Origin: an uncultured Gammaproteobacteria bacterium
Lineage (GTDB): Bacteria > Patescibacteriota > Patescibacteriia > Magasanikbacterales > GWA2-37-8
DNA length: 35,246 nucleotides
Direction of reading: 5' to 3'
NCBI GenBank assembly: GCA_964477455.1
Contig: CAYZHG010000106.1
Coordinates: forward strand, 1-35,246
Below are positions 1-35,246 of the stretch, piece after piece. Numbering within the stretch: the stretch's first letter is position 1; each line of letters opens with the position of its first letter. The notes beneath the pieces were generated by a model. That model was not told the DNA's origin and did no database searches. It worked only from the letters and a program-made list of their open reading frames with translations. Position numbers and translations under genes: made by a program.

Positions 1-1
1 G

Positions 2-736
2 TTGTATATTGAAGCAGCGATTGCTTCAGTGGGACGTTGTTATGATTTTGGTCCAGTGTTTCGTGCCGAAAAAAGCAAGACTAAACGTCATCTTACAGAA
101 TTTTGGATGATGGATGCAGAGGCTGCTTTTGTGGAGCATGAAGAAAACTTAAAAATCCAAGAAGGTTTGGTTCGTCATATTGTTCAATATTGTTTGCAAC
201 ATTGTATGGATGAACTAGTCTTGTTGGAACGTAATATTGAAAATCTTAAAAAAGCCGACGCACCATTTACTCGTTATACTTATGATGAGGCGATTGTGAA
301 ACTAAACGCCATGGGTAGTGATATTAAATATGGTGAAGATCTTGGTAATGATGATGAAGGGCTTTTGACCAAAGATTCTGAGGTACCGGTGTTTATTGAA
401 AAGTGGCCAAAAAGCATTAAGCCATTTTATATGAAACGTTCAGCTGAAAATCCAGAGTTAGTTTACAATGATGATTTGATTGCGACAGAAGGTGGCGGTG
501 AACTTATTGGCGGTAGTCAGCGTGAAGATAATGTGGAATTATTGACGGCTCGTATCAAAGCCGAAGGTTTGAATGAAGCGGACTATGCTTGGTATACGGA
601 TCTGCGTAAATATGGCAGTGTACCACATTCAGGATTTGGAATTGGTTTAGAACGTGCGGTGCGCTGGATTACTGGTGTTGAGCACATCCGCGAATGTATT
701 CCTTTCCCACGCACTATTTCGCGCTTGAAGCCATAA
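2..736 (+). CDS. asnS: asparagine--tRNA ligase, C-terminal part (5' end outside window)
   Basis: The ORF is open to the window edge; the track start is an internal TTG. Class IIb aaRS motifs are present: [24 protein letters not shown] and [27 protein letters not shown]. The pattern is typical of AsnRS. Confidence 0.88.
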
Positions 737-739
737 TTT

Positions 740-1201
740 ATGAAAATTCAAGTTCCAGGTGCCGGTATCTACAATATAGAAACCGTTGTGTTGGATTTAA
801 ATGGGACAGTGAGCGTGAATGGAAAAATCGTGGTCGGAGTAAAACAACGTATAAAACAAATTAACGCGCTCGGAATTAAAACAATCTTATTTTCTGGAGA
901 TACACAAGGAACAGCTGTGGCAATCGCCAAGGATTTAGGAGTGGTCTTTGTCAAAACTAATACAGCTCAAGATAAATTGAGAGAAATAAAGAAATTAAAA
1001 CCGACCACTTGTATAGCGATCGGTAATGGTTTGATTGATGCTTCTTTTTTGAAAGCGGCTAAGCTGGGAATTGCGATAATGCAAGCCGAGGGCGTGAATA
1101 CCAAAGCAATTTTGGCCGCGGATATTCTGATGAATTCAATCAATGATGCTCTGGATTTAATTTTGAATGAGAAAGTGTTTATTTCGACATTGCGAAAATA
1201 A
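740..1201 (+). CDS. HAD-superfamily hydrolase (small soluble P-type-ATPase-like, COG4087 type)
   Basis: 153 aa. Contains VVLDLNGT (a DxxGT-like motif), FSGDTQG and GNGLIDASFLKAAKLGIAI (a GxGxND-like motif). Starts 3 nt after the asnS stop. Confidence 0.6.
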   Translation: MKIQVPGAGIYNIETVVLDLNGTVSVNGKIVVGVKQRIKQINALGIKTILFSGDTQGTAVAIAKDLGVVFVKTNTAQDKLREIKKLKPTTCIAIGNGLIDASFLKAAKLGIAIMQAEGVNTKAILAADILMNSINDALDLILNEKVFISTLRK

Positions 1202-1228
1202 ATTATAAAAATTTAATTTGGCTATTTT

Positions 1229-1255
1229 AAAACCACAGATTAATTCTGTGGTTTT
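1229..1255. terminator. bidirectional intrinsic terminator between convergent genes
   Basis: AAAACCACAGA-ttaat-TCTGTGGTTTT: an 11-bp stem with an A-run on one side and a T-run on the other. It overlaps the stop of the minus-strand gene. Confidence 0.6.
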
Positions 1256-2214
1256 AAATTTATAATTGCAATTTCTGGTGGATTCCAAAACCGAATTGGT
1301 CCGCCGGATTCACCCAAGCCAACGGAGGTGAATAATTTCATTCCACGCCAATCATTCAAACCTTTATAAAATACTTTTGGTAAAACAATTTTAGCATCGC
1401 CAAGGGGGCCGATAAATGGCAAGCGAATTTGTCCGCCGTGGGTATGTCCAGTTAGAGAAATAGTTGGAAGTGGTTCGTCTTTTGGATAAAACAAAACTGC
1501 ATCTGGGTTGTGGGCTAAGAGAATTAAAGGAATATTTTTATCCCAATTTTTTAATTCTTTAAAATTTAAACTTGCACCCCAAATATCATCGATACCAAAT
1601 AAGCAGATAGTTTCATCTTTGATTTTAGGGCACTTAAGTTGATTTAATAAAAGCGAAATACCAAGTTCGTTCATTCTTTTAGTAAGTAATTCCGAACGAT
1701 CACCAGTTTGTCGTCGGATATCACTCACAGTATTTCCACTTACACCATACTCGTGATTTCCAAAAACATAATAAATAGGATATTTGTTTGCAAGTTCTTT
1801 TAATGGTTCTAGATATTTTGTTTCATCTTCAAATGTTCCTTCATTAGAAATAAAATCTCCGCCAATTAAAATTACATCTGGGTGAATGGTATTTATATTA
1901 TTAACTATTTTTTGCGTCCAAGCTAGTTTTTTATATTTTCCAACATGTATATCAGATATAAAAACCACTTTTAGAGGTGATTTTAAATTTGGACTTACAA
2001 AATCAAATTCATTTTTTACAATAATATTGCGTTCAATAAAACGTGCGTCAATGGCGCAAATAATGATTAAACTTAATAAAGTAATAATTAAATAAGATAT
2101 TTTTTTATAACGATTTAAAAATAAACCAGGTTGTTTCAAATCACGAATAACCCAAACAAGCAGCAAAGTGCTGACTAGGATTGCTTCGTAAATTAAGATT
2201 GAATAAAAATTCAT
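1240..2214 (-). CDS. membrane-anchored metallophosphoesterase (calcineurin-like, YkuE-type)
   Basis: 324 aa with N-terminal TM helices. Motifs SDIHVG, GGDF, GNHE and GHTHGGQ are present. Confidence 0.85.
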   Translation of the reverse strand: MNFYSILIYEAILVSTLLLVWVIRDLKQPGLFLNRYKKISYLIITLLSLIIICAIDARFIERNIIVKNEFDFVSPNLKSPLKVVFISDIHVGKYKKLAWTQKIVNNINTIHPDVILIGGDFISNEGTFEDETKYLEPLKELANKYPIYYVFGNHEYGVSGNTVSDIRRQTGDRSELLTKRMNELGISLLLNQLKCPKIKDETICLFGIDDIWGASLNFKELKNWDKNIPLILLAHNPDAVLFYPKDEPLPTISLTGHTHGGQIRLPFIGPLGDAKIVLPKVFYKGLNDWRGMKLFTSVGLGESGGPIRFWNPPEIAIINLKPQN

Positions 2215-2241
2215 GTTGATTCAATTATGGACGATTTCTTA

Positions 2242-2814
2242 TTAATTTTTTAATAATTTTAATATTTTTATAAATTCATCGGTTCTTTTAGATAAACGTA
2301 TTGTATATTTATCTGCACTTTTTGTTTTTATAATGTATAAATTGGCATCAAAACCTAGTCGTTTAATAATCATTATCACGTCATTAGCTAGTTCTGGAAT
2401 TATGGTGACAAAATTTACCATTTTATATTTTCTATCAAAGTAAATAGATCCGTCCGTTTCAATTAATCCACGTAAACATTGAATAGAAAATTTCTCACTG
2501 TCCATAATCCACTTTGGAATTCTAACCTTTTGTAAATGTTTAGGTCCGCCCTTTGCTTTCCAACCAAGTAATTCTTCCCATTGATTCGAATAGCAACTTA
2601 CATCACAACACCCTTGATTTCGAACAACTATTGAAACTTTGTTAAGCGGCATTATTTTTTGTAATATTTTGCAAATGCGATTTAATAGTTTTGGATATTT
2701 ATTATCACAAGTAATTCGCAGTCTTACGGCGCGATTGTTGGAATTAGAAAGATTGCCATCTCCAATAGCAAGGCCTATCACATAAGCCAGTTCCCTCTTT
2801 TTACGTAGAAGCAT
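2242..2814 (-). CDS. LAGLIDADG homing endonuclease, double-motif, free-standing
   Basis: Two LAGLIDADG-type motifs: LAYVIGLAIGDGNL and CLRGLIETDGSIY. I moved the start to ATG 2814 (MLLRKKRE...) because the track ORF 2242..2949 runs through a tRNA gene and its promoter. Confidence 0.75.
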   Translation of the reverse strand: MLLRKKRELAYVIGLAIGDGNLSNSNNRAVRLRITCDNKYPKLLNRICKILQKIMPLNKVSIVVRNQGCCDVSCYSNQWEELLGWKAKGGPKHLQKVRIPKWIMDSEKFSIQCLRGLIETDGSIYFDRKYKMVNFVTIIPELANDVIMIIKRLGFDANLYIIKTKSADKYTIRLSKRTDEFIKILKLLKN

Positions 2815-2820
2815 ATTTTG

Positions 2821-2904
2821 TGCCGCGGGAGAGAATCGAACTCTCATGATGTTGCCATCGCGGGATTTTGAGTCCCGTTCGTCTACCAATTCCGACACCG
2901 CGGC
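2821..2904 (-). tRNA. tRNA-Leu (anticodon CAA), class II with long variable arm, CCA not encoded
   Basis: Reverse complement: GCCGCGG TG TCGGAATTGGTAGACGA A CGGGA CTCAAAA TCCCG CGATGGCAACATCATG AGAGAG TTCGATT CTCTC CCGCGGC A. All four stems pair. The variable arm is GATG-GCAA-CATC. Confidence 0.9.
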
Positions 2905-2920
2905 TCCTGATTTGTAGATA

Positions 2921-2949
2921 ATTATAGCCAATCTTTTATCTTTTGTCAA
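2921..2949 (-). promoter_or_regulatory. sigma70-type promoter for tRNA-Leu (and the downstream LAGLIDADG gene)
   Basis: On the minus strand: TTGACA (2949-2944), a 17-nt spacer, then TATAAT (2926-2921). The tRNA 5' end lies about 16 nt downstream of the -10. Confidence 0.65.
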
Positions 2950-2983
2950 CTTTATGATATACTAACCGATGTAAAAATAACTT

Positions 2984-3754
2984 ATGTCTGTAATCATTTC
3001 TGTCGTTAATCAAAAGGGTGGTGTGGGTAAAACTACGACCGCTGTGAACCTAGCAGCTGGCCTTTCGGAGGCCGGTAAATTTGTGTTGTTGGTAGATTTG
3101 GACCCACAAGGAAATGCCACTTCTGGTTTGGGTATAAAATATCGTGAATTACAAAGTGGGCTTTACCATGCATTGATGGGGCAAGCCCGCGCTCATGATG
3201 TTATCGCCAATACTTCTCATGCTGGATTGCGTGTAATTCCAGCCACTCCTGATCTGGCTGGTGCCAACGTTGAATTGGTGAGTGTGGAGAATCGTGAACG
3301 AAAGTTGTCTGATCTTTTGACTGAGGTAAAACATGCTTATGACTATGTATTGATTGATTGTCCGCCATCTCTCGGTATGTTGACCCTAAATGGTCTAGTT
3401 GCGGCGGATCATATTTTAATTCCGGTGCAAGCTGAATATTATGCTTTGGAAGGTTTAGGACAACTTTTAAAAACAGTAGAATTGGTTAAAGAAAATATCA
3501 AACCTGAACTTAGTGTACTTGGAGCGGTTGTAACTATGTTTGATGGTCGCAATAAACTATCTGAGGAAGTGATGAACGATCTTTATAAATTTTTTCCAAA
3601 TAATATTTTTCGTTCGGTTATCCCACGTTCGGTGCGTTTGGCAGAGGCGCCAAGTTTTGGTAAGAGTATCTTTCACTATGAGCCAAAAGGAAAAGGAGCC
3701 AAAGCCTACGAAAGATTATCACGTGAAATTTTAGATTTTTTTGATAAAGTTTAA
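2984..3754 (+). CDS. parA: chromosome partitioning ATPase ParA/Soj
   Basis: 256 aa. Deviant Walker A NQKGGVGKTTT, plus DLDPQGN and IDCPPSLG. Confidence 0.92.
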   Translation: MSVIISVVNQKGGVGKTTTAVNLAAGLSEAGKFVLLVDLDPQGNATSGLGIKYRELQSGLYHALMGQARAHDVIANTSHAGLRVIPATPDLAGANVELVSVENRERKLSDLLTEVKHAYDYVLIDCPPSLGMLTLNGLVAADHILIPVQAEYYALEGLGQLLKTVELVKENIKPELSVLGAVVTMFDGRNKLSEEVMNDLYKFFPNNIFRSVIPRSVRLAEAPSFGKSIFHYEPKGKGAKAYERLSREILDFFDKV

Positions 3755-3763
3755 TAATAAAAT

Positions 3764-4618
3764 ATGTCTTTAGGTCGCGGTTTAGGCGCTTTGATTACGC
3801 CAACAAATAAAGTGGTCAACCAATCTTCTCATGCTTCTGAAGTAGAAGGAAAAATTTGGTTTATTCCAGTTACTAAAATCACTCCAGATCCAAATCAACC
3901 CCGCAAACATTTTAAACCAGAAGAGTTGGATCAATTGGCCGCCTCAATAAAAGAACATGGTGTGCTACAACCTTTGCTGGTAGTTGAAAAAACTGATGGT
4001 GGTTATGAATTGGTTGCCGGCGAGCGTCGTTGGCGTGCTTCGCAGTTGGCCGGTTTAACAACTGTGCCGGTGCTTATCAAACAGTGGGCGAACCAAGAAA
4101 AATTAGAAGTATCTTTGATTGAAAATATTCAACGTGAAAATTTAAATCCACTCGAAGAAGCATTTGCATACAAAAGATTAATTGAAGAATTTAATCTTAC
4201 TCAACAACAAGTAGCCGATCGAGTAAACAAGAGTCGTCCAGCGATTGCTAACGCGGTACGTTTGTTGGATTTGCCAGCTCCAGTACAAGCGGCATTAGTG
4301 GAAGGAAAAATAAATTCTGGTCAGGCACGCGCTCTACTTTCACTGGCTTCGTCGCAAGAACAACTAAATATGTTGTCTTCGATGTTGGGAGAAAAAATAA
4401 CAGTTCGTGATCTTGAGCGTGAAGCAAATAAACAAAAAGTTTTGAGTAATCGTCCGATTCGAAAAGATCCAAATATTCTTTATTTAGAAGATAAATTGAG
4501 AGCGGAGCTTGGTACGAAGGTGAATATTTCTTCAAAAGGGGTACGGGGGACGATTGCGATTGATTATTATTCGGATGAAGATTTGAAACGGCTGGTGATA
4601 AAATTATTGGGGGAATAA
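3764..4618 (+). CDS. parB: chromosome partitioning protein ParB/Spo0J
   Basis: 284 aa. ParB box GERRWRA, the IENIQRENLNPLEEA motif and an HTH (LTQQQVADRVNKSRPAIANAVRLL). Lies directly after parA. Confidence 0.92.
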   Translation: MSLGRGLGALITPTNKVVNQSSHASEVEGKIWFIPVTKITPDPNQPRKHFKPEELDQLAASIKEHGVLQPLLVVEKTDGGYELVAGERRWRASQLAGLTTVPVLIKQWANQEKLEVSLIENIQRENLNPLEEAFAYKRLIEEFNLTQQQVADRVNKSRPAIANAVRLLDLPAPVQAALVEGKINSGQARALLSLASSQEQLNMLSSMLGEKITVRDLEREANKQKVLSNRPIRKDPNILYLEDKLRAELGTKVNISSKGVRGTIAIDYYSDEDLKRLVIKLLGE

Positions 4619-4634
4619 ACGTGTTGCTAAAAAC

Positions 4635-4727
4635 AAAAACAGACACTTACATTTCGCTTTTTTCAGCCGCGAGGCTGAAAGGATGAGCCTCGGCTCATAA
4701 CCCGCTCAATTGTAAGTGTCTGTTTTT
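4635..4727. repeat. copy A of a conserved two-hairpin core enclosed by a 17-bp terminator-like outer stem
   Basis: The outer stem 4635-4651/4711-4727 is perfect, preceded by an A-run and followed by a T-run. The interior 4652-4710 is the reverse complement of 28840-28894, near-identical in blocks. Confidence 0.65.
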
Positions 4728-4742
4728 TTTGTTATCCTAAAA

Positions 4743-5810
4743 TCAAGTTGTGAGGTGCCAATTTGGGTCGGCTTTGATGTCCTGCCAATTGGTAAAGTTA
4801 TTTTTTTGAGCTTGATAATATCCAGCGACTGCGATCATGGCGGCGTTGTCCATGCAGTTTTTTAATTCTGGGTAGACAAATTTTGTTTCTGGGTATTCTT
4901 TGGTAATTATTTTTGTGAGTGTTTCGCGTAGTTTTTTGTTGGCACTTACTCCACCAGCGAGAATCAGTGTTTTTGGGTTTGTTTCTTTGACGGCACGAAT
5001 AGTTTTATAAACTAATACATCGATAATTGCTTGTTCAAATGATGCACAAAAGTCTTCTCGTGTTGGCGAGTTGGGTGTTTGGCCATAAACACCTGTGGGT
5101 AATTCATATGGCATTATTTTGTCGGCGGATAATTTGTTGGCTTGTAACCAATAAAGTGCGGAGGTTTTTAATCCCGAAAAAGAAAAATCCAAATTGTTAT
5201 CTTTCATCATTGGTCTAGGAAAAATTATTGCATCAGTTTTTCCAGTTTCGGCCAATTTAGAAATTTGTGGACCACCTGGATATGGTAAATCCAAAAGTTT
5301 TGCAACTTTATCAAAACATTCTCCAGCGGCATCGTCTTTTGTGTGGCCTAGTAATTTATATTCACTTGGATTATTTATTTGTGTGATTTCAGTATGGCCA
5401 CCGCTGACTACTAATGCAATTGCTGGATATTCAATTTTTTGATTAGGCGTTAGCTCGACCGAATATATATGTCCCTCCAAATGGTTAACGGCGACCAATG
5501 GAATATTCCAAGCTAAAGATAATGCTCGAGCCGCTTCTGTACCAACTATTAATCCAGTAATAAGACCTGGGCCGGCGGTTACGGCAATCACCTCTGGTTT
5601 TGGTTGGTCTTTGAGAATTTCTTCGATAAGTGGCACAATTTTTTCAGCGTGTAATCGTCCGGCAATTTCTGGAACTACTCCACCATATTTTTTATGAATT
5701 TCAATTTGAGAAGCGGTTTTTTCTGAAATTACAAAACAACCATTTTCAGAACAGTCTAACAGAGCAACAGATGTGTCGTCACAAGATGATTCAATACCTA
5801 ATATAATCAT
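4743..5810 (-). CDS. tsaD: tRNA N6-adenosine threonylcarbamoyltransferase TsaD (Kae1/Gcp family)
   Basis: 355 aa. Contains MIILGIESSCDDTSVALL, NHLEGHIY, VSGGHTE and AGGVSANKKLR. Confidence 0.92.
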   Translation of the reverse strand: MIILGIESSCDDTSVALLDCSENGCFVISEKTASQIEIHKKYGGVVPEIAGRLHAEKIVPLIEEILKDQPKPEVIAVTAGPGLITGLIVGTEAARALSLAWNIPLVAVNHLEGHIYSVELTPNQKIEYPAIALVVSGGHTEITQINNPSEYKLLGHTKDDAAGECFDKVAKLLDLPYPGGPQISKLAETGKTDAIIFPRPMMKDNNLDFSFSGLKTSALYWLQANKLSADKIMPYELPTGVYGQTPNSPTREDFCASFEQAIIDVLVYKTIRAVKETNPKTLILAGGVSANKKLRETLTKIITKEYPETKFVYPELKNCMDNAAMIAVAGYYQAQKNNFTNWQDIKADPNWHLTT

Positions 5811-5866
5811 AAGGCTATACTATAGCCAAATTATAGCGAAAATTCAAGTGTGGTCTTATCTTTCTA

Positions 5867-5894
5867 TTGACTTTTTGTATAATTAATATATAAT
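5867..5894 (+). promoter_or_regulatory. sigma70-type promoter for tRNA-Glu
   Basis: TTGACT (5867-5872), a 16-nt spacer, then TATAAT (5889-5894). The tRNA starts at 5909. Confidence 0.55.
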
Positions 5895-5908
5895 AAGCGA
5901 AGATATTT

Positions 5909-5983
5909 GGCCTCATCGTCTAATGGTTAGGACATTGCCCTTTCACGGCGAAAATACGGGTTCGATCCCCGTTGGGGCTACCA
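5909..5983 (+). tRNA. tRNA-Glu (anticodon UUC), CCA encoded
   Basis: GGCCTCA TC GTC TAATGGTTAG GAC A TTGCC CTTTCAC GGCGA AAAT ACGGG TTCGATC CCCGT TGGGGCT A CCA. It has the same layout as E. coli tRNA-Glu, including the 3-bp D stem. The acceptor stem has two G-U pairs, one of them at 1-72. Confidence 0.9.
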
Positions 5984-5989
5984 TTCGAG

Positions 5990-6021
5990 AACTTCACTAA
6001 ATTTAGTGAAGTTTTTGTTTT
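5990..6021 (+). terminator. intrinsic terminator after tRNA-Glu
   Basis: AACTTCACTAA-at-TTAGTGAAGTT stem followed by TTTGTTTT. Confidence 0.7.
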
Positions 6022-6155
6022 ATTAAAGATAAATTATTGGGTTCGATCAAATCTTTTACACAATCTACTAAGACAAAGTTTTTTAGCAGTTGCATGTGTT
6101 AAATAACTTTAGAAACTATTTTTTGTCTTATCCACACTTGCAAAAGTTTAAGCCC

Positions 6156-6183
6156 TTGACAAATTGGATAATAGTGGTAAAAT
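6156..6183 (+). promoter_or_regulatory. sigma70-type promoter (extended -10) of the 1128-aa gene
   Basis: TTGACA (6156-6161), a 16-nt spacer, then TGgTAAAAT (6175-6183). The ATG lies 30 nt downstream. Confidence 0.55.
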
Positions 6184-6204
6184 ATTACCAGTAAATAATT
6201 ACCA
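6175..6204 (+). promoter_or_regulatory. candidate operator: inverted repeat TGGTAA-aata-TTACCA plus a third TTACCA half-site
   Basis: TGGTAA at 6175-6180 and TTACCA at 6185-6190 overlap the -10. A further TTACCA lies at 6199-6204. The downstream protein begins with an XRE-type HTH. Confidence 0.35.
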
Positions 6205-6212
6205 TATTTCAT

Positions 6213-9200
6213 ATGTCTATACTTGGGCTACGAATAGCTGAATTCCGTAAAAAAATGTCTTTCACACAGCAAAAGCTCTCAGAGCTGGCGGGGGTGGATT
6301 ACAACACTCTACGAAAAATCGAAACGGGAATGACTAAGAATCCGGGCCAAGAAATAATTGTAAAAATAGCATCTGCTTTAAGCATTCCGATAACTACGCT
6401 CATTGAAGAACCTAAGCCAACCACCTTCGGCGAAGGCATATTGCCCTTTCTACAGTTATCTCCCGACCGATTTGAAAGTCTTGTTCTAAAGATACTAAGC
6501 GAAGATAGTAATTACCGAAATGTTGAGCCATATGGAGGCATGGGCGATAAAAAGAGAGATGTTTTGGCAAAGATGGTGGTCGATGGTAAGATTTCAGACA
6601 AATCTACCTTATTTCAGGCTAAGAGGCATAAAACAACCTCGTCAACAACCCTAAACGGTGAACTCGATAAAATTAAAATTCATTTTTTTGACACCGCAGA
6701 ACCTGCTACTCCCATCGAGGGAATTGTGTTTTGCTTGGCTGATGTGCCCTCGCCCATAATTAAAGATCGTGTTAAAGAATGTGCGAGGGCATTGGGTTTA
6801 CCCGAACCTATTTTTTGGGACGCTCGCCTACTTGATGTTAAATGCCATGCGAGCAAAAGCATAATGAACGAGTACTTTCGTGGACACCTACACGAAATCA
6901 AAGAGGGAATCGAGAATATTTCTTCACAACTCGAAACCAATTTGTCTGGTATAAAATCAGATGTTAAAAAAAGCATAGAAATGTCCCAATCCGCGATAGC
7001 TGATGTGAAAGAAGCTATTACATCATTTAGCTCAGCTGACGACGCCGAAATGCAAAGAGCTCGACGTTTAATCGGCGAGGGTAAATATACCGAAGCCAAG
7101 GAAATTCTTTTAACGTTAAAAGAGAAAGTAGAAAAATCTAACGATAGTAATCGGCTTAAAAAACTTTACAATAATTTAGGACTTTGCTTTGCAAAAAGTG
7201 GAGATGATTCTTATATTATAAAAGGAATTGAGCTTCTTGAAAAAGCTTTAGATATTGACAATACATTTTCTGCCCCAAAAAGGAACCTGATATCGGTGAT
7301 AACCGATAACGGTTTATCTGAAAAATATAAACAAGCTGTCTATTTGGGCAAACAGCTCTACGAAAGTGAGCCATATAATTCTGACTTTCTGTCCTCCTAT
7401 ATTTTTGCACTGAATGCCTCTGGTAACAGAAAAGACGCTCGCGCAATCTTAGAATCAATAAGTGATATCGAGAAAAGAGTATCCGAAAACGAAGGTCTTT
7501 GCGTTGCTGCGATAATTGTTTATTTTGGTGAAGATGAATTTATGCAAAAAGCAGGGGCTCTGGTCGAAATTGGGTTAAAGAGCTTCCCAGATTCTCCCCC
7601 TATGAATCGTTTTAAAGGCAGTTTTTTGATGTATGAAGCAGAGAAAAAAGGTTACGGGTATCTCGGAGACGATCCCTTACCGATTTTTAAGGATTTAGAT
7701 ATGGTTTCAAAAGCTGTAGAACACTTTGAAAGATCTCTATCTCTTATGGAAAATGGGCCATGGCCAGAATTTGCTAAAAATCAAGTCAGGTTCTTCATCT
7801 ATAACACCCGCACTCTTTTGCACGAGGGAAGAAGAGAACAGCTTGGAGATCTCTTAGAACAATCACGAGAGATCGAACCTGAACTTCTTTCGGACGATGA
7901 AAAAAGGAATAAGCTTCTCGCTGATGTATCACTAGAGTTACATCAAAAAAACTCTCGAAGAGCTTACGAATTGGCGACTGAGTTTATTAAAAAGTACAAC
8001 TGTAGTTATGAAAGCGTAAAAAAAATTGCTAGAAATTTTCTTCAATACGGCGCTGTTGAGCAAGCCATAAAATTTCTGACATCTATTACCGAGGAAGCCA
8101 AAGAAGCTGAAGACTTTGAGTGCTGGGCGTTACTGAGTCAATGCTACCTCCTTATCGGCGACAAAAATTCTGCACTGAGAGTGATGAATGAGTCAAAAAC
8201 ATTTTTTGCCAGTAAAAATCCCGAGACATTTAATACTATTCTATCACATTACGGAGCCGTCGCAGCTCGTTACAAGGACAATAGCGAATCAAGTCGTCTT
8301 CTCGATAACATCTGGGAATTACAAAAAAATCTTCCTAATGAAACCATCCTAAAACCAATCAAGGCCATTGAAGAAGATGGTAGTCTTTCCCCCGAGATAA
8401 AGAATATATTAGAAAATGCTAAGGAAGATTTTGAATCTAAACGCGATTTGCTGGCAACAAATCCTGTTCCTGTCTATTTTTTGATGGTAGATAAGATGTT
8501 TGGCAGATCATTTCCAGAAGTTTTGGAACTTCCAAGAGAAAGCTTTGATTTCAGTTTTGTGCTACCGTACAATCAGCTAGACAATGACTTTGCTAAAAAG
8601 CAAAAATTGAACTTCGATAATGGTACTACTTTCGTCTTGGATTATAGTGCGCTTTTAAATTTAGCCCGAAGTAAGCAACTTGGGCTGTTTGCTGCTCTTG
8701 GGAAAAAAGTCGTCGCCTCAGAGCATCTTCTCTGGACCGTTCAAAGAGATCTTATTATTTTAGAAGACTCTTCATTAAGAGAAGCGTGGAATTTTTTACG
8801 AAGTGATTTAATAGAGTTATTCCCTCATAGGGAACAACTAGTTGGGATGCCCGAAAAAATGCGAACATTCTTTGAAACTGAAATGAAATGCCAGTGGTTA
8901 ACGCAAGAGATTGACTACTGCATTAAAAATGATGCGGTCTTAATCACTGACGATCTTAGATTGTGGCATTATATGTACTCTACAGAAGTTAAATCGAAAG
9001 CCGTTAACAGCTTTATCTTCTTCCAAGAAGGATTATCGAGAGGAGCGCTGGACGTTGTACAATACAGCCTGGTTATCGCTGAACTCGCCGATCTGTTTTA
9101 TCACTTTCTACCCTTTAATGGGGAGAATTTCCTACACATTATTCTCGAAGATGATCGCAAGATAGAACAGGGACAATTAGCATCACTAACTTTTAAATAT

Positions 9201-9599
9201 TCTGATTATGAGTTTAAAATTTCCAGACGAGCCTACCACCTACTAAACCAAGTTAAACTTCCAGGAGCAAATACAGATAGTTTTCTTCAAGTTTGCTTGG
9301 AATTCATTTCACGATTAGCGAAGCTTAGTGTTCTAGAAAAAGAAAAGATATCCTGGGTGATGTTTCTTACTAATTTTTTCTCAAATTTTATTCCACAAGA
9401 AAGCCTTGTTCCGGGAGACGAAGTGCTTGCAAAATATATAGATTTCATTGCAAAAGGGTGGGGTTTATTGCTTAGACACTTACCAAAGGATTCGAGAGAA
9501 GATATAGAAAAGGCAACAGCAGACATAAAAAACGAACATATTCAAAGAGCTATCCGCCACGCAATAAAAGTACAGCTAGAAAGAGAGCAGCAGCGGTAA
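6213..9599 (+). CDS. large multidomain protein: XRE-HTH + Mrr-like PD-(D/E)xK nuclease + coiled coil + TPR-like array + PIN-like domain + helical tail
   Basis: 1128 aa. HTH: FTQQKLSELAGVDYNTLRKIETG. Mrr_cat-like: FESLVLKIL, GGMGDKKRDVLAK, LFQAKRH. TPR-like: RRLIGEGKYTEAKEILLTL, LYNNLGLCFAKSG..IELLEKALDID. PIN-like: FVLDYSALLNL, ASEHLL, EIDYCIKNDAVLITDD. No GxxxxGK[ST] motif is present. Confidence 0.85.
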   Translation: MSILGLRIAEFRKKMSFTQQKLSELAGVDYNTLRKIETGMTKNPGQEIIVKIASALSIPITTLIEEPKPTTFGEGILPFLQLSPDRFESLVLKILSEDSNYRNVEPYGGMGDKKRDVLAKMVVDGKISDKSTLFQAKRHKTTSSTTLNGELDKIKIHFFDTAEPATPIEGIVFCLADVPSPIIKDRVKECARALGLPEPIFWDARLLDVKCHASKSIMNEYFRGHLHEIKEGIENISSQLETNLSGIKSDVKKSIEMSQSAIADVKEAITSFSSADDAEMQRARRLIGEGKYTEAKEILLTLKEKVEKSNDSNRLKKLYNNLGLCFAKSGDDSYIIKGIELLEKALDIDNTFSAPKRNLISVITDNGLSEKYKQAVYLGKQLYESEPYNSDFLSSYIFALNASGNRKDARAILESISDIEKRVSENEGLCVAAIIVYFGEDEFMQKAGALVEIGLKSFPDSPPMNRFKGSFLMYEAEKKGYGYLGDDPLPIFKDLDMVSKAVEHFERSLSLMENGPWPEFAKNQVRFFIYNTRTLLHEGRREQLGDLLEQSREIEPELLSDDEKRNKLLADVSLELHQKNSRRAYELATEFIKKYNCSYESVKKIARNFLQYGAVEQAIKFLTSITEEAKEAEDFECWALLSQCYLLIGDKNSALRVMNESKTFFASKNPETFNTILSHYGAVAARYKDNSESSRLLDNIWELQKNLPNETILKPIKAIEEDGSLSPEIKNILENAKEDFESKRDLLATNPVPVYFLMVDKMFGRSFPEVLELPRESFDFSFVLPYNQLDNDFAKKQKLNFDNGTTFVLDYSALLNLARSKQLGLFAALGKKVVASEHLLWTVQRDLIILEDSSLREAWNFLRSDLIELFPHREQLVGMPEKMRTFFETEMKCQWLTQEIDYCIKNDAVLITDDLRLWHYMYSTEVKSKAVNSFIFFQEGLSRGALDVVQYSLVIAELADLFYHFLPFNGENFLHIILEDDRKIEQGQLASLTFKYSDYEFKISRRAYHLLNQVKLPGANTDSFLQVCLEFISRLAKLSVLEKEKISWVMFLTNFFSNFIPQESLVPGDEVLAKYIDFIAKGWGLLLRHLPKDSREDIEKATADIKNEHIQRAIRHAIKVQLEREQQR

Positions 9600-9761
9600 G
9601 TTCCTTTATGGATTAACGAGCTGCGCATTTGGTGTACTTTCTCAAACCCACCACTGGGTATGAAGTTAAGTATTGATTAAATTTTAGATCAACTCAGACC
9701 ACTGTTTGATTTCTTTAAAGAAGCAGTTCCAATGGTCAATGGAGTGGTCTACAAATATTGT

Positions 9762-9789
9762 AAAAACCGCTAAACTTAGCGGTTTTTTT
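9762..9789. terminator. bidirectional intrinsic terminator between convergent genes
   Basis: AAAAACCGCTA-aact-TAGCGGTTTTTTT. Confidence 0.72.
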
Positions 9790-9810
9790 GTTTAAATATA
9801 TCCGTAAAAT

Positions 9811-10665
9811 TTATTTTTGATTATTTATTACCGCATAAAATCTTTTCATATCATTGGTCACCATAAAGCTGTGGAGAGTATATAAATCATCTTTAGTGTG
9901 CGTTGTTCTTTCAAAGCCGATACGCGCAGAAGTATATCCAGCTTCCTTTATTTCGGATATAGTGATTGGTTTGTGTAGGCCAAATGGATAGGCAAAAGCC
10001 GTTATTGTTTTACCGATTTGTTCTTCTATAATTTTTTTACTTTCCACAATTTCTATTTTAAGTTTGGTGGTGTCAGTAATTTTCCATAGATATGGATGTG
10101 ATTTACTATGTCCACCAATTTCCATATTAAATTTTGACAGTTCTCGTACTTGCTCCCATGTGAAAAATTTTGGACGACCGATTGCATTGGTATAAATAAA
10201 GAAAGTGGCGGTCATACCTTCTTTATTTAAAATTGGAACAGCATTAGTGAATTGAGTCTCTAAACCATCATCCAAACTTATTATCACCGGTTTAGTCGGT
10301 AGAGATTTTCCGTCAAAATAATTTGTTAAATCTTCGAAACTAATTGTAGTGTATCCCTGGGCTTTTAAATATTTCAATTGTTTTTCAAAGTTATTTGGGT
10401 GAACATCGTATATTTTGTTCGCATTAGGTTCGCCGACATATGATGGTCGAATGCTGTGATAAACTAAAATTGGCACACGTATTGGGGGAATCAATTTCGA
10501 TGGTGTCGATGTGACTTTTGTGTTTAATGTATCAATTTTCGCTGGGATTGATAATTGATTTTCGAATTTAATGCGTGCATTTTTTTTATTGGATACGAAA
10601 AATACACCAATTGAAATGATTAAAAATATGACTGTTAAAAAAATAATTTTAAGTTTTAACTTCAT
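9811..10665 (-). CDS. polysaccharide deacetylase (NodB homology domain), membrane anchored
   Basis: Contains ILVYHSI, ISLDDGLETQ, GGHSKSHP and an N-terminal TM helix. I prefer the start at MKLKLKIIFL (10665); an alternative upstream ATG lies at 10704. Confidence 0.85.
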   Translation of the reverse strand: MKLKLKIIFLTVIFLIISIGVFFVSNKKNARIKFENQLSIPAKIDTLNTKVTSTPSKLIPPIRVPILVYHSIRPSYVGEPNANKIYDVHPNNFEKQLKYLKAQGYTTISFEDLTNYFDGKSLPTKPVIISLDDGLETQFTNAVPILNKEGMTATFFIYTNAIGRPKFFTWEQVRELSKFNMEIGGHSKSHPYLWKITDTTKLKIEIVESKKIIEEQIGKTITAFAYPFGLHKPITISEIKEAGYTSARIGFERTTHTKDDLYTLHSFMVTNDMKRFYAVINNQK

Positions 10666-10770
10666 ATCTTTTATTATAGCATAAATAGTTTTTAAACATA
10701 ACATTTATAATAAATAAAATTTGTGGTACTATATAATAGCTAATATTGATTGATAAATTAATCAAATCAT

Positions 10771-13626
10771 ATGTCTGGTCTAAATAAAAATAAAATAGGT
10801 GCATCGGTAGCATCTATTTTTCGATTTAGTAAAAAAATAAATAATAAACAAACAGAACAAAAATTACAAGAAGCTGAAGAAAAATTTTCCGCAGCATTTA
10901 ATGCTTCTCCTGATTTAATGGCGATTACCAAATTTTCGGATGGAACAATTCTGGAAGTTAATGAGGGGTATTCCAAGCTTTTAGGCTTTACGCGAGCAGA
11001 ATCCATTGGTAAAACGACCACGGAGCTATTGATTTGGGGGAATGCTAAGGGTCGACAAAAATTTGTTGATCTACTGCTAAAAACCGGTCAAGTCATTGAT
11101 TTTGAAACTACGCTAAGACGTAAAAATGGCACAATGGTAACGGTTCTTGACTCTGCTAGAATATTTACATTTCAAGGAGAGAAATGTGTGCTGTCAATTG
11201 CACATGATATTACAAATAGAAAACAGTTTGAAGCAGTTCTAAAAGAAAAAGAAGAAAAGTATTATACTCTAATACAAAAAATTGAAGCTGGGGTCGTAGT
11301 TCATGGTCCAGATACAAAGATTCTAGTTTGTAATTCTGCTGCTCAAGAGATTTTGGGACTTACAGAAGATCAGCTATTGGGAAAAACAGCATTTGATCCA
11401 ACCTGGTCATTTTTTAAAGAAGATGGCTCAGTAGCTAATGTTATGGATTATCCAGTTAATTTGGTGATAAAAACAAAAAAGCCACTGAGAAATTATATAC
11501 TACGAGTACATCGTTCAAATGACAAAAATGACGTCTGGGTTTTGATAAGTGCTGATACAATATTAAATAAAAATGGGAAAATTGTTCAAGTGGTCGTAAC
11601 TTTTGTAGATGTTACAAAACGAAAAATTAATGAAATTGAACGCGAACAATTTTTTAGATTTTTTAATTTGTCGACAGATATCATGGTAATTGCTGATCCA
11701 AATGGTGCTTTTAAAAAAGTTAATCCTACTTGCTTGAATCTGCTTGGCTATACAGAAAAAGAGCTTTTGTCAAAATCATTTATTGATTTTGTTTATTGTG
11801 ATGATAAACAGCCTACTCTCGATGAAATGGCAAAACAGATCAAAATTGGTTCATCTTTAAATTTTGAAAATCGTTATCTGTGTAAGGGAGGTAAAGTCGT
11901 GTGGTTGTCGTGGCGAGCAACTTTTAATAAAGCTGAAGGTTTGACCTACGCTACTGCTCGTGATATTACCGAAAAAAAATTAGCTGAAATTGCAATTGAT
12001 CGCAAAAATCGTGCTTTAAAAATTGTGAGTGGAATTAACCAATCGCTAATTCATATTACCGATGAAAATGTTTTATTGAATGATGCTTGCCATATTGCTG
12101 TTGAAATTGGAGGTTATCTTTTAGCTTGGGTTGGTTTTGCAGTGCAAGATAAAAACAAAATGGTTGAGGTGGTTGCACGTGCGGGGAGTGGGTCAACTTA
12201 TCTTGATGATATTAAAATTGTCTGGGCAAACAATGAATATGGCCGTGGTCCAACAGGATCGGCGATTCGGACCGGAAAAACACAAATGTCACGCAACATT
12301 TCGATAGATCCTAAAATGATTCCTTGGAGAAAATCTGCTAAAAAATATGGCTTTAAGTCTTCGATTGCTTTGCCTCTTATAAACAACCGAAAAACATTTG
12401 GTACAATTAATATTTATTCTGGCGAAATTGATGCATTTAATGACGATGAAGTTCGTATTTTAGAAGAATTGGCGAGTGATTTGTCGTTTGGAATCATTAC
12501 ACAACGCAATCGGGCCGAACAGCTAAAAATGGTTGAGGTAATTAAAAGTAATGAATCGACACTAAAAGAAGCTCAGCGCATTGGTCATTTTGGAAATTGG
12601 AGTTGGGATATGAAAACAGATAAAATTGTCTGGTCGGATGAATATTACCGTATTATCGGTTTTGATCCGAAAAAATCCCCTCCAGGCTACAAAGATCATT
12701 TAAAAATTTACACTTCTGAAAGTGCTGCTAGATTGGACGAGGCGGTAAAAAGAAATATAAAAACCGGCGAGTCATATATATTGGATTTAGAAATAGCTAC
12801 GCCAAATGCGACTTGTCAATGGATAACAGCGCGAAGTGAATCAGTCTACGATGCTCATGGAAAAATTATCGGTCTTCGTGGTACAGCCCAAGATATTACC
12901 GAAGCCAAAAAAATTGACCAAATGAAATCGGAATTTGTTTCACTCGCTTCTCATCAATTACGCACTCCACTTACGGGAATTAAATGGTTGTCTGAGTTGC
13001 TTTTGCGTGATCCTGAAAAGACTCTTACTGCCGATCAAAATGATCTCATGAATGGGATTGTAATGAGTACAAAACGAACGATTAATTTGGTTGATGATTT
13101 GCTTGATGTATCACGTATTGATACTGGGAAAAATTTAAATTTAAATGTTAAACCGGTGGATGTTGTTACGTTGATTAATTTTGCTATTAATGAGAAACGA
13201 CCTTTGATTAATCAAAACAATTTAACAGTGGAATTGTCAGATGCATTATCTAAACCAATCGTTTTAAAAGTAGATAAAGAAAAAATTCAACAGGTATTTG
13301 AAAATCTTTTAGACAATGCTCTTAAATTTTCAACTCCAGGATCTAAGATAAACATTGGGGCAAATTTTGAAAATAATCAAGTCACTTTTTTTGTGAAAGA
13401 TAATGGTGTCGGTATTCCACTAGCAAATCAATCCAAGATTTTTGCAAGATTTTATCGAGCCGACAATGCAACAAAAATTGATAATACTGGTACTGGCCTG
13501 GGTTTGTATATTGCCAAAGGAATTATTGAATATCATCATGGTAAAATATGGTTTGAATCCAAAGAGGGAAAAGGAAGTATATTTTATTTTTCATTACCGC
13601 TAGCTGTGGATTTAGAAAAAAAGTAA
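10771..13626 (+). CDS. cytoplasmic multi-sensor histidine kinase (PAS x3, GAF, PAS, HisKA, HATPase_c)
   Basis: 951 aa with no TM segment. H-box SLASHQLRTPLTGI, N-box ENLLDNALKFS, G-boxes DNGVGIP and GTGLGLYIAKGI. PAS-like blocks repeat. Confidence 0.9.
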   Translation: MSGLNKNKIGASVASIFRFSKKINNKQTEQKLQEAEEKFSAAFNASPDLMAITKFSDGTILEVNEGYSKLLGFTRAESIGKTTTELLIWGNAKGRQKFVDLLLKTGQVIDFETTLRRKNGTMVTVLDSARIFTFQGEKCVLSIAHDITNRKQFEAVLKEKEEKYYTLIQKIEAGVVVHGPDTKILVCNSAAQEILGLTEDQLLGKTAFDPTWSFFKEDGSVANVMDYPVNLVIKTKKPLRNYILRVHRSNDKNDVWVLISADTILNKNGKIVQVVVTFVDVTKRKINEIEREQFFRFFNLSTDIMVIADPNGAFKKVNPTCLNLLGYTEKELLSKSFIDFVYCDDKQPTLDEMAKQIKIGSSLNFENRYLCKGGKVVWLSWRATFNKAEGLTYATARDITEKKLAEIAIDRKNRALKIVSGINQSLIHITDENVLLNDACHIAVEIGGYLLAWVGFAVQDKNKMVEVVARAGSGSTYLDDIKIVWANNEYGRGPTGSAIRTGKTQMSRNISIDPKMIPWRKSAKKYGFKSSIALPLINNRKTFGTINIYSGEIDAFNDDEVRILEELASDLSFGIITQRNRAEQLKMVEVIKSNESTLKEAQRIGHFGNWSWDMKTDKIVWSDEYYRIIGFDPKKSPPGYKDHLKIYTSESAARLDEAVKRNIKTGESYILDLEIATPNATCQWITARSESVYDAHGKIIGLRGTAQDITEAKKIDQMKSEFVSLASHQLRTPLTGIKWLSELLLRDPEKTLTADQNDLMNGIVMSTKRTINLVDDLLDVSRIDTGKNLNLNVKPVDVVTLINFAINEKRPLINQNNLTVELSDALSKPIVLKVDKEKIQQVFENLLDNALKFSTPGSKINIGANFENNQVTFFVKDNGVGIPLANQSKIFARFYRADNATKIDNTGTGLGLYIAKGIIEYHHGKIWFESKEGKGSIFYFSLPLAVDLEKK

Positions 13627-13750
13627 ATAATGCTCATTTATTCTAAGTCACTGTATCTATGTTATCAGTAGTGTGTTATACTCATAATAAGGAAAGGTCT
13701 AAAAAAAATATTATATAATTTATTAAAAAAATATAAAGAAATATTTACAT

Positions 13751-14776
13751 ATGAAAGTATCCAATAAGATCTCAACGATTGCTTTGGCAGTTGCGCTTAC
13801 ATTTAGTCTATCTGGAGCAGTTGAGGTAAATGCTGCTACAGTCGTAAATCTTGGTTCAGCAGACAGTTTTGCAGTTTTGGCAGCTTCCACAATCACCAAT
13901 ACTGGTGCAAGTACTATTAATGGTAATTTGGGATTAAGTCCTGGAACTTCTGTTACTGGTTTTCCTCCTGGGATTATGAATGGCGTTCAAAATATTGCAA
14001 ATGCGAATGCAATTAGCGCTCAAACAGATTTAATAGCAGCGTATGGTTCTGCTGGACAAACTCCAGCTTCAACTGTGTCCGCTGAGCTTGGCGGAACAGT
14101 TAAAAATGCTGGCGTTTATGTATCGAACGATGGTTCGTTTGGTATTACCGGAACATTGACTTTGGATGCTCAAGGAGATCCAAATGCTATATTTATTTTT
14201 AAATCCGCCACAACACTGACAACTGCTGGATTAAGTGTTGTAAACCTTTTAAATGGTGCACAAGCTTGTAATGTTTTTTGGCAAGTAGGAAGTTCTGCTA
14301 CACTTGGTATTAATTCAAATTTCAAAGGTAATATTTTGGCTTTAACTTCAGCTACACTTACAACCGGTGCCACCGTTGACGGTCGTGTATTAGTTCGTAA
14401 TGGTGCAGTTACATTGGATTCAAATACTATTACCAAGGCAACTTGCATGGTAACTCCAACTCCAGTACCTGCAACTCCACCAGCTCCAACTTCAACTCCT
14501 ACTCCAACTTCTTCACCAACCCCTACACCTTTAACCGTTTCTGTCCCAACAACTACGCCAACACCAGTTCCAACTATTATTTCTACTCCAGTTGTAACTG
14601 TTGAAACTGCTCCAATCGTAGCATCTGAAACAGTAGTTGTGCCTACTCCAAAAATGCCAGCCTCGGGCATCGCTCCTGCTGAGACAATTTCTCCATGGAA
14701 TATTGTAGCGCTAGTTAGTCTTTTTGTAACTTTGGCTTCATATTTCGTTGCACGCAGAAAAACAAACAATATATAA
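13751..14776 (+). CDS. secreted DUF3494 (ice-binding-like) surface protein with Thr/Pro-rich stalk and C-terminal sorting-signal-like tail
   Basis: Signal peptide ending in VNA-AT. LGSADSFAVLAASTITNTGASTINGNLGLSPGTSVTGFPPG is the typical start of a DUF3494 domain. A TP-rich linker covers aa 235-300. The tail is PKMPASG, then a hydrophobic helix, then RRKTNNI. Confidence 0.8.
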   Translation: MKVSNKISTIALAVALTFSLSGAVEVNAATVVNLGSADSFAVLAASTITNTGASTINGNLGLSPGTSVTGFPPGIMNGVQNIANANAISAQTDLIAAYGSAGQTPASTVSAELGGTVKNAGVYVSNDGSFGITGTLTLDAQGDPNAIFIFKSATTLTTAGLSVVNLLNGAQACNVFWQVGSSATLGINSNFKGNILALTSATLTTGATVDGRVLVRNGAVTLDSNTITKATCMVTPTPVPATPPAPTSTPTPTSSPTPTPLTVSVPTTTPTPVPTIISTPVVTVETAPIVASETVVVPTPKMPASGIAPAETISPWNIVALVSLFVTLASYFVARRKTNNI

Positions 14777-14799
14777 TAGAAATTTTCAAACCATTTGAT

Positions 14800-14829
14800 A
14801 AGAGCCGGACAAGATTTTGTCTGGCTCTT
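14800..14829 (+). terminator. strong hairpin between surface-protein gene and sortase gene (attenuator or partial terminator; no clear T-run)
   Basis: AAGAGCCGGACAA-gatt-TTGTCTGGCTCTT: a 13-bp stem with one G-U pair. Confidence 0.4.
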
Positions 14830-14850
14830 GCATTTGATAGGTATAAAATT

Positions 14851-15504
14851 ATGCAATATAAAATATTAACAACTTTTTCTAAGCGAACATTGTTGATAAT
14901 TATTATTGTGGAATTTATTATTTCTTCAGTGTCTGTTTTCTATCTTGTTTTGAGAAATTTCAATCCATCAACATCACTGGTAGCTAGTAGTCAAACACAC
15001 AACCATTCCTTAGCTTTAAATAATAATATAACAATTAGCAATAGTGACATTAAGCCTAGTTTTGGATTACCATTACGTCTAAAAATACCAATTATTGGTG
15101 TAGATTCAGCGGTAGAGTATGTTGGTCTTACTGTTAATGGAGCAATGGATACACCAAAAAACCAAGCAGATGTTGCCTGGTATCAATTGGGTAAACGTCC
15201 CGGAGAAAATGGCCGTGCGGTAATTGCTGGGCATTATGGATGGAAAGGAAAAAAAGAATCAGCATTTGATAATTTGTACAAATTACGAACTGGCGACAAA
15301 ATATATGTTGAAGATGATGAAGGATATACAATTATTTTTGTAGTAAGTGGAAATAGAAGGTATAATAAAGATGTTGTTGCCTCTGAGGTATTTACATCTA
15401 CGGATGGAAAAGCTTACCTTAGTTTGATTACCTGTGAGGGAGAATGGGATAAAGTTTCTAAGAGTTATCCAAGTAGGTTGGTAGTCTTTGCAGAAAAAGA
15501 ATAA
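14851..15504 (+). CDS. sortase family transpeptidase (membrane anchored)
   Basis: 217 aa with an N-terminal TM helix. Catalytic pattern: VIAGHYG (His), LSLITCEG (Cys), SRLVVFA (Arg). Confidence 0.85.
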   Translation: MQYKILTTFSKRTLLIIIIVEFIISSVSVFYLVLRNFNPSTSLVASSQTHNHSLALNNNITISNSDIKPSFGLPLRLKIPIIGVDSAVEYVGLTVNGAMDTPKNQADVAWYQLGKRPGENGRAVIAGHYGWKGKKESAFDNLYKLRTGDKIYVEDDEGYTIIFVVSGNRRYNKDVVASEVFTSTDGKAYLSLITCEGEWDKVSKSYPSRLVVFAEKE

Positions 15505-15542
15505 TAATTTTTCAATACTGTTTGATTAATAAATATTATTAA

Positions 15543-17993
15543 ATGAAAATATTTACCAAGGTAATAATATTTGTTTCAATATCAACATTGGCTATTGTTG
15601 TTGGTTTGTTTTTTGCAAGTCCAACCAAAGCTTTTCCTCCAACACCTTTAACAGTAAATCTTGGTCTTGCTGATAGTTTTGCTATCTTGGCTGGTTCGGC
15701 AGTTACCAACGTTCCTACATCCATAATTACTGGAAATCTTGGTTTGAGTCCAGCGGCTGGTAGTTTTTATGATGGTGGTGTAACACAAGCGCAGGTTTCT
15801 GGGACGATTTATACAACTAATGCGGCAGGTCCAGCAGGATATGTAATGGATCCAACTTTATTGACTGCTGCCAAGCAAGATATAACCGATGCGATTACCG
15901 ATGCTTCTGGACGAACACCATACACTGTTCTTGCCACTCCTGAACTTGGGGGTGCTACTACCACCGCTGGCCTATATACGTATGGTACTTTGCAGGTTAC
16001 CGGTGTCTTAACATTGGATGGACAAGGTGATCCTGATGCAGTTTTTATTTTTAAAGCCGATACTACTTTAACAACAGCGGCAAGTAGTGAAGTGCGGTTG
16101 GTTAATGGTGCCAATGCCTGTAATGTTTTTTGGGTTGTAGGCACATCAAATGGAACGCTTGGAACAAATTCGATTTTCAAGGGAACAATTTTAGCAGATC
16201 AATCAATTTCACTTTTGACTGGAGCTAATGTGGTAGGAAGATTGTTGGCATTTACTGGCGGTGTCACTTTGCAAGGAAATACTATCACCAAACCAACTTG
16301 TTCGCTTGCCGCCCCAACTCTACAACTTTTAAAAACTGTGACAAATGATAATGGTGGTACAGCGACCAATACAGCTTGGACCCTTACCGCTACGGGTGCT
16401 AGCGGTTCACCTACAAATTTATCTGGTACTACCACCGTTAGTAGTGGTGTATCATTTCAAGCTGACACCTACACATTAGCCGAAAATGGTGGACCTACTG
16501 GTTATGCTTCTAGTACCTATAGTTGTGTTAAAAATGGTGTAACAACTGTTAGTAATACCATAACTTTAGTTGCTGGCGATGTTGCAGTTTGTACTATAAA
16601 TAATAATGACATAGCGCCACAACTTACAATCACTAAAACTGTCAATAATACTCATGGCGGTATAAAAACCACTTCTAGTTTTTCTTACTATATAGACGGC
16701 GTGACTACAACTTTAGGAGTGGCAAGTACAACTTCTATTGGTGTTCATACCGTATCTGAATCTGCTGATTCTGGCTATTTGGCTACTTATGGTGGTGATT
16801 GTTCTTCGACTGGTACAACAACACTTTCAATAGGTGAATCTAAAACTTGTACAATTACCAATAATGACATTGCGCCTTTACTCACTGTGACAAAAGTTGT
16901 TGTAAATGATAGTGGTCATGGAAATAAAATAATTTCTGACTTTTCATTATTTATTGATGGCTTCAGTGTAGTTTCAAGTATTGCTAGTACAACTTCCGTT
17001 GGACTTCATACTGTATCGGAAACCGCTGATTCTGGTTATACTTCGGTGATTGGTGGTGATTGTAATGCGGATGGCACAATTACATTGGAAGTGGGAGCGG
17101 TAAAAATTTGTACTATCACAAATAATGATATTATATTAACATCGAGTGGTGCAAGTGGTGGAAGTGGGAGTAATTATAATTTAATACCGGTGCCGCCACT
17201 TATTGATGTTGTAAAAGTGCCGAGTCCGCTCGCTTTGCCAGGTGGTCCTGGTTTGGTCACCTATACCTACACTTTGCGGAATGTTGGTACTGTTTCAGTC
17301 AACAATATTAAATTACTCGATGATTCGTGTAGTTCATTGTATCTTATTTCTGGAGATGTAAATGGAAATTCAAAACTCGAAAAAACAGAAATATGGAAAT
17401 ACCGTTGTTCAGTTAAACTTACAAAAACTCATACCAACATTGTTGTTGCAACCGGTTGGGCAAATGGGATTAGTGCCACAGATATTGCAAATGCAACTGT
17501 TGTAGTTGGTCTGTCAGTGGTACCACCGCTGATTCATGTTACAAAAATTCCTAGTCCGCTTGCTTTGCTTGCTGAAGGTGGTTATGTTACATATACCGAA
17601 ACAATTACAAATCCTGGTAAAGTCACATTGAATAATGTTCGCCTTACTGATGATAAATGTAAACCAGTAAAATATATTTCTGGTGATTTAAATAATAACA
17701 ATAAATTGGAAACTTCTGAGACATGGGTTTACACATGTAAATCAAATCTTACAAAAACTACTACTAATACGGCTGTTGCTACCGGTGAGGCCAATGGTTT
17801 GGTAGCTAGAGATTTTGCAATAGCGACAGTCGTAGTGGACCCAATTGGTGTTACGGTTTTATCTTCCGCTATAGTTGTGCCAAAATTACCAAATACAGGT
17901 TCGGATCCTCTAGAGAATACATTAATTTGGTCGGTTACCTTAGTTGGAATACTTTCTTCTCTAACCGCCGTCTATATATTTTTGAAAAAATAA
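15543..17993 (+). CDS. large LPXTG-anchored surface protein: DUF3494 (ice-binding-like) head plus five repeated Ig-like/beta-sandwich modules
   Basis: 816 aa with a signal peptide. LGLADSFAILAGSAVTNVPTSIITGNLGLSPAAG marks the DUF3494 head. There are three modules ending in C-TI(T/N)NNDI and two modules with the VTYTYT..N.G...L.N..L.DD.C pattern. The C-terminus is PKLPNTGS, then a TM helix, then KK. Confidence 0.87.
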   Translation: MKIFTKVIIFVSISTLAIVVGLFFASPTKAFPPTPLTVNLGLADSFAILAGSAVTNVPTSIITGNLGLSPAAGSFYDGGVTQAQVSGTIYTTNAAGPAGYVMDPTLLTAAKQDITDAITDASGRTPYTVLATPELGGATTTAGLYTYGTLQVTGVLTLDGQGDPDAVFIFKADTTLTTAASSEVRLVNGANACNVFWVVGTSNGTLGTNSIFKGTILADQSISLLTGANVVGRLLAFTGGVTLQGNTITKPTCSLAAPTLQLLKTVTNDNGGTATNTAWTLTATGASGSPTNLSGTTTVSSGVSFQADTYTLAENGGPTGYASSTYSCVKNGVTTVSNTITLVAGDVAVCTINNNDIAPQLTITKTVNNTHGGIKTTSSFSYYIDGVTTTLGVASTTSIGVHTVSESADSGYLATYGGDCSSTGTTTLSIGESKTCTITNNDIAPLLTVTKVVVNDSGHGNKIISDFSLFIDGFSVVSSIASTTSVGLHTVSETADSGYTSVIGGDCNADGTITLEVGAVKICTITNNDIILTSSGASGGSGSNYNLIPVPPLIDVVKVPSPLALPGGPGLVTYTYTLRNVGTVSVNNIKLLDDSCSSLYLISGDVNGNSKLEKTEIWKYRCSVKLTKTHTNIVVATGWANGISATDIANATVVVGLSVVPPLIHVTKIPSPLALLAEGGYVTYTETITNPGKVTLNNVRLTDDKCKPVKYISGDLNNNNKLETSETWVYTCKSNLTKTTTNTAVATGEANGLVARDFAIATVVVDPIGVTVLSSAIVVPKLPNTGSDPLENTLIWSVTLVGILSSLTAVYIFLKK
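16311..17135 (+). repeat. three tandem intragenic domain repeats (about 88-100 codons each)
   Basis: aa 257-357, 358-445 and 446-531. Each begins (I)AP.LT.TK.V and ends with a Cys followed by TI(T/N)NNDI. Confidence 0.7.
17187..17837 (+). repeat. two tandem intragenic domain repeats (about 107 codons each)
   Basis: aa 549-655 and 659-765. Both start VPPLI.V.K.PSPLAL and contain SGD.N.N.KLE..E.W.Y.C...LTKT.TN..VATG.ANG. Confidence 0.7.
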
Positions 17994-18021
17994 ATTGTTT
18001 ATTCATCTAACAAAAAATATT

Positions 18022-18408
18022 ATGAGTTATAATACTAATATTATAAAAGACACAGAAGCTAATGACAATTTTCGTCGCGTTTTATTTACTGGTAAAAATA
18101 GTCAGTTGGTCGTGATGAGTATTCCGCTTGGTGGTGAAGTTGGAGAAGAAACACATGAGCACACTGAACAAACTATTTTCTTTCTCTCTGGGACTGGCGA
18201 AGCAATACTTGATGACAAATCATTTCCAATTGTATCTGGCGATGTCGTAGTCGTGACTCCAGGAACAAAACACAATTTTAAAAATAACGGTAATCAAGAC
18301 TTAAAAATCTATACTACTTACGCTCCTCCAAATCATATTGATGGACGTATTCATCGTACCAAAGCTGATGCGGATGCAGACCTAGCTGACGAAGCGATTG
18401 GAGAATAA
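18022..18408 (+). CDS. cupin domain protein (metal-binding)
   Basis: Cupin motif 1 is GEETHEHTEQTIFFLSG and motif 2 is GDVVVVTPGTKHNFKN. I prefer the ATG at 18022 over the track's TTG at 17995. Confidence 0.8.
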   Translation: MSYNTNIIKDTEANDNFRRVLFTGKNSQLVVMSIPLGGEVGEETHEHTEQTIFFLSGTGEAILDDKSFPIVSGDVVVVTPGTKHNFKNNGNQDLKIYTTYAPPNHIDGRIHRTKADADADLADEAIGE

Positions 18409-18422
18409 AATTTGAGAAAATT

Positions 18423-18941
18423 ATGTCATTAAAAAATTTATTAGTAATATTTTTATTATCTTTTTCTTTTATTTTACCAGTTCAAGCCGCCTCTGAAATT
18501 GGATTGCCTGTTCGTCTTAAGATTCCGAAAATAAAAGTTAATGCTATTGTTGAAAGTGTTGGTCTGTTGCCAAATGGAGCGATGGGTGTGCCAAAAATTC
18601 CGCGTAATGCTGGTTGGTATAAACTAGGTCCACGTCCAGGTGAAATTGGCAGTGCGGCCATAGCTGGTCACCTAAATTGGTGGAATGGTGCTGTTTCTGT
18701 ATTTGCAAAATTAAGTAAATTAAAACTTGGTGACAAAATTATTGTGCAGGATAAGAACGGTATAGACATTGTCTTTGTTGTGCGTAAAATAAGCTTGCTT
18801 GGCTCGCAAGAAGATGCTTCTGAAGTATTTGTTTCAGATGATGGAATGGCGCATCTCAATTTAATTACTTGTGGAGGTACATGGAATAAAATTACTAAAC
18901 AGTATTCCAAAAGACTAGTCATATTTGCGGATAAGGAATAA
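18423..18941 (+). CDS. sortase family transpeptidase (second copy)
   Basis: 172 aa with a signal/anchor sequence. Contains AIAGHLN (His), LNLITCGG (Cys) and KRLVIFA (Arg). Clearly paralogous to the product of 14851..15504. Confidence 0.85.
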   Translation: MSLKNLLVIFLLSFSFILPVQAASEIGLPVRLKIPKIKVNAIVESVGLLPNGAMGVPKIPRNAGWYKLGPRPGEIGSAAIAGHLNWWNGAVSVFAKLSKLKLGDKIIVQDKNGIDIVFVVRKISLLGSQEDASEVFVSDDGMAHLNLITCGGTWNKITKQYSKRLVIFADKE

Positions 18942-18955
18942 ATTTATTCTCAAAT

Positions 18956-20269
18956 TTATATTCCTTCCAACATTAACATTGGAATATTCAGTCGTCGTCT
19001 TTTTGTCTCGCCTAAAAATAAGCTGTTTTTTCGTGATGGATCATCACCGCGTTCGTTTGAATGTGTTTCTAAGTTGTGTGCTTTCCAACTGGTACCTAAA
19101 TACAAAGAGTGTTTTCCGTATTTTGCTGCGGCCGCATCAGTGCTGGCATAAACTTTTTGCATTCTTTCCAATCTCACAGTTTCTTTAAATAAATCTGGCT
19201 GTAAAACCATTGGAGTTAAATCACAAGTCACAATCCCTGTCGCCCGATAGAGGATGTTTTTTTTATATATTTTCGTGAATATTTTTTTGACTTCTCTTAA
19301 TATTTCTGACGGCAAATTGGTAGGACGTTCTAATTGAATTTCAAAAATATTGTGTTCAAATTGTTGGGTGCGTAAAAAAATAGTTATTTTTTTAGTCGCT
19401 TGGTTATAGCGACGAAGTTTAATGCAGGCATTTTCAATATTTTTGGATAATTGGGAATATACAAAATCGGCGTCGCAGGACGGAGGAGTGAAAGTTCTAA
19501 ATTTTTGGATTGACCCATAACTAGTTTTTTCATTTTCAAACAGTGGCATGACAAATTCACCATTGAGTTCTTTCCAGATATCAAAAAATGGACGCGCTAA
19601 AGCAAGGTTTACAAAATCTTCTTTGGCGTTAGCAAATTTTAAAGCGGTATTATATCCATAGCCAATAAGCTTCGTGCTAGTTTGTGGCCCGATACCCCAG
19701 ATTTTTTCTATTGGTAAATTTTCTAAATATCGAGGAATATCACTTAAAGAAATAATAGTTAGTCCGTAAGGTTTTTTATGTTTGGAGCCAAGTTTGGCTA
19801 AAATTTTATTGGGAGCTAGGCCAATAGAAAAAGTAAATCCAAGTTCTTTGTTCAATGTTTCTTGTAAATGTTTGGCAATCTCGGCGTAGCTCATTTTTAG
19901 GGGCTTGTCCCAACCGGTAATATCAGCAAAACATTCATCAATGCCATATTCTTCAACATCGGCGGTATAGCGTCGTACGATAGTGTAGAAACGTTTGGAA
20001 AGTAAACTGTAAGTTTCATAATCCGAAGGTAGTAGAATTGCCTCAGGACAAAGTTTTTTAATTTCCCAAAGTGGCATAGCACGAGTGATGCCCATCGCCT
20101 TGGCTTCGTAGCTCATCGATGAAGCAATACCACGCTCTTTACCGGTAATCACTGGTTTACCTCTAAGAGCGGGATTTCGAGATTGTTCACAAGACGCAAA
20201 AAAAGCATCGCCATCAATGTGAATGATGGCGCGGGGAAAAAGTTGAGATTTTGAAAAAATATTTTTCAC
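18956..20269 (-). CDS. Y-family DNA polymerase (UmuC/DinB-like translesion polymerase)
   Basis: 437 aa with a GTG start. Contains IIHIDGDAFFASCE and YGIDECFADITG, and shows the typical palm/fingers order. The start overlaps the lexA stop by 4 nt (GTGA). Confidence 0.88.
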   Translation of the reverse strand: MKNIFSKSQLFPRAIIHIDGDAFFASCEQSRNPALRGKPVITGKERGIASSMSYEAKAMGITRAMPLWEIKKLCPEAILLPSDYETYSLLSKRFYTIVRRYTADVEEYGIDECFADITGWDKPLKMSYAEIAKHLQETLNKELGFTFSIGLAPNKILAKLGSKHKKPYGLTIISLSDIPRYLENLPIEKIWGIGPQTSTKLIGYGYNTALKFANAKEDFVNLALARPFFDIWKELNGEFVMPLFENEKTSYGSIQKFRTFTPPSCDADFVYSQLSKNIENACIKLRRYNQATKKITIFLRTQQFEHNIFEIQLERPTNLPSEILREVKKIFTKIYKKNILYRATGIVTCDLTPMVLQPDLFKETVRLERMQKVYASTDAAAAKYGKHSLYLGTSWKAHNLETHSNERGDDPSRKNSLFLGETKRRRLNIPMLMLEGI

Positions 20270-20841
20270 GTATGATATTTACGAATAACAGCGGTTACAA
20301 CGGCGGCAATATTTAATTCATCTTTTGGAATTATTGGGTTGTATTTTTTGTTGGCTGGCATCAACACAACTTGATTGCCGTGTTTTTCAAAATATTTTAA
20401 TGTCCATTGGGTGTCCACTTCGGCCACGACGACGTCGCCATTTTTTGGTGTGCGTCCACGTTCGACGAGTAACATATCACCAGGACGAATACCGGCGTCA
20501 ATCATGGAATCTCCAGAAACTTTTAACATGAAAGTAGACTCACGGTTTTTTATTAACCATTCTTCCAGACCGATAGTATCTACCAATTCTTCTTCGGCCG
20601 GAGATGGCCAACCAGCTTCCACGGTACCAAGCAGTGGAACAGTAAGAAAACGACGACCAGGGACAATTTTGCCTGCTTGGTCACGAATAAGTAGTTCGGT
20701 TGCAATGAGACGTTCTATCAACCGGTAAACAGAATTTTTTGATTTGAAACCGGTTAGCTTCATTATTTCCTGATAAGACGGCAAACGGTGGTGCTTTTCG
20801 AAAAAGGCGACAATAGTAGAAAAATATTTTGGTGTTATCAT
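20266..20841 (-). CDS. lexA: LexA-type SOS repressor (wHTH + S24 peptidase)
   Basis: 191 aa. N-terminal wHTH PSYQEIMKLTGFKSKNSVYRLIERL, an Ala-Gly cleavage-site context GTVEAGWPSPA, the Ser motif VSGDSM and the Lys motif WTLKYF. Confidence 0.85.
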   Translation of the reverse strand: MITPKYFSTIVAFFEKHHRLPSYQEIMKLTGFKSKNSVYRLIERLIATELLIRDQAGKIVPGRRFLTVPLLGTVEAGWPSPAEEELVDTIGLEEWLIKNRESTFMLKVSGDSMIDAGIRPGDMLLVERGRTPKNGDVVVAEVDTQWTLKYFEKHGNQVVLMPANKKYNPIIPKDELNIAAVVTAVIRKYHT

Positions 20842-20849
20842 ATATCTAT

Positions 20850-20878
20850 ATTATAGTGAACGATTGTTCACTTGTCAA
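20850..20878 (-). promoter_or_regulatory. consensus sigma70 promoter of the lexA-polymerase operon with the SOS box filling the spacer
   Basis: On the minus strand: TTGACA (20878-20873), a 17-nt spacer, then TATAAT (20855-20850). Only 8 nt separate the -10 from the ATG at 20841. Confidence 0.72.
20855..20872. promoter_or_regulatory. SOS box of the Gram-positive (Cheo) type
   Basis: AGTGAAC-GATT-GTTCACT has perfect 7-bp inverted arms and contains GAAC-N4-GTTC. It lies 14 nt upstream of the lexA ATG. Confidence 0.78.
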
Positions 20879-20970
20879 TTGTATGTTTAAATAGCATAAA
20901 ATCTTTCGATTATGTAATAGATATGATAGAATTATAAAATGAATAAATATTATCAATCAAATTTTTGTAT

Positions 20971-21534
20971 ATGCAGTTTGTAGAACAAATTATTCAAGCC
21001 GACATACATTTCAATATTTTACTACACGCCATTCGCAATGCGTCAGCAGTAAAATTTTTTATTTGGATCACTTTGCTCGGTCAAGCCACTACAATTATAA
21101 TTTTTACACTGATCGTTTCGACCATATTGTGGCTAACACGAGAAAAATGGTATATACTTGCGCTTTGGCTTATTATTCTGAGTAGTGAAGCGTTTACTTT
21201 TTTAGCAAAATTAATTTTTAATCGCGCAAGACCTGAAGGGGCTGTTTTTCTGGAAAGTACCAATTCATTTCCGAGCGGTCATGCGACCATTGCCGTTGCT
21301 TTTTATGGTTTTATTGCGTATCTTCTTCTAAAGAAAATCAAAAGTAAGTTTTGTAGTTTTCTAATTATTTTATTTACTTTGATAATAATAATTGCAATTG
21401 GGTTTAGTCGATTATATTTGGGTGTGCACTATATTAGTGATGTTTTGGCTGGTTATTTGGTTGGATTGGTATGGCTTATTATAGGAATTTCATTAAAAAA
21501 ATATTATGTATCCATTGCATGTAAAAAATGTTAG
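20971..21534 (+). CDS. PAP2-family phosphatase (undecaprenyl-diphosphate phosphatase-like, BcrC-like)
   Basis: Motifs KLIFNRARP, PSGH and SRLYLGVHYISDV, with multiple TM helices. I prefer the ATG at 20971 over the track's TTG at 20965. Confidence 0.85.
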   Translation: MQFVEQIIQADIHFNILLHAIRNASAVKFFIWITLLGQATTIIIFTLIVSTILWLTREKWYILALWLIILSSEAFTFLAKLIFNRARPEGAVFLESTNSFPSGHATIAVAFYGFIAYLLLKKIKSKFCSFLIILFTLIIIIAIGFSRLYLGVHYISDVLAGYLVGLVWLIIGISLKKYYVSIACKKC

Positions 21535-22408
21535 TAAAGTATTTAAGGATTCAAAAGGCGGTGAATTTAAGGCAGTTGATGATGTATCACTAAATATTGA
21601 ACCTGGTAAAATATACGGCTTGCTTGGTCCAAACGGCGCTGGCAAATCCACACTAATAAATATGATTAGTGGTATTTTAACGCCAGATATTGGTACAATT
21701 AGCGTCTTTGGTTTAGACGTAGTAAAAGAAACTGAAAAATCTAAAAAAATGATTGGTGTAGTTCCTCAAGAAATCGTGGTGGAAATGGCATTTACTGTAA
21801 AAGAAGTTTTGTATTATTTTGCTGGTATGTATGGTGTATCACACGAAGAGCGGGAAAAAAGAATTCCAGAAATTCTTAAAGAACTAAGTCTGGAAGATAA
21901 AATGAATGATCGAGCGCGAAATTTATCTGGTGGTATGAAACGACGTCTGATGATTGCAAAAGCAATGATTCACCGTCCGAAGTTACTTATTTTAGATGAA
22001 CCTACTGCTGGAGTAGATGTATCGTTGCGACAGAAAATTTGGCAATTGGTGCGTCGTCTCAATGCAGAAGGTACAACAATTTTATTTACCACTCATTATC
22101 TGGAAGAAGCCGAACAACTTTGTGAATCTATTATGTTGATTGATCACGGACGAGTTATCAAAAGCGGAAAACTCAAAGATATCCAAAATGAATTTTCCAA
22201 AAATGCAATCCATTTTGAGTTGTTCGATCGTTTTGTATCACATTTGCCAGGAGTAATTGAATTGGGAAGCGAATATGAATTTCCAATGACAAATCTTGGA
22301 GTGGATATGAGATCAATTACCAAGCATTACGAAGGTAATCTGAAAGCGATTCGCTCTGAGTCAGCGTCACTTGAACAAATATTTTTGAAACTCACTAATA
22401 GTAATTAA
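21506..22408 (+). CDS. ABC transporter ATP-binding protein
   Basis: Walker A GPNGAGKST, signature LSGGMKRRL, Walker B LLILDEPT. Overlaps the end of the PAP2 gene by 29 nt. Confidence 0.9.
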   Translation: MYPLHVKNVSKVFKDSKGGEFKAVDDVSLNIEPGKIYGLLGPNGAGKSTLINMISGILTPDIGTISVFGLDVVKETEKSKKMIGVVPQEIVVEMAFTVKEVLYYFAGMYGVSHEEREKRIPEILKELSLEDKMNDRARNLSGGMKRRLMIAKAMIHRPKLLILDEPTAGVDVSLRQKIWQLVRRLNAEGTTILFTTHYLEEAEQLCESIMLIDHGRVIKSGKLKDIQNEFSKNAIHFELFDRFVSHLPGVIELGSEYEFPMTNLGVDMRSITKHYEGNLKAIRSESASLEQIFLKLTNSN

Positions 22409-22410
22409 TT

Positions 22411-23160
22411 ATGAATACTTTTATGTGGGCCTTATATGCCCGAGAGGTAAAACGGTTTCAAAAAATTTGGATGGATACAGTGTTTAGTCCGATTGTATCA
22501 GTTGTTTTGTATTTAGGAGTTTTTGGAATTGTTAGTTCTGGACGCACAATCAATGGGTTACCGTATATAACTTTTGTATATGCTGGCCTGCTGGCGATGA
22601 TGGTAGTAAATAGTAGCTTTTCTAACCCGTCCTTTGCGCTTATCATTGCCAAAAATGTTGGTAGTATTATTGATCTTCAACTTGTACCAATCAAAGCTTG
22701 GCGGATTGGTGTTGCTTACGCTTTGGCAGCTTTTACTCGTGGAATCTTGACTTTGGCAATCGCCTTAATTTTTACTATTTGGTTTATTCCAGCACTGGGT
22801 CTTTATCATCCGTTGTATTTAGTTATTGCACTTTTTGTGACAGGTTTAGAATTTGGAATGTTGGGAGTCATATTTGGTTTTATGGCCAAAAATTTTGAGG
22901 CTTTAACTTTTATGACTACGTTTGTATTACAACCAATGATTTTTTTGGCGGGTGTTTTTTATCCTATCTCAACTTTACCACGACCCTGGTCAGTAATCAG
23001 TATGTTTAATCCCATTCATCATAATATTAATTTATTTCGATATGCGGTAACTGATTATTCAGATATTAATCCTCTAGTATCAATGGCAGTCATACTAGGT
23101 TTCTCTACAGTTTTGTTTATAATAATGTATTTCGTTACTAAGCGTAGTATAAAAGTTTAA
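22411..23160 (+). CDS. ABC-2 type transporter permease
   Basis: 249 aa with about 6 TM helices. Starts 2 nt after the ATPase stop. Confidence 0.85.
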   Translation: MNTFMWALYAREVKRFQKIWMDTVFSPIVSVVLYLGVFGIVSSGRTINGLPYITFVYAGLLAMMVVNSSFSNPSFALIIAKNVGSIIDLQLVPIKAWRIGVAYALAAFTRGILTLAIALIFTIWFIPALGLYHPLYLVIALFVTGLEFGMLGVIFGFMAKNFEALTFMTTFVLQPMIFLAGVFYPISTLPRPWSVISMFNPIHHNINLFRYAVTDYSDINPLVSMAVILGFSTVLFIIMYFVTKRSIKV

Positions 23161-23162
23161 TT

Positions 23163-23191
23163 AAAAAACCACTCTAACTGAGTGGTTTTTT
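23163..23191. terminator. intrinsic terminator (bidirectional shape)
   Basis: AAAAAACCACTC-taact-GAGTGGTTTTTT. Confidence 0.75.
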
Positions 23192-23212
23192 AATTTTAGT
23201 TTTTGAAGCCAA

Positions 23213-23710
23213 TTATTTTACAACCAGATTGCCAGTCATTTCGCGGTGACCTTCACCACATGGTACGCCACAACGGAATGGGAAGACGCCAAATTTGTCC
23301 GCTACGAATTCGATTGTTTGGGTTTTGTTTGGCTCCAATTTAACATTAATATTATAATCTTTTAAAATGATACTGTGAGTCACATCCACACTAGTAATTT
23401 TAATTTTCACTCTGTCGCCTTGATTTACAATAATTGTGTCGGTAGAAAATTCCCAATTTTTTGCAGTTATTGTAAATTCTCTCAGTTGACTTTCATAAAC
23501 TACTGGTTCGGCTTGTTTTTTATTATTTTCTGTTTGAGTCTGATCCATTTCAATTTTAATTTTCCCCTCTCCCTCTGGTATTGTTACATCAACTTGGTTT
23601 TGAGGTTTTGAAGTTGATTCATCGACCGATGTCGAAGAATTGCAACCAGCACCAGCCAATACTAAGGTCAATATAACCGCGCTAACTAATGATGAATATT
23701 TTTTATTCAT
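23213..23710 (-). CDS. secreted/lipoprotein-like cupredoxin domain protein with CuA-type ligand spacing
   Basis: The signal peptide ends LAGAGC. The His of DVTHSI is followed by C147-x3-C151-x3-H155-x2-M158 (FRCGVPCGEGHREM). Confidence 0.75.
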   Translation of the reverse strand: MNKKYSSLVSAVILTLVLAGAGCNSSTSVDESTSKPQNQVDVTIPEGEGKIKIEMDQTQTENNKKQAEPVVYESQLREFTITAKNWEFSTDTIIVNQGDRVKIKITSVDVTHSIILKDYNINVKLEPNKTQTIEFVADKFGVFPFRCGVPCGEGHREMTGNLVVK

Positions 23711-23775
23711 AAATATTTATTTAAATAATACTATATTAGTATATGATATATTATTTAAATTTGCAAGATAACTAA

Positions 23776-24219
23776 TTAGAATCCAAAATGACGACGATGT
23801 AATCCTTGGTGCTTTTTTCCGTGAGTTGAAAAAAGTTTTAATTTTGCATCCATTTGATCTTGGGTAATCTGACCAGACTGCACTTGAGAGGCAAATTGTT
23901 GTTTGACGTTGTTTAAAGTTCTAGTGTGGTAATTAACCATTTTTTGTTTAAGTTGTTCGTGACTTAGTCCATTTTCCTGAGCAATTTGTAACGGTTGTTT
24001 GCCGGACTTTAGTTCAGTTTGAAGCTGGTCAGTAGTGATGCCCAATATTTGAGCTAATTCATTTAAACGTGCGTTCCTACGGTCTTGTCTGTTTAGCTGA
24101 CGTTGAATTATGGTGGTTGATGTTGTGGGTATATCGGTGGCTGCAGAAACGGCAGTTACAGTAATGGCTGAAATTGCGATAGATCCAATGGTAAATACGG
24201 TAATGATTGTTTTTCGCAT
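23776..24219 (-). CDS. hypothetical secreted or membrane-anchored helical protein (repeated ..QL motifs, His/Arg-rich tail)
   Basis: 147 aa. N-terminal hydrophobic segment, repeats TTDQLQTELK and LSHEQLKQKM, and the tail KKHQGLHRRHFGF. I do not recognise a family with confidence. Confidence 0.55.
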   Translation of the reverse strand: MRKTIITVFTIGSIAISAITVTAVSAATDIPTTSTTIIQRQLNRQDRRNARLNELAQILGITTDQLQTELKSGKQPLQIAQENGLSHEQLKQKMVNYHTRTLNNVKQQFASQVQSGQITQDQMDAKLKLFSTHGKKHQGLHRRHFGF

Positions 24220-24308
24220 ATTATTTCAATTTAATAATTAGTTACTCGACCTTTAATAATATTACATTTCGAAGTAGCTAGTTATTTCATAATCATAAAT
24301 TTGAAAAC

Positions 24309-24337
24309 AAAAAAACTCCTCGATTTTCTCGAGAAGT
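24309..24337 (-). terminator. intrinsic terminator of the VIT-family gene
   Basis: The minus-strand RNA folds as ACUUCUCGA-gaaaa-UCGAGGAGU followed by a U7 run. One pair is G-U on the minus strand only, which supports this strand. Confidence 0.6.
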
Positions 24338-24351
24338 TTCTTTCCAAGACA

Positions 24352-25047
24352 TTAAGTGATCAAATGTGCAATGAAATAAGCCACTGTAGCAGCCAATCCA
24401 CCAATGCTGGCCGTTCGAATGGCACCTTTGAGTGGGCTGATGCCAATAATCTTAGCTTTGGTATAGCCAAAAATTGTCAAAGCGATGAGAGTAAATATAG
24501 AAGAATAAAATAAAGCCAAATTTGGTTCAGAAACAAAAATATAAGGACCAAGTGGTATGATACCTCCGATGATATATGACACGGCTATAGTCACTGAGCT
24601 AATTGCTGCTCTATTTTTATCAGGAGCTTCTAAATTTAGTTCATTGCGCATCATAAAATCTACCCAGGCATCTGGTTTTTTTTCAAAAGCATCTACGATT
24701 GGTTTGGCTTCTTCTTTGGTCAATCCGTAAGTTTCAAAAATTTCTATTACTTCGGATTTTTCTTTTTCTGGCATGGTTTTAACCTCGTTTATTTCTCTTT
24801 GTTTTTCACTAAAATAATGGTCGTATTCATTTTTTGCCGCCAGATAACCACCAAGACCCATAGAGATGGAACCGGCAGCAATTTCCGCAAAAACAGCCGC
24901 CATAATAATGGAATTGTGGGAAACGACGCCAGATAGACCTGCAGCCAAAGCAAATGGTACTGTCAAACCATCGGACATACCGATGATGATATCGCGAACT
25001 ACTGCTGTTGCGGTAAAATGATTTTCAGAGTGAATATTATTTTTCAT
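24352..25047 (-). CDS. VIT1/CCC1 family iron/manganese transporter
   Basis: 231 aa. Contains VRDIIIGMSDGLTVPFALAAGLSG, a central acidic cytoplasmic helix region and C-terminal TM helices. Confidence 0.87.
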   Translation of the reverse strand: MKNNIHSENHFTATAVVRDIIIGMSDGLTVPFALAAGLSGVVSHNSIIMAAVFAEIAAGSISMGLGGYLAAKNEYDHYFSEKQREINEVKTMPEKEKSEVIEIFETYGLTKEEAKPIVDAFEKKPDAWVDFMMRNELNLEAPDKNRAAISSVTIAVSYIIGGIIPLGPYIFVSEPNLALFYSSIFTLIALTIFGYTKAKIIGISPLKGAIRTASIGGLAATVAYFIAHLIT

Positions 25048-25158
25048 ATAGTTATATTATACCAAATTAGTCAGAAAAGAAAAGGATTTTATCAATATGA
25101 CTTTACGAGCAGAAAATTTGTGTTATACTGATATTAGTTGTAATTAATTGTTATTTTT

Positions 25159-26799
25159 ATGAAAGCATCTGATTTGTTTGTAAAGTGCTTGGAGGCCGAA
25201 GGGGTAAAAATTATTTTTGGCGTACCGGGAGAAGAAAATTTGGATATGATGGAATCATTACGCAATTCCACCATTCGATTCGTGACGACTAGACATGAAC
25301 AGGCGGCTGTTTTTATGGCGGCGACCATGGGTCGTCTGACTGGAAAAACAGGCGTCGCATTATCGACTCTTGGGCCCGGAGCAACCAATCTAGTTACTGG
25401 AGTTGCGTATGCTCAATTGGGTGGAATGCCATTGCTTGTAATTACCGGTCAAAAACCGATTCGCAAAAGCAAGCAAGGGCGTTTTCAAATTATAGATGTG
25501 GTAGAAATGATGAAGCCACTTACCAAAATGACTGAAACCGTAGTAAGTGCGGATCGTATTCCCAGTTTAGTGCGTCAAGCTTTCAAATTGGCTGAGTCTG
25601 AACGTCCAGGTGCGGTCCATTTGGAGTTGCCAGAAGATATCGCCGTTGATAACTCAGAAGTATTACCAATCGCTCCAATTAAGGTTCGTCGTTCTGGTCC
25701 AGATCCTAAAGCTGTTCAACAAGCCGTTGACCTAATCACCAAAGCAAAGTCACCGGTGTTATTAATTGCCGCTGGAGCCAATCGCAAATTAATTAGAAAA
25801 AATTTGCAAGCTTTAATCGACAAAACAAACATTCCCTTTGTTACTACTCAAATGGGTAAAGGTGTTATCGACGAAACGAGTGAACTATATTTAGGAACTA
25901 CCGCTTTGAGTGCCGGTGATTATGTTCATTGTGCTTTGGCACAATCCGATTGTGTTGTTGTAGTAGGGCATGACATTACAGAAAAACCTCCAGTGGTATT
26001 GATTTCGCAGGAACGAAGTGTGATTCATATAAATTTTAATGAAGCAGAAGTGGACGATGTATATATTCCTACTTTAGAAATTGTGGGTGATGTGTCGCAT
26101 TCGCTCTGGGCTATTTCCGAAAATATTTCTGCTCAAGCACATTGGGATTTTACCAATTTTAATAAATTTAAAAATAAATTGCTCACGCATTTGTCAGAAA
26201 AAACTGATAGTGATTCTTTCCCTGTTAAGCCTCAGCGTTTGATAAAAGATTTGCGTGATGTTTTGCCAGCCGATGGGATATTAGCTCTAGACAATGGAAT
26301 GTATAAAATTTGGATTGCACGAAATTATTTTGCTCGTGAACAGAATACAGTTTTGTTGGATAATGCACTGGCTACTATGGGGGCTGGATTGCCAGCGGCG
26401 ATGGCGGCAAAACTGGTGGATCCTAGTAAGCCGGTGATTGCTGTAGTTGGTGATGGTGGTTTTATGATGTCGGCACAAGAGCTCGAAACAGCGCAACGTT
26501 TAGGATTAAATTTGGTTGTTTTGATTATCAATGATAATGGTTTTGGTATGATTAAATGGAAACAGGCCGGCAATAAAATGGAGGATTTTGCCTTGTCGTT
26601 TTCAAACCCAGATTTTGTAAAGTTTGCGGAAAGTTTTGGCATTCAAGGAGTTCGAATTAATAACACAGCTGAATTAGCACCGGCCTTAAAACGCGGTTTA
26701 TCACACCCAGGAATATTTTTAATTGATTGTCCAATTGATTATAGTGAAAATAATATTGTATTCAATCAAGAATTAAAAAATGATCTTTGTAAAATATAA
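25159..26799 (+). CDS. thiamine-diphosphate enzyme of the acetolactate synthase / 2-oxoacid decarboxylase family
   Basis: 546 aa. N-terminal GVKIIFGVPGEENL, plus the TPP-binding motif GDGGFMMSAQELETA...NDNGFGMI. Confidence 0.88.
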   Translation: MKASDLFVKCLEAEGVKIIFGVPGEENLDMMESLRNSTIRFVTTRHEQAAVFMAATMGRLTGKTGVALSTLGPGATNLVTGVAYAQLGGMPLLVITGQKPIRKSKQGRFQIIDVVEMMKPLTKMTETVVSADRIPSLVRQAFKLAESERPGAVHLELPEDIAVDNSEVLPIAPIKVRRSGPDPKAVQQAVDLITKAKSPVLLIAAGANRKLIRKNLQALIDKTNIPFVTTQMGKGVIDETSELYLGTTALSAGDYVHCALAQSDCVVVVGHDITEKPPVVLISQERSVIHINFNEAEVDDVYIPTLEIVGDVSHSLWAISENISAQAHWDFTNFNKFKNKLLTHLSEKTDSDSFPVKPQRLIKDLRDVLPADGILALDNGMYKIWIARNYFAREQNTVLLDNALATMGAGLPAAMAAKLVDPSKPVIAVVGDGGFMMSAQELETAQRLGLNLVVLIINDNGFGMIKWKQAGNKMEDFALSFSNPDFVKFAESFGIQGVRINNTAELAPALKRGLSHPGIFLIDCPIDYSENNIVFNQELKNDLCKI

Positions 26800-26802
26800 A
26801 AT

Positions 26803-28173
26803 ATGAGTATTATTTCTGCCAGTCCAGCCACATTGGAAGTGTTCAAGGAGTTTGACGAACTTACTGAGGTTGAATTAGAAAATAAATTGGCCAAATCACA
26901 GGCGACTTTTTTGGAGTGGAGAAAAATTTCTTTTGAACATCGCGCACAATTGATGCACAAAGCAGCGGAAATTTTGCGTGAACAAAAAAAAGAATTAGCC
27001 GTACTGATGGCGCAAGAAATGGGTAAGGTATTAAAATTTGGTGAAGGAGAAATCGAAAAATGTGCATCTGTTTGTGATTATTATGCTGACAATGCGCAAA
27101 GTTTTTTATCTCCAGAAATAATTCCGACAGAATCTAAAGAAAGTTATGTTCGATTTGATTCACTCGGTCCCGTGTTGGCAGTAATGCCTTGGAATTTTCC
27201 TTTTTGGCAAGTGCTACGTTTTGCCGCGCCAGCTTTAATGGCTGGAAATGTTGGATTGCTTAAACATGCTTCCAACGTTCCGCGTTGCGCTTTGGCAATT
27301 GAAGATATTTTTGTGAAGAGTGGTTTTCCAGATGGTGCTTTTCAAACATTGCTGATTGGTGCTAAACGAGTAGAATCAATTATCAGTGATGAGCGAGTAG
27401 TGGCAGTAACTTTGACCGGAAGTGAATTGGCCGGTAGTCAGGTGGCCGCAACAGCTGGTAAAGCTTTGAAAAAAAGTGTTCTGGAGTTGGGTGGGAGTGA
27501 CCCGTTTATTGTTTTGGCTGACGCTGATTTGGAAAAAGCAATCGAAAGTGCGGCCAATGCCCGACTACAAAATAATGTTGGTCAGAGTTGTATTGCGGCT
27601 AAACGGTTTATTGTGGCCGAATCAATCGCGGCTGATTTTACTGCCGGTCTGGTTAAAAAATTTATAGATTTAAAAATCGGCAATCCCTTGGATTTCGACA
27701 CTCAAGTTGGACCATTGGTTTCTCTACAAAGTCTCGAAGGAATTGAATTGCAAGTAGAAAAATCAATCGCTCTTGGTGCAAAATTGGAATGTGGGGGTAA
27801 ACGAGTAGGTGAGGTCGGATATTTTTATGAGCCAGTAGTTTTGAGTAACGTTAAAAAAGGAATGCCAGTTTTTGATGAAGAAGTTTTTGGGCCAGTGGCT
27901 CCAGTAATAACATTCAAAGATATTGATGAAGCGATAAAAATGGCCAATGATTGTCAATATGGTCTTGGTGCGACTATTTTTACCCGTGATATTGAATTGG
28001 CTAAAACGTTGGCAGGACAAATTGAAAGCGGTGCAGTGTTTATCAACGGAGCGGTAAAGTCGGATGTGAGGTTACCTTTTGGTGGCATAAAAAAATCAGG
28101 TTTTGGGAGAGAGCTTGGTTCGTATGGTATCAAAGAATTTGTGAATATTAAGACGGTGGTGATAAATGGATAG
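26803..28173 (+). CDS. NAD(P)-dependent aldehyde dehydrogenase, succinate-semialdehyde dehydrogenase-like
   Basis: 456 aa. Contains PWNFPFWQ, LELGGSDPFIV and the catalytic Cys context GQSCIAAKR. Starts 3 nt after the upstream stop. Confidence 0.9.
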   Translation: MSIISASPATLEVFKEFDELTEVELENKLAKSQATFLEWRKISFEHRAQLMHKAAEILREQKKELAVLMAQEMGKVLKFGEGEIEKCASVCDYYADNAQSFLSPEIIPTESKESYVRFDSLGPVLAVMPWNFPFWQVLRFAAPALMAGNVGLLKHASNVPRCALAIEDIFVKSGFPDGAFQTLLIGAKRVESIISDERVVAVTLTGSELAGSQVAATAGKALKKSVLELGGSDPFIVLADADLEKAIESAANARLQNNVGQSCIAAKRFIVAESIAADFTAGLVKKFIDLKIGNPLDFDTQVGPLVSLQSLEGIELQVEKSIALGAKLECGGKRVGEVGYFYEPVVLSNVKKGMPVFDEEVFGPVAPVITFKDIDEAIKMANDCQYGLGATIFTRDIELAKTLAGQIESGAVFINGAVKSDVRLPFGGIKKSGFGRELGSYGIKEFVNIKTVVING

Positions 28174-28261
28174 TAGGTTTGTTAACATTTTATTATTTAC
28201 AAAATTGATTAAATTCTATATAATACTGACTTAGTATAATTTATTTAAATATTTGAACACT

Positions 28262-28801
28262 ATGTGTCATGAAAATGGTGGAACTATGCACTCAATGCAT
28301 GGAAAAATGAGAGATTTTGGCTTGTTGGCTTTGCGTTTAGCAATCGCTTTTGTCTTTATTTACAATGGCTATGGTAAAATTTTCACTAACCATGCAATGG
28401 CTAGTGGTATGTTTGGAAAATTAATTGGACCAGAATCAGCTGGATCTTTCTGGGCATACTTTGTTGGTAGTGCAGAATTTTTTGGTGGCTTAATGGTATT
28501 GTTAGGTGTATTTGCCACTTATGCCGCTGCTTGGTTGTCTGTGATCATGGTAGTAGCTATTTTCACTGCTCATTGGGGTGGTCCGATAAATGGTTATTTC
28601 TTGGTTGTATCATTATTAGGAGGCTGTTTGGCTTTATTGGGAAATGGCGCTGGCCGTTTTCGTTTGGTCAAAAAAGAATGTTGCTGTCCTGAATGTAAGG
28701 CAATGTGTTCTGATAAACATGAGGATGCAAAAGTAGTTGGCAAAGGTGATGATGCTGACGATTGTTGTAGTGGTGGTGGTTGTTGCGGAGACAAAAAATA
28801 A
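28262..28801 (+). CDS. DoxX family membrane protein with Cys/His/Met-rich termini
   Basis: The DoxX core is LLALRLAIAFVFIYNGYGK followed by 4 TM helices. The N-terminus is MCHENGGTMHSMHGKM. The C-terminal tail is KKECCCPECKAMCSD...DDCCSGGGCCGDKK. The track start at 28253 is a TTG. Confidence 0.75.
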   Translation: MCHENGGTMHSMHGKMRDFGLLALRLAIAFVFIYNGYGKIFTNHAMASGMFGKLIGPESAGSFWAYFVGSAEFFGGLMVLLGVFATYAAAWLSVIMVVAIFTAHWGGPINGYFLVVSLLGGCLALLGNGAGRFRLVKKECCCPECKAMCSDKHEDAKVVGKGDDADDCCSGGGCCGDKK

Positions 28802-28810
28802 TTTTCAAAC

Positions 28811-28923
28811 AAAATAAAACACCGGATATTGTTACTTTAAAGCGGGTTATGAAGCCGAGGCTTCATCCCTGAGTCCTCGCGGACGAGGAAAGCGTAAAGT
28901 AATAATATCCGGTGTTTTATTTT
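28811..28923. repeat. copy B of the conserved two-hairpin core enclosed by a 24-29-bp terminator-like outer stem
   Basis: The outer stem 28816-28839/28895-28918 is perfect apart from one G-U pair and can extend to 28811/28923. The interior 28840-28894 matches the reverse complement of 4652-4710. Confidence 0.65.
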
Positions 28924-30689
28924 TCCAAATTTTGGATGTCTTCTTGAATTTTTAACCATTCGTCTTCTTTGGCTTTTGTTTCTTTGTCGAGGTCACCAAG
29001 GTGTCGATAATCATCTAGTGAAAATGCTTGTGGGTCTTTGGCTTGTTTGCGCATAAGGCGCATTTTTTCTTTTTCAAGGTCAAAGATATCATCTTCGATT
29101 TTTTTTAATTTCTTTTTTTCAGTTTTGATGTCTTCATAACGCTGTTTTTTTTCGTCGTCCGTTTTGGCTGGTTTTATTTTTATGATTTCTTCGGTTTGTT
29201 GAGGTCCGATGGATTGTTCTAAATTATAGACGTATTCTTCGTACGTTCCAGGGTAGCGACGAACTTCGCCATTTTTCACTTCAACGATCATCGTGGCGAT
29301 AGAGTTTACAAAGGTGCGGTTATGACTAATGAAAAGTACTGTTCCGTTGAATTCTTCTAATGCTAAGCCCAGCGCTTCCACGGTTTCAAAATCCAAATGG
29401 TTGGTCGGTTCGTCCAGTAACAGAACCTTACTTTTGGAAAGCAAAATACTAGCAAGACACAAGCGCGCTTTTTCTCCACCACTTAACACCGAAATATCTT
29501 TTTCCAGATCTCCATCTTTGAATAAAAAATTTCCCGCCATTTTTAAAATCTCCTCATCATTGATATCGCTTGGTGCGTTGGTGCGCAAATGTGACCAGAC
29601 TTTTTGTTCTGGATCCAAAGCGTTTGGTACATGTTGAGCGTAATAGGCAAAGGTGCTATCTACCGCCCATTTGAATTTACCACCAATAGGTGAAAGTTCA
29701 TTGGCCAAAGTTTTCAGAAATGTGGTTTTGCCTTGACCGTTATCACCAAGAATAGCGACGTGTTCACCACGATCAATATCAAGGGTAATGTTTTCGGCAA
29801 TCGTTTTGTTTGGATAACCAATTGCTAATTTTTCACAACGGAATAAAAGACCTTTTTTGGTTTCTATGTTTGGTATTTTAATACGTACGGTTGTGAGTGG
29901 ACTTTGAATGTCTAATTTTTGAAGTTTTTCAATAGCCTTTAATTTACTCTGAGCTTGTGAAGCCTTGCTGGCTTTGTAGCGAAATTTATCAACAAAATCT
30001 TGCAGATGTCTTTGTTCGCGTTCAATTTTTTTATTATATAATTTGGCAAAAGCGAGGCGCTCTTCTTTGTAGGCCAAATATTCATCTATTGGTCGAGGAA
30101 ATAATGTCAGATTACCATGTTCAATTTCCAGCGTTTGTTCGCAGGTGCGTTTTAAGAATTCGCGATCATGTGAAATAATTAAAAATGATTCACTGTAGTC
30201 GCGTAAAAATTTTTCTAATAAAAGCTGAGTATGAACATCGAGATAATTAGTAGGTTCATCAAGTAAAAAAAGATTTGGCTCTTTGAGCAACATCGATGAC
30301 AGTCGAATTCGCATTTGATAACCACCCGAAAGTGTAGAAAGTTTCGTAGTTAATAACTCATTTTTAATTTCAAATTTTCCTGCCACTTTGGAACACTGCC
30401 AAGTTTCTTTTTGTGTAGTGCGTTCCAAAAATTCCAGCACCGTTTCGTCTGGATCAATCAGTTCATGTTGTTCTAAATATCCCAAGCGCGTAATTGGTTG
30501 TATCGCGATGATCCCAGTATCTTGAGTTTCTTGACCAACGATCATTCTAAAAAGCGTGGACTTGCCAGCACCATTGCGACCAATCACACCAATCTTTTGT
30601 TTCGTGTGAATTGCCAAATCAGCATCTTTAAAAAGTGCTTGTTGATGATATGATTTATTTAATTTTTCTATCGTAAGTAGAGTGGCCAT
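28917..30689 (-). CDS. ABC-F family ATPase (two ABC cassettes, no TM domain; translation-factor type)
   Basis: 590 aa. Walker A GRNGAGKST and GDNGQGKTT, signatures LSGGYQMR and LSGGEKAR, and a Lys/Glu-rich coiled-coil C-terminus. Confidence 0.9.
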   Translation of the reverse strand: MATLLTIEKLNKSYHQQALFKDADLAIHTKQKIGVIGRNGAGKSTLFRMIVGQETQDTGIIAIQPITRLGYLEQHELIDPDETVLEFLERTTQKETWQCSKVAGKFEIKNELLTTKLSTLSGGYQMRIRLSSMLLKEPNLFLLDEPTNYLDVHTQLLLEKFLRDYSESFLIISHDREFLKRTCEQTLEIEHGNLTLFPRPIDEYLAYKEERLAFAKLYNKKIEREQRHLQDFVDKFRYKASKASQAQSKLKAIEKLQKLDIQSPLTTVRIKIPNIETKKGLLFRCEKLAIGYPNKTIAENITLDIDRGEHVAILGDNGQGKTTFLKTLANELSPIGGKFKWAVDSTFAYYAQHVPNALDPEQKVWSHLRTNAPSDINDEEILKMAGNFLFKDGDLEKDISVLSGGEKARLCLASILLSKSKVLLLDEPTNHLDFETVEALGLALEEFNGTVLFISHNRTFVNSIATMIVEVKNGEVRRYPGTYEEYVYNLEQSIGPQQTEEIIKIKPAKTDDEKKQRYEDIKTEKKKLKKIEDDIFDLEKEKMRLMRKQAKDPQAFSLDDYRHLGDLDKETKAKEDEWLKIQEDIQNLEK

Positions 30690-30729
30690 ATGGGAGCAAG
30701 GTTATCAGAAATATTGGTGTTTGTAAACT

Positions 30730-30763
30730 AAAAAAAAATAGCCCCATTTTATTGGGGCTATTT
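30730..30763 (-). terminator. intrinsic terminator of the glucosaminidase gene
   Basis: ATAGCCCCA-ttttat-TGGGGCTAT stem. On the minus strand it is followed by a U8 run. Confidence 0.7.
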
Positions 30764-30773
30764 GATAAATGTA

Positions 30774-31367
30774 TTAAACCATTTCCATGATGTCTATTAC
30801 CTCAGCTGGATAGGTTGGCATCACTGTACCGTTGTAGTACCATAATTTTTTCTTGGTATCGGCATTTTTATAATAACGAGCAGTGTTTGGATTGAAACCA
30901 CCCAAATTGCTAGTCACTACATCAATCGCTTCACTAAAATCATTAAATTTAATTTTTGCAGAACCCCAACCAAATGGGTTGTTGTTCATCATATGTTTTC
31001 CACCAGATGATTCACGCACACCAATAGCGGCTATTAATCTCCAATCAACATTGTATTTGTTGGCGGCACGAACAAACTCTATTCCATAACCAGCCAAAGG
31101 CATATCACGTTTAGAGAAATAAGCATCTAATCTTTGAGCTTTTTTCACATCTTCTTCTGAATCAAGATTTTCATCTACATTTAAATCCGTAGCAAAGATC
31201 GTGCTATGTATAGTATCAAAGGTTGTGGTTGACTCAATTATTGGAGAAAAGGCCGGATTGATAGTTTTTGCTCCAACTGCTACTGGATTAGCCAAAATTA
31301 GCATAATAGCCAATATTTTGGCTAAATATTGAGCAACTGTAAGCTTGTTGGTTTTTAAGATATTCAT
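30774..31367 (-). CDS. secreted peptidoglycan hydrolase, glucosaminidase (GH73/FlgJ-like) domain
   Basis: 197 aa with a signal peptide. Contains YNVDWRLIAAIGVRESSGGKHMMNNNPFGWG. Confidence 0.78.
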   Translation of the reverse strand: MNILKTNKLTVAQYLAKILAIMLILANPVAVGAKTINPAFSPIIESTTTFDTIHSTIFATDLNVDENLDSEEDVKKAQRLDAYFSKRDMPLAGYGIEFVRAANKYNVDWRLIAAIGVRESSGGKHMMNNNPFGWGSAKIKFNDFSEAIDVVTSNLGGFNPNTARYYKNADTKKKLWYYNGTVMPTYPAEVIDIMEMV

Positions 31368-31578
31368 AAATGTTTTTTAATTAAAAAGAACACCTTACCG
31401 GCGCCCTTTTGATAAATAACGTTTGATTATAGCACTAAAGTACGATTTTGTCAATGGGGCAGTGGTCATTTTTAGTAATTATTTGGCTGTAATTAGCCAA
31501 ATATGAGTATTTACTACCGGCCATAAAACTTGAACTTTTCTCATATTTGCTGTAGTATCACTATATTATATTAAATTT

Positions 31579-32559
31579 ATGGCTGAATCATTTTGGAACA
31601 AATTAAAAAAGCCAATCTTCGTTTTAGCACCGATGGCCAATGTCACCGATGTGGCTTTTCGTCGTCTAATCGCTAAATATGGCAAACCAGACGTGACTTG
31701 GACCGAGTTTGTATCTTGCGATGGACTCATGTCTAAAGGGCGAGAGCACCTTTTGATAGATTTGGCCTACGATGAAAGTGAGCGTCCAATTGTGGCGCAA
31801 ATTTTTGGTTCAAAACCAGAAAATTTCTTCAAGACCGCTCAGCTTTTAAAAGAAATGGGCTTTGATGGGATTGATATCAACATGGGGTGTCCCGATAAAA
31901 ATGTAGAAAAACAAGGTGCGGGAGCGAATATGATGAAAAATCCAAAATTGGCACAGGAAGTAATATTGGCAACGAAGGAAGGATCTGGAGGTTTGCCGGT
32001 ATCAGTGAAAACTAGAATTGGTTATAGTAAAAATATGTTATCAGAATGGTTGCCGGTATTGTTTGAAACTAAGCTGGCCGCTATCACGGTGCATGCACGC
32101 ACACGCAAGGAGATGTCTTTGGTGCCAGCCCGCTGGGAGCATTTGAAAGAGGCGGTAGAAATTCGGGATGCTTTTGATAATTCATCAAATAAAACTTTAA
32201 TTTTGGGGAATGGTGATGTTAAAAATCTTACGGAAGCCTATCAAAGAGTAGAGGAGACAGGTTGTGATGGTGTGATGATTGGTCGTGGTGTATTTGGAAA
32301 TCCTTGGGTCTTTAATCGTGAAATGATTGGCAAAGAAGTGTCTGTTCAACAAAAATTAAAAGTAATGATTGAACACACTTATCTTTTTGAAAAATTATTG
32401 ACGGCTCACAAAGATTTTAATATTATGAAAAAGCATTATAAGGCCTATGTAAACGGTTTTGATAATGCCAAAGAATTGCGTATTGAGTTGATGGAAAATG
32501 CCGTTGATGCTAGCGCGGTAGAAAAAATAACAAACGAATTCATTGCAAAAAATTTTTAA
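31579..32559 (+). CDS. dus: tRNA-dihydrouridine synthase
   Basis: 326 aa. Contains LAPMANVTDVAFRRL, DINMGCP, VHARTR and GNGDV. Confidence 0.9.
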   Translation: MAESFWNKLKKPIFVLAPMANVTDVAFRRLIAKYGKPDVTWTEFVSCDGLMSKGREHLLIDLAYDESERPIVAQIFGSKPENFFKTAQLLKEMGFDGIDINMGCPDKNVEKQGAGANMMKNPKLAQEVILATKEGSGGLPVSVKTRIGYSKNMLSEWLPVLFETKLAAITVHARTRKEMSLVPARWEHLKEAVEIRDAFDNSSNKTLILGNGDVKNLTEAYQRVEETGCDGVMIGRGVFGNPWVFNREMIGKEVSVQQKLKVMIEHTYLFEKLLTAHKDFNIMKKHYKAYVNGFDNAKELRIELMENAVDASAVEKITNEFIAKNF

Positions 32560-32594
32560 TAGCTCTATACTATAATTAGTATTTAATTTTTTTT

Positions 32595-32966
32595 ATGAAA
32601 ATTCCAAAATTTTTTGAGGGCAGATTAAAAGGTGGTGATAAACCGGCCGAACAAACTGATTTAGAAAAATGGACAGGAGAGGTTGGGGAGGATACCAGTT
32701 TTCTTGCTTCAAGTGTTCAGGATAAAACACCAGAAACAAAAGTACCTCATTTGGAATTGGTAAAAAATGTGGAGGTTGTGCCAGTTGAAAAAGCAGTTGA
32801 TATGTCTGTTAAAAATGAAGCAGTAGAAAAAAGGAACGAATTGCTTTTAAAACTGAATGTTGCTCAAGAAGAAGCAAAAAAAGCTCTACATAATGTTGCT
32901 AATATTCGAGCGCAGTTGGAAGCCTTGGATGTTGATGATGCTAGAAATAAAGTACAAGCAGCTTAA
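32595..32966 (+). CDS. hypothetical acidic coiled-coil protein
   Basis: 123 aa with no recognisable motif. The call is supported only by ORF length, position and the terminator that follows. Confidence 0.5.
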   Translation: MKIPKFFEGRLKGGDKPAEQTDLEKWTGEVGEDTSFLASSVQDKTPETKVPHLELVKNVEVVPVEKAVDMSVKNEAVEKRNELLLKLNVAQEEAKKALHNVANIRAQLEALDVDDARNKVQAA

Positions 32967-32977
32967 AAACTGATATT

Positions 32978-33009
32978 AAAATCTTCGAGATAATCTCGGA
33001 GATTTTTTT
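32978..33009 (+). terminator. intrinsic terminator
   Basis: ATCTTCGAGA-taa-TCTCGGAGAT followed by TTTTTTT. Confidence 0.7.
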
Positions 33010-33040
33010 GTAGTATAAAATAGGACTTGTTGTATTTATA

Positions 33041-33069
33041 TTGACTTTCCACCATTTTTTTGTTAGTAT
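33041..33069 (+). promoter_or_regulatory. sigma70-type promoter for tRNA-Met
   Basis: TTGACT (33041-33046), a 17-nt spacer, then TAGTAT (33064-33069). The tRNA starts at 33081. The ATTGACTTT context matches the tRNA-Glu promoter. Confidence 0.5.
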
Positions 33070-33080
33070 AGCAATCACTT

Positions 33081-33157
33081 GTCAGGGTAGCTCAGTTGGT
33101 TAGAGCACGGCATTCATAACGCCGAGGTCGGGAGTTCAACCCTCCCTCCTGACACCA
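33081..33157 (+). tRNA. tRNA with CAU anticodon (elongator Met type; lysidine-modified Ile2 cannot be excluded), CCA encoded
   Basis: GTCAGGG TA GCTC AGTTGGTTA GAGC A CGGCA TTCATAA CGCCG AGGTC GGGAG TTCAACC CTCCC TCCTGAC A CCA. G1-C72 is paired, so this is not an initiator. Confidence 0.9.
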
Positions 33158-33164
33158 TGTAGTT

Positions 33165-33192
33165 AAAACAGAGCCTAAAGCTCTGTTTTTTT
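33165..33192 (+). terminator. intrinsic terminator after tRNA-Met
   Basis: CAGAGC-ctaaa-GCTCTG flanked by AAAA and TTTTTTT. Confidence 0.75.
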
Positions 33193-33269
33193 AATTGACT
33201 AAAAGGTATACCTGATTTACAATAGTAAAGCCAAGCTCAACCACAGAGCGACTGCCGGCAAGGAGTATC

Positions 33270-33404
33270 GTGACTAGCAATAAAAAAAGTCACCAGGCCA
33301 AGGACGGTCAGAACCAGACCAAGAAGCGTCGTCAAGCCCAGGGGAAACACGTTCATGTTAACAAATACCCCAAAGGGTCTGATGACCAGAAGGCCAAGAA
33401 ATGA
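33270..33404 (+). CDS. possible 44-codon highly basic small protein (GTG start) in a GC-rich island
   Basis: AAGGAG lies 4 nt before the GTG. Translation: VTSNKKSHQAKDGQNQTKKRRQAQGKHVHVNKYPKGSDDQKAKK. A hairpin follows at 33431-33460. The ORF is too short for the ORF track. Confidence 0.35.
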   Translation: MTSNKKSHQAKDGQNQTKKRRQAQGKHVHVNKYPKGSDDQKAKK

Positions 33405-33521
33405 GCCATGTTGCGAATACACTTCAGCCGGGTAGTGCTGGCGATTCTGCTCGTACTACCTGTTTTGTATAAAATATTTTTTGTATAAAACAGATAGAAT
33501 TATTACGAGTAGAATCAAAAT

Positions 33522-33557
33522 AAAAAAATTCCATAATTAAATTTATGGAATTTTTTT
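33522..33557. terminator. bidirectional terminator-like hairpin
   Basis: AAAAAAATTCCATAA-ttaaat-TTATGGAATTTTTTT: a 15-bp stem. Confidence 0.45.
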
Positions 33558-33585
33558 AATTAGTATTTAATAAAGTTTTTTTAAA

Positions 33586-33623
33586 TAAAAAAAATCCCCA
33601 GAGTACTCTCAAGGGGATTTTTT
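33586..33623 (-). terminator. intrinsic terminator of hup
   Basis: AAATCCCC...GGGGATTT stem. On the minus strand a T-run follows. It begins 13 nt after the hup stop. Confidence 0.7.
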
Positions 33624-33635
33624 AGTTGCGAAAGA

Positions 33636-33911
33636 TTATTTAAGAGCATCTTTCAAGGCTTTTCCGGCTTTGAATTTTGGAACCTTAACAGCTGGAATGT
33701 TGATTTTCTGAGTTGGGTTTTGTGGGTTAACACCAGTGCGAGCTGCACGTAGTTTGGAACTGAAAGCTCCAAAACCTGTTAAAACTACTTCTTCACCTTT
33801 TTTCAAGTTGGAAGTAACCATATCCACAAAAGTGTTCAAAAAGTCTTCAGCTTCACGTTTTGAAACGTTCAACTTTTCTGCCAATGCTTGTGCTAATTCG
33901 GCTTTATTCAT
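33636..33911 (-). CDS. hup: DNA-binding protein HU
   Basis: 91 aa. Contains MNKAELAQALAEKL and GFGAFSSKLRAARTGVNPQNPTQKINIPA. A strong SD (GGAGGTG) lies 5 nt upstream. Confidence 0.93.
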   Translation of the reverse strand: MNKAELAQALAEKLNVSKREAEDFLNTFVDMVTSNLKKGEEVVLTGFGAFSSKLRAARTGVNPQNPTQKINIPAVKVPKFKAGKALKDALK

Positions 33912-34055
33912 AAATTCACCTCCGTTCTTAAATTAAGTTTTTTGATTTTTGTATTTCGACAAAATTATTATATCACAGCTTGTTTATTTTGGCTACAATA
34001 AGCAATAATTACTTGTCCACAGGTAGTTTTCAATATTTTTTTGCTGAATAATTTT

Positions 34056-35246
34056 TTAACGAGCGTATTCCACGATGCGATTTTCACGAATAACAGTGAT
34101 ACGAATTTCACCAGGATATTGTAATTCTTCTTCAACTTTGTGGGCAATATCTTTGGCTAATTGGAATGCGTTGTAATCATCTACTTCATTTGGTTTTACA
34201 AATACGCGTACTTCACGACCAGCTTGAATTGCATAAACTTTATCAATACCAGGGAAGGAACTAACAGTCTTTTCCAATTCTTCCAGACGAGCCACAAATT
34301 GCTCAAAGGAATCTTTGCGAGCACCAACGCGAGCGCCGGAGATGGCGTCAGCGGCTTTGGCAATACAAGCAAAAATACTTTCTGGTTTGTCCAAATGGTG
34401 ATCGCGAGCAGCCTGACAGACGTCGTCATCCATATTGAATTTCTTCAAAATAGCATAACCAATTTCTGGATGAGAGCCCTGAGTTTCTTGGTCTACTGCT
34501 TTTCCAATATCGTGGAAGAAGCCAGCCTTGCGAGCCTTAGCTTGATCAACACCAAGTTCAGCGGCGATGATACCAGCTAGATAACCAACCTCCATAGAAT
34601 GATTCAAAATGTTTTGACCATAACTTGTGCGGTATTTCAAGCGACCAACGATGTTTACAAGTTTTGGATCAAGACCAACAATGTTCATCTTGTACAAAGC
34701 TTCTTCACCGGCTTTTTTGATAATTACGGATAGATCGATTTTTGCTTTTTCAACAAACTCTTCGATACGAGCAGGCTGAATACGGCCATCAGCCATCAAT
34801 TTTTCTAAGGTCAAACGAGCAACTTCACGGCGAATAGGGGAGAAACAAGAAACCATAATAGACTCTGGAGTGTCGTCGATGATGATTTCACAACCAGTAA
34901 GTTTTTCAATAGCTTTGATGTTGCGACCTTCTTTACCGATAATACGGCCTTTCATTTCTTCACTTGGAAGATGAACTACCGAAGAAGTAGTTTCTGCACT
35001 GTGAGAGGAAGCAGTACGCTGGATTGCTTCGATGATAATATCGCGAGCTTTCTCATCGTAAACATCTGAACTTTCGCGTTCCAATTTGGCAATACGCATG
35101 AATAGGTCAGTTTTGCTCTCTTCTTCTACCATTGTAAGCAATTCTAAGCGAGCTTCTTCTTTGGTAAGGTTGGCAACTTGCTGAAGTTTGTCAGCCTGTT
35201 GTTGTTTTAAGGCTTCAACTTCCAATTTAATTACTTTTACCTTTTC
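34056..35246 (-). CDS. rny: ribonuclease Y, C-terminal about 397 codons (N-terminus outside window)
   Basis: KH domain IIGKEGRNIKAIEKLTG and HD domain HSMEVGYLAGIIA...FFHDIGK. The frame stays open to the window end; the track start at 35225 is an internal TTG. Confidence 0.9.
   Translation of the reverse strand, partial: EKVKVIKLEVEALKQQQADKLQQVANLTKEEARLELLTMVEEESKTDLFMRIAKLERESSDVYDEKARDIIIEAIQRTASSHSAETTSSVVHLPSEEMKGRIIGKEGRNIKAIEKLTGCEIIIDDTPESIMVSCFSPIRREVARLTLEKLMADGRIQPARIEEFVEKAKIDLSVIIKKAGEEALYKMNIVGLDPKLVNIVGRLKYRTSYGQNILNHSMEVGYLAGIIAAELGVDQAKARKAGFFHDIGKAVDQETQGSHPEIGYAILKKFNMDDDVCQAARDHHLDKPESIFACIAKAADAISGARVGARKDSFEQFVARLEELEKTVSSFPGIDKVYAIQAGREVRVFVKPNEVDDYNAFQLAKDIAHKVEEELQYPGEIRITVIRENRIVEYAR

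What the first reader, a model, noticed from the sequence alone, without database searches (positions are those of the whole stretch)
4635..4727. Conserved ~55-nt two-hairpin core embedded in a terminator stem (copy A); the same core recurs inverted 24 kb away
Between convergent parB and tsaD, a perfect 17-bp stem (A-run before, T-run after) encloses 59 nt instead of a small loop. That interior forms two hairpins: 4661-4680 UUUCAGCC-GCGA-GGCUGAAA, which carries a GNRA loop on this strand, and 4683-4698 AUGAGCC-UC-GGCUCAU. The reverse complement of the interior is attgaGCGGGTTATGA-GCCGAGGC-TCATCCtttcagCCTCGCGGctgaaaAAAGCGaaa. It aligns with 28840-28894, aaGCGGGTTATGAaGCCGAGGCtTCATCCctgagtCCTCGCGGacgaggAAAGCG. 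The outer stems of the two loci share no sequence but are both perfectly paired. A conserved core with non-conserved but always-paired flanks is what a structured RNA looks like. It is also what a small element that inserts into terminator hairpin loops would look like. It is not what a MITE with conserved terminal repeats would look like. I cannot match the core to any RNA family I know.
Basis: seen in the sequence. Interest (0 to 1): 0.72.

Follow-up and report, generated by a model that had tools for sequence, protein, structure and literature searches.

The report
Repeated capped hairpin in Magasanikbacteria genomes
The two look-alike sequences belong to a previously undescribed family of over 100 small repeated elements in one group of ultra-small groundwater bacteria: each is a long hairpin of arbitrary sequence capped by a strongly conserved three-armed fold, sitting at gene ends and between genes, and its function is not yet known.

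Summary
Copy A (4628-4734, core on the - strand) and copy B (28811-28923, core on the + strand) share a 51-53 nt core inside unrelated stems that are almost perfectly paired.

The family is large. Pattern scans plus a covariance model found 110 distinct copies, all in Candidatus Magasanikbacteria-type contigs. There are at least 15 copies per roughly 0.7-1 Mb assembly. No Rfam family matches and no viral contig carries it.

The fold is a three-way junction: a long stem P1 and two hairpins, P2 and P3. Covariation support is strong: 96% of cells are paired, and 23 of 30 pairs change on both sides.

It is not tied to terminators. About 40% of copies lack A/T tracts and lie inside housekeeping operons such as groES|groEL and rpsG|fusA. 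No gene class is associated.

The same sites are filled in species whose synonymous sites are near saturation. Yet the core can be flipped or swapped between subfamilies there, whole hairpins are present or absent, and some copies in one genome share arms.

Best reading: a REP-like interspersed hairpin module. It spreads or recombines at the DNA level and is kept because it folds compactly in transcripts as a terminator or stable stem-loop. The functional strand and the mode of spread are unresolved.

The parts
4628..4734 (-). Copy A, whole hairpin module (subfamily V1). It lies between parB (3764-4618, +) and tsaD (4743-5810, -).
   Evidence: Inverted repeat I9. Fold -44.8 to -45.8 kcal/mol, z about -7.5. 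Covariance-model hit 4642-4719 (-), 92.9 bits. Flanking genes identified by Pfam.
4628..4654 (.). Copy A, stem arm on the low-coordinate side, which is the 3' arm on the core strand. It includes the A-run (a U-tract for the - strand transcript).
   Evidence: The 17-bp perfect part is 4635-4651 / 4712-4728.
4655..4705 (-). Copy A, conserved three-way-junction core. It reads GCGGG...AAAGCG on the - strand.
   Evidence: Alignment to copy B and to 110 distinct copies.
4661..4680 (.). Copy A, hairpin P3: UUUCAGCC / GGCUGAAA. The loop is GCGA on the + strand and UCGC on the - strand.
   Evidence: The three middle pairs covary across the family.
4683..4698 (.). Copy A, hairpin P2: AUGAGC / GCUCAU. 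The loop is CUCG on the + strand and CGAG on the - strand. It is extended by GG 4681-4682 pairing with CC 4701-4702 across an AA/UU bulge.
4708..4734 (.). Copy A, stem arm on the high-coordinate side, with the T-run.
28811..28923 (+). Copy B, whole hairpin module (subfamily V2). It lies between the DoxX gene (28253-28801, +) and the ABC-F ATPase gene (28917-30689, -).
   Evidence: Inverted repeat I4. Fold -59.5 kcal/mol, z -11.9. Covariance-model hit 28827-28908 (+), 62.3 bits. Pfam. The same copy is present in an independent assembly, L170.
28842..28894 (+). Copy B, conserved core. P2 is 28849-28866, an 8-bp stem with loop CGAG. P3 is 28869-28888, CUGAGUCC-UCGC-GGACGAGG, with a tandem G.A at its base.
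28811..28839 (.). Copy B, 5' stem arm with the A-run.
28895..28923 (.). Copy B, 3' stem arm with the T-run.

Best explanation
Copies A and B are members of a family of self-folding hairpin modules, 80-120 nt long, found only in a clade of Candidatus Magasanikbacteria (CPR/Patescibacteria).

Each module has three layers:
- a long stem of arbitrary sequence, 14-38 bp;
- an inner about 12 bp of stem that is semi-conserved;

I read it as a REP-like interspersed element. At the DNA level it is copied or recombined between hairpin sites. This explains whole-hairpin gain or loss, cores flipped in place, subfamily swaps, and arm sequences shared between copies of one genome.

It persists because its ends pair and its interior folds compactly, so the transcript still carries one long stable stem. 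With flanking A and U tracts that stem acts as a bidirectional intrinsic terminator; both window copies are of this type. Without such tracts it acts as an intercistronic or 3' stem-loop in operons.

The near-invariant sequence of the cap implies recognition by a trans-acting factor, either the mobilising enzyme or a host protein.

Shown: the family, its fold, its distribution, site conservation, flips, and presence/absence. Inferred: the mode of spread, the role in RNA, and the existence of a binding factor.
For: Family size and host range:
- 47 copies in GTDB genomes, almost all from Magasanikbacteria MAGs.
- 85 copies in the listed metagenome contigs.
- 110 distinct copies after covariance-model alignment.
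- No viral hit.

Structure:
- 96.0% of cells are paired, against 77.6% in shuffles.
- 23 of 30 pairs change on both sides.
- The covariation score is 0.514, against 0.152 in shuffles (0 of 500 reach it) and at most 0.112 with slid partners.
- P2 shows compensated base-pair insertions, and P3 shows at least 9 compensated triplets.

Generic placement:
- 34 convergent, 44 co-directional and 2 divergent contexts.
- A/T tracts on both sides in 42 copies, on one side in 30, on neither in 49.
- Neighbours are unrelated housekeeping genes.

Long retention and constraint:
- Orthologous sites are filled in species with four-fold-site identity of only 0.31-0.52.
- Between two relatives with 91% identical flanks, the 137-nt hairpin region has only 3 differences. 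All are in P2 and all are compensated.

DNA-level dynamics:
- The core is flipped at the groES|groEL site, with flanks and outermost stem kept (L037:1360 against L053:866).
- V1 and V2 sit in opposite orientation at three other shared sites.
- The module between prfA and tsaC, arms included, is absent from two species.
- L036 and L042, in one genome, share about 115 nt including 22-nt arms. L015 and L018 share arms but carry different cores.
- Assemblies break or become chimeric at the core (L001; L109).
Against: - No transposase, Y1/HUH enzyme or autonomous parent element was found. The left-half pattern never occurs without the right half in the loci examined (L059-L138, with a relaxed regex over all stored loci). 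A tblastn with remembered Y1 sequences over 1.16 Mb gave only a spurious hit in a 941-aa AAA+ chaperone-like ORF (my reading of its sequence).
- There is no direct target-site duplication. Conservation fades gradually outward instead of ending at sharp termini. That looks more like a constrained RNA or DNA structure than a transposon.
- Most comparable sites are filled in both species, roughly 12 shared against 3 not. This fits vertical inheritance under selection better than ongoing random transposition.
- No transcript data exist, so terminator or stabiliser activity is inferred only from A/U tracts and position.
- The functional strand is unresolved. Tandem G.A pairs and G.U excess favour the core strand: 84:14 in model columns and 82:19 in arms, though many are inherited within subfamilies. 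GNRA and UUCG/CUUG-type loops and a 33:11 orientation bias in co-directional contexts favour the complement.
Confidence: 0.5

Rival explanations
1. A purely host-encoded, multi-copy cis-acting RNA motif. A long stem capped by a conserved protein-binding three-way junction would mark mRNA 3' ends and intercistronic sites for termination, RNase III-type processing or protection from exonucleases. It would have no present-day mobility, and copies would be inherited vertically.
For: - Strong covariation.
- The core is nearly invariant while neutral sites are saturated.
- Sites are shared among species.
- The hairpin is more conserved than its flanking genes between close relatives.
- Conservation decays gradually along P1.
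- On the strand transcribed in 33 of 44 co-directional contexts, the loops are GNRA and UUCG/CUUG-like.
- Stems of 14-38 bp are in the size range of RNase III substrates (my own knowledge, not tested here).
Against: - The core is flipped at the same operon site in different species, and 11 of 44 co-directional copies have the other orientation. A strand-specific RNA role should fix the orientation.
- V1/V2 replacement, whole-hairpin presence/absence, and arms shared within a genome point to DNA-level turnover.
- Tandem G.A and G.U asymmetry lie on the strand that is usually not the mRNA strand.
Confidence: 0.2
2. A non-autonomous single-strand-DNA element of the IS200/IS605 / REP-RAYT kind. 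The hairpins on one DNA strand would be recognised by a Y1 (HUH) enzyme encoded elsewhere in the genome, which copies or moves the module without terminal repeats or target duplications.
For: - There are no sharply bounded, conserved terminal inverted repeats of the usual MITE kind and no direct duplication.
- Strand-specific features (G.T over A.C, tandem G.A) follow the core and not the direction of transcription.
- The tetranucleotide TTAC lies 7-10 nt 5' of the core in most V1 copies. TTAC is the IS608 target, by my own knowledge; this is a lead, not a test.
- Both orientations occur, and placement is intergenic, as for REPs.
Against: - No Y1 gene was seen in 1.16 Mb of sequence centred on the modules, although RAYT genes are normally flanked by their REPs. 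The queries came from memory, so sensitivity was low.
- The two hairpins are unlike each other, whereas IS200/IS605 ends carry similar hairpins.
- There is no GTAG/CGTC tag.
- Orientation bias against GC skew is weak: 26:15 for V1.
- TTAC is absent from V2b and from many operon copies.
Confidence: 0.15
3. A DNA-level site. The conserved cap, extruded as a cruciform or as double-stranded DNA, would be bound by a chromosome-organising, replication or recombination protein, as gyrase and IHF bind BIMEs.
For: - Orientation independence relative to genes.
- About one copy per 35-45 kb.
- P2 and P3 are near-perfect palindromes that read the same on both strands except for their loops.
Against: - Compensated changes in P2 and P3, and in stems of arbitrary sequence, are not needed for recognition of double-stranded DNA.
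- Cruciforms with a 55-nt centre extrude poorly (my own knowledge).
- Copies sit strictly in short intergenic gaps at gene ends, which suggests a link to transcripts.
Confidence: 0.08
4. A free-standing small RNA or self-cleaving ribozyme family.
For: A compact three-way junction with a conserved core. RNA families not yet in Rfam do exist.
Against: - No Rfam ribozyme or sRNA model scores even at E of 10 or less; only generic miRNA-hairpin models appear, far below their cut-offs.
- There is no conserved promoter, because the flanks are the variable arms.
- Both orientations occur inside operons.
- The copy number and placement are those of an interspersed repeat.
Confidence: 0.05
5. Two ordinary terminators that resemble each other by chance.
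For: Both window copies have A and T tracts and lie between convergent genes.
Against: There are 110 distinct copies with the same core in related genomes and metagenomes. The shared motifs occur exactly only at the two loci in the window.
Confidence: 0.01

Closest known systems
REP / BIME elements and REPINs of proteobacteria (mobilised by RAYT Y1 transposases)
   Same: - Short, multi-copy and strictly intergenic.
- Found at 3' ends and between cistrons, in both orientations.
- Hairpin-forming, with several sequence subfamilies per genome.
- Long persistence at sites.
- No terminal repeats or target duplications.
- Proposed roles in mRNA stabilisation and termination.
   Different: - In REPs the stem sequence is conserved and the loop is small. 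Here the stem is free and the apex, a 51-57 nt three-way junction, is conserved.
- No GTAG/CGTC tag.
- Single modules, not clustered mosaics.
- Tens of copies per genome, not hundreds.
- No RAYT gene found.
- The host is a CPR lineage.
MITEs such as Correia/NEMIS (Neisseria), ERIC, RUP
   Same: Small non-coding interspersed repeats that fold into long hairpins in transcripts, sit near gene ends, and show presence/absence between relatives.
   Different: Those elements have conserved terminal inverted repeats, direct target duplications (TA for Correia), and a related insertion sequence. None of these features was seen here.
IS200/IS605-derived palindrome-associated elements (PATEs)
   Same: No terminal repeats, no duplication, sub-terminal hairpins, and strand-specific features.
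   Different: Here the two hairpins are adjacent, unlike each other, and enclosed by a long stem. No TnpA was found, and no conserved cleavage tetranucleotides are present in all subfamilies.
Bidirectional intrinsic terminators between convergent genes
   Same: Both window copies and 42 of 121 family members have an A tract, a G+C-rich stem and a T tract, as do the plain terminators of this window.
   Different: Plain terminators here have 3-6 nt loops and 10-16 bp stems. The modules carry an extra about 12 bp of stem and a 51-57 nt branched cap, and 40% of them have no U tract at all.
IS1397 / ISKpn1 (insertion sequences that insert into the loops of REP hairpins)
   Same: A precedent, from my own knowledge, for DNA elements that home to the apex of intergenic hairpins. 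This is one possible history of the copies that sit in terminator-like stems.
   Different: Those are full insertion sequences with a transposase. Here no leftover loop bases flank the conserved part, and one site shows the whole hairpin as the indel.

Membership tests
Any Rfam 15 RNA family | Covariance-model score at or above the family's gathering threshold | tested here: not met
   The gathering scan of the window finds only 3 tRNAs. E-value scans of both loci give only generic miRNA-precursor hairpin models at 13-38 bits, against cut-offs of 47-211, plus an 18-bit partial S4 leader match.
REP / REPIN | Conserved stem sequence forming a 20-40 nt imperfect palindrome with a small loop | tested here: not met
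   Stems differ between copies. The conserved part is the 51-57 nt branched apex.
REP / REPIN | Conserved GTAG or CGTC tetranucleotide at one end of the palindrome | tested here: not met
   Position-specific base counts of the 35 nt on either side of the core show no such tag. The consensus is (AT)AATTACTTTTGA ... GAAAAAGTCATT.
REP / REPIN | A cognate RAYT (Y1 transposase) gene in the genome, usually flanked by the repeats | tested here: inconclusive
   A tblastn of two Y1 transposase sequences recalled from memory against 1.16 Mb of fetched loci gave one spurious hit inside a 941-aa AAA+ chaperone-like ORF (my reading of its sequence). Whole genomes could not be scanned.
REP / REPIN | High copy number, strictly extragenic | tested here: met
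   At least 15 copies in 684 kb of one MAG and at least 16 in another. There are 2 in this 35-kb window. All lie in short intergenic gaps.
MITE | Conserved terminal inverted repeats with sharp ends | tested here: not met
   The inner stem is semi-conserved, but information content fades gradually outward. The consensus differs between subfamilies.
MITE | Direct target-site duplication | tested here: not met
   The sequences flanking the semi-conserved stem are inverted, not direct, repeats (e.g. ACA...TGT, GAC...GTC), read from the listing.
MITE | A related autonomous insertion sequence sharing the ends | tested here: not met
   Every true hit of the left-half pattern examined in genomes and in the listed metagenome loci L059-L138 is a complete small module. 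A relaxed regex over all stored loci found nothing else. No viral hits.
MITE | Presence/absence polymorphism at orthologous sites | tested here: met
   The module L037:5187-5307 is absent from L053 and L040. L038 is filled where L048 has a plain terminator.
IS200/IS605-derived element | Insertion 3' of a fixed tetra- or pentanucleotide, and orientation tied to the replication direction | tested here: inconclusive
   TTAC lies at -10..-7 in most V1 copies but not in V2b or many operon copies. Orientation against local GC skew is 26:15 for V1 and 8:3 for V2, which is not significant.
Intrinsic (bidirectional) terminator | G+C-rich stem directly followed by a U tract (and preceded by an A tract for the opposite strand) | tested here: met
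   Met for both window copies. For the family: both tracts in 42 copies, one in 30, none in 49 of 121. Activity was not tested.
Structured RNA (generic) | Compensatory base changes supporting a common fold | tested here: met
   Caveats: the alignment was fitted to the model's structure, and the same pairs would form in single-stranded DNA and on either strand.
Structured RNA (generic) | Consistent orientation relative to transcription | tested here: not met
   In co-directional contexts 33 copies are antisense and 11 sense with respect to the core strand. Flips occur at orthologous operon sites.

The most novel reading that the evidence does not exclude
The module is a new kind of mobile or recombining unit. 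It would live at the tip of hairpins and copy itself, with part of its old stem, into the apex of other hairpins or into other copies, without terminal repeats, target duplication or a recognisable transposase.

Alternatively, it is the recognition signal of a CPR-specific system that punctuates operon transcripts, with a dedicated protein reading the conserved three-way junction.
Probability: 0.2. Interest if true: 0.8.

Novelty: new variant of a known kind. Interest (0 to 1): 0.55.

Why it matters
CPR/Patescibacteria genomes are tiny and streamlined, and are usually thought to be poor in repeats and regulatory RNA. A family that occupies tens of intergenic gaps per megabase and is kept nearly invariant across species with saturated synonymous sites must either do something for the cell or be a very successful genomic parasite.

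Its architecture inverts that of classical REP elements: the apex is conserved and the stem is free.

It supplies a ready marker for this clade. It explains assembly breaks and chimeras in these MAGs. It also gives a concrete target for Term-seq, RNase III and pull-down experiments on how these organisms end and process transcripts.

Tried and rejected
1. Known RNA family. Rfam at gathering and at E of 10 or less gives nothing relevant.

2. More copies in the window. There are none beyond A and B.

3. Hammerhead, kink-turn or k-junction, tetraloop-receptor and loop-loop kissing readings. I checked these by eye against the alignment. The conserved nucleotides do not fit, or do not covary. Not pursued.

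4. A small ORF. ATGAGCCGAGGC... would give an 11-aa peptide in some V1 copies, but the stop is lost when the P3 triplet changes. Rejected.

5. DNA uptake signal. The element is too long, and its structure covaries. Rejected.

6. Strand assignment by G.U against A.C. The ratios are 84:14 in model columns and 82:19 in arms. A first minimum-free-energy count on the outer arms gave 19:14, and many of the G.U pairs are inherited within subfamilies. This conflicts with the tetraloop and orientation evidence. Left unresolved.

7. Orientation against GC skew or gene-strand bias. Weak: 26:15.

8. Autonomous parent element or Y1 transposase. Not found.

9. Phage carriage. None.

10. Strain-level polymorphism of the window's own copies. 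Only identical or truncated contigs are on record.

11. Literature. Three full-text searches found no description of such an element.

12. Tool failures. (scripts) failed for technical reasons and were repeated. One search was rejected for a bad coordinate.

Full report
**Observation**

- Copy A has 27-nt arms, 4628-4654 and 4708-4734, 89% complementary. They include a perfect 17-bp part flanked by an A-run and a T-run.
- Copy B has 29-nt arms, 28811-28839 and 28895-28923, 97% complementary.
- The reverse complement of A's interior aligns with B's interior over the whole core, while the arms are unrelated.
- Either strand of either locus folds far better than shuffles: z is -7.3 to -11.9 and no shuffle does as well.
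- The shared 11-mer and the TCATCC-N6-CCTCGCGG motif occur exactly only at these two loci in the window.
- Pfam confirms the neighbours: parA-parB | A | tsaD, and DoxX | B | ABC-F ATPase, convergent in both cases.

**A large family in one bacterial lineage**

One scan of 185,579 species genomes with GCGGGTTATGA-N0-1-GCCGAGGC gave 57 stretches. Forty-seven hits are complete copies of the same element.

- Almost all come from MAGs named Candidatus Magasanikbacteria or Magasanikiibacteriota.
- One MAG has at least 15 copies on 684 kb of contigs, and another has at least 16.
- The remaining hits are chance matches inside coding DNA of unrelated organisms.
- Three hits lie in two MAGs labelled Gammaproteobacteria. 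One of them (L033) is orthologous to a Magasanikbacteria locus (L046), with a 71% identical flanking protein. Those contigs are probably mis-binned.

A metagenome scan with a looser left-half pattern gave 111 stretches.

I built covariance model R1 (79 positions, 30 pairs) from 37 copies.

- It finds 52 copies in the 364 kb fetched from genomes and the window. Only 3 of these were missed by the exact pattern, so the invariance of the core is not merely an effect of how copies were found.
- It finds 85 copies in the listed metagenome loci.
- It finds 113 copies (110 distinct) in a reduced set of 99 sources.
- The window holds only copies A and B.
- No viral contig carries the pattern.
- Rfam has nothing comparable.
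- Three full-text literature searches found no description.

**Anatomy**

'Core strand' means the - strand for copy A and the + strand for copy B. Read on that strand, a typical V1 copy is:

- an optional A tract;
- a variable G+C-rich stem;
- a semi-conserved inner stem, (AT)AATTAC(Y)UUU;
- the dinucleotide GA;
- GC | G | GG-UU-[P2: AUGAGC-CGAG-GCUCAU]-CC | [P3: UUUYRNCC-UCGC-GGNYRAAA] | AAA | GC;
- the dinucleotide GA;
- AAAA(R)GUNAUU, then the variable stem, then an optional U tract.

The enclosing stem therefore continues through a tandem G.A/A.G step into G-C and C-G pairs, and the core is a three-way junction.

The tandem G.A step is replaced in some copies by Watson-Crick pairs: UU/AA, UA/UA, UG/CA, GA/UC.

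There are subfamilies:

- V1.
- V2a and V2b. Their P3 base is C(U/C)GAG...CGAGG, which gives a second tandem G.A with a neighbouring U.G to C-G covariation. P2 is usually 8 bp.
- V2b also has a different inner-stem consensus, UUUGGUAUUUUUUGA...GAAAAAAUUACCAAA.

Copy A is V1 and copy B is V2a.

**Covariation**

On the 110 distinct model-aligned copies:

| measure | observed | shuffles | slid partners |
|---|---|---|---|
| cells forming standard pairs | 96.0% | 77.6% | 40-48% |
| pairs with changes on both sides | 23 of 30 | mean 16.8 | 10-16 |
| covariation score | 0.514 | 0.152 (0 of 500 reach it) | at most 0.112 |

- P3 shows at least nine different compensated triplets in an otherwise invariant hairpin.
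- P2 shows compensated pair insertions (A-U or G-C) and compensated substitutions, such as AUGACGC/GCGUCAU and AUGUGCC/GGCACAU.

Two caveats apply. The alignment was fitted to the model's structure. The same pairs would form in RNA of either strand and in single-stranded DNA.

**Where the copies sit**

With simple ORF calls, 80 copies could be classified: 34 between convergent genes, 44 between co-directional genes and 2 between divergent genes.

A and T tracts: both sides in 42 of 121 copies, one side in 30, neither in 49. About 40% of copies are therefore not terminator-like.

Neighbouring genes are unrelated housekeeping genes:

- groES | groEL
- prfA | tsaC | ksgA (two modules)
- rpsG | fusA
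- secY | recG
- murG | rpoD
- genes for PPDK, glutamate dehydrogenase and YchF

This rules out a pathway-specific regulator.

Plain terminators in the window have 3-6 nt loops and 10-16 bp stems. Only 2 of about 7 convergent junctions in the window carry the module.

**Evolution**

Flanking-protein comparisons show that many sites are filled in several species, roughly 12 shared against 3 not. Four-fold degenerate sites of those species are only 31-52% identical, which is near saturation.

The arms of orthologous copies are mostly unrelated yet paired, and the core is unchanged.

At shorter distance, L105 and L118 have 91% identical flanks. The 137 nt around the module show only 3 differences, all in P2 and all compensated. 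The 24-bp arms are identical. The whole hairpin is therefore constrained.

There is also clear DNA-level turnover.

1. At groES|groEL the flanks (TTTGTCG...CTCTTTA) are kept. The arms still begin TTTGG/CCAAA in three of the four species, and diverge to TTCGA/TTGAA in L053. The inner arms differ, and the core points one way in L037 and the other way in L053 and L144.
2. At three other shared sites a V1 core in one species faces a V2 core in the opposite orientation in another: L036/L015, L016-L044/L021 and L026/L051.
3. The module between prfA and tsaC in L037 (also present in L121) is absent from L053 and L040. There the stop and start codons are 1-8 nt apart and no hairpin exists, so the indel is the whole hairpin, arms included.
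4. L038 carries a module where L048 has a plain terminator with unrelated arms.
5. Within one genome, L036 and L042 share about 115 nt including 22-nt arms. L015 and L018 share arms but carry V2 and V1 cores.
6. Assemblies end or become chimeric at the core (L001; L109).

**Which strand?**

This is unresolved.

Favouring the core strand:
- the tandem G.A motifs, which would be U.C/C.U on the complement;
- an excess of G.U over A.C: 84:14 in model columns and 82:19 in arms.

Many of these G.U pairs mark subfamilies and are not independent. A first minimum-free-energy count on the outer arms gave only 19:14.

Favouring the complement:
- P3 is capped by GCGA or GUGA in 98 of 121 copies;
- P2 is capped by CUCG, UUCG or CUUG in 104 of 121 copies;
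- in co-directional contexts the complement is the mRNA strand 33 times against 11. I checked this by hand with Pfam-annotated genes for rpsG|fusA, secY|recG, murG|rpoD, gdh and prfA|tsaC.

Apart from the loops and junction strands, the stems of P1, P2 and P3 read the same on both strands. The module is therefore nearly symmetric, and either transcript folds into an equivalent three-way junction.

**Interpretation**

The family is real, structured and new to the databases searched. Its placement, copy number, two orientations, subfamilies and lack of terminal repeats or duplications resemble REP-type elements most closely. It fails the defining REP features:

- the stem is not conserved;
- there is no GTAG/CGTC tag;
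- no RAYT gene was seen.

It also fails the MITE features: no sharp terminal repeats, no direct duplication, no parent insertion sequence.

I therefore file it as a new variant of the interspersed-hairpin kind and not as a member of any named family.

My best account, at confidence 0.5, has three parts.

- The module is copied or recombined between hairpin sites at the DNA level.
- It is tolerated or kept because its ends pair and its interior folds compactly. The transcript then keeps a long stable stem. This stem is a bidirectional terminator where A/U tracts flank it, as at both window copies, and an intercistronic stem-loop elsewhere.
- The invariant cap implies a factor that reads it.

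The rivals are:

- a purely host-encoded protein-binding RNA motif (0.2);
- a single-strand-DNA, Y1-type element (0.15);
- a DNA-level binding site (0.08);
- a free-standing sRNA or ribozyme (0.05);
- chance (about 0.01).

No transcript or protein data were available, so every functional step is an inference.

Noticed in passing
window 2242-2949 (-) and 2821-2904 (-): A LAGLIDADG_3-domain ORF (235 aa from a TTG start) overlaps a tRNA gene with a long variable arm on the same strand. An independent assembly calls the gene at 229 aa. It is a free-standing homing-endonuclease-like gene next to or over a tRNA, between a metallophosphatase gene and parA.
   Followed up: partly
L001 8060-8087 (ENA contig with an identical ParB): The contig ends inside the arm of copy A that adjoins parB. 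It carries a G-to-A difference in that arm (aaacaaacact against aaacagacact). This is an assembly break at the repeat, plus a strain-level stem variant whose partner base could not be seen.
   Followed up: no
L004, L019 (CAZXFG) and L033 (CAZXEV): MAGs labelled 'uncultured Gammaproteobacteria' carry complete modules. L033 is orthologous to the Magasanikbacteria locus L046, with a 71% identical flanking protein. These contigs are probably mis-binned CPR DNA.
   Followed up: partly
L109 568-658 against L076 498-588: The two have an identical left arm and core. In L109 the right flank is unrelated to that of L076 and does not pair with the left arm. This is most likely a chimeric metagenome assembly joined at the repeated core.
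   Followed up: no
L042 about 7280-7370: At the 3' end of the glutamate-dehydrogenase gene, where L041 carries a module, L042 has a different long hairpin. Its arms are AGAGAGCGAATA... / ...TATTCGCTCTCT, its interior is an unrelated stretch of about 30 nt, and a T tract follows. It could be another kind of apex insert or just a large-loop terminator.
   Followed up: no
L105 1085-1149 and L113 52-127: Two 5'-truncated copies lack GCGGGTT. They share the same replacement sequence upstream (TATTAATAAATTAATACTTGTCTCRTGACTCGT). This is a decayed or interrupted copy conserved in two samples.
   Followed up: no
window 28740-28801: The DoxX-family protein ends in a cysteine- and glycine-rich tail (…DDCCSGGGCCGDKK), just upstream of copy B.
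   Followed up: no
window 16589-16642 and 16847-16900: A 54-nt direct repeat (72% identity, 258 nt apart) lies inside the 816-aa ORF 15543-17993. This suggests an internally repetitive protein.
   Followed up: no
L037 5187-6017 (also L121, L158): The tsaC (Sua5/YrdC) gene is bracketed by two modules. In L037 and L121 they are in inverted orientation; in L158 the downstream one is flipped. Copy A of the window abuts tsaD, another t6A gene. This is probably coincidence given the varied neighbours, but it was not tested statistically.
   Followed up: partly

Follow-up and report, generated by a model that had tools for sequence, protein, structure and literature searches.

A putative single-gene antiviral protein at the GreA/B-C-less fringe of the TGP family

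The gene, its signals, and its surroundings

The window analyzed in this study is a stretch of 35,246 nucleotides, and it contains a coding sequence for a protein of 1128 residues at positions 6213 to 9599 of the forward strand, with an ATG start and a stop codon at 9597 to 9599. A tRNA-Glu(UUC) gene on the same strand occupies positions 5909 to 5983 (ARAGORN; Rfam, 61.1 bits), and 229 nt separate the end of the tRNA from the ATG, in agreement with the distance of about 230 nt given in the original prediction. This tRNA is taken as context only for the 1128-residue gene. The near-consensus promoter that had been assigned to the gene corresponds to a sigma-70-type promoter-like site at 6156 to 6183 (forward strand), in which a -35 element TTGACA (6156 to 6161) and an extended -10 element TGgTAAAAT (6175 to 6183) form the arrangement TTGACA-16-TAAAAT, matching the consensus at 11 of 12 positions with a TG upstream. 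Pairs resembling TTGACA and TGGTAAAAT are found in the equivalent relative position at the orthologue loci L001, L004, L008, and L098. Downstream of the gene, a bidirectional intrinsic-terminator-like hairpin is located at 9762 to 9787, with a stem of 11 bp that includes 4 G-C pairs, and is preceded by an A-run and followed by a T-run (MFE = -16.4 kcal/mol, z-score = -3.09). The gene had been credited with its own terminator, and this hairpin takes that place for both converging genes; the next gene (9811 to 10704), encoding a polysaccharide deacetylase, is on the minus strand and therefore converges with the 1128-residue gene, as had also been stated.

The upstream neighbors in the window encode ParA, ParB, and TsaD, and the downstream neighbors encode the deacetylase, a PAS-GAF histidine kinase, ice-binding-like surface proteins, and a sortase. 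None of the 9 neighboring ORFs scanned in the window is related to defense, and the earlier description of the gene as isolated among non-defense genes is therefore correct. A search of the window for an att-like duplication flanking the gene gave no result, and no partner ORF or small pro-peptide ORF was found adjacent to it. In the relatives L014 to L018, which are the closest ones retaining the order ParA-ParB-TsaD-tRNA-Glu, the genes past the tRNA differ and the 1128-residue gene is missing; the conservation of gene order in the lineage ends just beyond tRNA-Glu. At L014, the tRNA 3' end plus hairpin is present again 2.9 kb away. The identical protein is encoded on 8 contigs, which represent at least 4 different metagenome assemblies.

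Domain architecture and the putative operator

The order of domains that the original prediction had read from the translation, i.e., an XRE helix-turn-helix (HTH), an Mrr_cat/type IV-like nuclease, TPR-like helical repeats, a PIN-like region, and a helical tail, was recovered in each of these parts; all segments described below are on the forward strand. The XRE/Cro-C1-type HTH comprises residues 1 to 66 (positions 6213 to 6410). The Pfam family HTH_3 spans residues 8 to 62 (E = 6.4e-11), HTH_19 is also matched, SinR is found in the PDB (E = 6.5e-6), and the PADLOC matches are HTH_VI and capH.

A pattern scan and a comparison of loci revealed a putative operator at 6176 to 6203, consisting of two tandem palindromes, O1 (GGTAA-AATA-TTACC, 6176 to 6189), which overlaps the -10 hexamer, and O2 (AGTAA-ATAA-TTACC, 6190 to 6203), so arranged as GGTAA-N4-TTACC / AGTAA-N4-TTACC. 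The 35-kb window has a single occurrence of the pattern GGTAANNNNWTACCAGTAA, and 100 shuffles have none, even with one mismatch allowed; among the 101 loci fetched, every occurrence lies immediately before an orthologue, and these orthologues fall into six independent groups without synteny. The alignment of the putative operator has 22 invariant positions within a block of 31 nt, a conservation that is in part that of the -10 hexamer itself, and the preceding 70 nt are unconserved. Co-varied versions of the operator are present at P0009, P0011, P0013, and P0017. Six non-syntenic orthologues retain the palindrome over the -10 hexamer, and this implies autorepression: the HTH would bind the tandem palindrome and apparently represses its own promoter, which favors the autoregulatory role proposed earlier for this head.

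Residues 67 to 225 (6411 to 6887) form an Mrr/Cap4-type PD-(D/E)xK nuclease domain. Mrr_cat is matched at residues 81 to 142 with 19.6 bits, slightly below the Pfam gathering score of 21, and the top match in PADLOC here is LmuA (E = 3e-7). The AlphaFold2 (AF2) model of residues 66 to 225 (pLDDT = 90.4) has an alpha-beta-beta-beta-alpha-beta topology, and its top Foldseek matches are Avs4 (8dgf_A, E = 4.5e-4), MspJI, AspBHI, Cap4, LmuA, and HamA. The nuclease motifs are Glu88, Gly111-Asp112-Lys113-x-Arg115-Asp116, and Gln135-Ala-Lys137-Arg138; Asp112, Asp116, and Lys137 are each conserved in 39 of 39 members, and Gln135 is conserved in 36 of 39. Pfam detected no recognizable domain for reading modified bases, such as SRA or the N-terminal domain of Mrr, in the window protein.

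The nuclease is followed by a variable linker (residues 226 to 285; 6888 to 7067), the putative coiled coil of the original prediction, which is the least conserved segment, with indels and a mean pairwise identity of 33%. The TPR array takes up residues ~286 to 700 (7068 to 8312), where TPR_19 is matched in 4 stretches (E = 2.6e-13) together with TPR_12, TPR_2, and, weakly, TPR-S; further TPR matches fall within residues 288 to 706, and those of the MamA and PrsT type are at residues 568 to 706. The mean pairwise identity of the array is 44%, whereas that of the catalytic domains is 53%, and the array is presumed to be the sensor. As had been claimed, the protein has no Walker A motif; a motif search found neither Walker A nor Walker B.

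A conserved linker (residues 701 to 805; 8313 to 8627), in which FP is followed after ~20 residues by Y..NP.P.YFL, connects the array to the PIN domain; AF2 confidence is low at residues 735 to 788. The MAFFT alignment indicates that this linker is common to the window clade and the relatives P0095 and P0102. In bona fide TPR-GreA/B-C-PIN (TGP) proteins, the GreA/B-C domain sits just upstream of the equivalent linker, and the GreA/B-C insert of ~70 residues in P0095 and P0102 is missing here. Pfam gave no GreA_GreB match in the window protein at E<=10, and when residues 560 to 806 were compared by hhalign with GreA/B-C of P0095 and P0102, the probability was 0.3%.

The PIN domain, of the PF20698 (TGP) type, comprises residues 806 to 945 (8628 to 9047) and was assigned with AF2, Foldseek, and hhalign. 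For the model of residues 735 to 1128 (pLDDT = 78.9, pTM = 0.77), nearly all of the top PDB matches in Foldseek are VapC/PIN proteins with a probability of ~1.0 and TM scores of 0.6 to 0.7 on the target (e.g., 3zvk, 1o4w, 5h4g, and 2hww). The window protein has no listed match to PF20698, the Pfam threshold not being reached, and no PADLOC model matches its C-terminal two-thirds; hhalign of the PIN domains of the clade against PF20698-positive PIN domains gave a probability of 97.7% (E = 1.4e-12), with Asp810 and the TDD motif aligned. The key residues are Asp810 after β1, Glu837, Asp846, and Glu851 in the next helix, and Thr912-Asp913-Asp914 after β4. Asp810 is conserved in 79 of 79 family members, Asp914 in 77, Glu851 in 72, and Asp or Glu at 846 in 70; the second canonical acidic residue, Glu837, is kept in only 27 of 79, and the exact geometry of the PIN active site is therefore uncertain. 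The conserved tail (residues 946 to 1128; 9048 to 9596) takes the shape of helices with one β-hairpin in the AF2 model (pLDDT of ~85 to 95). It has no sequence match in Pfam or the PDB; its conserved residues include Asp947 (67 of 73), Asp980 (66 of 73), and His1009 and Lys1045 (71 of 73).

Family membership and comparison with known systems

A profile of the C-terminal module collected 93 cluster representatives, 60 of them at E<1e-30 and bona fide TGP proteins included. P0095 scores 80.6 bits against PF20698, and P0102 scores 42.4 bits against PF20698 and 29.2 bits against GreA_GreB, exceeding the gathering score of the latter; P0045 and P0086 also exceed the PF20698 gathering score, and P0045 has the full TPR-PIN-tail core. 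Across the family, TPR, PIN, and tail are constant and the N-terminal head is exchanged between relatives: the heads include HTH plus REase, REase alone, a Cap4 nuclease, a MerR-HTH with another nuclease-like head, transmembrane helices, and a metallophosphoesterase. Many members have no HTH. One metallophosphoesterase-headed relative carries an extra C-terminal extension with a β-propeller and a PNP_UDP domain. On this comparison of sequences, the N-terminal nuclease fills a swappable effector slot on a constant core of TPR, PIN, and tail.

The close relatives form 13 clusters at 90% identity and occur in 2 of 185,579 species-representative genomes (annotated as one Gammaproteobacteria and one Rickettsiales), and the distribution is therefore patchy. 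Searches of phages, plasmids, and IMG/VR contigs yielded no copy. The neighborhoods of the homologues, which the original prediction had named as a check, have no flanking synteny in common. The orthologues P0006 and P0007 directly adjoin type I R-M genes, and the P0007 island also has MTases; the contexts recorded for orthologues are type I R-M with SIR2_2, GmrSD_N, and a recombinase; an MTase/ResIII/DUF2779 cluster; an integrase with PemK and HEPN_Apea; an integrase/AlpA/primase-like element; and a serine recombinase. The gene moves among unrelated genomic contexts, often defense islands or integrase-bearing elements.

The original prediction did not recognize the architecture as a named system, and this part did not stand. 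[quoted passage not shown] The window protein belongs to the fringe of this family, in a GreA/B-C-less clade, and forms a rare branch within a known family of predicted antivirus proteins, with an Mrr/Cap4-type nuclease in the head slot. It resembles TGP (Pfam PF20698, PIN-TPR-GreABC) in the PIN subtype, the TPR before the PIN, the common TPR-PIN linker, the variable N-terminal effector slot, and the stand-alone genes. On the other hand, GreA/B-C, to which TGP owes its name and its proposed mechanism, is absent from the clade, and the RNA-polymerase-docking model therefore cannot apply to it. The clade has an XRE HTH before the REase and the conserved putative self-operator, which is new in that it is absent from the TGP description in PMC8195603. 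The helical tail of ~180 residues is recognizable in the closer family only and not in distant TGP matches.

The TGP protein Agp, together with Bab (both from E. coli ECOR25), protects E. coli against phage T5 (bioRxiv 10.1101/2024.11.07.622273). Agp is needed for this abortive-infection defense and requires its own GreA/B-C domain, its N-terminal amyloid motif signals to the separate Bell-domain executioner Bab, and mutation of the PIN catalytic site abolishes defense, the mutant protein also being less stable (bioRxiv 10.1101/2024.11.07.622273). Agp has ~1100 residues with a TPR followed by a PIN of the type in the window protein, whereas the latter has neither a partner ORF nor GreA/B-C and carries its effector, the Mrr/Cap4-type nuclease, in cis. 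Agp is the only validated relative, yet it depends on GreA/B-C, which the window protein does not have. Avs4, Cap4, and LmuA, the best structural matches to residues 66 to 225, likewise combine a nuclease effector with a fused sensor, and the TPR-like sensor of Avs parallels the TPR array; in contrast to them, the window protein contains neither a STAND nor an ABC ATPase, no Walker A, and no SAVED/CARF nucleotide sensor, and it has a second nuclease fold, the PIN. With VapC-type PIN toxins it shares the fold and the acidic residues at the ends of β1 and β4. However, its PIN lies within a protein of 1128 residues without a separate antitoxin gene, has a helical insertion between β3 and β4 and a long C-terminal tail, and has no detectable sequence similarity to VapC by HMM against the PDB.

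Proposed mechanism and alternative explanations

The recovery of both nuclease folds, the conserved catalytic residues, the defense and mobile contexts, and the lack of the gene in the closest syntenic relatives favor the single-gene conflict or defense reading put forward originally, and we infer a defense role and nuclease activity on these grounds. A self-regulated, single-gene antiviral protein in a GreA/B-C-less TGP clade is the explanation that we regard as fairly probable. Counting against it are the Pfam scores below threshold for PF20698 and Mrr_cat, the lack of a PADLOC model for the C-terminal two-thirds, the absence of defense-related neighbors and of an att-like duplication in the window, the negative searches of phages, plasmids, and IMG/VR contigs, the poor conservation of Glu837, the share of the -10 hexamer in the conservation of the operator, and the dependence of Agp on GreA/B-C. 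The TPR sensor with two nuclease effectors that had been proposed agrees with both folds; the two effectors are unequal, however, since the N-terminal nuclease is swappable whereas TPR, PIN, and tail are constant. In the mechanism that we propose, the HTH, probably as a dimer of dimers on O1 and O2, would repress its own promoter and so keep the copy number of a potentially toxic protein low. The fast-evolving TPR solenoid would sense an invader-derived protein or peptide, and binding might alter the conformation or oligomeric state and thereby switch on DNA cleavage by the N-terminal nuclease. This would lead to abortive infection or to the loss of the phage DNA by destruction, as for the nuclease heads in Avs4 and Cap4. 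RNA would be cleaved by the PIN with its tail, though not through docking in the secondary channel of RNA polymerase as in the canonical TGP proposal, because GreA/B-C is absent.

The membership of the nuclease in the Mrr_cat family, the modification-dependent enzymes MspJI and AspBHI among its best structural matches, and the R-M and MTase genes beside P0006 and P0007 would all suit a type IV (modification-dependent, Mrr/MspJI-like) restriction enzyme, with the HTH and TPR serving DNA targeting and regulation and the PIN-tail as an accessory or structural part. We consider this unlikely: the nuclease can be replaced by non-DNase heads or transmembrane helices and TPR-PIN-tail is constant, so that the nuclease is a cargo effector rather than the core; conservation of the catalytic residues is at least as high in the PIN as in the nuclease; and the modified-base reader is not detected. 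A selfish addiction or stabilization module of a mobile element, i.e., a single-chain analogue of VapBC whose antiphage effect is incidental, seems distinctly unlikely. It would make the HTH and operator an antitoxin-like autoregulator and the PIN or nuclease the toxin, and the XRE HTH and PIN are indeed classic antitoxin and toxin parts; weak HTH matches to MqsA, HipB, and HigA, a tight autorepression layout akin to TA operators, and several orthologues adjoining integrases or recombinases point the same way. The window gene, however, is not on a recognizable mobile element, a labile separate antitoxin is absent, and ~415 fast-evolving TPR residues with a swappable head are hallmarks of sensor-effector immunity rather than of TA modules.

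That the protein is a ligand- or peptide-sensing HTH-TPR transcription regulator of the RRNPP, SARP, or MalT kind, with its nuclease-like domains as dead scaffolds, is most improbable. The RRNPP layout also joins an XRE HTH to a TPR array, BTAD is weakly matched in Pfam, and the putative operator is conserved; against this, both nuclease folds keep their catalytic residues invariant, in 39 and 79 diverse members, respectively, the operator lies only at the gene's own promoter in the window and only upstream of orthologues in the loci fetched, the adjacent pro-peptide ORF is absent, and the HTH is missing in many family members. Very unlikely, too, is canonical TGP action, in which a GreA/B-C-like element docks on the β' coiled coil of RNA polymerase, the PIN cuts the viral transcript that is extruded, and the REase head acts in the second line as a suicide effector. 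The PIN type, the logic of a constant core with a variable head, and the TPR-PIN linker are the same as in bona fide TGP proteins, and a conserved segment PIKAIEEDGSLSPEIK (residues ~710 to 730) at the expected end of GreA/B-C is, by eye, faintly like SPESD..K.L.G of P0095 and P0102. The Pfam and hhalign results for GreA/B-C given above nevertheless argue against such an element, as does the alignment, from which the β-rich insert is missing, and the segment upstream of the linker scores as TPR.

Domain structure and putative operator

The gene at 6213-9599 on the forward strand (ORF call) encodes a protein of 1128 amino acids. The XRE-type HTH and the TPR-like repeats that the original prediction had read from the translation are both clear in Pfam: HTH_3 covers residues 8 to 62 (E = 6e-11), and TPR_19 (E = 2.6e-13) is accompanied by further TPR matches across residues 288 to 706, ahead of the PIN domain. 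Mrr_cat (PF04471) scores 19.6 bits on the window protein against a gathering score of 21, a precomputed PF04471 match is found in 7 of the 13 homologs (mostly weak or faint), and residues 80 to 157 give a PADLOC LmuA match (E = 3e-7). The AF2 model of residues 66 to 225, which was built on an 11-sequence alignment (pLDDT = 90.4, pTM = 0.86), takes an α-β-β-β-α-β topology. Its best PDB matches in Foldseek are the nuclease head of Avs4 (E = 4.5e-4), MspJI, AspBHI, Cap4, Cdn1, FokI, Card1/Can2, LmuA, and HamA, i.e., PD-(D/E)xK nucleases that are mostly effector or cleavage modules of defense or restriction systems. Among the catalytic residues, Asp112, Asp116, and Lys137 are present in all members (39/39), Gln135 in 36/39, and Glu88 in 23/39. 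With this modeled core topology and the E...D...(E/Q)xK residues, the region is predicted to adopt the Mrr_cat/PD-(D/E)xK fold, which agrees with the Mrr-type nuclease proposed originally.

Residues 740 to 1128 are recognized by none of the sequence and profile libraries used. The AF2 model of residues 735 to 1128 (pLDDT = 78.9, pTM = 0.77) contains a β-α-β core, and its Foldseek matches are almost all VapC/PIN proteins (3zvk, 1o4w, 1y82, 5h4g, and SMG6, 2hww), with a probability of ~1.0 and TM-scores of 0.6 to 0.7 on the target length at modest E-values (0.03 to 0.3). In the model, Asp810 is located directly after β1 and Thr912-Asp913-Asp914 after β4, which are the canonical PIN positions. 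Asp810 is invariant (79/79), Asp914 is conserved in 77/79 sequences, the other two having gaps, and Glu851 (72/79), Asp/Glu846 (70/79), Asp913 (63/79), and Asp947 (67/73) are also well preserved. The modeled fold, Rossmann-like with acidic residues at the strand ends, places the region in the PIN superfamily, as its PIN-like acidic pattern had suggested. PDB searches by sequence profile with the nuclease region and the C-terminal module gave no match, and fold comparison alone succeeded. The helical tail of ~180 residues is strongly conserved inside the family (e.g., Asp980, His1009, and Lys1045), and no relative of it is detectable outside the family.

A near-consensus promoter-like site (TTGACA-16-TAAAAT, 6156-6183, with a TG ahead of the -10) precedes the gene, and positions 6175-6204 (TGGTAAAATATTACCAGTAAATAATTACCA) hold two tandem palindromes: O1 (GGTAA-N4-TTACC, 6176-6189), which overlaps the extended -10 (TGgTAAAAT), and O2 (AGTAA-N4-TTACC, 6190-6203). 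The operator pattern GGTAANNNNWTACCAGTAA occurs once in the window, and 100 shuffles contained no copy even when a single mismatch was tolerated. In the set of 101 fetched loci, it is found solely upstream of orthologs, in six independent groups with unrelated flanks, and its center lies 29 to 38 nt upstream of the ATG. When six upstream regions were aligned, a 31-nt block held 22 invariant positions, while the preceding 70 nt are essentially unconserved; the proteins behind this alignment share only 48 to 60% identity with the window protein. The conservation is due in part to the -10 hexamer itself, and the symmetric partner half-sites are located downstream of the -10. In the more distant orthologs P0009, P0011, P0013, and P0017, the tandem palindromes occur as variants with the same layout. 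An HTH_3 domain combined with a palindromic putative operator across its own promoter is the arrangement of an XRE-family autorepressor, and the simplest reading of these sequences is that the HTH would autorepress the gene via O1/O2, in keeping with the autoregulatory head proposed before. Separately, a perfect DnaA-box consensus (TTATCCACA) is located ~80 nt upstream of the start codon (6128-6136) and recurs in the equivalent position at two non-syntenic ortholog loci (L006:4838-4846 and L098:48-56); in the window alone, its occurrence is not beyond chance (at least one match in 38 of 100 shuffles).

Family heads and relation to TGP

A word-indexed search retrieved 13 clusters at 27 to 99% identity, every one full length (~1100 amino acids). 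Searching 1.84 billion cluster representatives with a C-terminal-module profile retrieved 93 proteins (60 with E < 1e-30), and in nearly all 93 the module is at the C-terminus of a 900- to 1200-residue protein. When the family's own domain profiles were mapped (local HMM) on 103 proteins, the TPR, PIN, and tail core was constant across the mapped relatives and the N-terminus changed. The heads before this core are HTH plus nuclease, nuclease alone, short unknown heads, a metallophosphoesterase, a MerR-type HTH with a different nuclease-like head (P0045), Cap4_nuclease (P0086), or transmembrane helices (P0037, P0040, P0043, and P0065). One relative of 1976 residues, P0044, has a calcineurin-like metallophosphoesterase head, the TPR-PIN-tail core, a Ycf48/BNR-like β-propeller, and a C-terminal PNP_UDP nucleoside phosphorylase domain, and appears to bear effector-type domains at both ends. 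Another, P0012 (1161 residues), has 63 extra N-terminal residues ahead of the conserved MSEIG... start, most likely owing to an error in the start-codon call of the source assembly.

This organization is similar to that of the TPR-GreA/B-C-PIN (TGP) conflict system, which was defined by a constant, fast-evolving core of TPR, GreA/B-C, and a novel PIN, with EAD10 or one of 13 effectors (REase among them) at the N-terminus, and whose genes are mostly stand-alone (Kaur et al. 2021, PMC8195603). The gathering score of the TGP PIN type, PF20698 (27.8), is exceeded by P0045 (35.7), P0086 (28.5), P0095 (80.6), P0093 (52.7), P0102 (42.4), P0087 (40.3), and P0076 (38.5), and P0102 is also over the GreA_GreB threshold (29.2 bits). 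The C-terminal profile retrieves P0095, P0102, P0093, P0087, and P0076. In hhalign, the PIN of the clade formed by the window protein and its close relatives aligns with the PF20698-positive PINs (probability = 97.7%, E = 1.4e-12) with Asp810 and the TDD motif in register; hmmscan of the window protein alone gave no PF20698 match. The C-terminal PIN is thus assigned to the PF20698 subtype, and the TPR array upstream of it, the constant core with an N-terminal effector or adaptor that varies, and the mostly stand-alone genes with few conserved neighbors are also shared with TGP.

On the other hand, the GreA/B-C (FKBP-like) domain that lies between TPR and PIN in TGP appears to be absent from the clade. 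GreA_GreB has no Pfam match on the window protein even at E ≤ 10, the ~70-residue β-rich insert of P0095 and P0102 (...GDVVEF...YTIQEV...) has no counterpart in the clade in the alignment, and hhalign of residues 560 to 806 against the GreA/B-C segment gives a probability of 0.3%. The TPR-like helices of the clade pass directly into a linker common to all aligned proteins (FP, ~20 residues, Y..NP.P.YFL). Because the defining, mechanism-bearing domain of TGP is missing, we file the window protein as a TGP-related variant and not as a strict member.

The source table of Kaur et al. contains ~517 rows of REase+TPR+GreAB-C+PIN, ~179 rows of TPR+PIN without GreAB-C, 3 rows of REase+TPR+PIN, and one HTH+REase+PIN protein (MBI5207389.1, Ca. 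Firestonebacteria) (PMC8195603). The name TGP is used in a 2024 preprint, in which Bab/Agp of E. coli ECOR25 confers abortive-infection defense against phage T5 that is lost in GreA/B-C mutants and in a PIN mutant; Bab/Agp is the one TGP member tested for anti-phage activity (bioRxiv 10.1101/2024.11.07.622273). The original view that the architecture belongs to no recognized named system does not hold, since the published work and its supplement already contain the family, its logic, and even the HTH+REase+PIN architecture, and one relative has been validated. What is new is a clade that has no GreA/B-C yet keeps its PIN intact, together with the conserved tail and the putative self-operator. 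Unlike Bab/Agp, the window gene has no Bab-like small partner ORF, as neither intergenic gap contains an ORF of more than 44 amino acids.

Proposed mechanism and alternative readings

We consider it fairly probable that the window protein is a conflict or defense protein of the TGP-related kind; the individual steps, mostly inferred, are less certain. Autorepression by the HTH would keep expression of the gene low, and the TPR array, which evolves faster than the catalytic domains (mean pairwise identity, 44% versus 53%), would recognize an invader protein or peptide. Activation, probably by oligomerization, would, as in Avs4 and Cap4, release the Mrr/Cap4-type DNase, and the PIN would add RNA cleavage without RNA-polymerase docking.

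In the predicted TGP mechanism, GreA/B-C docks on RNA polymerase, transcript cleavage falls to the PIN, and the head serves as a second line of defense (PMC8195603). The clade has the same type of core and lacks the docking domain, and we give this canonical mechanism lower weight. The Mrr-type head also allows a reading as a type IV restriction enzyme, the PIN one as an addiction module, and the HTH with its putative operator one as a plain regulator; these readings likewise carry lower weight. Three known designs were rejected. A VapBC-type toxin-antitoxin pairs a ~130-residue PIN toxin with an antitoxin encoded by its own gene upstream in the same transcript, whereas the window gene is monocistronic, without a co-oriented neighbor, and no ORF of more than 44 amino acids is found in the upstream gap. 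RRNPP-type quorum sensors have the HTH fused straight to a TPR peptide-binding domain in a protein of about 300 to 450 residues, with a neighboring pro-peptide gene; in the window protein, which is far longer, 220 residues of nuclease and linker separate the HTH from the TPR, and an adjacent pro-peptide gene is missing, with no plausible small ORF in either gap. For a STAND/Avs NTPase sensor, the P-loop domain is absent: a regex search of the window protein found neither Walker A (G/AxxxxGK[ST]) nor Walker B motifs, and no NTPase family matches it in Pfam or NCBIfam, which upholds the earlier placement outside this group.

We regard as unlikely a further possibility, in which the GreA/B-C-less clade would be a mechanistically distinct immune module and not a degenerate TGP. 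The PIN and tail would then be a switch or oligomerization platform, or an RNA-sensing element, rather than a transcript-cleaving effector, and the autorepressing HTH would couple activation to expression. Engagement of an invader cue by the TPR would cause the protein to leave O1/O2, e.g., by oligomerizing or relocating to target DNA, which would free the nuclease and de-repress its own promoter at once; if true, this would be a one-protein feed-forward immune circuit.

TGP proteins are among the few predicted single-gene immune sensors without an NTPase switch, and one TGP member, Bab/Agp, has been tested experimentally. In the clade, the TPR-PIN core persists and retains its catalytic residues in the absence of the domain that bears the published mechanism; therefore, either this mechanism does not apply generally or the core serves a different function. 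The clade further offers a compact case, i.e., one gene, in which two predicted nuclease active sites can be separated, and a 28-bp putative operator with sharp limits, and a single construct would let sensing, autoregulation, and effector firing be dissected. The practical value is modest, in that the annotation of a rare family, which PADLOC-type libraries do not cover, is refined; the relevance for defense-system specialists is moderate, and the result is no surprise and opens no long-standing question.

Genomic setting of the gene and its relatives

The isolated position of the gene was recovered as originally described, with its own promoter-like site, a terminator-like hairpin, a converging neighbor, and a tRNA nearby. 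The tRNA-Glu(UUC) gene (5909-5983) ends 229 nt before the ATG, and a G+C-rich hairpin with an A-run and a T-run on its sides (9762-9787, folding z-score = -3.1) separates the stop codon from the converging polysaccharide deacetylase gene (9811-10704, - strand). ParA, ParB, and TsaD are encoded upstream, and the deacetylase, a PAS-GAF histidine kinase, ice-binding-like surface proteins, and a sortase downstream. The G+C content of the gene (0.38) is that of its flanks, and an Rfam scan of the window found three tRNAs and nothing else. The flanking hairpins at 5997-6025 and 9770-9798 were considered as insertion scars and rejected: they are 76% identical over 29 nt, no better than chance (local alignment score = 25 versus 19.2 ± 2.3 for shuffles, maximum 27), so this comparison gives no evidence of an att duplication around the gene. 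The hairpins after the tRNA-Glu (5986-6017) and after the gene (9762-9787) have a common loop motif, CTAAA(T/C)TTAG, a likeness at chance level.

The relatives are located in variable islands rather than in housekeeping operons, as a defense role had been expected to imply, near R-M, SIR2_2, GmrSD_N, HEPN_Apea, and integrase genes. Five independent ortholog neighborhoods of at least 8 kb show no mutual synteny (P0006 and P0007 share one, counted once); further orthologs are on 4- to 6-kb contigs that offer hardly any flanking sequence or none. P0007 and P0006 are bordered by a type I R-M system on one side and SIR2_2 on the other; the P0007 locus continues with a serine recombinase, MTases, DUF2779, and GmrSD_N, and at the P0006 locus an AAA_15/AAA_21 ATPase and DUF2130 are found beyond the R-M system. 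P0008 adjoins an MTase/ResIII/DUF2779 cluster and LexA, P0010 has a tyrosine integrase and PemK on one side and an HEPN_Apea protein on the other, P0011 is inside an integrase/AlpA/AAA_25 element, P0002 follows a serine recombinase, and P0017 is beside a weak terminase-like ORF. At the P0007 and P0006 loci (L004:13336-15050 and L008:11947-13661), the SIR2_2 gene (331 amino acids) starts 12 to 14 nt past the stop codon, with a 233-residue ORF after it, and a 115-residue ORF precedes the ortholog gene; the window has no counterpart of these ORFs, which may act as accessory partners within this sub-lineage or be just island neighbors.

In the syntenic loci L014 to L018 (TsaD 75 to 89% identical), ParA-ParB-TsaD-tRNA-Glu is kept, the window gene is absent, and other genes lie past the tRNA. 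This comparison shows that the gene is variable; L014 to L018 are rearranged past the tRNA-Glu, so there is no clean insertion boundary. In L014, the closest syntenic relative, two copies of the tRNA-Glu 3' end and terminator hairpin (window 5969-6047) are located 2.9 kb apart (501-579 and 3471-3581). They bracket ORFs of 161, 618 (PA14 domain), and 132 amino acids, a segment that resembles an insertion island at the tRNA, and in L017 a serine recombinase ends beside the tRNA-Glu. The duplication and the recombinase together indicate that the tRNA-Glu site acts as an integration hot spot in this lineage. A scan of species-representative genomes, based on back-translated patterns that reach close relatives only and thus under-sample the wider family, found a close relative in two genomes, an uncultured Gammaproteobacterium and an uncultured Rickettsiales MAG, which are annotated to different classes, and added nothing beyond these two loci, both already known. 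A search for copies on phages, plasmids, and IMG/VR contigs gave no match.

Two other features of the window were observed. A 235-residue ORF (2242-2949, - strand) with a LAGLIDADG_3 homing-endonuclease match (precomputed Pfam record of the equivalent contig L093) overlaps, as listed, the tRNA-Leu(CAA) gene at 2820-2904 on the same strand; either its true start is downstream of the tRNA-Leu, or an endonuclease gene is lodged beside a tRNA. At 13751-17993 (+ strand), a sortase gene lies between two ice-binding-like (PF11999) surface proteins, the second of which (816 amino acids) also has SpaA-type prealbumin-fold and DUF7507 domains, and the region looks like a sortase-anchored surface-protein cluster.

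Follow-up and report, generated by a model that had tools for sequence, protein, structure and literature searches.

A multicopy hairpin repeat of Magasanikbacteria with a conserved three-way-junction tip at terminator positions

The window considered here, that is, the whole stretch of 35,246 nucleotides that was analysed, contains two copies of an unusual hairpin, which we call copy A and copy B. Copy B, our main subject, lies between a DoxX-family gene and a gene for an ABC-F ATPase and fills the 115-nt convergent spacer between them; no terminator besides copy B was seen in that spacer. A transcript of the DoxX-family gene would enter the element in the sense orientation of its tip, and a transcript of the ABC-F gene would enter it in the antisense orientation. 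The initial annotation had placed the hairpin between convergent DoxX-like and ABC-F genes, with the ABC-F stop codon inside the stem, and the gene coordinates agree. The features at the locus are as follows.

28253 to 28801, plus strand: DoxX-family gene (Pfam PF07681, DoxX; E = 1.8e-17)
28811 to 28923, plus strand: copy B, complete element, outer stem and three-way-junction tip
28811 to 28839, plus strand: 5′ arm of the outer stem, 29 consecutive pairs with 28895-28923; A-rich tract AAAATAAAA, GC clamp CACCGG and AT-rich inner arm ATATTGTTACTTTA
28840 to 28841, plus strand: AA, at positions that are GA in 67 of 78 copies
28842 to 28894, plus strand: core, the three-way junction of 53 nt
28842 to 28848, plus strand: GCGGGUU junction strand; its GC pairs with the GC of AAAGCG, its GG with the CC at 28867-28868, and its UU is a bulge
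28849 to 28866, plus strand: hairpin 1, AUGAAGCC-GA-GGCUUCAU
28867 to 28868, plus strand: CC junction strand, pairing with G28845-G28846
28869 to 28888, plus strand: hairpin 2, CUGAGUCC-UCGC-GGACGAGG, of the tandem G·A/A·G subtype
28889 to 28894, plus strand: AAAGCG junction strand, an AAA linker followed by the GC that pairs with G28842-C28843
28895 to 28923, plus strand: 3′ arm of the outer stem, with a T-rich tract at its end and the ABC-F stop codon (28917-28919, minus strand) inside it
28917 to 30689, minus strand: ABC-F ATPase gene, whose homologues (95-54% identity) carry ABC_tran and ABC_tran_Xtn domains

The minimum-energy fold of positions 28805-28930 is a Y shape, with a long stem and two short hairpins that meet at a three-way junction. 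As RNA, the plus strand of this region gives −60.1 kcal/mol (z = −10.7) and the minus strand −56.1 kcal/mol (z = −9.2); as DNA, the plus strand adopts the same structure at −38.5 kcal/mol (z = −10.4). The outer stem consists of 28 Watson-Crick pairs and one G-U pair (28831:28903), and the 24 pairs with one G-U that had been described at 28816-28839/28895-28918, and considered extendable to 29, lie within it. A28840 is able to pair with T28895, and A28841 lies opposite G28894. On leaving the 29-bp stem, the plus strand reads UUUUAUUUUU and the minus strand UUUUAUUUUG.

The second copy in the window lies in a similar setting.

3764 to 4618, plus strand: ParB gene (Pfam), flanking copy A
4635 to 4727, minus strand: copy A, complete element, core 4655-4705
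4743 to 5810, minus strand: TsaD gene (Pfam), flanking copy A and convergent with ParB

Copy A folds with −44.8 kcal/mol (z = −6.0). Scanning the window with model R1, a covariance model made from 67 copies of the family described below, retrieved only these two copies, at 85.3 bits for copy A and 73.7 bits (E = 4.7e-19) for copy B, and the 21-base skeleton that they share occurred 0.00 times in shuffled versions of the window. Between the two, the GCGGGUU, CC, and AAAGCG strands are identical, as had been noted. Hairpin 1 is indeed one A-U pair longer in copy B, AUGAGCC/GGCUCAU in copy A being replaced by AUGAAGCC/GGCUUCAU, and in hairpin 2 the pairs beside CC-UCGC-GG change from A-U and G-C in copy A to G-C and U-A in copy B. 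Hairpin 2 of copy A belongs to an all-Watson-Crick subtype, whereas that of copy B belongs to the subtype with tandem G·A/A·G pairs. L045, a contig from Magasanikbacteria, shows synteny with the window at 74-81% DNA identity, and its orthologue of copy A also differs by compensatory changes.

A pattern search and the covariance-model search that the initial annotation had proposed together revealed a large family rather than two copies alone. When one genome per bacterial species was searched with the skeleton pattern, at least 113 loci matched. Among the genome matches listed, at least 18 Magasanikbacteria assemblies contribute 69 loci with true copies, in which model R1 recognizes 78 copies, with one truncated match at 48 bits; the other 44 genome loci listed are high-GC chance matches. 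A metagenome search in which the strands flanking the junction were fixed and the interior was left free yielded at least 120 more loci, with 111 matches to the model. Genomes and metagenomes together thus hold about 190 copies with the same 53-nt tip among the matches listed. These numbers bear directly on the simplest account, that copy B is an ordinary intrinsic terminator whose loop became elaborate by chance and whose likeness to copy A is coincidental. Certainly its position and flanking A- and T-tracts suit a terminator, but shuffled sequence is expected to contain zero copies of a tip that recurs about 190 times, and the true copies score 53-98 bits with the family model where chance matches to the pattern reach at most 26. 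We regard that account as refuted.

All true hosts among the matches listed are Candidatus Magasanikbacteria or unnamed Patescibacteria, save six assemblies labelled "uncultured Gammaproteobacteria." Because their syntenic proteins are 60-78% identical to those of Magasanikbacteria loci, these six assemblies are mislabelled relatives of Magasanikbacteria, and we rejected a spread of the element across phyla. A phage origin was rejected as well; the scan of viral contigs gave no true copies and only two high-GC chance matches. In the sampled contigs, one copy occurs per roughly 10-60 kb, a density that suggests tens of copies per genome of ~1 Mb. Scanning the window against Rfam 15 found only 3 tRNAs and no family at or above its gathering threshold at either copy, and permissive scans of both copies gave sub-threshold generic hairpins, the best being MIR475 (38 bits against a threshold of 70). 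In the literature on repeats and RNA motifs of Magasanikbacteria or Patescibacteria, we found no earlier description. The family is real, lineage specific, multicopy, structurally constrained, and previously undescribed.

Each element is a single hairpin of ~110-130 nt. Its outer stem, of 20-30 bp, has a different sequence in every copy, and its tip, of ~53 nt, runs from TTTGA and GCGGGUU through hairpin 1, CC, and hairpin 2 to AAAGCG and AAAA. The parts of the consensus can be listed as follows.

About −34 to −23, motif strand: A-rich tract
−22 to −16, motif strand: GC-rich clamp
−15 to −6, motif strand: AT-rich inner arm, often ATTAC(C/T), followed by TTTGA
Hairpin 1: 7-9 bp with a small variable loop
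Hairpin 2: 8-9 bp with a loop that is usually UCGC
3′ side: AAAGCG, AAAA, the complementary arm and a T-rich tract

The layout of the copy B 5′ arm agrees with this positional profile. At the junction, the GC of the first strand pairs with the GC of AAAGCG and its GG with CC, leaving UU as a bulge and AAA as a linker. In the arms, conservation is confined to TTTGA/AAAA and to some 10 nt of degenerate inner arm; every copy has distal arms of its own. Three sites carry tandem G·A/A·G pairs. One is the upper end of the long stem (TGA-GC ... GC-GAA), where 67 of 78 copies have them and a few have Watson-Crick pairs instead; the others are one of the two hairpin 2 subtypes (YGAG/CGAG) and certain versions of hairpin 1. 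Both hairpin 2 subtypes are found together in single genomes. Rarely, AAAGCG is replaced by AGAGCG or by AAAGCA, and the second of these is compensated by a change on the facing strand. The CC-UCGC-GG tip of hairpin 2, which had been called invariant, turned out to be only the majority state: among 100 distinct copies found with the interior left free, 60 have CC-UCGC-GG, 27 have UCGC with other closing pairs, and 13 have other loops. The UCGC loop itself is thus present in 87 of the 100, the remainder having UUGGC, CAA, or similar. The pairs that close UCGC are C-G in 86-90 copies, with the compensatory alternatives U-A in 4-10 and G-C in 4.

We examined covariation in two alignments, A1, made with MAFFT from genome copies and fitted to no structure, and A3, made from metagenome copies whose interior was sampled freely and fitted to the model. 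Paired bases fill 91.0% of the paired cells in A1 and 93.5% in A3, and in A1, and likewise in A3, double changes occur at 21 of the 28 pairs. The covariation score is 0.540 in A1 and 0.603 in A3, compared to 0.171 and 0.161 with shuffling (0 of 500 shuffles in either case) and to at most 0.19 and 0.13 with slid partners. For each of the five outer pairs of hairpin 1, A1 contains 3-26 double changes and A3 15-46, so that here pairing is conserved while sequence varies; in hairpin 2, pairs covary between U-A and C-G or among C-G, G-C, A-U, and U-A. The junction pairs G-C, C-G, G-C, and G-C are invariant in the family. For some junction nucleotides this invariance is partly by construction, because both search patterns fix them, but the junction CC, though not imposed by the metagenome search, is invariant in 103 of 103 metagenome copies. 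About 10 copies were found independently of the first pattern, and 8 of these deviate from it at 1-3 positions, several of the changes being compensatory. Pairing is under selection in all helices, and the junction sequence is conserved. This bears out, for all three helices and with controls far lower, the proposal that selection acts on structure and not on sequence, which had been made from copies A and B.

A further feature of the alignments is that the tip folds on one specific strand only. Within the tip and the inner 15 nt of the stem, G·T mismatches outnumber A·C by 56 to 4, and G·A outnumber C·T by 74 to 0. The distal stem has no such bias; its ~2,270 pairs include 121 that are G·U on the motif strand, against 100 on the opposite one. 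The contrast points to two layers, a strand-specific tip with its inner arm and a strand-neutral, nearly perfect distal stem.

These observations invite the reading that the element is a cis-acting structured RNA at mRNA 3′ ends, in which the junction and the tandem G·A pairs would recruit a specific RNA-binding protein or position RNase III on the stem, which exceeds 20 bp; the tip would then set 3′-end processing and stability of the mRNA, and termination would be secondary. Fixed junction nucleotides and covarying helices are the conservation expected of functional RNAs, and G·U wobbles and tandem sheared G·A pairs appear on one strand only. The stem is long enough for RNase III, and stem length alone makes cleavage of copy B by this enzyme plausible, as the initial annotation had suggested. 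Against this, DNA hairpins can accommodate G·A and G·T pairs as well, and folding as DNA gives the same structure; that the folded molecule is RNA, which the initial annotation took for granted, is accordingly not established. Nor do the copies have a conserved promoter at a fixed distance. There is a precedent in Neisseria, where RNase III binds the hairpins of Correia elements, which are then cleaved or protected (PMC2649163). Given also the orientation data discussed below, we consider this reading rather unlikely.

What the element replaces is clearest at the site of copy B itself, which can be followed through relatives ranked by the identity of their ABC-F proteins.

L119, 95% identity: the same element, with one A-to-G change
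A further homologue, 92% identity: by the gene calls, the next gene follows directly after the ABC-F stop codon, with no spacer for the element
L114, 90% identity: a short plain bidirectional terminator
L120, 87% identity: another long hairpin, whose branched tip is unrelated
L121, 85% identity: a short plain bidirectional terminator
L115, 84% identity: the element again, but as the other subtype, oppositely oriented and with a different stem
L116, 82% identity: a short plain bidirectional terminator
L122, 82% identity: a short plain bidirectional terminator

The plain terminators of the four relatives that have them take the form A5-stem-T5, with a stem of 5-9 bp that is different in each. 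Copy B lies exactly at the position of these plain terminators and so substitutes for a terminator; the comparison also upholds the remark that its stem is unusually long for one. Similar long hairpins with other, unrelated branched tips were also seen in the same genomes (L120, L021, and L003).

Element stems begin directly at stop codons. Across the family, an upstream A-tract and a downstream T-tract are both present in 40 of 75 copies, at least one is present in 60, and neither in 15; between convergent genes, 15 of 16 copies have both. About 6 copies lie between divergent genes, which counts against a terminator role. In copy B, a hairpin with a U-tract lies 3′ of the gene, as in intrinsic terminators, but its geometry departs from the typical stem of 5-12 bp, rich in GC, with a loop of 3-8 nt. 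A simple terminator scanner passes over it because of the 29-bp stem and because the 53-nt junction counts as the "loop." The element has the position and sequence hallmarks of a bidirectional intrinsic terminator, and we infer from these that the hairpin and U-tracts terminate transcription from either side. As a multicopy repeat that replaces ordinary terminators, the family has its typical home in the spacers between convergent genes, and this setting is not peculiar to copy B.

Which way the tip points does not depend on the direction in which its neighboring genes run. For copies between codirectional genes, the tip is in the sense orientation in 8 and antisense to the sole adjacent transcript in 18 of 26; a cruder gene call gave 15 and 22. 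At orthologous sites, moreover, the tip can flip. One such pair is L107 and L104, whose flanking proteins share 97% identity and whose outer stems are homologous, although their tips have opposite orientations and different subtypes; orientation differs also in L012/L052 and between the window and L115. Both the antisense copies and the flips weigh against a processing signal in mRNA, and the initial assumption that the tip is part of a particular mRNA is likewise not established. Elsewhere, sites are stable and keep the same orientation, as in L042/L026/L056 (52-75% protein identity), L027/L083/L051, and the window/L045; at these sites, stems and hairpins have fully diverged with pairing retained. 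At empty orthologous sites, the whole hairpin is absent and the genes abut. Copies have been gained, lost, inverted, and subtype swapped over short evolutionary times, while some sites have been retained across deep divergence.

Turnover of this kind, together with an orientation independent of transcription, could also mean that the element works at the level of DNA, in that an enzyme responsible for moving or maintaining the repeats recognizes their DNA as a folded single strand or an extruded cruciform. One can envision an HUH/Y1 transposase (as for REP/RAYT and IS200/IS605), a recombinase, or a topoisomerase, with terminator activity as a tolerated or co-opted by-product. Presence, absence, and inversion are polymorphic among close relatives; the distal arms are nearly perfect and strand neutral, as expected if both strands must pair; and the fold as DNA is strong, at the z value of −10.4 given above for copy B. 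The TTAC that is often seen in the left inner arm resembles the target of IS608 and offers a lead only. In the comparison with IS200/IS605, two hairpins and the frequent TTAC are compatible, but no defined element ends, split or autonomous copy, transposase, or other partner enzyme were found; within 525 kb, there was no autonomous version, split element, or meaningful half-site. Target-site duplications are absent when filled and empty orthologous sites are compared, the entire spacer being different. A 53-nt nonpalindromic center disfavors cruciform extrusion, and the copies favor neither orientation with respect to gene strand, which serves as a proxy for replication direction. Retention of the element at sites across 52-75% protein identity argues for selection at the level of the host and against such an enzyme-driven repeat. 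On balance, we find the idea of a DNA-level element doubtful.

The arms raise a different question, since each copy carries its own. Their sequences have only chance matches of 12-16 nt elsewhere in 0.9 Mb of related DNA, and no arm sequence is present at empty sites; we rejected, for these reasons, the ideas that arms are copied from neighboring genes or act as spacers. Copying and pasting of whole hairpins might be suspected from a few nonorthologous copies that share about 10 nt of distal arm, such as ACACCGGATA in copy B and at L051:5020, but much of the likeness is A-tract. Degenerate copies are rare, with none in the genome loci and 3 among 9 secondary copies in the metagenome loci. It is weakly suggested by the window's CACCGG clamp, which resembles the CACCTCG stem of the plain terminator in L116, that the element inserted into the loop of an existing terminator; set against this, the stem in L114, which is the closer relative, is unrelated, and the plain terminators differ in every relative. 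Quasi-palindrome correction by template switching is a plausible contributor to the near-perfection of the stems.

A unique perfect duplex of 20-30 bp in every copy, beneath a constant scaffold, might also suggest independent small-RNA genes, in which the tip is the scaffold and the locus-specific stem is processed, perhaps by RNase III, into small guide-like or regulatory duplexes. The only weak matches in Rfam are to models of microRNA-precursor hairpins, but these reflect shape alone. The copies have no conserved upstream promoter, the arms lack any target in the 0.9 Mb of related DNA beyond the chance matches mentioned, the pattern is missing from viral contigs save for the two chance matches, and the stems begin at stop codons and bear terminator tracts. 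We consider small-RNA genes very improbable.

Our preferred reading, to which we assign a probability of about 0.55, is that copy B belongs to an interspersed terminator repeat specific to Magasanikbacteria, with a separately selected tip and with copies exchanged by recombination. We imagine that the long hairpin and its U-tracts stop RNA polymerase arriving from either side, while the tip would be selected separately, as a module of the folded single strand on which a protein or nuclease docks. The tip may act as RNA or as single-stranded or cruciform DNA, and we slightly favor RNA. Copies could spread and turn over by recombination or gene conversion between them or by a transposition step. 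Because the arms beside the tip are inverted repeats, an exchange can set the tip in either orientation, and exchange via the palindromic inner arms would account for the flips, the subtype swaps, and an orientation independent of gene direction. Several observations count against the preferred reading. Fifteen of the 75 copies lack both tracts, and about 6 lie between divergent genes; the unique stems of 20-30 bp match nothing else in the 0.9 Mb and are absent from empty sites; and some of the apparent invariance stems from the search patterns themselves. A tip acting in RNA would leave the 18 antisense copies between codirectional genes unexplained, and for one acting in DNA, neither a partner enzyme nor defined element ends were found.

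A bolder version treats the tip as a functional structured module of a new class, working as RNA or as an extruded DNA hairpin, which sits in bidirectional terminators and recruits a dedicated protein or nuclease. We see this as a possibility worth keeping in mind, if not one to bet on. It could involve, for example, 3′-end processing of the RNase III type or a new mobility specific to hairpin tips, and the unique perfect stems would then be made or kept by that mechanism and not by ordinary compensatory drift. A fixed tip points to recognition at the tip of a folded hairpin, for which known transposases or RNA-binding proteins do not account. A tip at work in RNA would be a candidate for a new RNA-protein or RNA-nuclease system for mRNA 3′ ends in an uncultured phylum; one at work in DNA would point to a new route for moving or maintaining palindromes. 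The other branched tips in these organisms would make branched-tip terminators an undescribed general design. To our knowledge, the bacteria of the candidate phyla radiation, with their tiny genomes, have almost no experimentally characterized noncoding elements. The covariance model can be used to annotate elements, to flag mislabelled assemblies, and to explain contig breaks at long hairpins.

Several known motifs were compared with the tip and rejected. It is not a kink-turn, as the three tandem G·A sites each lie two pairs from the junction and have no adjacent 3-nt bulge. A hammerhead ribozyme has no Rfam match here, and of its core, CUGANGA ... GAAA ... UH, the all-Watson-Crick subtype of hairpin 2 is without the CUGA. 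Readings as tRNA-like, 5S-like, or guanidine-II-like structures were rejected by inspection. Both sides of a possible pseudoknot between GCGGG and the CUCGC loop hardly vary, and the loop variants UUGGC and CAA, which occur without a change in GCGGG, speak against it. A conserved structured RNA module nested in a terminator hairpin is familiar from the HMP-PP (thiS) riboswitch. That riboswitch is a single-copy, ligand-responsive 5′-UTR element of one gene class, whereas the present element occurs in tens of copies, in both orientations, at the 3′ ends of unrelated genes.

Compared by description and as a functional analogy, the closest analogue of the Magasanikbacteria element is the pneumococcal SPRITE, followed by Correia and REP/BIME elements. 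SPRITE is a small interspersed repeat of tens of copies with an 18-bp stem, far longer than that of normal terminators, and with AAAA/TTTT ends; it lies near gene 3′ ends with strong enrichment between convergent genes, has no identified target duplication or partner transposase, and has been proposed to be co-opted as a terminator (PMC3049150). The multiple copies, the overlong stem, and the enrichment at 3′ ends and between convergent genes are all found in the present element. The hosts differ, Firmicutes for SPRITE and Patescibacteria here, and so does the part that is conserved; SPRITE copies have a stem sequence in common, whereas in the Magasanikbacteria element the stem differs in every copy and the branched 53-nt tip is conserved.

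Correia elements of Neisseria are multicopy intergenic inverted repeats, polymorphic in presence between strains, that alter the expression of neighboring genes and whose hairpin transcripts are bound and then cleaved or protected by RNase III (PMC2649163). Unlike the present element, they are marked by terminal inverted repeats of 26 bp that are conserved, by a TA duplication and an IHF site, and by ends that generate promoters. REP, BIME, and REPIN sequences of proteobacteria, mobilized by RAYT transposases, are, like the Magasanikbacteria repeat, extragenic palindromes found at operon ends in either orientation; they act as mRNA stabilizers or terminators and as protein-binding sites and are thought to be recognized as folded single strands. 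A REP measures 20-40 nt and has a conserved stem with a 5′ GT(A/G)G, whereas the present element has a variable stem, a conserved tip, and no GTAG motif. Of the properties of MITEs, it shows insertion polymorphism but neither conserved shared terminal inverted repeats nor target-site duplication. Because it falls outside the MITE, REP, and Correia classes and its pattern of conservation is reversed, it is best filed as an interspersed terminator-like palindromic repeat, in which a free stem and a fixed tip are the reverse of what is seen in every classical bacterial repeat.

The spacer that holds copy B lies between convergent genes for a DoxX-family protein and an ABC-F protein, and in four relatives (L114, L116, L121 and L122; 82-90% protein identity) the orthologous spacers contain plain bidirectional terminators. 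The stem sequence is wholly different in each, with starts of GTCCTG, TACCAC, CACCTCG and TATCCCCCG. Unlike stems in orthologous positions at this level of identity argue that turnover of terminator hairpins in these genomes is very fast.

Other long perfect hairpins carry branched tips foreign to the Magasanikbacteria hairpin repeat, the family to which copy B belongs:

L120, 3322-3435: at the ABC-F 3′ end, in a relative with 87% protein identity
L021, 4254-4373
L003, 7209-7306

Their arms are 18-23 nt long and their tips are differing branched inserts of 56-78 nt, none of which was recognized by R1, the covariance model built from 67 copies of the repeat. The L120 hairpin, which occupies exactly the position of copy B, folds at -51.5 kcal/mol (z = -9.4). 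These hairpins suggest that the lineage has several families, unrelated to each other, with a variable stem plus a structured tip.

The copy at L110:3613-3694 lacks A/T-tracts, and a separate plain terminator (AAAAAGAGCCCGGATGGCTCTTTTT) follows directly, within the next 40 nt; thus the element is not in every case the terminator itself. An orphan CCGAGCGGGTTAAAAAA in L042 (4416-4423, minus strand), some 50 nt upstream of a complete element, may be left over from a second, deleted copy.

Several short metagenome contigs or loci end inside or right at long hairpins (L119, L120, L195, L131 and L030). The long-hairpin elements may cause assembly breaks.

The DoxX-like protein has an unusual cysteine-rich C-terminal tail, …CCPECKAMC…CCSGGGCCGDKK (window 28650-28801), also present, in diverged form, in its orthologues. 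The window has three tRNA genes:

2821-2904, minus strand: tRNA gene, long variable arm
5909-5980, plus strand: tRNA gene
33081-33154, plus strand: tRNA gene

Six compared assemblies are labelled "uncultured Gammaproteobacteria" and have a GC content of 36-46%:

Assemblies: CAZHYJ01, CAZXEV01, CAYXJO01, CAZXFG01, CAZBWU01, CAYHBZ01
Their loci: L003, L014, L035, L037, L042, L046, L052, L054, L062, L063, L067, L068, L072, L080, L081, L087, L099, L106, L110

They appear to be mislabelled Patescibacteria, since the syntenic genes that they share with Magasanikbacteria loci have 60-78% protein identity.
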